Below, piece after piece: positions 1-24,613 of a stretch of 24,613 nucleotides of DNA. The stretch lies in contig PFWI01000051.1 of assembly GCA_002791075.1 (NCBI GenBank), positions 1 through 24,613 on the forward strand, written 5' to 3'. Every line of letters begins with the position of its first letter. The first letter of the stretch is position 1. Made by a program: the position numbers and the translations under genes. This DNA comes from a bacterium (Candidatus Ratteibacteria) CG_4_9_14_3_um_filter_41_21. GTDB taxonomy: Bacteria; Ratteibacteria; UBA8468. Below the pieces are notes generated by a model. It was not told where the DNA came from. It worked only from the letters and a program-made list of their open reading frames with translations, and did not search any database.

Positions 1-2
1 GT

Positions 3-608
3 AGTTATGTTGCTCACGGTGAAAAAGAGCAAATAACTCCGGCAAAAACAAAAGGCTTGAAAAAAGAACGGCACTCTTTTTGGAAGAGAAAAAAAGAAAA
101 GAAAATAGAGCCGACCTTTGCCGAAACAGCAAAGATTACAGCTGAAACTGCATTAGAAGCAAGTAAAAAAGCGGAGGAATCGGTAAAAAAATCAACCGCG
201 ATTGCGGAAACGTCTTTAGAGGTAAGTAAAAAAGCAGAAAGCGTATCACTTGAGGCTTTAAATGCTGCCAAAACTGCGGAAACTGTCGCCAATCGCGCAA
301 TTACTCAAACCAATGAAGCAATTAAAATCGCAAATGAAGCGGTGGCAACGACAAATCGGGCAATCGACAAAATAAACGAGTTAGCTGAAAAATTGAAGGA
401 ACAGAAGAAGTTTGAACAGAAGGCGGAAGAAGAAAAGGAAAAAAAGTCTCAGACTTATCAAGTCAAAAAAGGAGATTCTCTGACGAAGATTGCGCTAAAT
501 GTTTATGGAGACGCCTCTCTGTGGAAAAAACTCTTTGCTGCTAATCGAAACAAAATTAAAAATCCCAATTTTATTTACCTGGGGCAAGTTCTTGCCGTCC
601 CAAAATAA
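3..608 (+). CDS. LysM peptidoglycan-binding protein with Ala/Lys/Glu-rich helical stalk (5'-partial)
   Basis: C-terminal LysM motif YQVKKGDSLTKIALNVYGDASLWKKLFAANRNKIKNPNFIYLGQVLAVP. The frame is open from base 3 to the TTG at 57, so the real start probably lies upstream of the window. Confidence 0.85.
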   Translation, partial: SYVAHGEKEQITPAKTKGLKKERHSFWKRKKEKKIEPTFAETAKITAETALEASKKAEESVKKSTAIAETSLEVSKKAESVSLEALNAAKTAETVANRAITQTNEAIKIANEAVATTNRAIDKINELAEKLKEQKKFEQKAEEEKEKKSQTYQVKKGDSLTKIALNVYGDASLWKKLFAANRNKIKNPNFIYLGQVLAVPK

Positions 609-634
609 AAACGGGTATGAGGGGGTGAAAAAAA

Positions 635-1159
635 GTGAAAAAGATAATATTTCTTTTTAGCGTAGCTGTTTTAGGGGTAATTTTTGCTTCGGCTATTTTG
701 GAAGCCGGGAATAAAGGTTATTTTGCTGGAGATTCTTCCGAAAGTTCGATTGTCCCTAAAATGGATCTTAGTAGAATCAATAGCGGCGTTTTTGAGAGAA
801 AAGCCGAGAGAGGAGTTACGAAAAGACTGGTTAGAAAATCAGCAAAAAGAATGCCCGCGATAGAATTTTCTGCAGTTAATGATGCTATTGCTGATGCAAA
901 TACAGCCATTGATTCGGCTAAAAAAGCAGTGACAGCAGCTAATCGAAAAATTGAGGCCGCAAATCGACTTGGTGCAGGAATGAGAGAACTGGAGCTAAGA
1001 GAAAAACCGTATATAGTAAGAAAAGGTGATTCTCTCTGGAAAATTGCAAAAAATGCTTATGGAGACGGCGCTCTTTGGCAAAAGATTTTTAAGGCCAATG
1101 AGTCTAAAATCCAAGACCCCAATCTTATCTACCCCAAGCAAATTCTTTACATCCCGTAA
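635..1159 (+). CDS. Exported LysM peptidoglycan-binding protein with helical stalk
   Basis: Signal peptide-like N-terminus (MKKIIFLFSVAVLGVIFASA), Ala-rich helix, LysM YIVRKGDSLWKIAKNAYGDGALWQKIFKAN...PNLIYPKQILYIP. SD-like GAGGGGG precedes the GTG. Confidence 0.85.
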   Translation: MKKIIFLFSVAVLGVIFASAILEAGNKGYFAGDSSESSIVPKMDLSRINSGVFERKAERGVTKRLVRKSAKRMPAIEFSAVNDAIADANTAIDSAKKAVTAANRKIEAANRLGAGMRELELREKPYIVRKGDSLWKIAKNAYGDGALWQKIFKANESKIQDPNLIYPKQILYIP

Positions 1160-1227
1160 AAAAAATACTTCCCTATGCTGTCAAAGTAATTAAAGAGAAG
1201 GCAGCATAGGGTTTATTTTTAAAAAAT

Positions 1228-2184
1228 ATGCGCAAGGAATTCTTGCTTAAAAACAATGAGGAAGCCAAGATTCTCTTTGGAGAATACGACGAGAATTTGA
1301 GGTTTTTGGAAAAGGAATCAGGAGTAACAATTACGGCTAGAGGTTGTGCCCTTTCGCTTACGGGAAAAGAGAAAGAAGTTGAGAAAATTCTTTCCCTCCT
1401 CAAAGAAATTCTTCCTTTAGTAAGAAGAGGAGACCAGATCAACCCGGAAGCTTTTTTAAGAATTTTAGAGAAAGAAGAAAAAATTTCCTTCCCCCCCTTA
1501 AATTTGATTGAAATTTCTTCCAAAAAACCAGTAGTGTTTCCAAGGTCAAAAGGCCAAAGAGATTATCTTGAAGCAATGAATAAGTATGATGTTGTAATTT
1601 CTATTGGTCCGGCAGGCACAGGAAAAACATACTTGGCCGTGGCAATGGCGCTTTCCTATTTAAAGAAAAGTGCAGTAGAAAGGATTATTTTGACCAGGCC
1701 AGCCATTGAGGCCGGAGAAAAATTGGGTTTTCTCCCAGGCGATTTAGACGAAAAGATTCGTCCCTATCTTCAGCCGCTTCACGATGCCTTTTATGATATA
1801 CTGCCGTTGGATGAGACGAAAAGATTATTTGCCAGAAAAATAATAGAGGTAATTCCTCTTGCTTATATGAGAGGCAGAACCTTGAATAATTCCTTTATTA
1901 TTTTGGATGAAGGGCAAAACGCAACTGCTGAACAAATGAAGATGTTTCTCACCAGGCTTGGTTTTAATTCAAAGGTAGTCGTTACCGGAGATGTAACCCA
2001 GTCCGATCTTCCTGCAAACCCCACTATCGGATTAGTTGAGATAGAATCACTTTTAAAAGAAATTAAAGGGATAAAGTTTATTTACCTGACCGAAAAAGAC
2101 GTGGTCAGGCATCCCCTGGTTCGCGAGATTATTAAAGCTTATGAAAAAAACATACATTTGCAATTTAACCAAAATAAAGTTTGA
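1228..2184 (+). CDS. phoH: PhoH family ATPase
   Basis: Walker A GPAGTGKT, RIILTRPA(I)EAGEKLGFLPGD, PLAYMRGRTL, ILDEGQN, GDVTQSDL, DVVRHPLV. Confidence 0.95.
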   Translation: MRKEFLLKNNEEAKILFGEYDENLRFLEKESGVTITARGCALSLTGKEKEVEKILSLLKEILPLVRRGDQINPEAFLRILEKEEKISFPPLNLIEISSKKPVVFPRSKGQRDYLEAMNKYDVVISIGPAGTGKTYLAVAMALSYLKKSAVERIILTRPAIEAGEKLGFLPGDLDEKIRPYLQPLHDAFYDILPLDETKRLFARKIIEVIPLAYMRGRTLNNSFIILDEGQNATAEQMKMFLTRLGFNSKVVVTGDVTQSDLPANPTIGLVEIESLLKEIKGIKFIYLTEKDVVRHPLVREIIKAYEKNIHLQFNQNKV

Positions 2185-2551
2185 CTTCGTCTTTCTTAAA
2201 GACATCGTAAAAAAAATTGGGCAAATTAAATCAATTAAACAGGGAGAAATTGGACTTATTTTACTTGACGATGAAGAAATCCAAAGATACAATCTTAAAT
2301 ATCGTGGTGTGGATAGGCCTACTGATGTGCTTGCCTTTCCTGTTGATGAAAATACCGGAGAGATTCTTATTTCTTTAGATTCGGCAAAGAAGCAGGCAAA
2401 AATTTACCGCCAATCTCTTAAGCAGGAAATGAGCCTTTTAGTCCTTCATGGGTTTCTGCATCTTGCCGGTTATAAGGATAACAGCAAAAAAAATAGATTA
2501 AAAATGGAAAAGGAAGAAGAAAATATTTTAAATCTTATTAAAACACAATGA
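2141..2551 (+). CDS. ybeY: rRNA maturation endoribonuclease YbeY
   Basis: N..YRG.DRPTDVLAF and metal-binding LHGFLHLAGY; follows phoH as in the usual cluster. Confidence 0.9.
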   Translation: MKKTYICNLTKIKFDFVFLKDIVKKIGQIKSIKQGEIGLILLDDEEIQRYNLKYRGVDRPTDVLAFPVDENTGEILISLDSAKKQAKIYRQSLKQEMSLLVLHGFLHLAGYKDNSKKNRLKMEKEEENILNLIKTQ

Positions 2552-3153
2552 AAAATCTGGAGCGTCACTTTATTACCGGTCTTATCATTCTGATTCCCAT
2601 TATTGTGACAATTTGGATATTGTGGAAAGTTTCCATCTTTTTGGAAGGAATATTGGGTAACCTTTTCAGGAATTATTTACCTAATTTCTATGCTCCGGGT
2701 TTGGGAGTTTTTTCTCTTATTCTGATTATTATTTTAGTAGGCGCGGTAGCAAACAATCTTTTAGGAAAAAGATTATTGAAATTCGGAGAGGGGCTTTTAG
2801 CCCGAATTCCTTTTTTTAATAAAATTTACCTTTCCATTAAAGGTGTCAGTGATGCTGTTTTGAAAAAAAAGGCCTTTAATGGTGTAGCTCTGATAGAATT
2901 TTCTCCAGGCCTTCAGACTCTTGCTTTTATCACTTCCCCTGCTCAAAAAGAGATTCAAAAAGAAAGCAACGAAAAATTGGTAAGTCTTTTTGTGCCTACC
3001 GTTCCCAATATTACTACCGGCTTTTATTTCCTGATTCCGGAAAAGGATTTAAAAAAGCTGGATTTAAGCGTAGAGGATGCGTTAAAATTGATACTTTCGC
3101 TAGGATTGACTGCGAATCAACTAAAGGAACAAAACAAAAATATTAAAGAATAA
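2548..3153 (+). CDS. DUF502 family membrane protein
   Basis: FITGLIILIPIIVT N-terminal TM, RIPFFNKIYLSIK, VSLFVPTVPNITTGF, LSVEDALKLILSLG. Confidence 0.85.
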   Translation: MKNLERHFITGLIILIPIIVTIWILWKVSIFLEGILGNLFRNYLPNFYAPGLGVFSLILIIILVGAVANNLLGKRLLKFGEGLLARIPFFNKIYLSIKGVSDAVLKKKAFNGVALIEFSPGLQTLAFITSPAQKEIQKESNEKLVSLFVPTVPNITTGFYFLIPEKDLKKLDLSVEDALKLILSLGLTANQLKEQNKNIKE

Positions 3154-3158
3154 AATAA

Positions 3159-3920
3159 GTGGCTCTGGCAAAAACTAATGCTCTAATCATTCAGAGTAGG
3201 AGATTCAGAGAGACAAGTCTTCTCCTCGTTTACTACACCCTTGATTTTGGCAAGATTGACGCTATTGCTAAAGGAGTTTTTGGGACTAAAAAACTTTTTT
3301 TCCATGTTTTTCCCGCCTATGTTGAAATTTCTCTCTATAGAAAAGAAAATTCTCTTTCCCTGGTTTCTCACTGCGAACTTCTTGACCCCTTTCCGGGATT
3401 GCATCAAGACCTAAAAAAATTATCTTATAGTTTTTACGTTTTGGAATTGGTCAAGGAGGCGGTTAGAGAAAGCGAGCAGAATAGTTCTCTCTTCTGGCTG
3501 CTCTTTAAGATTTTAAAAGTTCTGGATGAGATAAAAGACTATCACCAGATAGAATTGGTCCGCCCTGCTTTTGAATTAAAATTTTTGAAGATTCTCGGTT
3601 ACGGCCCTTTTCTAAATAACTGTGTCATCTGCAAAAAGAAAATTCAAAAAGATACGTCTGGTTTTAGATTAAGCGCTCAAGCCGGAGGGCTTCTCTGCCG
3701 AAGATGCTGTCGGCAGGACCCAACCTCTCTTCCAATTACTTATTCTTTAAATACCTTGATGAATTATCTTTTAAATTTGGAGGTTTTTCTTCTCCCGAGA
3801 TTAAAAATGCCTTTTAATCTGCGCCAAGAACTTTTAAATTACCTTAGTTATTTTAAAGATTATTATCTCCCGAGCAATCAGCAATCATTAAAACTGGTTG
3901 AGAGAATAAAAAATGCGTAA
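3159..3920 (+). CDS. recO: DNA repair protein RecO
   Basis: N-terminal OB fold (RETSLLLVYYTLDFGKIDAIAKG), FELKFLKILGYGP, Zn finger CVIC...CRRC. Confidence 0.9.
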   Translation: MALAKTNALIIQSRRFRETSLLLVYYTLDFGKIDAIAKGVFGTKKLFFHVFPAYVEISLYRKENSLSLVSHCELLDPFPGLHQDLKKLSYSFYVLELVKEAVRESEQNSSLFWLLFKILKVLDEIKDYHQIELVRPAFELKFLKILGYGPFLNNCVICKKKIQKDTSGFRLSAQAGGLLCRRCCRQDPTSLPITYSLNTLMNYLLNLEVFLLPRLKMPFNLRQELLNYLSYFKDYYLPSNQQSLKLVERIKNA

Positions 3921-4782
3921 AATTTCTGCTGAAAAAATTATCGCTGTAATTAGCCGGCTTTGCATCCAAAGCAATTGCCAAATTAATGAAGATTTAATCA
4001 CTTCCTTAAAACACGCCCGGGGAAAAGAGCAGGGGAGGGCAAGAATGGTGCTTGCTTCTATTTTAAAGAATATCAAAATTGCGCAAAGAGAGAAACTCCC
4101 GGTTTGCCAGGATACCGGAATGGCAATTGTCTTTCTGGAAATAGGGGATAAACTTAAAATTGATTTGGGAGAGTTTCTTTCCCTTTCCGCTCTTGTTCAG
4201 GAAGGTGTAAGAAGGGGCTATCAATCTGGGTATTTGCGTAAGTCAATAGTCGAGCCCTTATCCCGGGTTAACACCGAAGACAATACTCCGGCAATTATCC
4301 GCGAGAAGATTGTAGCCGGCAACCGTTTAAAAATTAAACTTTTAATCAAGGGCTTTGGCGCTGAGAATATGGCTAAAACCTCAATGTTGCGCCCTGATGC
4401 CGGCGAAGCAGGAATTAAAAGGTTTACTCTTGATTCCGTAAAGAAGGCGGGTTCCCATCCCTGTCCTCCCATGGTGATAGGAATAGGGATTGGCGGGACA
4501 ATGCAGAAAGCCGTCTCTCTGGCCGAAGAGGCTCTTTTAGAACCAGTTAAAAGTAAAAGGGCTTATTTTCGCGGGTGTCCTGGACTAAAAAGTAAAATTA
4601 AAAGATTAGAAGAAGAATTATTAAGGGAAATTAACCAATTAAATATTGGTCCGGCAGGATTGGGAGGGGAAACAACTGCTTTATCCGTAAAGATTAAAAC
4701 CTTCCCTACTCATATCGCTGGTTTGCCGGTGGCAGTCAATATTTCCTGCTGGGCAAATCGCCATCAGGAAATAATTCTATAA
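3913..4782 (+). CDS. Fe-S hydro-lyase, fumarate hydratase/L-tartrate dehydratase alpha subunit
   Basis: PVCQDTG, GYLRKSIV, KGFGAEN, PCPP.VIGIGIGGT, LGG.TTAL, THIAGLPVAVNISCWA.RH. Confidence 0.92.
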   Translation: MRKISAEKIIAVISRLCIQSNCQINEDLITSLKHARGKEQGRARMVLASILKNIKIAQREKLPVCQDTGMAIVFLEIGDKLKIDLGEFLSLSALVQEGVRRGYQSGYLRKSIVEPLSRVNTEDNTPAIIREKIVAGNRLKIKLLIKGFGAENMAKTSMLRPDAGEAGIKRFTLDSVKKAGSHPCPPMVIGIGIGGTMQKAVSLAEEALLEPVKSKRAYFRGCPGLKSKIKRLEEELLREINQLNIGPAGLGGETTALSVKIKTFPTHIAGLPVAVNISCWANRHQEIIL

Positions 4783-4784
4783 AA

Positions 4785-5315
4785 ATGAAAACTAAGAGGA
4801 TATTTGCTCCTTTAACTTCAGAGGGAATAAAAAAACTGGAAACCGGAGATGAAGTTTTGCTTTCCGGCATCATTTATACGGCAAGGGACGCGGCCCATCA
4901 AAGAATGACGAAGAATTTAAAAAAATTGCCTTTTGATTTGAAAGGGCAGATTATTTATTATACCGGACCAACACCACCATCGCCGGGAAAGATTATCGGC
5001 TCCTGCGGCCCCACCACAAGTTACCGAATGGACCCGTATACGCCGAGCCTTTTGAAATTAGGTTTAAAGGGAACTATTGGCAAGGGAGAGCGCAGTCAGG
5101 AGGTAAAAGAGGCAATCAAGAGGTATTCAGCGGTCTATTTTATTGCTTTTGGCGGTTGCGGAGCTTTATATTCCCAATTTATAAAAAAGACAACTCTGAT
5201 TGCTTATCTTGATTTAGGATGCGAATCTATCTTAAAATTGGAGGTAGAGGATTTTCCCCTCCTTGTTGGCATTGACGCTTGTGGAAGGGACATTTATCAG
5301 CAACAAAAAACTTAA
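4785..5315 (+). CDS. Fe-S hydro-lyase, fumarate hydratase/L-tartrate dehydratase beta subunit
   Basis: GDEVLLSGIIYTARDAAHQR, IYYTGP, GSCGPTTSYRM, IGKGER, FPLLVGID; directly after the alpha subunit. Confidence 0.92.
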   Translation: MKTKRIFAPLTSEGIKKLETGDEVLLSGIIYTARDAAHQRMTKNLKKLPFDLKGQIIYYTGPTPPSPGKIIGSCGPTTSYRMDPYTPSLLKLGLKGTIGKGERSQEVKEAIKRYSAVYFIAFGGCGALYSQFIKKTTLIAYLDLGCESILKLEVEDFPLLVGIDACGRDIYQQQKT

Positions 5316-5586
5316 CCGCAGAGAAACACGGAGAACTTAATCGGACACAGATACACGTAGATTTACAGACTACCACGAAATCACGAAAAACTACAACATC
5401 TTTAACCACGAATTACACGAATTAATCGAATTCAAAAAACAATAATAAAGATTCTCTGACCGGATTTACAGGATTTTATTTTTATAATCCTGATTTTAAT
5501 CATGTTAATCCTGTCAAAAGTTTTAATTCGTGAAATTCGATAAATTCGTGGTTACATTGTTTTTCTTTGTGAATTTTCTGTGGTTA
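5313..5586. repeat. Nested cluster of imperfect inverted repeats with ~9-nt internal periodicity
   Basis: Outer pair 5313-5336 / 5561-5586, middle pair 5404-5432 / 5525-5553, inner pair 5457-5475 / 5486-5516. Unpaired half-elements at 5341-5370 and 5372-5389 have relatives at ~17623-17654 and 15422-15440. Confidence 0.8.
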
Positions 5587-5612
5587 TAAAAACTTTTTAC
5601 AGGAGGTGTCTT

Positions 5613-6467
5613 TTGAATAATAATATCGCAGTTTTTAAGGTAGAAGGAGAGGGGATTGCCGAGGTTTGGGAGAAAAGTATTCTTGAACTCTGGGAGAAGG
5701 GGAAAAACATTAAGACGGAGTATGATGCTGCCGAGGACCCGCCCAGCAAAGACGCTGCCGTAATGATGCTGGTAAAAAATCCTTTTGTTGAGCCTAGGAT
5801 TCACCTTGCTTTCCCCGGGGGATTGGAGGATTTGGAGAAGTATCGGCAGGAAGTGGTCTTAGGGGTTCACGATCAATGGATTAATCCTCAAGCCGGCTCC
5901 TGGACCTATACCTATCACCAACGACTTTTTGGCTATCTTGATAAGATTAATCAGGTAGACTATATCGTGGAAAAACTGGCCAGTTCGGAGTATTCCCGCC
6001 GGGCCCAGGCCATTACCTGGATCCCTGCGGTTGATCCTCCTGCGGATGACCCTCCCTGCCTGCAAAGACTCTGGTGCCGGATTAGCCGAAGGCAGGATAA
6101 ACTCTTCCTGGATATGCATACTCACTGGAGAAGCCGCGATGCTTATCGGGCGGCATTTATGAATATCTTTGGCTTTACGGAATTGCAAAAAATTATTTGC
6201 GGGAAAATTTCGGAAAAAAGAAAGGAGAAAATTTTCGTCGGTTACTATTTAGATATCTCCGATTCCTATCACATTTACGGCTCCAATTTCAATGATTTTA
6301 AGGAACGATTCTTAAAACTGCAGAAAATGAGAAAATTTTATGATAAGGAAAGAATTAAGAGCCGAACGATGAGAAGTGATGACCCCGCCGCCATTGCAGG
6401 TTTTGAATATGGCAGAAAACTATTGGAGATGGAAAGAAAGAGTGGGAAGAGAGGGGCAACCTTTTAA
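5613..6467 (+). CDS. Thymidylate synthase (ThyA fold), divergent archaeal-like type
   Basis: SRRAQAITW, catalytic PPCL, HWRSRD.Y.A.FMN, DSYHIYG. Start moved to TTG 5613 because AGGAGG at 5601-5606 is at SD spacing. Confidence 0.8.
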   Translation: MNNNIAVFKVEGEGIAEVWEKSILELWEKGKNIKTEYDAAEDPPSKDAAVMMLVKNPFVEPRIHLAFPGGLEDLEKYRQEVVLGVHDQWINPQAGSWTYTYHQRLFGYLDKINQVDYIVEKLASSEYSRRAQAITWIPAVDPPADDPPCLQRLWCRISRRQDKLFLDMHTHWRSRDAYRAAFMNIFGFTELQKIICGKISEKRKEKIFVGYYLDISDSYHIYGSNFNDFKERFLKLQKMRKFYDKERIKSRTMRSDDPAAIAGFEYGRKLLEMERKSGKRGATF

Positions 6468-7435
6468 TGGCAATTCCTCTTTTGGTTATTCTTGGACCCA
6501 CGGCGGTTGGCAAATCGGAGATTGCTATGTCCCTGGCCAAAAGGATTCAGGGAGAGATTCTCTCTGCCGACTCAATGCAATTATATCAAGGGATGGACCT
6601 TGGCACCGCCAAGCCTTCTTTGCATCAGCAAAAAGAGGTTCCCCACCATCTTATTAATCTCCTGGAGCCGGATAAATCTTTTAACGTCTTTGAGTACGCT
6701 AAAAAAGCGGAAAAAATAATCGGAGATATTCATCAAAGAGAAAAGATTCCTATTTTAGTCGGCGGCAGTGGTCTTTATATCCGGGCAGTGATTGATGGGC
6801 TCTTTGAACATCCTAAGATAGATTCTCAGAAAAGATTAGAAATAAGCAGAAGCCTTGAAGGGAAGGATATTGCTTCTCTCTATCGGGAATTAGAGAGTGT
6901 TGACCAAAAAGCAAGCCAAAGAATCCATCCTCATGATTCTCGGAGAATCAAAAGAGCGCTGGAAGTATTTTATACCAGCGGTATCCCCATCTCTGTTTTA
7001 CAGAAAAAGAAACCGGAGAAGTTATTCCAGACTTTAATTATTGGAATCAAGCGGGAGAGAAAAGAACTCTACGAGAGAATCAATAAAAGGGTAGGGGAAA
7101 TCTTTGCTCAAGGGCTGGTTGATGAAGTTAAAACTCTTTTAGAAAAAGGATATAGCGAAAATTTAAACTCAATGCAGGCAATTGGCTACAAAGAGACTAT
7201 CACTTATTTAAAAAGGGAGAGAGGGTTGGAGGCGACGGTAGAGTTGGTAAAGAGGAATACCCGCAGGCTTGCCAAACGCCAACTTTCCTGGTTTCGCGGG
7301 GACAAAAGAATAAGGTGGCTTAACCTTAGCCGCCAGGAAACTCCCGAGCAAACTGCCGCGATTATTGAAAGAATTATAAACACGTCGTATAATTTGTTAT
7401 GTAGCGGTGCGATTCATCGCACAAATAAATTATGA
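6467..7435 (+). CDS. miaA: tRNA dimethylallyltransferase
   Basis: ILGPTAVGKS, SADSMQLYQGMDLGTAKP, VPHHLI, VGGSGLYIRA, IGYKE, TRRLAKRQLSWFR. Confidence 0.96.
   Translation: MAIPLLVILGPTAVGKSEIAMSLAKRIQGEILSADSMQLYQGMDLGTAKPSLHQQKEVPHHLINLLEPDKSFNVFEYAKKAEKIIGDIHQREKIPILVGGSGLYIRAVIDGLFEHPKIDSQKRLEISRSLEGKDIASLYRELESVDQKASQRIHPHDSRRIKRALEVFYTSGIPISVLQKKKPEKLFQTLIIGIKRERKELYERINKRVGEIFAQGLVDEVKTLLEKGYSENLNSMQAIGYKETITYLKRERGLEATVELVKRNTRRLAKRQLSWFRGDKRIRWLNLSRQETPEQTAAIIERIINTSYNLLCSGAIHRTNKL
7401..7422 (+). repeat. REP-like GTAG + palindrome, inside the miaA 3' end
   Basis: GTAGCG-GTGCGAT-TC-ATCGCAC; near-identical copy at 17684-17705. Confidence 0.7.
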
Positions 7436-8616
7436 AATATCTGATTATTATTGGGGATGGGATGGCTGATTATCCTCAAAGGGCATTAAGGGGTAAAACT
7501 CCTTTGGAGTTTGCTAAAACTCCCTGGCTGGATAAGATGGCTAAGGGAGGTTTTGTAGGCCGAGTAAAAACTATTCCCAGAGGATTAAAGCCGGGTAGCG
7601 ATATCGCTACCCTTTCCATTTTAGGTTATGACCCCAGAAAATTCTACTTCGGAAGAGGACCTTTGGAAGCAATTAATATGGGAATTAACTTAAGGGAAAA
7701 GGATGTTGCCATCCGCTGCAATTTTATTACCGAGAACGATGGAATTTTAGCCGATTATTCTGCAGGCCATATCCAAACTGCGGAAGCAAAAATTCTTATT
7801 GATTTTCTCAACCGCAAATTGGCCGATGAAAAAATTAGATTTTATCCGGGAGTAAGTTATCGCCATATCCTCATCTTCAAGGATTGTACCCTTAATCTTG
7901 GTGAAATCTCCACTACGCCTCCTCACGATATTATCGGGAAAAGGATTAAGGATTATCTCCCTTCCGGCAAAGATGCCAGGATTTTACGGGAATTGATGAT
8001 GGATTCCAGGATTTTGCTTCGCGATCATAAAATCAATCGAATCAGAATTGACCTGGAAGAAAATCCAGCCGATATGATTTGGCTCTGGGGAGAAGGGAGA
8101 AAAAAGAGTCTGCCGAGTTTCAGGAAAAGGTTTGGTTTTAAAGGTAGCGTTATCTCTGCCGTAGACATTGTCAAAGGAATTGGTAAATCCATTGGCCTTA
8201 CTTCTATTGAGGTAGAAGGAGCTACCGGATATCTGGATACCAATTATAAGGGTAAAGTGGAAGCAGCGATAAATTCTTTAAAGGAAAAGGATTTTGTTTT
8301 TTTGCATGTTGAGGCTCCGGATGAGGCAAGCCATTCCGGCCAGTTAAAACTAAAACTTAAGGCAATTGAGGATTTTGACAAGGAAATTATGGGAAGAATT
8401 TTTCCGCAACTTCTCGCTTTAAAAGAGTGCCGGCTCCTTATTCTTTCTGACCACATTACCTCTCTGAAATCCCGCACCCATTCAGCCGACCCGGTTCCAT
8501 TTCTTCTTTTCGGCAAAGGAGTAAAGCCCAATAAAACCACTTCCTTCAATGAAACTGCCGCTAAAAGGAAATTTTACCTTAAAGAAGGCCATAAATTGAT
8601 TGACCTCTTTTTTTAA
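7432..8616 (+). CDS. apgM: Cofactor-independent phosphoglycerate mutase, ApgM/archaeal type
   Basis: IIIGDGMAD, GKTPLE.A.TP.LD, PGSDIATLSILGYDP, GRGPLEA, SAVDIVKGIG, ATGYLDTNY, HVEAPDEASH, SDH.T, THSADPVPF. Confidence 0.9.
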   Translation: MKYLIIIGDGMADYPQRALRGKTPLEFAKTPWLDKMAKGGFVGRVKTIPRGLKPGSDIATLSILGYDPRKFYFGRGPLEAINMGINLREKDVAIRCNFITENDGILADYSAGHIQTAEAKILIDFLNRKLADEKIRFYPGVSYRHILIFKDCTLNLGEISTTPPHDIIGKRIKDYLPSGKDARILRELMMDSRILLRDHKINRIRIDLEENPADMIWLWGEGRKKSLPSFRKRFGFKGSVISAVDIVKGIGKSIGLTSIEVEGATGYLDTNYKGKVEAAINSLKEKDFVFLHVEAPDEASHSGQLKLKLKAIEDFDKEIMGRIFPQLLALKECRLLILSDHITSLKSRTHSADPVPFLLFGKGVKPNKTTSFNETAAKRKFYLKEGHKLIDLFF

Positions 8617-8664
8617 CCGCTCATCTTCATCCTCTCCCCTAAGGAGGGAGAGGGAAGGGAGGGG
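8616..8664. repeat. C-rich/G-rich hairpin repeat, copy 1
   Basis: Stem CCTCTCCC 8631-8638 / GGGAGAGG 8646-8653; same layout as 10014-10060 and 15968-16016. Confidence 0.65.
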
Positions 8665-8667
8665 ACA

Positions 8668-9138
8668 GTGGCTATTGTCTATTTGGGAATTGGAACAAAC
8701 TTGGGAAGAAGGAGAAAGAATATTGAGACCGCTTTAAGATTATTAAAAAGGAAAAAGATCAAGATTAATCAAGTTTCTTTCTTTTTTAAGACAAGACCGG
8801 AAGAAGGGGTAAAAGGCTCCTATTTTCTTAACGGTGTGGCAGAGATAGAGACAGAATTGCCTCCTCAGAAACTTTTAAAATTTCTTAAAGAGACAGAAGA
8901 GCGCCTGGGGAGAAAAATAAATCATAAAAGAAAAGAGCCGCGGACAATTGATTTAGACATTCTTTTTTATAATTCCCTTATTTTGAATGAGCCTGACCTT
9001 ATTATTCCTCATCCAGGATTTAACAAGAGAAAATTTGTTTTAAGGCCCTTGAATGAAATTGCTCCATCTTTTAAGGACCCGGTAACCAGAAAAAAGATAG
9101 AGACCCTTTTTAAAGAAAATTGTAGTGCGAGGCTTTAG
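8668..9138 (+). CDS. folK: 2-amino-4-hydroxy-6-hydroxymethyldihydropteridine diphosphokinase
   Basis: VYLGIGTNLG, FLNGVAEI, E..LGR, PRTIDLDILFY, LIIPHP, RKFVLRPLNEIAP. Confidence 0.92.
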   Translation: MAIVYLGIGTNLGRRRKNIETALRLLKRKKIKINQVSFFFKTRPEEGVKGSYFLNGVAEIETELPPQKLLKFLKETEERLGRKINHKRKEPRTIDLDILFYNSLILNEPDLIIPHPGFNKRKFVLRPLNEIAPSFKDPVTRKKIETLFKENCSARL

Positions 9139-9144
9139 CCTCGC
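9122..9144 (+). repeat. REP-like GTAG + palindrome at the folK/panC junction
   Basis: GTAGT-GCGAGGCT-TT-AGCCTCGC, 8-bp perfect stem. Confidence 0.6.
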
Positions 9145-9151
9145 TAATAGG

Positions 9152-9991
9152 ATGAAGGTCATTAAGAAAAGCAAGGAATTACAAACTCTGATAGAGAGAG
9201 AAAAGAAGAAGGGAAAGATAATTGGCCTGGTTCCCACAATGGGGTATTTGCATTCCGGACACATTTCTCTGATTAAAAGAGCAAAAAAGGATTGCGGTAT
9301 AGTTGTGGTCAGTATTTATGTCAATCCAACGCAATTTGGGCCGGGAGAGGATTACCAAAGATACCCCCGGGATTTAGAAAGGGATAAGAAATTGGCTAAG
9401 GAAGCCGGAACCGACATTCTCTTTGTTCCTTCTGACGAGGAGATTTATCCGGACTCTTTTCATACCTATATCCAGGTAGAAGAGTTATCCGGGAGATTAT
9501 GCGGTGTTTCCCGGCCGATTCATTTCCGAGGGGTTGCCACAATTGTGGCAAAATTATTTAATATTGTTAAACCGACAAAAGCCTATTTTGGGTGGAAGGA
9601 TGCGCAGCAATTGATTATTCTTAAGAAAATGGTAAAAGATTTGAATATGGATGTTGAGGTTGTTGGCCTGCCCACGGTCAGGGAGAAGGATGGTTTAGCA
9701 ATAAGTTCCCGAAATAAATATTTAAGTAAACAGGAGAGAAAGATTGCTCCCATTCTTTACCAGGCTCTGGTTAAAGCGAAAAAAATGGTAAATTCCGGAG
9801 AGAACAACAGCGCCAGGGTTTTGCAGCAAGCAAAGGATTTGATTAAAAAAAAGAAAGGAGTAAAAATTGATTATCTCAAAGCCATAAATTTAATCGATTT
9901 AAAGGATGCTAAAAAGATAAAAAAGAATACCTTAATTGCAATAGCCGCCTGGATTGGAAAAACCAGATTAATTGATAATGTAATAATTTGA
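9152..9991 (+). CDS. panC: Pantoate--beta-alanine ligase
   Basis: VPTMGYLHSGH, SIYVNPTQFGP.ED...YPR, RPIHFRGVATIVAKLF, YFG.KD.QQ, REKDGLAISSRN, TRLIDN. ATG 9152 preferred because the upstream in-frame codons are the REP hairpin. Confidence 0.96.
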   Translation: MKVIKKSKELQTLIEREKKKGKIIGLVPTMGYLHSGHISLIKRAKKDCGIVVVSIYVNPTQFGPGEDYQRYPRDLERDKKLAKEAGTDILFVPSDEEIYPDSFHTYIQVEELSGRLCGVSRPIHFRGVATIVAKLFNIVKPTKAYFGWKDAQQLIILKKMVKDLNMDVEVVGLPTVREKDGLAISSRNKYLSKQERKIAPILYQALVKAKKMVNSGENNSARVLQQAKDLIKKKKGVKIDYLKAINLIDLKDAKKIKKNTLIAIAAWIGKTRLIDNVII

Positions 9992-10013
9992 TAGTATAGG
10001 AATTCCCTTTTTC

Positions 10014-10060
10014 CCTCTCCTCAATCCTCCCCCTCGAGGGGGAGGAGATAGGTCGGGGTG
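10014..10060. repeat. C-rich/G-rich hairpin repeat, copy 2
   Basis: Perfect 20-bp palindrome CCTCCCCCTCGAGGGGGAGG at 10026-10045, just after panC. Confidence 0.75.
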
Positions 10061-10064
10061 TAAT

Positions 10065-10094
10065 TTGATTTTTGATTAGAATCTACCGTATAAT
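10065..10094 (+). promoter_or_regulatory. Putative sigma70 promoter for the integrase
   Basis: TTGATT (10065-10070), 18-bp spacer, TATAAT (10089-10094). Confidence 0.55.
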
Positions 10095-10212
10095 GTTAAA
10101 GTTAGGTGTTAGTATTGAGGAATTGATAAAATAAATTTATGGCAAGCGTAAAATCGGTAAGAATATACAGGAGGGGGAAATTGTAGTTTCTTTCTCGTAC
10201 GATCCTAAATTT

Positions 10213-11316
10213 GTGGCTAAAGTTAAAACCATTGAGGGCCATAGGTGGCATCCGGATAAAAAGTATTGGAGCTTTCCTAATTCCAACGGAACTTTAGAAA
10301 AGATTTTAAAAGCTTTTGAAGGCGAGGAAATACATATAGACACAGCCTTACAAACTAAACTCACTTCCGTCATTGCGAGGGACGGGCTTCCTCGCTCGTC
10401 ATTGCGAGTCCCGATAAAATCGGGACGAAGCAATCTCAAGATAGGCTCGGAACAGGTTCCGCAATCTCAATTTGATGACCTTAAACGTGAACTTCTTTCA
10501 AGAAAATACAGCCATAAAACGGTCAAAGGTTATCTCTATTACAACAGAGATTTTCTGAGTTTTATAAACAAGAACCCCACTGAAGTTCAGGAAGGAGACA
10601 TAAAGGACTACCTTGTTCACCTCGCCGAAGAAAGACAGTCTGCCACGTCCACATTGAATCAGGCAATAAACGCCCTGAAGTTCTATTACGGGACCATGCT
10701 TAAGAAGAAGTTCATCTATGAAGTCGTAAGGCCGAGAAAGGACAAAATACTGCCGGAAGTCTTAAGTAAAGAAGAAGTCAGCCGCATTATAAAAAGCACA
10801 GCGAATATCAAGCACAAGGCAATTCTGATGACCATATACTCCGGTGGCCTGAGGCTTGGTGAAACAGCCCGACTGGAGCAGGCGCATCTTGACAGGGATA
10901 GAATGCTCGTCTTGGTAAAGGGAGCAAAAGGGAGAAAAGACAGGTATACACTTCTTTCCCCCAAAGCCCTGGAATTAATTGACCTGTATATTAAGCGGTA
11001 TGAACCCCGAAAGTGGCTTTTTGAAGGAGCAAAAGCAGGCAGGCATCTTTCGAAAAGGACGATAGAGAAGGTTTTCGATCAAGCCTGCGAGAGGACTGGC
11101 ATAAAGAAAGATGTGTCGGTTCATGACCTTCGGCATAGTTTCGCTACGCACTTGTTGGAATCCGGAGTTGATCTCAGATACATACAGGAACTGTTAGGCC
11201 ATGCCAGCAGTAAGACGACCGAAATATATACCCATGTCAGTACAAGGAGTTTGGGAGAAATACGAAGTCCGTTGGACAATCTCGATTTTGAAGGAGGCGA
11301 GAGTGACAAAACTTGA
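10213..11316 (+). CDS. Tyrosine recombinase/integrase (IntI/XerD-like, no IntI-specific insertion, extra N-terminal module); start uncertain
   Basis: Catalytic R (GLRLGE), K (KGAKGRKDR), HxxR (HDLRH), H (LLGH) and Y (IYTHV) intact. SAM-like domain R.YS.KT.K.Y...Q..NALKFYY. The frame stays open upstream to 10135 with no ATG. Confidence 0.92.
   Translation: MAKVKTIEGHRWHPDKKYWSFPNSNGTLEKILKAFEGEEIHIDTALQTKLTSVIARDGLPRSSLRVPIKSGRSNLKIGSEQVPQSQFDDLKRELLSRKYSHKTVKGYLYYNRDFLSFINKNPTEVQEGDIKDYLVHLAEERQSATSTLNQAINALKFYYGTMLKKKFIYEVVRPRKDKILPEVLSKEEVSRIIKSTANIKHKAILMTIYSGGLRLGETARLEQAHLDRDRMLVLVKGAKGRKDRYTLLSPKALELIDLYIKRYEPRKWLFEGAKAGRHLSKRTIEKVFDQACERTGIKKDVSVHDLRHSFATHLLESGVDLRYIQELLGHASSKTTEIYTHVSTRSLGEIRSPLDNLDFEGGESDKT
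10369..10437 (+). repeat. Palindromic GTCATTGCGAG...GAAGCAATCTC element inserted in frame in the integrase
   Basis: Two GTCATTGCGAG copies (10369, 10398), stem GTCCCGAT-AAA-ATCGGGAC (10408-10426), ending GAAGCAATCTC. Confidence 0.75.
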
Positions 11317-11400
11317 TGCAAGGAGAGAGGTTTCGCTCTTCGGATAGATGTAAAATAACCGCACCATGGTGCAGCTACAACCCCAATTTTGGGATAAATG

Positions 11401-11449
11401 TTGCACCTGAGTGCAATTGTGAACAAGTTATATGAAATTCGGCTTGGTA
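11401..11449 (+). other. attI-like recombination site / left cassette junction
   Basis: GTTATAT core at 11427. 11427-11449 is the reverse complement (22/23) of 13236-13258. 11412-11420 TGCAATTGT is the reverse complement of 13334-13342. Extra inverted repeat TTGCAC-CTGA-GTGCAA at 11401-11416. Confidence 0.7.
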
Positions 11450-11476
11450 GATTTTGTAAATTAGTGGAGATAGATT

Positions 11477-12529
11477 ATGAGAGATAAAACGAACACTTTG
11501 AGTTTATTCGGTAACGAATTGTTAATGCAGAAAGATGAGGAGAAAAAAGGTAGAACTAGCGAGAGGCTTGAGCGATTAGACCTTCATGGAGAATTACATA
11601 AAAAGATATTACCATTATGCAGGTTAAAATATGGAGATATATGGGAGGACCCAATTAATGGACATAAAGTTGGTGTATTAGATGCAACAAAACAGGAAGA
11701 TGTTAAAAAGATTGTGGGTAATGAAAAAGTCAGATTAGTTGTAAATGACCCGCCTTATAATGTAGCAGTGGGAAATGCAAATACAAACGCTCTCTTTAAA
11801 ATAAATATAGAAAAATATTTAGAGTTTTCAAAAGAATGGGTGCAAAATGTAATTTCAGTGACGGATAAAGATGCTCATTTTTATATATGGTTAGGTGCAG
11901 ATTATAGAGACAATCTTCAACCTCTTCCAGATTTTATTATCCTAATGAGAAAGTTTAAGGAATTAAGACCTAAAAATATTATTACCTTAAGAAATCAGAG
12001 AGGTTATGGAACACAAAAAAACTGGATGTGGGTCAGGCAGGAACTTCTTTATTATGTTAAAGGTAATCCAAATTTTAATGTATCTGCTGAATACACCGAC
12101 ATTCCTAAAATATTAAGAGGGTACTACAAAGAGGTAAATGGTAGGATTACAGAAAACTTGGAAAGAAGTAAATCAGAGTATATTAGGGCTGGTAATGTCT
12201 GGGTAGACATTCAGCAAGTATTCTATAGAATGGAAGAAAATGTCCCTGGTTGCTATGCCCAAAAACCTCTAAAGGCAATAGAAAGGATAATATTATCAGC
12301 GACAGATGAAAAAGATTTAGTTGTGGACTTCTTTGCTCATTCAGGAACAACCTTGATTGCTGGAGAAAGGTTAAAAAGGAAGGTTTATACATTTGATATT
12401 GACCCTATATTTGCTGAGATTACGATAAGGAGATTAGAGCATTTTAGGAGAACAGGGAAAACTGGATGGCAATGGCAAAATCCTTTCCCCCAATTGAAAG
12501 ATACAAAGGAGAGACAAAAATGGATTTAA
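11477..12529 (+). CDS. Amino-DNA methyltransferase (N6A/N4C), beta-class motif order
   Basis: Motif IV VVNDPPYN precedes motif I VVDFFAHSGTT; AQKPLKAIERII; preceded by GGAG. Confidence 0.9.
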   Translation: MRDKTNTLSLFGNELLMQKDEEKKGRTSERLERLDLHGELHKKILPLCRLKYGDIWEDPINGHKVGVLDATKQEDVKKIVGNEKVRLVVNDPPYNVAVGNANTNALFKINIEKYLEFSKEWVQNVISVTDKDAHFYIWLGADYRDNLQPLPDFIILMRKFKELRPKNIITLRNQRGYGTQKNWMWVRQELLYYVKGNPNFNVSAEYTDIPKILRGYYKEVNGRITENLERSKSEYIRAGNVWVDIQQVFYRMEENVPGCYAQKPLKAIERIILSATDEKDLVVDFFAHSGTTLIAGERLKRKVYTFDIDPIFAEITIRRLEHFRRTGKTGWQWQNPFPQLKDTKERQKWI

Positions 12530-13230
12530 AACAATTGAGACAATATTTGGAAAACCTCAGCGAGAACTTGAAACCCAAAAATCACCAATTGCTTACTGCA
12601 AGATTGGGCAGTTTAAAATCGGTTTTCCCTTTTAATGAATATGAGTACATTCTGATGTTTTTACGCGATAAAGAAATTATCACATTTCAGCAGTATGAAG
12701 AATTGAGAAAGAAATATGTATCTTCCAATCCATATTTAGAACTTTACGGGATTGCTCCTCGTACGTTTGGAGAAATATGGGGTCATCCTCATGTTATGGA
12801 TATAGATAACAGATTTAAAAAACCTAACAAGGAACTTGATTCCACTTACGAAGGCCAATATGATTTATGGTTTGAAGGTATAAAGGTAGAAATAAAAGCT
12901 TGCCGAGCAATAAATACTAAAAAGCGAGGCAATATAATGGAGAAGGCTTTAAGATACGATTCTGACGAGCCGTTTTGGATGAATTATCAACAGATTAAAG
13001 CGGATATGGCTGATGCTTTTGTTTTTATTGGTGTATGGGTAGATAAGATAGTATATTGGGTTATGTCTAAAAAAGAGATTAAGAAAAATAGATACTTGAG
13101 CCCTCAACATAGAGGGGGGATAGAATATCAAATAGGAATAACACATAAGAATATTAGCGAATTTGATGTTTACAAAGTAGAGCCGAACAAACTTGGAGAT
13201 GTAGTTCTCAAAAAGGGTAAAAGAAGATGA
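12520..13230 (+). CDS. Putative type II restriction endonuclease, PD-(D/E)XK fold
   Basis: QYDLWFEGIKVEIKACR fits PD-(D/E)XK; overlaps the MTase stop; SD AAGGAG before ATG 12520. Confidence 0.7.
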   Translation: MDLKQLRQYLENLSENLKPKNHQLLTARLGSLKSVFPFNEYEYILMFLRDKEIITFQQYEELRKKYVSSNPYLELYGIAPRTFGEIWGHPHVMDIDNRFKKPNKELDSTYEGQYDLWFEGIKVEIKACRAINTKKRGNIMEKALRYDSDEPFWMNYQQIKADMADAFVFIGVWVDKIVYWVMSKKEIKKNRYLSPQHRGGIEYQIGITHKNISEFDVYKVEPNKLGDVVLKKGKRR

Positions 13231-13235
13231 AATTG

Positions 13236-13333
13236 TACCAAGCCGAACTTCATATAACACGGTGTAAAAGACTTCGCTTCGCTCCGTCTAAATTCGGCTT
13301 TGCCGAACTTCTTTTACACCGAAACCGTTATCT
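13236..13333 (+). other. attC-like site
   Basis: R''-like ATATAAC (13252-13258), perfect 12-bp stem CGGTGTAAAAGA (13260-13271) / TCTTTTACACCG (13310-13321), inner hairpin TTCGGC-TTT-GCCGAA, R'-like GTTATCT (13327-13333). Confidence 0.7.
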
Positions 13334-13451
13334 ACAATTGCAGGCAAGGTTGGCTAATATAAAAAGAGAAAGAGTGGGGGAGAATGCTTTCAAATATAAG
13401 TAAATTTACAGAAAATATTGGGTATCCTGAAGATTTTATCAATAAAATAAA

Positions 13452-13480
13452 GTGATAAAAATGGCGAAACGGTGTATAAT
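13452..13480 (+). promoter_or_regulatory. Putative sigma70 promoter upstream of panD-lnt
   Basis: GTGATA (13452-13457), 17-bp spacer, TATAAT (13475-13480). Confidence 0.45.
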
Positions 13481-13607
13481 ACAACATAGAAGGTTTACTC
13501 TTCGGGACTAGAGCAAACGTGATAAGTCCCATTAGGCACAATGCCAGGGTTTAAAGAGAAAGAGTAAAATATTATTTCAGGAGAACTTAACTGTTACCTA
13601 TTAAATT

Positions 13608-13958
13608 ATGCAGAGAATTATTTTAAAGTCAAAGATTTCAGAGACGACTGTTACGGATACCAAACTTCATTATTCAGGCAGCATCACCATTGATGAGGGA
13701 TTAGCCGAAAGTGCGGATATTTTTCCCGGGGAAAATGTTCAGGTGCTGAATTTGAATAATGGGGCGCGAGTAGAAACTTACTACATCAAAGGAAAACGCA
13801 ATTCCGGGATTGTTTGTATCAACGGGGCGGCGGCGCGCTGGTTCGAAAAAGGGGACAAAATTATTATTCTTTCTTACGGGATTTTCGGGGACGAAGAAGC
13901 AAAAAAATTCAAACCGAAAATTATTAGAGTTGATGAAAAGAACAGGGAGATAGAGTAG
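13608..13958 (+). CDS. panD: Aspartate 1-decarboxylase proenzyme
   Basis: [18 protein letters not shown] self-cleavage site, [26 protein letters not shown]. Confidence 0.93.
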
Positions 13959-13963
13959 GGGTA

Positions 13964-15454
13964 ATGAAAAAGAGCATATTCTTCTCCATCCTCTCTGGTT
14001 TACTCCTCATTCTTGCCTTTCCTAAATTTGACTGCGAAATCGTAGCCTGGTTTGCTTTAATTCCCCTTTTTCTGGCGATCCGTGATTTTCGGTATTCTTT
14101 CTTTTCAGGTTATCTCTTTGGTCTCATCTTTTTCGGAGGAAGCCTTTTCTGGCTCGCCAATGTTACCCGAATAGGTTTTCTCGTCTTGATTCTTTATCTT
14201 TCCCTATATCCCGGGCTCTTTGCCTTTCTTTTCACTAAATGGAATCTTCCGGCTAAAAATTTTTTTGGCGCAGGGCTCTGGATTCTTTTAGAATACGTTG
14301 AAAGTCATTTCCTTACCGGTTTCCCCTGGTTGCTTCTGGGATACTCTCAATATAAAAATTTAAGATTTATTCAAATTTCCTCAATTTTTGGCGCCTACAT
14401 TGTCTCTGGTCTTGTTGTGCTGATTAATATCGGTTTAAGCCAACTTTTCTTCAAACAGAAAAAGAGCATCGCAACAAAAATGCCGAAGGTTTCCATTGCT
14501 TTGTCCTTTTTTATCCTTTTACTCGCTTTCTTTTTTGGCATTGGTCAAATGAAAAAGATTTCCGGAATTACCGCAAAAGAGATAAAAGTATCGTTGGTTC
14601 AGGGCAATATTCCTTCGCTTCAGAAATGGGAAACTTTCTCCAAAGAAAAAAATATCAAGATTTATTCTGCCCTCACCGAAAAAGCAGCCAAAAATAATCC
14701 TGATCTGGTTATCTGGCCGGAAAGCGCGATTAGTACCTATTTGAAATTGGACCGACCAATCCAAAAGCGTCTTTTTGAATTAGCCAAAGCAAAGAAATTT
14801 TATCTTCTCGCCGGTTCGTTGGACCAACGAAGCGGCAAAAACTATAATAGCGCTTTTTTAATTTCTCCTCAGGGACGAATCAAGGATACTTATGACAAGA
14901 TTCATCTGGTTCCTTACGGAGAATATGTTTTAGGGGGAGAATCTTTCCCTTTCCTGAAAAGGTTTGTGGCGAAAGCGGCTGGTTTTATTCCTGATTTTAG
15001 TCCAGGAGAAAATTACACAATCTTCTCTTTACCTGAAGGAAATTTTGCTACTTTAATCTGCTTTGAGGATATTTTTTCGGAACTTTCCCGAAGATTTACT
15101 AAAAAAGGAGCAAACTTTTTGGTTAATATTACTGATGATAGTTGGTTTGGGGATTTTGGCGCTTCTCAGCATTTTGCCGCTGCTGTTTTCCGGGCGGTAG
15201 AAAATAGGAGATATCTTCTACGGACCGCAAACACCGGGCTTTCAGCTATTATTGCTCCCTGGGGGGAAATCTTAAAAAAAGTAGAGGAAAATGGTAAAAA
15301 ACTCTTTGTCTCCGGTTTCTTGGTTGGGGAAATTAAGCCGGTTTCCTCTTTAAGTTTTTATACTAAATTTGGCGATGCTCCTTTAATTCTTCTTTGTATA
15401 GGATTGATCGTTGTTTTAATTACCACGAAATTACGAAAATTAAACAAGTTATAA
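13964..15454 (+). CDS. lnt: Apolipoprotein N-acyltransferase
   Basis: Multi-TM N-terminus, TGFPW.LLGYSQ, VQGNI, nitrilase triad WPES / YDKIHLVPYGE / LICFED, NITDDSWFG, RTANTGLSA. Confidence 0.95.
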   Translation: MKKSIFFSILSGLLLILAFPKFDCEIVAWFALIPLFLAIRDFRYSFFSGYLFGLIFFGGSLFWLANVTRIGFLVLILYLSLYPGLFAFLFTKWNLPAKNFFGAGLWILLEYVESHFLTGFPWLLLGYSQYKNLRFIQISSIFGAYIVSGLVVLINIGLSQLFFKQKKSIATKMPKVSIALSFFILLLAFFFGIGQMKKISGITAKEIKVSLVQGNIPSLQKWETFSKEKNIKIYSALTEKAAKNNPDLVIWPESAISTYLKLDRPIQKRLFELAKAKKFYLLAGSLDQRSGKNYNSAFLISPQGRIKDTYDKIHLVPYGEYVLGGESFPFLKRFVAKAAGFIPDFSPGENYTIFSLPEGNFATLICFEDIFSELSRRFTKKGANFLVNITDDSWFGDFGASQHFAAAVFRAVENRRYLLRTANTGLSAIIAPWGEILKKVEENGKKLFVSGFLVGEIKPVSSLSFYTKFGDAPLILLCIGLIVVLITTKLRKLNKL

Positions 15455-15542
15455 AACCACGAATTTATCGAATTTTACGAATTAGAGTAATTCGCGTTAA
15501 TTCGTGGTTAGAAAAAGGAAATTCCTATGGTATTAAATTATG
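15444..15542 (+). repeat. 99-bp repeat, copy A (inverted duplicate of 23169-23267)
   Basis: 15444-15529 is the exact reverse complement of 23182-23267; two mismatches follow, then 11 more matching bases. Internal CGAATT-unit hairpin. Confidence 0.9.
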
Positions 15543-16019
15543 GAAAGAATAAACGAATGCGAAAAGGTTCTTGGCTACTGGTTTAAAAGGAAATCTCTTC
15601 TTAAGGAGGCGTTAAATCACTCTTCCTTTGCTTACGAGAATAACCTTATCTCTAATGAAAGAATGGAGTTTTTAGGCGATAGCATCTTAGGATTAATCGT
15701 AAGTGTCATTCTCTATAAGAAATATCCAAAAGCGGCTGAGGGTGACTTAACCGAGAAGAGAAGTTCTTTGGTTAGCAGAAAACATCTTGCCTCTGTTGCT
15801 AAAAAGCTCTGCTTAGGGAAGTTTCTTTTTTTAGGCAAAGGCGAAGAAGCTCAAGGCGGAAGGCAATTAGCCTCTAATCTTGGCAATAGTCTGGAAGCAA
15901 TAATCGGAGCTATTTATCTTGACGGGGGGTTGCTTCCGACCAGAAAATTTATTAAAAAACTATTTTTCCCCTCCCCTAAATTCCCCTCCCTCCAGGGGAG
16001 GGGATGGAAGGGAGGGTGA
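15540..16019 (+). CDS. rnc: Ribonuclease III catalytic domain only (no dsRBD)
   Basis: ALNHSS, SNERMEFLGDS, EGDLT..RSSLV, LGKGE, LEAIIGAIYLDGG. Ends at 159 aa, with the tail encoded by a hairpin repeat. Confidence 0.85.
   Translation: MERINECEKVLGYWFKRKSLLKEALNHSSFAYENNLISNERMEFLGDSILGLIVSVILYKKYPKAAEGDLTEKRSSLVSRKHLASVAKKLCLGKFLFLGKGEEAQGGRQLASNLGNSLEAIIGAIYLDGGLLPTRKFIKKLFFPSPKFPSLQGRGWKGG
15968..16016. repeat. C-rich/G-rich hairpin repeat, copy 3 (encodes the rnc tail)
   Basis: Stem TCCCCTCCC 15982-15990 / GGGAGGGGA 15996-16004, between convergent rnc and yidC. Confidence 0.7.
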
Positions 16020-16022
16020 TGG

Positions 16023-17609
16023 TCACTTTTTTCCGCTAACAAAGCGCTGCTCGGCAATACTTAAAATATTCATTACCAGCCAATATAGGAGCAGGCCCGA
16101 AGAAAAGGAATAAAAAATAAAAGTAAAGAAAATTGGCATCATCAAAGCCATCATTTTTTGATTGGGGTCGGTAGTAGTCATTTTCTGCTGGATGAGCATA
16201 CTTGCGCCCATTAAAACAGGTAGAATGTTGATACCGCCTCCGGGGAAATTGGGGATAGCAAGGACGGTATCAGGTAAAGAAAGGTCTTTAATCCAGAACA
16301 TAAATTTTGCTCCCCTCAAGATAATGGCCGAGCGCAGGGCGAAGAAGAATGCAATAAAAATGGGCATTTGGGCAAGCATCGGCAAGCATCCGCCCAAAGG
16401 GTTAATTTTATACTTACGGTAAAGTTCCATCATCTCTTTATTCATTAACTGGGTGTTTCCCTTATACTTTGTTTTCAAGTCTTTAAGGTAGGGCTGTAGT
16501 TTCTGCATCTGGCTAATGGAGCGAACTGAACTTCGGGAAAGAGGAAAAAGAAAAATTTTAACCAGAATGGTAAGAATAATAATTGCCCAGCCCCAATTGC
16601 CAACGAGTTGATAGAGGAAAGTAAGAATTTTAAGAATAAATCTTCCCAAAGTGACAAAGAACCCTCCTTCAAGCGTTTTCTCCACCCCTTTTTCTTCGGC
16701 TTTGGCAATTTCGTAATCTGCAGGTCCGCCGTAGAAGAAGAGTTTTTTCTCTGCGATTCCGTTTTCAGGAATAATGATTGAAGGAAAATTAACTCCGAGA
16801 ATCAGCCTTTTTTCTTCAGGATAGATGAAGGCATCGGTTTTTGATTTTGGCTGCAAAAATAAAAGGCAATATTGAGACTTTTGCGCAATCCATTCAATTT
16901 CAGCAATAGTTTGTTTCTTTTTGAATTTTCTGGTGCTGAAGCGATTAATTTTACCATCTACCGAAATTTGACCCTCTTCAATATCAGGATCCCTTCCGGA
17001 GGGTTTCTTCTGCGAAGAAGAAAATCCCGAGCCACAAAGAATTCCTATATTAGCCAATGATTTTTCCTGCGCAGAAACGTTTTCTATTTTTATCGCTAAG
17101 TCAAAACCATAGCCATCGTTATTAAAACTAAAACTTTTTGTTACGATTAACCCATCTTTAGTTTTCCCCTTTAAGGCGACCTTCCCAATTTCATTTTCCT
17201 TATTTAAAAGGAGAGATTTCTTATCCGCCGAAAAGTGTATTTCTTTTCCCCAGCCAGTAAATTCTAAGGGACAGAAGGGTAAGTCGGCGGGAATAACCGA
17301 AAAAAAATCTTCCCCCTCTCTGCGAAAATTCTTCAGCCCTAATTTTAAAACAGCGCCTTCTCCGGAAAGGATTAACTTGTAAAGATCAGTCTCTACGGGA
17401 ATTTCCGCAACTAAATGTTTTTTTTCGGGAACTTTGGGGAAGGCAGGAAGGATTTCTTTCTGGAGGGCAGAAGTTTGAGCATTTTCTTTTTTTGAAATTT
17501 CTTTCCTCTCTTCTATTTGTTTTTTGGGGAATTTTTTAGCAAAATAAGCATTAGAGGCGATTAGAACTAAAAGAGACAAAAAAAATGCTAAAGCCGTCCG
17601 TTTTTCCAT
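16023..17609 (-). CDS. yidC: Membrane protein insertase YidC
   Basis: N-terminal TM, periplasmic domain, GNWGWAIIILTILVK..LFPL, NPLGGCLPMLAQMPIF, WIKDLSLPD, GLLLYW. Confidence 0.96.
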   Translation of the reverse strand: MEKRTALAFFLSLLVLIASNAYFAKKFPKKQIEERKEISKKENAQTSALQKEILPAFPKVPEKKHLVAEIPVETDLYKLILSGEGAVLKLGLKNFRREGEDFFSVIPADLPFCPLEFTGWGKEIHFSADKKSLLLNKENEIGKVALKGKTKDGLIVTKSFSFNNDGYGFDLAIKIENVSAQEKSLANIGILCGSGFSSSQKKPSGRDPDIEEGQISVDGKINRFSTRKFKKKQTIAEIEWIAQKSQYCLLFLQPKSKTDAFIYPEEKRLILGVNFPSIIIPENGIAEKKLFFYGGPADYEIAKAEEKGVEKTLEGGFFVTLGRFILKILTFLYQLVGNWGWAIIILTILVKIFLFPLSRSSVRSISQMQKLQPYLKDLKTKYKGNTQLMNKEMMELYRKYKINPLGGCLPMLAQMPIFIAFFFALRSAIILRGAKFMFWIKDLSLPDTVLAIPNFPGGGINILPVLMGASMLIQQKMTTTDPNQKMMALMMPIFFTFIFYSFSSGLLLYWLVMNILSIAEQRFVSGKK

Positions 17610-17622
17610 AATTTATCTTTTA

Positions 17623-17782
17623 TCGGACGCAGATTAACGCAGATACACACAGACAAAACAGTCGCATAAATGCGACCGTTACTGTAGCGGTGCGATTTAT
17701 CGCACAATTAACTATAATATTAAACTTTCATTTTCTACTTCATCAGAATCCTGTTTTATCCTGAGGTTATCTGCGTCCAAAA
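17623..17782. repeat. Inverted-repeat element enclosing a back-to-back REP-like pair
   Basis: Outer GGACGCAGATTAAC / GTTATCTGCGTCC imperfect IR. Inside: 17661-17682 (- strand GTAACG-GTCGCAT-TT-ATGCGAC) and 17684-17705 (+ strand GTAGCG-GTGCGAT-TT-ATCGCAC). Confidence 0.7.
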
Positions 17783-17784
17783 TT

Positions 17785-18000
17785 TTATTTTTCCGGTACC
17801 GGGTCGTAACCGCCGGGATAGAAAGGATGGCATCTGCTTATTCTTTTTAAGGAAAGAATAAATCCCCTTCTTATTCCAAACCTATTTAGCACTTCCGCCG
17901 CATAGGAAGAACAGGATGGGTAAAATCGGCAGCGAGAAGGAAAAAAAGAGGAAATAGAAATTTTATAAAACCTGATGAGAAAAAGGAATGCCCTTTTCAT
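17785..18000 (-). CDS. yidD: Membrane protein insertion efficiency factor YidD
   Basis: [36 protein letters not shown]. Confidence 0.95.
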
Positions 18001-18131
18001 GGGATAAGTTTTTTTCTTCCTTTCCTCCGACGGGCATTAATAACTCTTGCGCCCCCTTTGCTTCGCATTCTCTTCAGGAAGCCATGAGTTCTTTTTCTTT
18101 TGCGATTATGCGGTTGATAAGTAATGCTCAC
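17997..18131 (-). CDS. rpmH: 50S ribosomal protein L34 (absent from the ORF track)
   Basis: My translation from GTG 18131: [44 protein letters not shown]. Its TGA overlaps the yidD ATG (ATGA). Confidence 0.95.
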
Positions 18132-18140
18132 AATAAATAA

Positions 18141-18182
18141 AGTATAATTGATTTGGAAAGAAAAATCAATAGATGGTATAAT
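18141..18182. promoter_or_regulatory. Divergent promoters for rpmH (-) and the M23 gene (+)
   Basis: Minus strand: TTGATT (18169-18164), 17 bp, TATACT (18146-18141). Plus strand: extended -10 TGG-TATAAT (18174-18182). Confidence 0.55.
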
Positions 18183-18191
18183 AAAAGAAAA

Positions 18192-19418
18192 ATGAAAAAG
18201 AAATTTCTTGCAACCATCTTCATTTTTATTTTATTAGTTGCAGGGACCAGCCTTTTCCTCTATTTAAAAGCTTGCCGCAAGCATCCTCCTCCAGAGAAAA
18301 CGTCTTCTGCAACTATCGGCAAAGGAGGGACTCTCCTGACTTCCTTAGCCAGGGAAGGTTTTTCGCAAGAGGAGATTTTTCTCCTGCAAGAGGCTTTAAG
18401 GCCAATCTTTGATTTTCGCAAGTGCTATCCTGATGACAAATATGAGATTACCCGAACTTCCGGTAAACTCAAAAATATTCGTTACTGGACGTCTCCCCTG
18501 GATTTTTATCTTGTAGAAAGAGGAGACTCAGGCGAATTGGTGGCTTCCCGGGAGAGAGTAAAAACCGAGGAAGTAATCACCGGAATAAAGGGAGAGATAG
18601 AAAGTTCTCTCTACGAAAGTATGCTTAAGGAAAATCTTACTCCTGACCTGATTATGAGATTCGCCGATATCTTTGCCTGGCAGATAGATTTTTTAACCGA
18701 GCCCAGGACCGGCGACGTTTTTAAACTCATCTGGAAAGACTACCAGAAAGATGGGAAATCTCTTTTGGAGGGCAGGATATTAGCTGCTCAATATGAGAAT
18801 AATGGAAAGATTCATACCGCGGTCTTCTTTGAAGATTCAGCTGGCTCGGGAGATCATTATACCCTGGAAGGGGAATCCTTAAGAAAAATGTTTTTACGTT
18901 CCCCTTTAAATTATCGTAGAATCAGTTCCTATTTTTCCTATCAGCGATTTCATCCTATTTTGAAATATTACCGGCCTCATTTAGGGATTGACTACGCCGC
19001 TCCATCCGGCACTCCAGTCTCTACTATTGGAGATGGAATGGTTGTCTATGCGGGCTGGAAAGATGGCTTTGGAAGGTTTGTGAAAATCAGACATTCCGGA
19101 AGTTATTATACAACCTACGGACATCTCTCCCGCTATGGGAGAGGAATTAAAGAGGGAAAAAAGGTAAAGCAGGGCCAGGTAATTGGCTATGTTGGCACGA
19201 GCGGTCTTTCCACCGGACCCCACCTTGATTTTAGAATTATTAGGAACGGAAGGTTCGTCAATTTTTTGAAAATAAAACTCCCTTCGGCTAAATCCCTTGA
19301 CCCTAAATATATGGCCTCATTTAACGAAATAAAAGACCAATATCTCTCCCGGTTAAATCAATTAGACTTTCAGGGAAATTTAGCGGTTACAGACAGTCTA
19401 GGGGTTGTTAAACAATAA
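18192..19418 (+). CDS. M23 family peptidoglycan endopeptidase (MepM-like, membrane-anchored)
   Basis: Zn motifs [11 protein letters not shown] and [22 protein letters not shown]...RISS.F; N-terminal TM. ATG 18192 chosen because the longer ORF starts inside the promoter. Confidence 0.92.
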
Positions 19419-19423
19419 GTCTC

Positions 19424-19966
19424 CTATCCCTTTTGTGTCCAGTCACCATCGGGTAATTGAATCCATTCGCCTTTTTTAGCTCTTTTGCGGCGAGTAGCAG
19501 CGAATTGCTCTTGAATAACCTTCAACTGTCCCGGAGACATATTATTCTGCTGCACCAAAGTCTGATAAATAGTCATCCTATCTTTATTTTCTTCTTTGAC
19601 TAATCTTTGAACCTGAATTTCTGCATTACCTCTAATTTCAAGCAATCCTTCATTATTTTCTCCGATTACTCCCTGGCGTTTGTATTCTTTAATCTGAGGA
19701 AATCTTGCCTTTCGGGAGGCGAGAGCCTTCTCAATCTCAGGCGTATGGACCTTTAGTTCCGGAGTAATGGTCTCGGCATAAAGCAAACCTGAAGCGAAAG
19801 GATTGAAGTTGAAACTTTTCCCTCCCTCCTCCAACTGGTTTTCGATATCAATAGCGGCATCCTTTATTTTTTCCTGAGGAAAGGTCACGTAGACATTCAC
19901 GGTAGCGCAGTTTATCAGCAGGAAAATAATAGCTATTCCCGGTATAATGCTTAAAAATTTTTTCAT
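19424..19966 (-). CDS. Lipoprotein with YdbL/DUF1318-like domain and YnbE-like N-terminus
   Basis: Lipobox-like FLLINC then ATVNVYVTFP; C-terminal K.QGVIGENNEGLL...EENKDRMTIY...GEWIQLPDG.W. Confidence 0.65.
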   Translation of the reverse strand: MKKFLSIIPGIAIIFLLINCATVNVYVTFPQEKIKDAAIDIENQLEEGGKSFNFNPFASGLLYAETITPELKVHTPEIEKALASRKARFPQIKEYKRQGVIGENNEGLLEIRGNAEIQVQRLVKEENKDRMTIYQTLVQQNNMSPGQLKVIQEQFAATRRKRAKKGEWIQLPDGDWTQKG

Positions 19967-19983
19967 TTTATCTTTTCACCCCC

Positions 19984-21549
19984 TTAATTTTTATTTGAGC
20001 CTATAGATGCGACTTGAGGGCTAATTTCTAAAACCCTCTTTAACCTCATTTTAAGATCATTGAGAGAAATGGTATTTTGTTTGGGGTCAATAAGAATATT
20101 GATTGATTGGCCAAAAAACGGACCTAGAAGAAGATACTGCTTTCCCCCTTTCTTAATATCGCCCCGGAGAGTAAAATACCCATCTTTTATCTGGAAAGAA
20201 CCGGCCAATTTTCGGTAAGGATAATCCGTTAATCTTTTCTTGATGAAGGAAGAGCCGGTAAGGAAAGATATCTTCTCAATAGCCCGGAAACTGATGGTTT
20301 GTTTTACCTCTGGTTTTTTTACGGTGAAAAAGGAAGCAGAAATTTCCGGAAATATTTCTTTAGTCCCCTTCATTTTAAATCGGCATTCCAAAATCCCGGA
20401 AATGAGTCCTGCTTCTTTATAACTTTGGCAAAAATTTTCAAGATTGAAATCCGAGATTTCCGTAGAGAAAAGGTAACGATTTTTTCCGGAGAGCAACTCC
20501 TTTATTTCTAAATTTCCCTTTCCTTTTCCCTGGCAAAGATGGTAAGTGAAATCTTTAATCTTTAAGGAATCTTCATCACGCTCGTAAGAAACTCTACCTT
20601 TTATATTATAAAACTCCAATTGATGATAGTCAATTTTTTCCAGGGTAATCGGACTTTCCATGATACTGTTTTTGACTATTTCAAAAGAACCGTTAAAATT
20701 TTCAAAAAAAGGATAATCAGGAATTGCAAGATTAATTTTCTTCAAATCTATTTTTCCGTTAAATGAAGTTTTGTTTTTCAAATAACCGACAATTTTAATT
20801 TTTCCCCGATTTGCTTTTGAGGAAGTAATTCGTAAATCTCCGTAGAGATTTAGCCTTTCTCTTGTTTTTCCGGAGAGACGAACTTTACCCTGTAGAAAAG
20901 CAAAAGGAGTTTTTCGGGAGGAAGGAATGGGTAATGTTTCAAAAACTAATTGAAGGTCTGCCGGTCCTTCCTTTTTAAGAGGATTTATCTTTCCTGCAAA
21001 AGAAAAATGGGTATCGCCTGAACTGCCTTTTATTTTCCAGTTCCAGGGAAGAACTGAAGAAATCTCATTGATTTCGGCAGTTAAATCTGAAATCTCTATT
21101 CTCTCTTTTTCTCTCAGAAAAATGATTTCCCCTTTTACTATTTTTATACTCTGGGGTAAATCGCCCTCGTTTATTTCTTTGCTAAACTCCGAACGTTTAC
21201 GGACCGATTCCTTTCCCGTTGCCGGAATTATCTGCAAAATTGGATTTTCCAATAAAATTGTTTTAATTTTTCTCTTCCGGATTAAATCCAAAAGGCCCGG
21301 CTGAAGGAGAAGATTTTTTACTTTTAGAGAAAAACGAGGTTCTTGAATTTTTATCCCTTCTAATTGGATAAAAGAGTTTTTTATCTTTATCTTTTCAAGA
21401 GTAAGAGGTATTCCTAAAACCTTCGCCAAACGAGGGGCAACCAATTTGGCAATTCGTGCCGGGGTGAAAATGCATTTGGCAAAAATAAAGAGAATGAAAA
21501 AAGAAAGGATAAAAATTAAGATAATGAGCCGGCTTTTCTTTGCTCGCAT
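19984..21549 (-). CDS. AsmA/YdbH-like envelope protein (N-terminal anchor, beta-strand-rich)
   Basis: Single N-terminal TM, alternating hydrophobic beta pattern, Y..L.GSFQIKDGYF near the C-terminus; directly upstream of the YdbL-like gene. Confidence 0.55.
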   Translation of the reverse strand: MRAKKSRLIILIFILSFFILFIFAKCIFTPARIAKLVAPRLAKVLGIPLTLEKIKIKNSFIQLEGIKIQEPRFSLKVKNLLLQPGLLDLIRKRKIKTILLENPILQIIPATGKESVRKRSEFSKEINEGDLPQSIKIVKGEIIFLREKERIEISDLTAEINEISSVLPWNWKIKGSSGDTHFSFAGKINPLKKEGPADLQLVFETLPIPSSRKTPFAFLQGKVRLSGKTRERLNLYGDLRITSSKANRGKIKIVGYLKNKTSFNGKIDLKKINLAIPDYPFFENFNGSFEIVKNSIMESPITLEKIDYHQLEFYNIKGRVSYERDEDSLKIKDFTYHLCQGKGKGNLEIKELLSGKNRYLFSTEISDFNLENFCQSYKEAGLISGILECRFKMKGTKEIFPEISASFFTVKKPEVKQTISFRAIEKISFLTGSSFIKKRLTDYPYRKLAGSFQIKDGYFTLRGDIKKGGKQYLLLGPFFGQSINILIDPKQNTISLNDLKMRLKRVLEISPQVASIGSNKN

Positions 21550-21587
21550 CTCAGGGGAATTTTTCTAATAAATGCTCTCGCAAAATA

Positions 21588-22166
21588 TTAAAACTTCACT
21601 TCCGGAGTAATGGCAGCGTTCTTCTCGGCCTCAAAGTAGGGGAGGGCGGAAAGATTTCTTTTTCTGGCAAAGAAACTGCCAAAAACTGTTCTAATATAGG
21701 CGTTGAAATCCCGAGCCGCTTGATTATACCTCATTCTTTCTACGGAAATTCTGTTTTCAGTTCCTTCCAATTGAGCCTGCAAAGTCAAAAAGTTTTCGTT
21801 TGCTTTTAAATTTGGATAATTCTCCGCTACCAAAAGCAATCGGGAGATAGTTCCTTCCAGTCCCCCTGCGGCCGCGATCTTCTCTTTTTTTGTACTGGCC
21901 TGTCCCCACTGACTGCGCAATTTTGTTATTTCGGTAAAAAGACCTTTCTCGTGAGAAGCATAACCCTTTACTGTACTTACCAGATTAGGGATAAGGTCAA
22001 TCCTTCGTTGGAGAACCGTTTCCACCTGTGACCAGGCGCCCTTGACGGTTTCTTCCATGCGCACCACTCGGTTAACCCCAGAAATATACCAGCCTGCTCC
22101 GATGATAACAAGTAAAACAACTCCTAACCCTATCAACAATCCTATACCAATTCTTCCTTTTTTCAT
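21588..22166 (-). CDS. lemA: LemA family protein
   Basis: WSQVETVLQRRIDLIPNLVSTVKGYASHE, VAENYPNLKANENFLTLQAQLEGTENRISVERMRYN; SD AAGGAG before ATG 22166. Confidence 0.95.
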   Translation of the reverse strand: MKKGRIGIGLLIGLGVVLLVIIGAGWYISGVNRVVRMEETVKGAWSQVETVLQRRIDLIPNLVSTVKGYASHEKGLFTEITKLRSQWGQASTKKEKIAAAGGLEGTISRLLLVAENYPNLKANENFLTLQAQLEGTENRISVERMRYNQAARDFNAYIRTVFGSFFARKRNLSALPYFEAEKNAAITPEVKF

Positions 22167-22197
22167 TTTCACTCCTTATGTTTTAAATTTTTCACCA

Positions 22198-22337
22198 AGA
22201 GTTCGGAATGTTTTCCGAAGCGTGCCTTCGTGACGACAAGCGGGCATAGTATCCGAAGGATGAGCGAGGAGGAACGAGAGCGAAAATTTCCTCGCTGGGG
22301 AAATTGAGCGTGCCGCAAGGGAAACTTCCGAACTCTC
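22198..22337. mobile_element. 140-bp MITE-like element
   Basis: 11-bp terminal IR AGAGTTCGGAA (22198-22208) / TTCCGAACTCT (22326-22336), flanked by TCACCA direct repeats at 22192-22197 and 22338-22343. Confidence 0.75.
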
Positions 22338-23096
22338 TCACCATCCTCCTCCCGCTCCCCCTCCGCCGCAAGAACCCCCGCCAAACCCGCCGAATCCTCC
22401 TCCAAAACCTCCGGAGCTACCCCCACTCCAATAACCTCCCCGGGAACCTATTCCAAAAAAGAGCAATCCTAAAGGACCAAAGAAAATCAGGATGAAGAGA
22501 AAAAAGAAAAGACTAAAAAAGGCGCTTGCAATTCGTCTACCCAGAGAAGGTTTTGTTTTGGAAGGATAAGAGACAGAAGCAAGAGATAAAGAAGAGAGTT
22601 CAACTCCATTTTCGGCAGCAATTTTTTTAGCCAGTAGAGTAGTTGCGGTTAAAAGGCCTTCTCCGTATTTCCCTTTCCGAAATGCCGGCACCAGTTGTTT
22701 TAAATAAACCTGATGGGCAAGAGCATCGGGAATAATTCCTTCAAGTCCATAGCCAACTTCTATCCAGACCTTTTGATCTTTTTTTGCTACAACAATTAAG
22801 AGACCGTTATCTTTTCCTTTTTGCCCAATCCCCCAGCGGCTGAAAAGGTTAACGCTATAAGTGTCAATGCTTTCTGGTTGCGTTGTTTCAACCGTTGCGA
22901 TAGCAATTTGAGCCGATGTCTTTGTTTCTAATTCCCGGCAGAGAGCAGAGATAGTCTCTTTTTCAGAGGGACTGATAATATCAGCGTAGTCATTGACATA
23001 GCCGAGTGAATCCGGGTAGATAGCTTCCTGCCCGGAAAGGAAATGAGCAGAGAACGGGGAAAGAAACAAAAATAAAAAAAATAATTTTATCTTCAT
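22338..23096 (-). CDS. TPM domain protein (YgcG-like)
   Basis: GYVNDYADII, AQIAIATV, WGIGQKGKDNGLLIVV, IEVGYGLEGIIPDA, C-terminal TM and Gly-rich GGFGGFGGGS.GGGGAGGGW tail. Confidence 0.92.
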   Translation of the reverse strand: MKIKLFFLFLFLSPFSAHFLSGQEAIYPDSLGYVNDYADIISPSEKETISALCRELETKTSAQIAIATVETTQPESIDTYSVNLFSRWGIGQKGKDNGLLIVVAKKDQKVWIEVGYGLEGIIPDALAHQVYLKQLVPAFRKGKYGEGLLTATTLLAKKIAAENGVELSSLSLASVSYPSKTKPSLGRRIASAFFSLFFFLFILIFFGPLGLLFFGIGSRGGYWSGGSSGGFGGGFGGFGGGSCGGGGAGGGW

Positions 23097-23168
23097 AATT
23101 TACTACCTGCTTAATGTGAAAGATTGATTACGTATATTATTACTGAAAGATAGTGTAGAGTATAGTGT

Positions 23169-23267
23169 CATAATTTAATTGCATAGGAATTTCCTTTTTC
23201 TAACCACGAATTAACGCGAATTACTCTAATTCGTAAAATTCGATAAATTCGTGGTTTTATAACTTGT
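23169..23267 (-). repeat. 99-bp repeat, copy B (inverted duplicate of 15444-15542)
   Basis: Base-by-base comparison gives 97/99 identity; begins at the last codons of the upstream gene, as copy A does. Confidence 0.9.
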
Positions 23268-24003
23268 CCACGCTCTCGGTCAATTTAAAAAGTTCGTCAA
23301 TGTACCTGCCGAACACAATCTCGGCATCTTCCTGACCAATCAGGTTATTGTCTTTTTTATCCTGCCAGATTGCCAGGAATGTTTTGGAATCAATAGCAAA
23401 TTCTTCACCCAGATCATTTAAAACCTGCTCCTTCTTATGCGGAACAACTTTTCCTTTAAAATAAAGCATATTTCTGAAAACAGGGATAAGTGAAGTGAGG
23501 GAATTCTTGAGCAGACGGTCAAGCCCTTTTTTCTGCAAACCCACTTCCAGATAGGTCTGCCGCAGACGGATTAATTTACTGCGTAGTTGTTCCTCGCATT
23601 CCAACCTGAGATTTTCCTGATTAATTTTGAGGTTTACAAATGGGTCTTCTCCATAAAGCAAGAGATGGTTTCTCGTTATTTCGAGAAACTCTATCGGAAA
23701 AACATCCGAGGACGATTCCATATACTCTTTGGTAAAGAAGAGGGGAGCGACAATTTTCCTTCTTCTTCCTTGAGCTACTAACTTCAAACTTTTTTTGAGA
23801 ACCGGCAGGTCTATCCTTTGAAATTCCAGCAGAAGATTGATATCAGAACTTCCCGGGATAAAATCTTTACCGGTGGCACTGCCATAAAGAATAATAGTTA
23901 AAAGGTTATCCCCGTGAATCTCAAGCAATTTTTCTAAGTAGGAAGAAAGACTTTTTTTCACTGCCAGGGGTAATTTTTCCGTATTTATTAATTTTTTATC
24001 CAT
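23257..24003 (-). CDS. Nucleotidyltransferase (Pol-beta superfamily) domain protein
   Basis: IILYGSATGKDFIPGSSDINLL signature, SSDVFPIEFL, LRLECEEQLRSKLIRLRQ. Confidence 0.75.
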   Translation of the reverse strand: MDKKLINTEKLPLAVKKSLSSYLEKLLEIHGDNLLTIILYGSATGKDFIPGSSDINLLLEFQRIDLPVLKKSLKLVAQGRRRKIVAPLFFTKEYMESSSDVFPIEFLEITRNHLLLYGEDPFVNLKINQENLRLECEEQLRSKLIRLRQTYLEVGLQKKGLDRLLKNSLTSLIPVFRNMLYFKGKVVPHKKEQVLNDLGEEFAIDSKTFLAIWQDKKDNNLIGQEDAEIVFGRYIDELFKLTESVDKL

Positions 24004-24114
24004 AATTTACCTTACAAGAAAGTCCGCCCAATCTTCACTGGCGAGCTAAAACTTTTATACCCCCGAGAAAAAAGAGGAGATATCATTCTTTTTTAACATC
24101 TCCTCTTTCTATTT

Positions 24115-24510
24115 TTATTTACTTGTTGCTTTCTCTCTTTCAAAAACCGGTCCTAAGTTCATCGAGCCGCACTTTGGGCACTTGGGCATCTCCATTTCAG
24201 GAGGCATCATCTCTTCAGGAGCCCCCGGGGCAATAGGAACAGGTTTCATGGTGAAAACCTCTCCACAATCCAAACACTTTATCGCCTGGTAAGCGCTTTT
24301 GTTCTCGCACTTCGGGCACTTAATCGGGAAGGTTATGCCTGCGGCTATTTTCTGTTGAAAAACGTTCCCGCAGCTCTCGCACTTCAAGTCCGCGGTGTAG
24401 TAATACTTCTTAGGTATTGCTTGCTTAACAATAAAGAAAAGAGCCACCAGGATCACCAGAATCAAAGTTACTACCGGTCCCTTTTTTTGTCCTGCTACTT
24501 GTGTACCCAT
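24115..24510 (-). CDS. Membrane-anchored double Zn-ribbon hypothetical protein
   Basis: One N-terminal TM; four CxxC motifs (CESC, CPKC, CLDC, CPKC); Pro/Met-rich linker; strong SD GAGGAGGTG. Confidence 0.75.
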   Translation of the reverse strand: MGTQVAGQKKGPVVTLILVILVALFFIVKQAIPKKYYYTADLKCESCGNVFQQKIAAGITFPIKCPKCENKSAYQAIKCLDCGEVFTMKPVPIAPGAPEEMMPPEMEMPKCPKCGSMNLGPVFEREKATSK

Positions 24511-24553
24511 CTATAATCACCTCCTCGTAGGTTATAATGTTTAAAAGTAGTTT

Positions 24554-24608
24554 ATTATTCACAGTATTAGGGGGTTCTCCAAGGGGGGAGTTAACAACTG
24601 TGAATAAT
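24554..24608. repeat. 12-bp perfect inverted repeat; each arm contains a DnaA-box consensus match
   Basis: ATTATTCACAGT (24554-24565) / ACTGTGAATAAT (24597-24608); TTATTCACA fits TTATNCACA. Confidence 0.5.
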
Positions 24609-24613
24609 GTTGA

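Follow-up and report, generated by a model that had tools for sequence, protein, structure and literature searches.

A probable integron-like gene-cassette platform adjoining a tyrosine recombinase without the IntI insertion in a groundwater bacterium

Known cassette systems and the panC-panD locus

Classical integrons, such as those of IntI1 and of VchIntIA from Vibrio cholerae, pair a tyrosine recombinase with its own adjoining attI and recombine at G|TT of a GTTRRRY-like core. Their cassettes end in imperfect palindromes of paired R''/R' and L''/L' boxes, in which structure is better conserved than sequence, and their co-oriented arrays are found in empty, occupied and replaced states. Recombination of the folded attC is held to depend on an insertion specific to IntI, and detection tools require this insertion. 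Xer enzymes act on the folded single-stranded CTX phage site and on pdif modules. "Inverted" integrons, of the Treponema denticola type, have an integrase gene co-oriented with the array; these integrases are reported to carry the IntI insertion and to be found by IntI profiles. Archaeal integrons place a putative attI just behind intI and keep the canonical insertion point; most of their arrays come without a detectable IntI (CALINs), and only integrases matching the IntI-specific domain profile were accepted in that work (Ghaly et al. 2022, PMC9668308). Integrons are reportedly all but missing in Firmicutes, Bacteroidota and many uncultured phyla (PMC9024848). In our reading, this near absence arises partly because the detection tools demand the insertion.

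Here, we describe a locus of a groundwater bacterium in which a recombinase gene sits between two vitamin-synthesis genes. The window, meaning the whole stretch of DNA analysed, comprises 24,613 nt. Between panC and panD, positions 9992-13607 contain, in this order on the + strand, the recombinase, an attI-like site, cassette A and a hairpin. A preliminary description had listed a recombinase, an att core, a two-gene cassette and a hairpin on this strand, and every listed part was found there.

10065..10094, +, putative promoter-like site TTGATT-18-TATAAT upstream of the integrase (10/12 matches)
10139..11316, +, tyrosine recombinase, the integrase (Pfam, NCBIfam, translation, structure alignment)
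10139..10355, +, N-terminal extension of about 70 aa before the core-binding domain (family alignment, AlphaFold)
10369..10437, +, palindromic repeat element, in frame, within the linker that joins N-terminal module and core-binding domain (depth, homologue lengths)
11345..11431, +, attI-like site, just 3' of the integrase stop codon (alignment of 13 loci)
11361-11372, +, palindromic box 1 of the attI-like site
11381-11393, +, central palindrome of the attI-like site
11401-11416, +, box 2 of the attI-like site
11427-11431 and 13327-13331, +, GTTAT crossover cores bounding cassette A
11428..13327, +, cassette A, 1900 bp, between the two GTTAT cores (empty/occupied allele comparison, depth)
11427..11455, +, cassette start arm, 29 nt, 90% complementary to 13230-13258
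11477..12529, +, type II DNA methyltransferase of the N6/N4 class (Pfam, PADLOC, gene call)
12520..13230, +, type II restriction endonuclease, 236 aa (PADLOC REase_II PDLC03414, 4e-47)
13252..13333, +, attC-like hairpin, 82 nt (scans, covariance model)
13252-13258, +, hairpin R'' (ATATAAC), followed by 1 unpaired nt
13260-13271, +, hairpin L'', forming a perfect 12-bp stem with L'
13293-13307, +, inner hairpin in the loop, terminator-like with a T-run
13310-13321, +, hairpin L', followed by 5 unpaired nt
13327-13333, +, hairpin R' (GTTATCT), carrying the core 13327-13331
13332..13607, +, fixed tail from core to panD, common to all alleles

The locus resembles classical integrons in the adjoining attI, the crossover core, the paired boxes of the cassette ends, and the co-oriented arrays with empty, occupied and replaced states. 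It differs in that about 41 residues of the IntI insertion (model positions 179-234) are absent, an N-terminal module is added, and the integrase is co-oriented with the cassettes with attI after its stop, whereas classical attI lies upstream of a divergent gene. The hairpin also departs from the classical form, having a perfect 12-bp L stem, no extrahelical bases, a 1-nt/5-nt loop and 20-29 nt of outer pairing. The Treponema denticola type shares the orientation but not the insert-less integrase, and the integrase family described here is likewise without the IntI-specific domain of the archaeal integrons (PMC9668308). Xer-dependent modules (IMEX such as the CTX phage, and the pdif modules of Acinetobacter plasmids, PMC7399989) similarly combine an Xer-sized, insert-less recombinase with short sites bounding gene modules; they use host XerC/D at dif or pdif, whereas here a dedicated accessory recombinase has its own site. 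We found no published description of the platform.

In relatives, panC and panD are adjacent, separated by a spacer of roughly 43 nt, and the platform is missing from relatives that have Xer. Only 4 of 40 relatives, and none of three same-family genomes, had an integrase match at E ≤ 1e-40. The hexamers at 10065-10094 align with TTGATT..TATAAT at the matching place of the relatives' spacer. The promoter claimed earlier is present as promoter-like hexamers, but such matches are no commoner in the region than in shuffled sequence. The right-hand arm of the empty site (ACAATTGC, 13334-13341, inverted with respect to 11412-11419) lies in the fixed tail, as does a putative promoter-like site at 13452-13480; a search of 13332-13607 for attC-family matches gave none.

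The first gene of cassette A matches Pfam N6_N4_Mtase (3.6e-28) and PADLOC MTase_II (4e-27), with other gene calls starting it at 11525. The second has no match in Pfam or NCBIfam, and its start overlaps the methylase stop by 10 nt. Two genes had been proposed and two remain, but the start of the second is corrected to 12520 and its product to a type II endonuclease. Judged by these matches, the cargo is a whole type II restriction-modification system, with methyltransferase and endonuclease encoded together. A 58-aa ORF at 13227-13403 was rejected as a gene, as it merely spans the hairpin.

The recombinase and its N-terminal module

The recombinase matches Pfam Phage_integrase (PF00589; 5.8e-39, 134 bits) and Phage_int_SAM_4. 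Its catalytic R..H-x-x-R..H..Y set is present, with GLRLGE, HDLRHS, LGH and IYTH aligning with VchIntIA and XerA. The spacing of 55 aa from KDRYTLL to HDLRH given earlier was confirmed exactly by translation. The match to VchIntIA (2a3v) splits where query residues 251 to 277 face IntI residues 172 to 240, leaving about 41-42 aa of insertion absent, whereas the alignment with XerA (5hxy) is contiguous. The IntI model TIGR02249 covers positions 3-178 and 235-315 only, skipping 179-234. Both the alignment and the model search bear out the proposed lack of the IntI insertion with its I2 helix. The recombinase scored 205 bits against the TIGR02249 cut-off of 265, higher than the genome's true Xer proteins (131-144), and 148 against the NF011946 cut-off of 435. 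It also fell below the XerC and XerD equivalogs (186 bits against 335 and 183 against 330), while XerD (355 bits) and an XerC-like gene (318 bits) lie elsewhere in the genome. Because these separate genes exist, and because panC and panD are adjacent in relatives, the sequence evidence indicates that the recombinase is not the housekeeping Xer. It is, on the same comparisons, an Xer-sized IntI relative without the IntI insertion.

The NF040815 model (XerA/"integron integrase") gave 227 against a cut-off of 220, but this match is non-discriminating because the model also accepts the true XerD and XerC-like proteins of the same genome (235 and 234). It is the model behind the PGAP name of the integrase family, which already contains "integron integrase". 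The suggestion that standard tools would miss the enzyme holds at the NCBIfam cut-offs for IntI, through which it was tested.

As a correction to the preliminary description, an A4 tract (10150-10153) close to the start of the window's recombinase gene carries a frameshift, and the longest ORF of this copy begins at GTG 10213 and encodes 367 aa. Alleles with A5 encode a 392-aa integrase from ATG 10139, and intact 392-aa alleles accompany all cassette states. Because of the frameshift, the cassette may be frozen in the window's genome.

The N-terminal extension is strongly conserved in the family, with W37 and W44 invariant, and was modeled by AlphaFold with pLDDT 87. The predicted structure matched the N-terminal damage-recognition domain of XPB (Z 7.0, rmsd 2.0 over 59 aa) and the HARP domain of SMARCAL1 (4o66; Z 4.2, Foldseek probability 0.97), and one homologue, P0059, matched Pfam HARP with 26.1 bits. 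With all matches at Z < 8, the models are only suggestive of a HARP/XPB-DRD-like fold. Such a module might recognize structured DNA in place of the missing IntI insertion. The linker repeat is multi-copy in the community, with depth spikes and many loose contig ends at 10398-10437, and sequence lengths place most homologues without it.

Alleles, crossover and cassette ends

Alleles were found by looking up panD and the integrase in public assemblies. Flanks from the same aquifer population were at least 99.6% identical, differing by 0-5 bases in 1250 nt or 1-3 in 6300 nt. The empty allele (L094, L095, L115) has 391 nt from integrase stop to panD and is identical to the window minus 1900 bp. 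Another allele carries cassette B (2813 bp), with a methylase, an R.Pab1-like endonuclease and a second methylase; it has no blastn similarity to cassette A, and a separate hairpin with identical geometry closes it. Alleles D, E and F each continue past the core with another sequence, which brings the locus to at least six states: empty, A, B, D, E and F. Cassette B is also found downstream of another cassette (L097) and of a different attI (L099); some alleles, these two especially, come from metagenome assemblies that may be chimeric at shared cassettes. The same junctions recur independently in JGI, ENA (two assemblers), NCBI and Logan assemblies. In this natural population, precise empty and occupied alleles occur, and one cassette has been swapped for an unrelated one. 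Invariant cargo had been named as evidence against capture; cargo instead varied between empty, A, B and three others on a near-clonal background.

In four runs, Logan contigs are interrupted at 11427-11431 and at 13326-13332, and the depth of cassette A was 48.6 against 105-155 and 7.7 against 15-16 in two runs, and about 45-52 against 144-148 and 11-19 against 27-32 in two more, which is roughly one third to one half of flank depth. Each run also contained up to 16 other contigs with a hairpin resembling it at more than 90%.

What empty and occupied alleles have in common is exactly GTTAT, so that the cut can be placed anywhere inside it; since allele F reads GTTAA, the crossover lies in GTTA or to its left. 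Inverted arms flank GTTAT in the empty site, which looks like a conventional core. Across 13 bacterial and archaeal loci, the attI architecture can be aligned and AGTTA never varies; the box sequences change from one integrase lineage to another in both domains. Little sequence is shared between the left arms of attI and attC.

The hairpin has no counterpart elsewhere in the 24.6-kb window, and a scan of the 1.46-Mb genome gave no other site with its signature. Its stem has no extrahelical bases, its spacer is asymmetric (1 and 5 nt), and a further 20-29 nt pair outside the R box. Because extrahelical bases are lacking, strand choice of the classical IntI type cannot be assumed. In the hairpin alignment, 94% of cells were paired and 14 of 19 pairs varied on both sides, values biased by a collecting scan that demands pairing. 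The hairpins of cassettes A and B, which were delimited independently of pairing, differ by three compensated changes in the 12-bp stem. From cassette to cassette the stem sequence varies, but its pairing and the 1-nt/5-nt asymmetry persist. Once cassette A is circular, its start arm is predicted to form the outer stem of attC. The rejoined junction folded on the bottom strand at -38.5 kcal/mol (z -9.7), and bottom compared with top gave -38.5 vs -33.4 and -34.3 vs -30.4 kcal/mol. Among 28 cassettes, starts were on average more complementary to the stretch preceding their own R'' (score 8.3) than to non-own stretches (4.7; p = 2.5e-10). Cassette ends are modular and circle-like.

More than 8000 homologues were scored, the best 120 at 55-99% identity. 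Homologous integrases of bacteria and archaea at 40-76% identity keep the same downstream site, and members with hairpin arrays occur in Micrarchaeota, Altiarchaeota and other archaea. The association of homologues with attC-like arrays, proposed earlier as a check, was borne out: scan matches numbered 0.205 per kb downstream of the integrase vs 0.042 upstream, and the covariance model R1 gave 34 matches near integrases, including 22 new ones. Every one of the 34 lay on the integrase strand (+), and 33 were downstream. Contigs break at the attI-like site, with 34 of 79 contigs ending within 420 nt after the integrase stop vs 8 of 80 contigs starting within 420 nt before the gene. In the cultured Desulfitobacterium sp. 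Sab5, the 44 kb that follow the integrase contain 29 sites. At the sequence level, these data show integrase, attI and co-oriented hairpin arrays to be linked across the family.

The tet(X3) plasmid p34AB (NZ_MK134375) carries a truncated member with 47.6% identity to residues 112-362. This "xerD"/tpnF-like gene is co-oriented with and 189 nt upstream of tet(X3), and a palindromic box and a GTTATGT core directly precede the tet(X3) gene. It differs in the truncation and in lying in a unit carried by ISVsa3 copies. The adjacency of "xerD" to tet(X) genes has been noted (PMC7473080); the published reading is an Xer gene of unknown role without a cassette platform.

Explanations of the locus and their meaning

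It is highly probable that the locus is an integron-like chromosomal gene-cassette platform with site-specific recombination within GTTA. The capture system proposed in the preliminary description is supported, and no refutation test that was run went against it. Circular cassettes, each with one long imperfect hairpin site, would insert and excise within GTTA, with the adjacent integrase as the likely catalyst. Fold stability and the one shared strand are indirect pointers to a hairpin used as folded single-stranded DNA, on the bottom strand, and cassettes may be transcribed by read-through from upstream.

The same platform and enzyme could instead join a duplex attI to a duplex site on a circular element, in the manner of small integrative elements, the hairpin being a terminator or paired binding arms. 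This appears unlikely, though it accommodates an enzyme that lacks the I2-bearing segment with which IntI handles folded attC, the conventional-looking empty site, the stem free of extrahelical bases and the terminator-like inner hairpin with its T-run. It does not readily account for stems that vary while pairing and asymmetry persist, for 34 of 34 model matches on one strand, for the better fold of the rejoined bottom strand or for attI and attC left arms that share little sequence. Movement of the cassettes by host XerC/XerD, as IMEX/pdif-like elements with the adjacent recombinase a passenger or regulator, is quite improbable: the site always directly follows the integrase gene, the box sequences differ between integrase lineages, the platform is missing in relatives having Xer, and intact 392-aa alleles accompany all cassette states. 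Against these stand the genome's housekeeping XerD and XerC-like genes, the frameshift in the window's copy, and the ability of Xer to handle a folded phage site. That ability extends to pdif modules (PMC7399989).

Sequences from different organisms might have been fused at a common repeat during assembly: the data are entirely metagenomic, other upstream sequences precede cassette B in L097 and L099, and the hairpin family is multi-copy in the community. With junctions recurring in independent assemblies between long near-identical flanks, and cassette A at a fraction of the depth of both flanks in four runs, such an artefact is very improbable. The 29-nt inverted repeats (11427-11455 and 13230-13258) flank restriction-modification genes beside a tyrosine recombinase, as in an invertible phase-variable segment. 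Flipping is nonetheless extremely improbable here: the inverted form is absent from every assembly, precise deletion and unrelated replacements are found instead, and an outer stem in the site of the circular cassette explains the repeat.

Beyond the single locus, we lean slightly toward a second, very widespread integron lineage without the IntI insertion, in which an N-terminal HARP/XPB-DRD-type module helps to recognize a differently shaped folded attC and which, active in nature, shuffles defence systems, in this case restriction-modification cassettes. If so, this lineage populates Firmicutes, Bacteroidota, Nitrospirota, candidate phyla and DPANN archaea, groups from which few or no integrons are reported, its integrases lost or never acquired the insertion, and many published CALINs and tet(X)-adjacent "xerD" genes belong to it. 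The near-clonal groundwater population provides a natural experiment, its site being empty or holding different whole restriction-modification systems beside an insert-less integrase. If this integrase is the catalyst, the definition of integron integrases would need widening, surveys of cassette genes for defence and for resistance such as tet(X) would have missed a large reservoir, and the evolution of single-strand recombination in tyrosine recombinases would become testable on a form without I2.

Natural variation at the cassette site

panC and panD, which lie in a housekeeping run with folK, lnt, rnc and yidC, bracket the stretch 9992-13607, and the locus between them is arranged on the + strand.

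9125-9991: panC
10213-11316, + strand: tyrosine recombinase (integrase)
11427-11431, + strand: core GTTAT of the attI-like site
11428-13327, + strand: cassette A, 1900 bp, type II restriction-modification
13252-13333, + strand: attC-like hairpin, 82 nt (R'' at 13252-13258, R' at 13327-13333, second GTTAT core at 13327-13331)
13608-13958: panD

The preliminary description proposed an integron-like capture system driven by a recombinase that lacks the IntI insertion. The feature is real, and our results support this reading. The exact panD and integrase proteins were looked up in public assemblies, and JGI, ENA, NCBI and Logan records returned the same segment. Compared with the window, the flanks of these alleles showed 1-3 differences over 6300 nt and 0-5 over 1250 nt. 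Comparison of the locus, which the preliminary description had suggested, showed that cargo varies within one population (empty, A, B, D, E and F).

Alleles following the integrase (L numbers are loci from other assemblies)
Allele; source; content
Empty; L094, L095, L115; 391 nt from integrase stop to panD, identical to the window minus 1900 bp
A; window, L096, L122; type II methylase and endonuclease (PADLOC 4e-27 and 4e-47)
B; L090-L093, L098, L121; 2813-bp cassette with a different methylase, an R.Pab1-like endonuclease and a second methylase
D; L116, L117; 306-aa ORF after the core
E; L119; another distinct sequence after the core
F; L118; begins GTTAAGT

The cut in the empty allele can be placed at any point inside GTTAT. 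Allele F begins GTTAAGT, and therefore the crossover falls within or to the left of GTTA. Cassette B shows no blastn similarity to cassette A and closes with a hairpin of its own that shares the geometry of the cassette A site. Cassettes are thus gained, lost and replaced site-specifically at GTTA beside the integrase. The first 29 nt of the cassette and the 29 nt ending at R'' are 90% complementary, an inverted repeat that could also mark an invertible segment; that reading was discarded, as deletions and replacements were the only allelic changes.

In four metagenome runs, contigs broke exactly at the two cores, and cassette A was present at about 1/3 to 1/2 of the depth of both flanks. The hairpin was matched at more than 90% likeness on up to 16 other contigs per run. 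No direct 11431-13327 joint occurred among the contigs placed on the window; such contigs are no evidence of absence, and it was the protein look-up in assemblies that revealed the empty form. One contig of run X10 joins the attC end to the cassette start (13326 to 11427) with 10 extra letters between them, at a depth of 12.8; this joint may reflect a tandem arrangement, a circular or circle-derived form, or a related array. Two further loci have cassette B in other upstream contexts, each with the same panD flank after it: in L097 (1-1100) it follows another cassette, which holds a 239-aa ORF and has an attC of its own, and in L099 (1-130) it follows an attI of another type. Either the arrays truly vary, or assembly produced chimeras where the cassette is shared.

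The attI-like site and the attC-like hairpin

Directly 3' of the integrase stop lie a palindromic box, the palindrome CCCCAATTTTGGG, a second box and the core GTTAT. This layout aligns across 13 homologous loci from Nitrospirota, Deltaproteobacteria, WOR-3, Atribacterota, Thermodesulfobacteria, Micrarchaeota, Altiarchaeota, Methanosarcinales and Hydrothermarchaeales, with AGTTA invariant and the box sequences lineage-specific. The 82-nt site at the cassette end opens with ATATAAC and closes with GTTATCT. Between them is a perfect 12-bp stem, set off by one unpaired base on the 5' side and five on the 3' side, whose loop contains a small inner hairpin. A simple shape scan returned one site in the window and 29 loose matches in the 1.46-Mb genome, with the signature in this site only.

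Rejoining each cassette as a circle yields an attC that folds into a long hairpin. The bottom and top strands of the rejoined cassette A attC reached -38.5 kcal/mol (z -9.7) and -33.4 kcal/mol, respectively, and those of cassette B reached -34.3 kcal/mol and -30.4 kcal/mol. Across an alignment of 12 sites, 94% of cells were paired and both partners had changed in 14 of 19 pairs, far more than in shuffled and slid controls; this figure is biased, because the sites were gathered with a scan requiring pairing. Cassettes A and B, delimited by indel boundaries alone and independently of pairing, show three compensated differences within the 12-bp stem.

If cassettes pass through a circular intermediate cut at the core, the two ends of each should match, and such matching was observed. 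Among 28 cassettes, complementarity between the first 24 nt after R' and the 24 nt preceding R'' was far higher when both belonged to one cassette than when they came from different ones, with a mean score of 8.3 versus 4.7 for other cassettes (p = 2.5e-10) and 4.9 within the same array (p = 2e-7).

The inner hairpin of the attC is followed by CTTCTTTT (13293-13316), a terminator-like arrangement. Related loci have the same arrangement in their attCs, and transcription may therefore end with each cassette. Neither an additional attC nor a degenerate copy of attI was recognised in the 276-nt tail before panD: its folds were not significant (z -1.4 to -1.8), aligning 11290-11460 with 13440-13610 gave no real similarity, and the tail held no attC covariance-model match.

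The integrase and its family

The ORF at 10213-11316 matches Pfam Phage_integrase and a SAM-like core-binding domain. Translation confirmed exactly the 55 residues originally counted between KDRYTLL and HDLRH, and the proposed lack of the IntI insertion was borne out by alignments to reference proteins and a profile. Against VchIntIA (2a3v) the alignment splits in two (query 251 to 277 versus 172 to 240), and against XerA (5hxy) it is unbroken. Only positions 3-178 and 235-315 of the IntI model TIGR02249 match, with 15 query residues between them, and the score of 205 bits lies below the cut-off of 265. No true IntI occurred in the control genomes. This score nevertheless exceeds those of the genome's true XerD (144, versus 355 to the XerD model) and XerC-like protein, while the XerC/XerD-model scores of the integrase fall far below theirs. 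The integrase also passes the NF040815 cut-off (227 versus 220), a match of little value, since true Xer proteins also clear that threshold.

A module of about 70 residues, very strongly conserved among family members, precedes the core-binding domain. Its structural model (pLDDT 87) is nearest to the archaeal XPB N-terminal damage-recognition domain (Z 7.0, rmsd 2.0 over 59 residues), and it also resembles the HARP domain of SMARCAL1 (Z 4.2, Foldseek probability 0.97). No Foldseek match reached E <= 0.001, the best Z being 7.0, and one homologue passes the Pfam HARP cut-off. These comparisons are suggestive, not proof, of an XPB damage-recognition/HARP-like fold. In the window, an A4 tract at 10150-10153 throws ATG 10139 out of frame, and this module is frameshifted there and in the allele B loci L090-L093. 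The A4/A5 homopolymer is polymorphic in the population; A5 alleles encode the full 392-aa integrase from ATG 10139 and were found together with all cassette states. A palindromic repeat is translated in frame within the integrase linker (10369-10437), and a G+C-rich hairpin lies 3' of panC (10013-10067). Both are multi-copy in the community, with depths up to 10x the flanks and many loose ends, and one contig in run X24 omits 10331-10485.

More than 8000 integrase homologues were scored, the best 120 being 55-99% identical, and 80 genome loci at 40-66% identity formed the locus set. Contigs ended within 420 nt past the integrase stop in 34 of 79 loci, several exactly at GTTA, and started within 420 nt before the gene in only 8 of 80. 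Hairpin-scan density was 0.205 per kb downstream versus 0.042 upstream, a 5x difference. Generic palindromic-box counts (2.5 downstream versus 2.1 upstream of homologous integrases) were dropped as a discriminator. When a covariance model built from the 12 sites was run over 680 kb, it gave 34 matches, of which 22 were new; every match lay on the integrase strand and 33 lay downstream. The complete genome of a cultured Firmicute, Desulfitobacterium sp. Sab5 (L033, NZ_CP172056.1), held 44 matches: 29 co-oriented in the 44 kb immediately after a family integrase (~2,392,292-2,438,539) and 15 in small clusters elsewhere. Co-oriented hairpin arrays are thus associated with homologues of the integrase, a link that the preliminary description had proposed to test. 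In the window's own genome, two more attC-family sites (L101 and L102, at 4081-4169 and 5502-5579) flank a 425-aa ORF on C33, an 8-kb contig that carries no integrase, and form a CALIN-like pair (an attC array without detectable IntI). The first has a stem identical to that of the cassette B attC and a mutated R' (GTCAA).

On the A. baumannii plasmid p34AB (L127, NZ_MK134375.1 5319-7340), tet(X3) is preceded at a distance of 189 nt by a co-oriented, truncated family member of 221 aa. The unit lies between two ISVsa3 copies, with a palindromic box and a GTTATGT core directly before the start codon. The gene beside tet(X) has been named xerD, its role left open (PMC7473080).

Genomic setting and relation to integrons

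Contigs of two same-family relatives extend to this region, and both have panC next to panD with a spacer of about 43 nt; the whole platform is therefore an insertion within this lineage. The relatives' spacer contains TTGATT..TATAAT and ends in CGTTATG at the panD start, and the putative promoter of the preliminary description, at 10065-10094, aligns with its promoter-like hexamers. G+C falls to 0.32-0.36 over the cassette from ~0.40-0.45. The platform is inserted where the relatives have CGTTATG (window 10097-10107 and 13585-13607), and its left edge carries GTTAGGT; speculatively, a GTTA secondary site may also have been the entry point of the integrase unit. Elsewhere in the window, a 99-nt inverted pair (15444-15542 and 23169-23267) represents two copies of a dispersed repeat with at least 32 genome copies. 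Its 5' boundary is always CAAGTTAT, which overlaps the attI core string ACAAGTTAT; these copies may be secondary-site insertions. Other assemblies showed the 7.6-kb segment between the pair in no inverted form.

Ghaly et al. 2022 (PMC9668308) placed archaeal attI just downstream of intI, accepted only IntI-domain integrases and found most arrays to be CALINs. IntegronFinder 2.0 (PMC9024848) reported one complete integron in Firmicutes and, for Nitrospira, CALINs only. Within a limited literature collection, we found no published description of insert-less integrases heading attC arrays or of this family as a cassette integrase.

The locus follows the same logic as integrons and resembles the Treponema type in that integrase and cassettes are co-oriented, but the integrase lacks the insertion that defines the IntI family. 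The adjacent integrase probably catalyses cassette exchange, because gene and site are invariably adjacent and the box sequences differ between integrase lineages. Recombination between double-stranded sites is a possible mechanism. Use of the hairpin as folded single-stranded DNA is instead suggested by structural conservation, the constant strand of the sites and a bottom strand that folds more stably. We hypothesize that the N-terminal module of this family may substitute for the missing I2-containing insertion.

Follow-up and report, generated by a model that had tools for sequence, protein, structure and literature searches.

Classical integrons need the insertion specific to IntI integrases to handle attC sites and to recombine them in folded form, and this insertion is what search tools use to define an integron. 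Their attC sites are described as being used in single-stranded form (PMC3458562), and the attI1 site of class 1 is described as combining core sites S1 and S2 with accessory repeats DR1 and DR2 (10.1101/2022.02.06.479319). The same account, by Ghaly et al., applies the term 'reverse orientation' to the IntIs of Spirochaetota and, for archaeal integrons, describes a putative attI, semi-conserved among phyla, that lies directly downstream of intI; as its search is described, only recombinases matching an IntI-domain profile were accepted, and six IntIs are given for 539 attC sites, most arrays being without an integrase (10.1101/2022.02.06.479319). For the CTX phage, Xer enzymes are described as capable of exchanging a single pair of strands when the partner is ssDNA folded into a hairpin (PMC3442271).

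The locus analyzed here lies on a contig of 24,613 nt from a Candidatus Ratteibacteria bacterium (PFWI01000051.1, forward strand), which is called the window throughout. A tyrosine recombinase of integron-like Xer type (10135..11316, + strand; Pfam Phage_integrase, E = 6e-39, and SAM_4) is located upstream of an attI and its cassettes and in the same orientation, with a frame open from 10135 (ATT) and GTG at 10213 as the first common start codon. The protein scores 227 bits against NCBIfam XerA_Arch, just above the cutoff of 220, and 205 bits against TIGR02249, in two pieces and below the cutoff of 265. It is colinear with XerA (5hxy), and in comparison with VchIntIA (2a3v) its residues 252-276 (25 aa) stand opposite 67 residues of IntI (173-239), which means that the IntI insertion is missing. 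The N-terminal module is weakly HARP-like (E = 0.013), and the catalytic residues R214, K239, H304, R307, H330, and Y339 (R-K-H-R-H-Y) are invariant in 19 family members. The missing insertion counts against an integron-type mechanism at this locus. The gene is part of an island that splits panC from panD, two genes that are adjacent in both relatives examined (G001 and G003); the panC-panD spacer of these relatives is unlike the window's flanks, and the island boundaries are not fixable at the nucleotide level. With the window's recombinase as query, no counterpart was found in three other genomes of the taxonomic family (completeness 77-93%). A role in housekeeping dimer resolution of the Xer/dif type (XerA) was considered and rejected in view of the gene's absence from these three genomes, its location in an island, and the exchangeable cassettes alongside it. 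Within the literature outside subscription journals, no description of such a recombinase or site type was found.

The initial annotation had predicted that deleting the cassette downstream of this gene, by joining its ends at a shared GTTAT, would restore an empty, palindromic target site. The predicted empty site is real, but conservation does not extend to its palindrome. In a 26-kb metagenome contig of the same species (L090, from JGI), exactly 1,900 bp of the window are missing between flanks of 99.85% and 100% identity, and the junction (L090:5268-5312, ...GAGTGCAATTGTGAACAAGTTATCTACAATTGCAGG...) reads TGCAATTGT-GAACAAGTTATCT-ACAATTGCA, identical to the proposed reconstruction. The cassette junction falls within GTTAT, where it had been placed, as the two aligned pieces (window 6139-11431 and 13327-17216) have these 5 nt in common, and every coordinate given for the proposed elements proved correct (TGCAATTGT at 11412-11420, ACAATTGCA at 13334-13342, GTTAT at 11427-11431 and 13327-13331). 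A different junction in strains with empty or other cargo had been proposed as the refuting observation. No such difference is seen: the empty allele and three alleles with other cargo (L091, L092, and L087) share the left junction. Both L091 and L092 are same-species contigs with different cargo 3' of the same GAACAAG|TTA, L087 likewise diverges directly after this point, and a difference of the same kind separates L089 from L006 at the same junction. By sequence comparison, one species has four alleles, with the difference starting exactly after GAACAAG.

These alleles are accompanied by depth and assembly breaks in four groundwater runs. Cassette depth is between one third and one half that of the flanks (left flank/cassette/right flank 155/48.6/105, 144/45/148, 32/11-17/27, and 16/7.7/15), and Logan contigs end at 11427-11431 and at 13326-13332; in run X24, the end of one contig has another attC (...CTTTTATGCTGGGAA) fused to 13326. 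The 11431-13332 join was absent among the Logan contigs listed for the four runs, which are silent on the empty allele because such contigs drop rare variants and only the listed ones were covered. In run X10, a back-joint from 13326 to 11427 carries 10 extra letters and is not an exact circle junction; the exact junction expected of a free circular cassette 1 would read ...GAAACC-GTTAT-ATGAAATT.... Overall, the restriction-modification cassette is a discrete unit whose presence varies across a natural population, and since a cassette-free version was found in wild relatives of the same bacterium, it enters and leaves at a single, exact position.

Comparison across 47 loci from bacteria and archaea reveals a conserved attI layout with fixed spacing, which consists of a distal palindrome (P1), a proximal palindrome (P2), a CCCAAAT-type box between them, and a core. 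P1 (11356..11377; TAACCGCACCA / TGGTGCAGCTA) has 9 of 11 positions paired and contains GCACCATGGTGC (11361-11372), the CCCCAATTTTGGG box (11381..11393) is a motif at a fixed offset in relatives, and P2 (11397..11420) contains TTGCAC-CTGA-GTGCAA (11401-11416). The core is made of 9-bp arms around a 7-bp spacer of consensus GAACRAG; its left arm is the right half of P2 (11410-11420), its central region in the window is GAACAAG (11421..11427), exactly where the alleles diverge, and its crossover, G|TT, lies between G11427 and T11428. A-5, A-4, A-1, and G0 are invariant in 48 loci, and G0, T+1, T+2, and A+3 are conserved in 44-48 of the 48. The core dyad appears only at the 7-bp spacer (4.87/9, with 14 loci scoring 6 or higher; no other register exceeds 3.15 or has more than one such locus) and is centered 3 bp left of the G; the window's own dyad at this spacer is weak, at 4/9 with either R' box when counted from the sequence. 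An attI adjoining the recombinase, with cassette insertion at G|TT, is what is expected of an integron, and it is found here in four alleles of one species.

The two symmetric motifs noted upstream in the initial annotation are parts of P1 and P2, and both are real conserved elements. At the same offset in related loci, palindromy averages 8.3/11 compared with 5.8 in shuffled sequence, and at least 9/11 positions are paired in 22 loci for P1 and 16 for P2, a level reached by 0.3% of shuffles. The arm classes of P1 and P2 are concordant in 35 of the 36 classifiable loci, so that the palindromes co-vary among lineages as accessory binding sites would; this measure was used in place of left-arm identity between P1 and P2, which is blurred by register shifts (5.0 of 11 within loci vs 4.0 between loci). 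When arm class was compared with recombinase residues by mutual information, the best column was K286 in the catalytic domain (K, R/H, or A by class), a covariation that was discounted and given no weight because arm classes follow phylogeny. The motif CC[ACT]A[AT][AT] occurs at the box offset in 33/47 loci, and a related motif, C[CT]AAA, occurs in 28 of 37 attC loops compared with 6% of shuffled loops. The suggestion of a different primary-site architecture, possibly with accessory binding sites, is partly supported by P1 and P2, but the conserved layout is other than a 9-bp palindrome.

An alternative that we regard as unlikely is that P1 and P2 form hairpins in a transcript or in ssDNA, for example as an attenuator, instead of being bound by protein, which would make the palindrome irrelevant. 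Their position between a co-oriented gene and promoterless cassettes suits this, as does the preservation of palindromy while the sequence changes, and the P1 mismatches lean toward the A/C type (26 vs 9), hinting at a strand preference. The P2 mismatches, however, have no strand bias (16 vs 19), the arm class shared by P1 and P2 in nearly all classifiable loci is not required by pairing alone, and the right half of P2 has core-arm sequence. No T-run follows P1 or P2. A promoter and terminator scan of 11200-13650 listed no attI site and gave counts in line with shuffles (totals 2 vs 1.2), with one terminator-like stem within the attC loop, and an Rfam search of 9900-13700 with E up to 1 gave no match.

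A second alternative, in line with the initial annotation, is that the 9-13-9 palindrome is the true recognition unit of this lineage's recombinase, with two monomers on TGCAATTGT and its complement and a crossover midway; this reading appears quite unlikely even though several observations speak for it. The match is a perfect 9/9, the site exists in nature, the empty site folds at -8.5 kcal/mol (z = -2.5), L092 retains 7/9 with two differences that would be T.G wobbles, and GCAAT/ATTGC is kept in L006 and L011. Tyrosine recombinases use an overlap of 6-8 bp, against which the spacer here is 13 bp, and the family dyad has 7 bp. The first insertion would move the right arm 1.9 kb away, yet occupied alleles still exchange cargo; insertion of any cassette abolishes the palindrome, and the occupied junctions of the window and L091 form neither palindrome nor hairpin. 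The symmetry is found at none of 48 other junctions (47 related loci and the window's occupied junction; mean ~2/9), and the same R' class stands beside unrelated P2 sequences. As a primary-site architecture, the palindrome is not that of the family; its right arm belongs to the R' box of the next cassette.

The rarity of the match was gauged by combining all attI left sides with all R' right sides of 49 junctions (the 47 related loci plus L074, a near-duplicate, and the occupied junction of the window), and among the 2,352 combinations none reached 8/9 and three reached 7/9. A 9/9 match is rarer than such cross-pairing would predict, which counts against regarding the palindrome as a by-product. 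That the window's left arm already scores 6-7/9 against about ten unrelated R' boxes is explained by the self-complementary CAATTG within the 9-mer, of which the window has only two exact copies, and by the AATTG at the end of many R' boxes; a perfect match is thus rare without being extreme. The consensus of the R' class has G at +7 and +15, as in L092, and the window has A at both. Lineage-specific selection for complementarity may have acted here, as both changes to A create a Watson-Crick pair with P2.

Both arms of the palindrome have another identity, the left (11412-11420) within the right half of P2 and the right (13334-13342) within the R' box of a resident, decayed cassette 2 (13327..13349, + strand; GTTATCTACAATTGCAGGCAAGG). 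L092 has a variant of this box, GTTATCTGCAATTGCGGGTAAGG, at its attI, followed by an ORF homologous to that of cassette 2, and this strain variant scores 7/9 against the left arm. At least 13 further attI or attC sites are followed by an R' box of this class, which is found with all four P2 classes. The 23-codon ORF of cassette 2 (13384..13455, + strand) ends in ...YPEDFINKIK, with ...KYPEDFINK... in the same position in L092, and is probably a truncated remnant. A candidate decayed attC (13462..13550; GGCGAAAC-GGTGTATAATAC...) gives a weak match, 77% over 52 nt, to the R''-L'' part of the L044 attC, and its matching L' arm is absent; the attC scan passed no site at this position, and no R'' partner for the cassette 2 R' box was found downstream within the window. 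Because cassette 2 is without an intact attC, the "empty" allele is an attI with a fixed remnant and not a proven naive site. The palindrome would then appear only in the cassette-free allele, where the right half of P2 lands 13 bp from the R' box of cassette 2; their complementarity would be happenstance and the palindrome a by-product of two functional elements.

Cassette 1 (11428..13327, + strand; 1,900 bp) is the block missing from the empty allele and encodes a DNA methyltransferase (11477-12529, + strand; Pfam N6_N4_Mtase) and a 254-aa ORF (12466-13230, + strand) with no family match in Pfam or NCBIfam. Its R' box (11427..11449, + strand; GTTATATGAAATTCGGCTTGGTA) is complementary at 22 of 23 positions to 13236-13258, the sole mismatch being A11437, the conserved position-11 base, opposite C13248. 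The attC (13236..13327, + strand) is composed of R'' (13236-13258), an unpaired A (13259), L'' (13260-13271), a loop (13272-13309) with CTAAATT at 13288-13294, L' (13310-13321), unpaired AAACC (13322-13326), and G13327, with a perfect 12-bp stem; it folds at -31.1 kcal/mol on the bottom strand and -26.0 on the top. It belongs to an abundant attC family, as depth reaches 1,021 in run X10.

These features were further examined in 37 attC sites from 25 loci, which share one geometry and are always downstream of this recombinase family. An attC of the IntI type is an imperfect R''-L''...L'-R' palindrome with RYYYAAC/GTTRRRY that recombines as a folded bottom strand marked by extrahelical bases. 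The sites here show AAC/GTT, two stems, and a folding bias toward the bottom strand, but their geometry is different, with a spacer of 1 nt compared with 5 nt, an L stem without an extrahelical base, and a mismatch at position 11 in its place. A cassette start pairs with its own R'' at 10.3/14, compared with 7.4/14 for the neighboring start. Position 11 of R' has A against G in 18 of 21 pairs; when the top strand folds, this is an A.C mismatch, and when the bottom strand folds, a G.T wobble. Folding favors the bottom strand in all 21, by a mean of 5.1 kcal/mol. At least two attC sites passed the scan in ten related loci; after removal of three false matches, three remain in L012, L042, and L044. 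The window's array has one intact and one decayed cassette, and multi-cassette arrays are present in related loci. That cassette 1 is instead a transposon-like element, with terminal inverted repeats and a 5-bp GTTAT target duplication, independent of the adjacent recombinase, is highly improbable: a 29-nt inverted repeat (11427-11455 vs 13230-13258) and GTTAT at both ends would fit, but the element holds no transposase by Pfam or NCBIfam, only the methyltransferase and the 254-aa ORF, its right repeat is internal, 68 nt inside the right end (13326) and followed by the fixed-geometry hairpin seen in all 37 sites beside this family, the same point is occupied by different cassettes, and the position-11 mismatch and bottom-strand bias suit a folded attC.

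We consider it likely, from these sequence comparisons, that the stretch comprises the attI of an integron-like platform for gene capture, together with its first cassette, and that the palindrome is incidental. The recombinase would bind a core in which the left arm is P2's right half, GAACAAG is the central region, and the right arm is the R' box of whichever cassette comes next. At G|TT, it would exchange the bottom strand with an attC hairpin folded from single-stranded DNA; by analogy with classical integrons, the product would be resolved by replication. P1, P2, and perhaps the CCCAAAT box, which occurs in both attI and attC loops, may be accessory recombinase binding sites. More broadly, the chances seem even that this family represents a second integron lineage, widespread in bacteria and archaea, in which a Xer-like, HARP-tagged recombinase works without the IntI insertion on an attI of ~100 bp with a 7-bp-spacer core and two co-varying accessory palindromes, the CCCAAAT box is shared by attI and attC loops, and the choice of attC strand is set by the G.T wobble at R-box position 11 and not by extrahelical bases.

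If this is correct, many of the attC arrays currently recorded without an integrase could have their missing enzyme in recombinases of this kind. A single wild groundwater population has four alleles of one attI (empty, with the restriction-modification cassette, and with two others) at a single junction, which is direct evidence from nature that cassettes turn over through the action of a non-IntI enzyme or at least next to one. The conserved site plan offers mutable experimental targets in the two palindromes, the CCCAAAT box, the 7-bp-spacer core, and the position-11 wobble, and provides a DNA signature for finding platforms where integron searches return only orphan attC clusters.

The locus shares with classical integrons a tyrosine recombinase that adjoins its primary site, a crossover at G|TT, cassettes that end in an imperfect palindrome with AAC...GTT and start with a sequence complementary to their own R'', a bottom strand favored in folding, and extra recombinase-type sites beside the core of the primary site. 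It differs in that the recombinase lacks the IntI-specific insertion and carries an N-terminal HARP-like module, gene and cassettes point the same way, two palindromes take the place of direct repeats as accessory sites, the R boxes span 14-23 bp with a fixed mismatch at position 11, the unpaired attC spacer measures 1 nt against 5 nt, and the L stem is free of extrahelical bases. Co-orientation of integrase and cassettes is shared with the integrons typical of Spirochaetota, whose integrases retain the IntI insertion, which would set them apart from the recombinase here. The attC arrays in Archaea recall the archaeal integrons of Ghaly et al. (2022), but the present family, without the IntI domain, heads arrays in many archaeal MAGs. 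With Xer/dif systems, the locus has in common a recombinase of Xer-type fold that lacks the IntI insertion and aligns colinearly with XerA, and a core whose two inverted arms flank a short spacer; in contrast to a housekeeping dif system, its recombinase is an island gene followed by variable cassettes.

The look-up of contigs encoding an identical recombinase, of which three were obtained (L090, L091 and L092), reveals a natural empty allele of the attachment site. The initial annotation had proposed that deleting cassette 1 (11428-13327) at the shared GTTAT (11427-11431 and 13327-13331) restores such a site, and the predicted site exists: L090, a 26-kb JGI contig with the same neighbours as the window (thyA, miaA, folK, panC, panD, lnt, rnc and yidC), aligns to 6139-11431 at 99.85% and to 13327-17216 at 100%, with GTTAT common to both pieces, and its junction (...GAGTGCAATTGTGAACAAGTTATCTACAATTGCAGG...) is an exact match to the prediction. 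L091 and L092 share the window's attI; behind it, L091 carries a different cassette and L092 carries GTTATCTGCAATTGCGGGTAAGG plus an ORF that encodes KYPEDFINK. Scanning metagenomes with the left side of attI added L087, a contig with the same 27 nt and other cargo, and L089, which carries the platform of the related locus L006 and a different first cassette. Across L090, L091, L092 and L087, the junction is the same whether the site is empty or holds other cargo. Logan contigs from four groundwater runs break at 11427-11431 and 13326-13332, cassette depth is one third to one half of that of both flanks, and one run shows the end of another attC joined to 13326. Together with the allele series, these breaks and depths demonstrate cassette turnover at one fixed junction, with cassettes precisely present, absent or replaced at G|TT. 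At 2280-2337, L087 also holds an orphan attI fragment of 58 nt that comprises the box, P2 and core and matches window 11382-11439 at 98% identity; a cassette lies downstream of it, and neither P1 nor a recombinase lies upstream.

A 3.6-kb island separating panC (9125-9991) from panD (13608-13958) houses the attachment stretch. Its components are, from the panC side, a tyrosine recombinase (frame open from 10135 and ending at 11316), about 110 bp of structured DNA, the 1,900-bp cassette 1, which encodes an N6/N4 DNA methyltransferase and has a second ORF of 254 aa, a hairpin site after these ORFs, and a short tail of about 280 bp before panD. Only 33-40 bp separate panC and panD in two related genera, so the platform as a whole has been acquired; it splits the pair over 9992-13607, and the island ends are not fixed by comparison with the two genera. 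A 99-bp inverted duplicate without attC geometry is present at 15444-15542 and 23169-23267, starting with ACAAGTTATAA and holding the hairpin AACCACGAATT...AATTCGTGGTT; the copy at 15444-15542 is found in L090 too, and Logan contigs starting at 13326 end near it, by arithmetic from record positions rather than direct display.

The catalytic residues are invariant in 19 members of the recombinase family. The protein is colinear with XerA and has 25 residues where VchIntIA has 67, so the IntI insertion is absent. Its N-terminal module weakly matches Pfam HARP (E = 0.013), with one relative scoring 26.1 bits against a cutoff of 25. Conserved N-terminal residues (..GEIVVSFSYDPKFV..) are encoded upstream of the first ATG/GTG/TTG (10135-10213) in a frame that opens at an ATT codon, the database protein P0001 having 392 aa; the alternatives are an unusual start codon and loss of the start. 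Within the linker, the reading frame runs through a palindromic repeat (10369-10437), which is thus translated, and the linkers of homologues carry other repeat-derived segments (VIARSEATKQS and SPLVGEGKGE).

This recombinase has thousands of relatives, and 80 loci were fetched from Nitrospirota, WOR-3, Desulfobacterota, Spirochaetota, Atribacterota and many archaeal lineages. In 36 of these 80 loci the contig ends no more than 500 bp downstream of the gene, versus 11 loci with an end that close upstream, an excess that variable or repeated DNA downstream would produce. Anchoring the alignment on the crossover G revealed a plan with fixed spacing in 47 loci: the distal palindrome P1, a CCCAAATTTGGG-like box, the proximal palindrome P2, T-K-C-G-K-A-T-A-T, GAACRAG and TTA-K-N-Y-GAAATT. 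P1 and P2 pair at 8.3 of 11 positions versus 5.8 in shuffles, and at least nine are paired in P1 of 22 loci and P2 of 16, compared with 0.3% of shuffles. The arms fall into four classes (CGAA, CGAC, CGCA and GCAC), which agree between P1 and P2 in 35 of 36 classifiable loci. Such agreement is not needed for hairpins simply to form, which makes a sequence-specific, co-evolving binder likelier. The symmetric motifs reported upstream of the junction (11361-11372 and 11401-11416) were correctly placed and are the window's P1 (11356-11377) and P2 (11397-11420); the proposal that they are accessory binding sites gains from their conservation and co-variation. Across the 47 loci, mismatched pairs in P1 are of A/C type in 26 cases and G/T type in 9, while P2 is unbiased (16 versus 19). 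Many loci, though not the window, have a third small palindrome (TCTGGC-n4-GCCAGA) after the stop codon, some 85-100 nt to the left of the crossover. Short ORF-less R'-loop-R'' hairpins stand at the crossover after attI in seven loci (L007, L009, L017, L026, L028, L035 and L085), for example GTTAAGCAAAATG...CATTTTGCTTAAC, with GAT or GAC sometimes replacing GTT.

When the left arm was slid against the reverse complement of +1..+9, dyad signal emerged in one register only, that with a 7-bp spacer (4.87/9, 14 loci at 6 or more, versus at most 3.15 in every other register), and the conserved core therefore has the usual form of a tyrosine-recombinase core, with the right half of P2 as left arm and the R' box of the adjacent cassette as right arm. 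In the lineage of the window, drift has brought the P arms into the GCAC class, and the dyad is weak (4/9, counted from the sequence).

The initial annotation had taken the 9-bp inverted repeat of the empty site, TGCAATTGT (11412-11420) and ACAATTGCA (13334-13342) around a 13-bp core, for the primary-site architecture. The repeat and all its coordinates were confirmed, the 9-mer has no further exact copies in the window, and the empty allele has a folding energy of -8.5 kcal/mol (z = -2.5), with neither palindrome nor hairpin at the two occupied junctions, those of the window and L091. The interpretation was partly supported, in its accessory sites, and the palindromic architecture was not: in that geometry, 48 other junctions (47 related loci and the window's own occupied junction) average about 2/9 complementary positions around the G, none of 2,352 left-by-right cross-pairings reaches 8, signal is confined to the 7-bp-spacer register, and the right arm lies in the R' box of another cassette. 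A small ORF at 13384-13455, whose product has ...YPEDFINKIK as its last residues, is homologous to the L092 ORF and probably truncated, so the DNA after 13327 is a second, resident cassette, with ACAATTGCA inside its R' box. The R' class GTTA-K-C-Y-G..ATTGC-R-GG occurs after attI or attC in at least 13 other places and adjoins all four kinds of P2 sequence, and the L092 version scores 7/9 against the window's left arm. The palindrome is thus most likely a by-product of two functional elements side by side; some doubt is left by how rare it is and by two positions with A for the G of the L092 variant, each completing the pairing. The attC scan found no intact attC in cassette 2, only a weak remnant, so the "empty" allele retains a fixed relic alongside the platform. 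The cassette 2 tail sits between the two exact copies of a 13-bp direct repeat, AAAGAGAAAGAGT (13363-13375 and 13553-13565), and Logan depth is elevated around 13559-13597.

The scan identified 37 attC-like sites in 25 loci with near-universal geometry: ...TAAC, a single unpaired base, one half of a stem of 11 bp or more, a loop, the other half of that stem, and a closing segment of five unpaired bases ending AAC(C), then GTTA. The 1-against-5 spacer of the window is hence the family norm. Cassette starts are complementary to their own R'' at 10.3 of 14 positions (22/23 in the window), versus 7.4 of 14 for the neighbouring cassette's start, which is a hallmark of units circularising at G|TT. 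Among 21 well-matched R'/R'' pairs, positions 1-9 and 12-15 pair almost always, while in 18 of them position 11 is A in R' where the complement of R'' has G, so that the top strand carries an A.C mismatch and the bottom strand a G.T wobble. In the circular-form site, the bottom strand folds better in 21/21 cases, by a mean of 5.1 kcal/mol. C[CT]AAA, an echo of the box between P1 and P2, occurs in 28 of 37 loops versus 6% of shuffled loops. Over 78 nt, the window attC shares 91% identity with a site from a Methanocellales MAG (L056:7337-7414), and the R' start of cassette 1, GTTATATGAAATTCGGCTTGG, is found again in one Methanobacteriota and one Atribacterota locus (L059:5077- and L085:8686-), which points to a cassette pool common to both domains. 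The attC loop contains, on the plus strand, a stem that resembles a terminator and has a T-run (13293-13316), and attC may double as the end of cassette transcripts.

From this anatomy and integron precedent (PMC3458562), the attI core would exchange its bottom strand with a folded attC, presumably followed by replicative resolution. P1 and P2, given their co-variation, may serve as accessory recombinase sites, a role that can be likened to that of DR1 and DR2 at attI1 in the classical integron. More speculatively, the CCCAAAT box and the HARP-like module could form a second recognition pair. Our search of the non-subscription literature found no published description of a HARP-tagged, insertion-less recombinase type at cassette arrays; new to this analysis are the series of natural alleles at a single attI, the plan conserved among attI sites, the core with its 7-bp spacer and the wobble at position 11. 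Overall, the system behaves like an integron, yet its recombinase lacks the insertion that defines IntI. Only six IntIs were reported against 539 archaeal attC sites (Ghaly et al., 10.1101/2022.02.06.479319), and a non-IntI recombinase heading archaeal attC arrays would account for part of this gap.

Follow-up and report, generated by a model that had tools for sequence, protein, structure and literature searches.

Organization of the locus

The window analysed here, a 24,613-nucleotide stretch of contig PFWI01000051.1 from an aquifer bacterium (Candidatus Ratteibacteria), carries a platform of 3.5 kb between panC and panD. In relatives, the panC-panD gap is ~40 bp and the recombinase gene is absent. 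The platform opens with a gene for an Xer/IntI-like tyrosine recombinase (10213–11316, plus strand; 367 aa; PF00589 and PF13495), which has the same orientation as the cassette. An attI-like insertion site (11357–11431, plus strand) comes next, made up of a dyad (11359–11374), CCCCAATTTTGGG (11381–11393), a further dyad (11400–11417) and then GAACAA-GTTAT, with the crossover at G11427/T11428. In 10 other loci, a homologous recombinase gene is followed immediately on its 3' side by the same architecture; compared with these, AGTT is invariant and divergence begins after GTTA. Four contigs (L023, L029, L124 and L125) stop at the attI-like site (...AAGTTA). Within the same species, cassette A, which is the one in the window, and cassettes B and C are each found right after it. 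As in integrons, the insertion site adjoins the integrase gene and the crossover lies in GTT. A 99-bp inverted pair sharing ACAAGTTAT with the attI-like site was also considered and set aside, as it consists of two copies of a high-copy dispersed repeat; it is not counted here as part of the element.

The cassette cargo is a type II restriction-modification (R-M) pair. A DNA methyltransferase of the N6_N4 class (11477–12529, plus strand; PF01555, 3.6e-28; PADLOC MTase_II, 4e-27) is followed by a restriction endonuclease (12520–13230, plus strand; 236 aa; PADLOC REase_II PDLC03414, 4e-47), whose ATG at 12520 overlaps the methyltransferase stop. Homologues of the endonuclease number 989 and are typically 236 aa long, with the methyltransferase always adjacent in the loci read. 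Every cassette observed at the locus is an R-M system.

The downstream crossover point (GTTAT, 13327–13331, plus strand) closes a unit of 1,900 bp and opens a constant terminal segment that reaches panD (13327–13607, plus strand). This segment begins with GTTATCTACAATTGCAGGCAAGG, which matches the start of cassette B at 19/23 positions, comes after cassettes A, B and C alike, and is missing between panC and panD in relatives of the family. A search within 13327–13607 for an attC-like site of its own found none. The terminal segment is probably a fossil cassette.

A recombination site split between the two cassette ends

The first-pass annotation had reported a near-perfect 23-bp complementarity of the cassette ends and a direct GTTAT repeat 1,900 bp apart, and both were reproduced. 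By direct reading, 11427–11449 (GTTATATGAAATTCGGCTTGGTA) and 13236–13258 (TACCAAGCCGAACTTCATATAAC) are reverse-complementary at 22/23 positions, the sole mismatch being A11437 opposite C13248, and GTTAT stands at 11427–11431 and again at 13327. A repeat search lengthens the arms to 29 nt at 90% (11427–11455 and 13230–13258). With at most one mismatch, the best inverted repeat within 11000–14000 is 23 nt long, compared with a mean of 13.7 and a maximum of 17 in 300 dinucleotide-preserving shuffles of that segment.

The two arms of this inverted repeat are the halves of one long outer stem in a hairpin recombination site. Its 3' half, the R' arm (11427–11455, plus strand; core of 23 nt at 11427–11449), stands at the cassette start and contains A11437, the conserved position-11 A. 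Its 5' half, the R'' arm (13230–13258, plus strand), ends in AAC and carries C13248. The inner part of the attC-like site (13259–13326, plus strand) comprises an unpaired A13259, a perfect inner stem of 12 bp (13260–13271 with 13310–13321), a variable loop containing a small hairpin (13293–13307), and an unpaired 5-nt spacer, AAACC (13322–13326). The loop of the cassette site is asymmetric (1 x 5 nt), and extrahelical bases are absent. The site shows the AAC/GTT pair and can fold, but ATATAAC and GTTATAT match the R''(RYYYAAC)...R'(GTTRRRY) consensus only in part. When the cassette end and start are joined, the bottom strand folds at −38.5 kcal/mol (z = −10.3) and the top strand at −33.4 kcal/mol (z = −8.6; DNA parameters), so that the bottom strand is more stable by 5 kcal/mol, whereas the site as integrated folds at only −19.8 and −17.6 kcal/mol.

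A pairing rule shared across the family

A direct inverted-pair search, seeded with 14 nt and at most two mismatches, and controlled with other triplets, shuffled partners and classical arrays, gave a census of 57 cassettes from 33 loci in many phyla. In each, the cassette start is complementary to the cassette's own bases that end in AAC before the inner hairpin. The outer stems have a median of 16 bp and a range of 9–29 bp, with 15–19 bp as the rule, in a denominator that is biased because the seed itself demanded 14 nt with no more than two mismatches. Beyond the 14 selected nucleotides, pairing is 89% at position 15 and ~60% at positions 16–17, compared with 20–38% for shuffled partners. 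The rule holds throughout contiguous arrays (6/6 cassettes in L043, 5/5 in L056 and 4/4 in L052). The arm sequences vary from cassette to cassette while the pairing is kept, and in the lineage of cassette A position 22 shows a compensatory change, being T/A in the window and C/G elsewhere. At position 11, 47 of the 57 cassettes have A, rather than G, facing a C, which gives A·C in the top strand and G·T in the bottom strand; every one of 11 first cassettes has A at +11. All 24 related sites with readable geometry have 1–3 unpaired nucleotides on the 5' side and 3–7 on the 3' side, the latter being exactly 5 nt in 17 of them, and 11 show the same 1 x 5 arrangement.

In arrays beside full-length IntI genes, recognisable pairs match over 7–9 bp (exceptions: one of 12 bp with one mismatch and one of 13 bp with two), and 294 kb contained no cassette-end pair of at least 16 nt; this sample of classical arrays is small and attC detection in it is noisy. 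An energy-based attC finder, with constrained folding of every AAC...GTT pair, returned many false sites and missed most of the AT-rich true ones; its output served solely to read the recognisable GTTAGGC-type pairs in classical arrays.

The long outer stem is a family trait and not a mark of recency, since it is family-wide and is kept, with compensatory change, in diverged orthologous cassettes. Of the earlier proposal that the long stem marks a recent or still mobile cassette, mobility is borne out by the population data given below; recency is not, the stem being general in the family. In the open-access literature, no description of a split long stem or of the position-11 signature was found. 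New here are this signature and the population-level evidence of shuffling.

Cassette exchange in natural populations

The first reading of the sequence had suggested that the cassette begins with the R' part of its own attC and that the same methyltransferase and endonuclease pair might be sought with the same ends in a different context. The search was positive in four loci (L106, L108, L109 and L110). R-M pairs sharing the cassette ends have endonucleases that are 85–90% identical in amino acid sequence. The cassette ends recur behind a different attI-like site in L106, within another array in L110, ahead of another cassette in L108 and stranded beside dnaX in L109; they are also present in L154.

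In the aquifer population, an identical cassette occupies several array positions, and at least eight array arrangements occur among the contigs, all of which switch exactly after GTTA(T). In contigs of the same species, the site of cassette A is followed by the terminal segment, B, C or D, with identical sequence up to GTTA(T); four different sequences follow the 13327 point. The same cassette is therefore seen in different arrays and positions with the same boundaries, as in integrons. Logan contigs break at 11427–11431 and at 13326–13332. In four runs, the right-flank contigs begin at 13326 and the depth of the cassette contig is 0.31–0.5 of that of the flanks. These observations support the view that 11427–13326 behaves as a cassette whose first bases are part of its own recombination site.

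A single-cassette circle (or a tandem A-A) would join ...CACCGAAACC to GTTATATGAAATTC, and an empty attI-terminal junction would join ...GTGAACAA to GTTATCTACAATTG. Neither junction was found in Logan contigs or, by exact search, in JGI metagenome contigs, that is, in assembled contigs, where rare forms seldom appear. Contig L115 was considered as a circular contig and rejected, as its ends do not overlap; a C-A junction needs no circle, because attI-C arrays exist. Genome G104, flagged as unpublished, was left out.

Cassette C of the same locus changes position despite a weak proximal outer stem, with matches at ~8 of its first 11 positions. Two alleles of its start occur, GTTAGGC and GTTATCC, and an exchange region of ~6 nt fits these better than exchange at a single point.

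An Xer-like recombinase

The recombinase carries an extra N-terminal region of ~87 aa. It matches NF040815, which NCBIfam names 'site-specific tyrosine recombinase/integron integrase', at 227 bits against a cut-off of 220. The match to TIGR02249 reaches 205 bits, under the cut-off of 265, and is split in two stretches; the protein skips positions 179–234 of the model, where 15 codons stand instead. This gap pattern recurs in four homologues from other phyla, in contrast to a full-length IntI (genome G064) with a contiguous match of 416 bits. Compared with 2A3V, 26 residues are found in place of 68, and the additional IntI-specific domain around patch III is absent, whereas the alignment with XerA (5HXY) is contiguous from end to end. 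The recombinase is Xer-like and lacks the IntI-specific insertion, and the element is not a classical integron. The usual integron setting assumed in the first-pass annotation is at odds with this gene and with the 1 x 5 nt loop devoid of extrahelical bases.

Xer enzymes act in chromosome dimer resolution at a single duplex 11-6-11 site. Xer/dif and XerA (PDB 5HXY, 4A8E) are the best contiguous structural-sequence match to the catalytic and core-binding domains. Unlike the gene of an Xer enzyme, the recombinase gene here is an insertion missing from relatives and adjoins variable cassettes.

Comparison with known cassette systems

The element resembles classical integrons, including chromosomal ones with a co-oriented intI and archaeal ones, in several respects. 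In both, a tyrosine recombinase gene adjoins the insertion site; in archaeal integrons, attI directly follows intI (Ghaly et al., 2022; PMC9668308). Cassettes are bounded between the G and the TT of GTT, and each has an imperfectly palindromic site that ends in AAC...GTT and takes in the cassette's own first bases. Insertion at attI and reordering occur, and defence genes are among the cargo. The differences lie in the recombinase, which has no IntI-specific insertion and has an extra N-terminal region, and in the site. Where classical integrons have a 7-bp R box, a roughly symmetric unpaired spacer and extrahelical bases (PMC8946536), the outer stem in this family is 15–29 bp long and the spacer 1 x 5 nt; the inner stem has no extrahelical bases, and a fixed A·C / G·T imperfection lies 11 bp out instead.

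A likeness in layout also exists with rAID-1 elements. In the accessible part of their description, these are defined by a 5' XerD-like recombinase, at least two co-directional downstream genes and repetitive intergenic sequences (Ross et al., 2019; 10.1101/471110), with a recombinase at least 44% identical to BF9343_RS08045 and interbacterial immunity cargo. An XerD-like 5' recombinase, co-directional genes and repetitive intergenic sequences are all found here. The host is an aquifer bacterium from another phylum than the Bacteroidales, in which rAID-1 cargo confers immunity against type VI toxins, whereas the cargo here consists of R-M systems. That part of the account was found to describe neither a crossover point nor a split outer stem, nor a signature at position 11. 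Another close parallel is the subgroup of simple tyrosine recombinases called 'integron-like' by Smyshlyaev et al. (2021; PMC8138268); in the accessible part of that study, no cassette system or site was found attached to the members without the insertion.

Proposed mechanism and alternatives

The analysis shows where the cassette begins and ends, that the pairing rule is family-wide and that cassettes are shuffled in the population; the single-stranded substrate, the choice of strand and the protein contacts are inferred. We contend, with a probability of roughly three in four, that the locus is an integron-like platform with one split-site R-M cassette, the arms of which pair on excision or single-stranding and are read by an Xer-like enzyme. 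Counting against this are the missing circle and empty-site junctions in the contigs and the mobility of cassette C with its weak stem and two start alleles. The cassette runs from just after G11427 to G13327, and integration splits its recombination site and leaves the R' arm (11427–11449/55) at the start and the R'' arm (13230/36–13258), inner hairpin and 5-nt spacer at the end. On circular excision, or on single-stranding of the joined site, the arms would pair into an outer stem of 23–29 bp atop the 12-bp inner stem, placing the cleavage point AAC/GTT between the two stems, beside the 1 x 5 nt asymmetric loop. The Xer-like recombinase, as the candidate enzyme, may read this fold as if it were a duplex core site, with the outer stem providing one binding arm of ~11–13 bp plus an extension and the inner stem supplying the second. 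The imperfection at position 11, A·C in the top and G·T in the bottom strand, 11 bp from the G of GTT, might favour the bottom strand and so stand in for the extrahelical bases read by the IntI insertion in classical integrons. It is a more tentative, rather doubtful proposal that insertion-less recombinases in general read folded sites differently, by a full-length outer-stem arm and a position-11 signal for strand choice, possibly via the N-terminal domain, in place of extrahelical bases and the I2 helix.

The main competitor, which we regard as improbable, is a double-stranded Xer/dif-style reaction, with duplex or cruciform sites, two exchanges 6–8 bp apart and the arms serving as protein-binding arms. 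It agrees with a recombinase that aligns whole with XerA and has no domain for reading a folded attC, with the putative dyad binding sites in attI, and with the start alleles of cassette C, as GTTAGG and GTTATC resemble segregants of a ~6-nt heteroduplex. Removal of the cassette also leaves an imperfect palindrome, TGCAATTGT-N13-ACAATTGCA; as a dedicated duplex target, however, this candidate is weakened, because its right half ACAATTGCA belongs to a cassette-like start that is also found in cassette B and in cassettes at other loci. In the circle, moreover, the arms would lie 68 nt apart around a second conserved hairpin, and a strand-asymmetric imperfection at position 11 would be meaningless in a plain duplex. 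Only the pairing and not the arm sequence is conserved between cassettes, which argues for recognition of structure.

A somewhat less probable, and in our view unlikely, explanation is an ordinary integron cassette whose long outer stem reflects recent capture or mobility, with older cassettes losing their pairing. The polymorphism and shuffling of the cassette fit this, as does a stem of 23–29 bp at the long end of the family range. Against it, stems of 15–19 bp are usual in the family, the A-lineage stem is kept with compensatory change in orthologues at 85–90% endonuclease identity, cassette C is as mobile with a poor stem, and the recombinase is not an IntI. That a 23-bp inverted repeat flanks both genes would also suit the terminal repeats of a small transposon or MITE with R-M genes, yet there is no transposase and no target duplication beside the arms, the right arm stops 68 nt short of 13327, where the mobile unit really ends, and arrays that adjoin a tyrosine recombinase gene follow the same rule whatever their cargo, so this origin is extremely improbable. 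The chance of an RNA-level feature, in which the R-M transcript would pair its 5' untranslated end with its 3' one, or of coincidence, is similarly negligible: both arms do lie in untranslated flanks of the operon, but the sense strand has the A·C mismatch and the antisense the wobble pair, the rule is independent of cargo, and shuffles reach 17 nt at most.

Implications for cassette recognition

Integrons are defined by an integrase insertion that is held essential for the recognition of folded attC sites. At this locus, a recombinase with no IntI insertion sits where cassettes demonstrably exchange in a natural aquifer population. The imperfection at position 11 is a concrete mutation target for studying strand choice without the IntI domain. 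The pairing also provides a computable rule, namely a cassette start that has A at position 11 and is complementary to the 15 or more bases, ending in AAC, that precede the cassette's own inner hairpin. With this rule, such cassettes can be delimited in metagenomes and no covariance model is needed. If insertion-less recombinases do read folded sites differently, single-strand cassette capture would be older than the IntI insertion, or would have been invented more often. This would also explain arrays scored as integrase-less by integron finders in CPR bacteria, DPANN archaea, Bacteroidota, Bacillota, Spirochaetota and Nitrospirae-like bacteria. Many homologues of the recombinase of the window come from Bacteroidota.

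Cassette ends and locus

The R' arm at the start of cassette A, the restriction-modification (R-M) unit of the window (11427-11449, GTTATATGAAATTCGGCTTGGTA), and the R'' arm near its end (13236-13258, TACCAAGCCGAACTTCATATAAC) pair at 22/23 positions, with A11437 opposite C13248 as the sole exception, and with mismatches the pairing reaches 29 nt at 90% (11427-11455/13230-13258). The longest inverted repeat with ≤1 mismatch within 11000-14000 is 23 nt, against a mean of 13.7 and a maximum of 17 in 300 dinucleotide-preserving shuffles of that segment. GTTAT stands at 11427 and again at 13327, 1,900 bp apart. Both the pairing and the direct repeat, as claimed by the first-pass annotation, were confirmed by direct reading.

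Between the arms lie a Type II methyltransferase (11477-12529, PF01555) and a Type II restriction enzyme (12520-13230, PADLOC REase_II 4e-47), and directly upstream, on the same strand, is a tyrosine recombinase of 367 aa (10213-11316, PF00589 and PF13495). Given that panC (9125-9991) and panD (13608-13958), which flank this block, are only ~40 bp apart in two genomes of the host's family, roughly 10096-13600 is an insertion. A constant segment before panD (13327-13607) has a cassette-like start, 19/23 identical to that of cassette B from the same locus, and comes after cassettes A, B and C alike; an attC-like site of its own was looked for in this segment and none was found, and the segment is probably what remains of the first cassette as a fossil. 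Just after the panC stop, 9994-10060 is a repeat-like insert with the start TATAGGAATTCCC and the palindrome CCCCCTCGAGGGGG (compare L014:700-850), and the terminus TATAGGAATTTC also occurs in the panC-panD spacer of a relative (G003), alongside an IS-like transposase fragment. Small mobile DNA appears to have a hotspot in this spacer.

Insertion site and cassette contexts

Directly 3' of homologous recombinase genes there is a conserved attI-like site, which consists of a dyad, CCCAAATTTGG, a second dyad and then GAACNAGTTA, beyond which the sequences diverge; its AGTT is invariant. The same architecture is seen in the window at 11357-11431, and two contigs (L023, L029) end at the site or just past its end.

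A search with the restriction enzyme of cassette A gave 989 homologues and, among the 120 matches listed, many of the closest are on ~2-kb contigs. R-M pairs whose restriction enzyme is 85-90% identical share with cassette A the start GTTATATGAAATTCGGCTTGG, as well as GCCAAGCCGAACTTCATATAAC ahead of the inner hairpin. They are located behind a different attI-like site (L106), at a later place in an array, where an EcoRV-like R-M cassette precedes them (L110), ahead of another cassette (L108), and stranded beside dnaX, where the downstream GTT has decayed (L109), so that the search for a similar gene pair with the same ends in another context, suggested by the first-pass annotation, was successful. 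At outer-stem position 22 the window has T/A where the related copies have C/G, a compensatory change, and the inner stems vary among these copies, co-varying too. Cassette A moves as a unit, and its ends are precisely 11427 and 13327.

Shuffling in the aquifer population

Contigs encoding the identical recombinase or restriction enzyme, recovered from many aquifer and groundwater samples, are identical as far as GTTA(T) and different thereafter. The attI-like site is followed by cassette A in the window, by cassette B (methyltransferase, R.Pab1-like and Eco57I-like; L121-L123, cassette at L121:5248-7929) or by cassette C (293-aa protein and methyltransferase; L155, cassette at L118:1592-3405). 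The site of cassette A is followed by the constant terminal segment (window, L111, L112, L119), cassette B (L113), cassette C (L114-L116, L118, L120) or cassette D (L117), and junctions into A come from C (L115) and from a NOV_C-domain protein cassette (L154:1-1237). Two Logan contigs (L124, L125) terminate at ...GAACAAGTTA. When contigs of four sequencing runs were placed on 10900-13700, breaks were found at 11427-11431 and 13326-13332, and depths of left flank, cassette and right flank were 155/48.6/105, 144/~45/148, 13.5/6.9/14.5 and 32/11-17/27; the lower cassette depth places the cassette in roughly 1/3-1/2 of cells. The several array orders switching at GTTA(T) support the earlier claim that the cassette is still mobile. 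All cassettes with assignable cargo at the locus are R-M systems (cassette D and the NOV_C cassette being outside this count); the locus acts as a store in which restriction systems are reshuffled.

The circular junction predicted by the first-pass annotation did not appear in the assembled Logan (four runs) or JGI contigs, which showed neither a single-cassette circle junction nor an empty attI-terminal junction. One joint, running from 13326 through AACATTAAAC to 11427, occurs in two runs (X10, depth 12.8; X3, depth 2.6); 10 extra letters lie between the end of an attC-like site and the cassette start, and the joint matches neither the simple circle junction nor any recovered array junction.

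The outer-stem rule

In arrays 3' of homologous recombinases, the cassette start complements the bases ending AAC just before the cassette's own inner hairpin. A census requiring 14 nt with ≤2 mismatches plus an inner hairpin yielded 57 distinct cassettes at 33 loci, with a median stem of 16 (range 9-29). Because this census was seeded by the feature counted, the share of cassettes obeying the rule is known only for three contiguous arrays, in all of which it is complete: 6/6 in a finished Desulfitobacterium genome (L043), 5/5 in L056 and 4/4 in L052. Position 15, the first outside the 14-nt selection, is paired in 89% of cases and positions 16-17 in ~60%, against 20-38% for shuffled partners. 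Arm sequences are free to vary at positions 5-7 and 12-17, and the conserved feature is thus the pairing. The window's stem (23-29 bp) is at the top of the census range, along with its L110 orthologue. An exception at the window's own locus is cassette C, in which about 8/11 first positions match proximally and an inverted repeat of 16 + 9 nt is shifted 84 nt upstream. A long outer stem is thus the rule in this family and does not mark recency, and the suggestion of a recent cassette that had been drawn from it is not supported.

Stem mismatches concentrate at position 11 (numbering starts at the G of GTT), with A in the cassette start and G in the R'' reverse complement in 47/57 cassettes; position 10 is also A vs T in 11-13 of these, and the position-11 A is invariant among 11 aligned first cassettes. 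This imperfection is an A·C mismatch on the top strand and a G·T wobble on the bottom strand, and the window's reconstituted site folds at -38.5 kcal/mol (bottom) and -33.4 (top). The geometry between the stems is conserved, with 1-3 unpaired bases after AAC (usually a single A) and 4-7 before GTT (mostly five, RRAAC-like).

The recombinase and known systems

With 227 bits the recombinase clears the cut-off (220) of NCBIfam NF040815 ('site-specific tyrosine recombinase/integron integrase'), and it falls below that of TIGR02249 (205 bits vs 265), with a match split in two pieces: in the DNA, only 15 codons separate the matches to model positions 3-178 and 235-315. It has 26 residues in place of 68 in VchIntIA (2A3V), and aligns end to end with XerA (5HXY). 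Homologues of Altiarchaeum, a spirochaete, Desulfitobacterium and Thermodesulfobacterium have the same two-piece pattern, whereas the full-length IntI of a Nitrospirae MAG (G064) has a contiguous TIGR02249 match (416 bits). Residues 1-87 form an extra N-terminal region kept in homologues. Judged by its sequence, the window's recombinase is not a classical integron integrase. Its gene was sought in three same-family genomes and not found, and it is rare in the class (5/60 relatives, three at 36-40% identity, and the two closest, at 60-66%, at contig ends). Homologues at 40-66% identity, many near contig ends, occur in Nitrospirae-like bacteria, DPANN and other archaea, Spirochaetota, Bacillota, Bacteroidota and others.

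The kind of system is already known; to it the present analysis contributes a pairing rule put in numbers, a signature at position 11 and, for one locus, direct evidence from the population that cassettes are shuffled. The classical R box is 7 bp (PMC8946536), in contrast to the window's outer stem. Sampled classical arrays agree: 16 further regions beside IntI genes above cut-off were taken from one class of Proteobacteria-like genomes, and in them the GTTAGGC-type pairs that could be recognised match over 7-9 bp (exceptions 12 bp with 1 mismatch and 13 bp with 2), and no GTT...AAC pair of 16 nt was found at a cassette end in 294 kb of classical regions, a small sample with noisy site detection. 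At the full-length IntI of G064, a divergent classical cassette has a start/end match over 8 bp and a spacer of 5/6 nt. That MAG, the genome of L019 and L024 (loci at C64:19392-20342, C75:60556-61365 and C49:302-1105), carries the full-length IntI (412 bits) with a short-R-box cassette as well as two or three recombinases that lack the insertion and have long-stem cassettes, and both systems therefore coexist in one genome bin. Archaeal integrons have attI immediately downstream of intI, and their integrases are said to carry an additional domain (Ghaly et al., 2022; PMC9668308), which the window's recombinase lacks. An 'integron-like' subgroup of simple tyrosine recombinases is distinguished by Smyshlyaev et al. 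(2021; PMC8138268). For rAID-1 of Bacteroidales (10.1101/471110), the description is of a 5' Xer-like recombinase, an array of genes in the same direction and repetitive sites between them, an overall architecture common to rAID-1 and the window-type arrays.

Proposed mechanism

The folded site may mimic the duplex core site of a Xer-like enzyme. The outer stem would then serve as one full-length binding arm and the inner stem as the other, with AAC/GTT and the 1 x 5 loop as the central region, and the imperfection at position 11, which lies one helical turn away from the point of cleavage, could steer use to the bottom strand. Strand bias in classical integrons is provided by extrahelical bases read by the IntI insertion, which the window's recombinase does not have. 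The main rival is exchange between duplexes or of two strands, which is retained on account of the start alleles of cassette C: GTTAGGC and GTTATCC head otherwise identical sequence, and of four contexts two have the start GTTAGGCGACAT and two the start GTTATCCGACAT (L155:3230-3260, L154:3230-3260, L118:1340-1370, L157:3030-3060). The two alleles look like a mosaic from exchange about 6 nt past the G, resembling segregation of a ~6-nt heteroduplex, which argues against a pure single-point, single-strand exchange.

Further repeats in the host genome

A stranded attC-like 3' half, ...CCAAATTGCCTTCGGTAAACTTCTTTTACACCGAGGAC ATTAT..., is located elsewhere in the host genome (C147:1129-1184; L008:1120-1190) between ORFs of 138 and 178 aa, the latter of which we take, from its N-terminal sequence only, to be putatively shikimate-kinase-like. 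No matching 5' arm was found for this half, a probable fossil cassette end. The 99-bp inverted pair at 15444-15542/23169-23267 represents two copies of a high-copy dispersed repeat, with about 45 full or near-full copies in the 1.46-Mb MAG, many of them at contig ends. The hairpin AACCACGAATT...AATTCGTGGTT is part of this repeat, whose opening 9 nt, ACAAGTTAT, are identical to the crossover region of attI, perhaps by coincidence.
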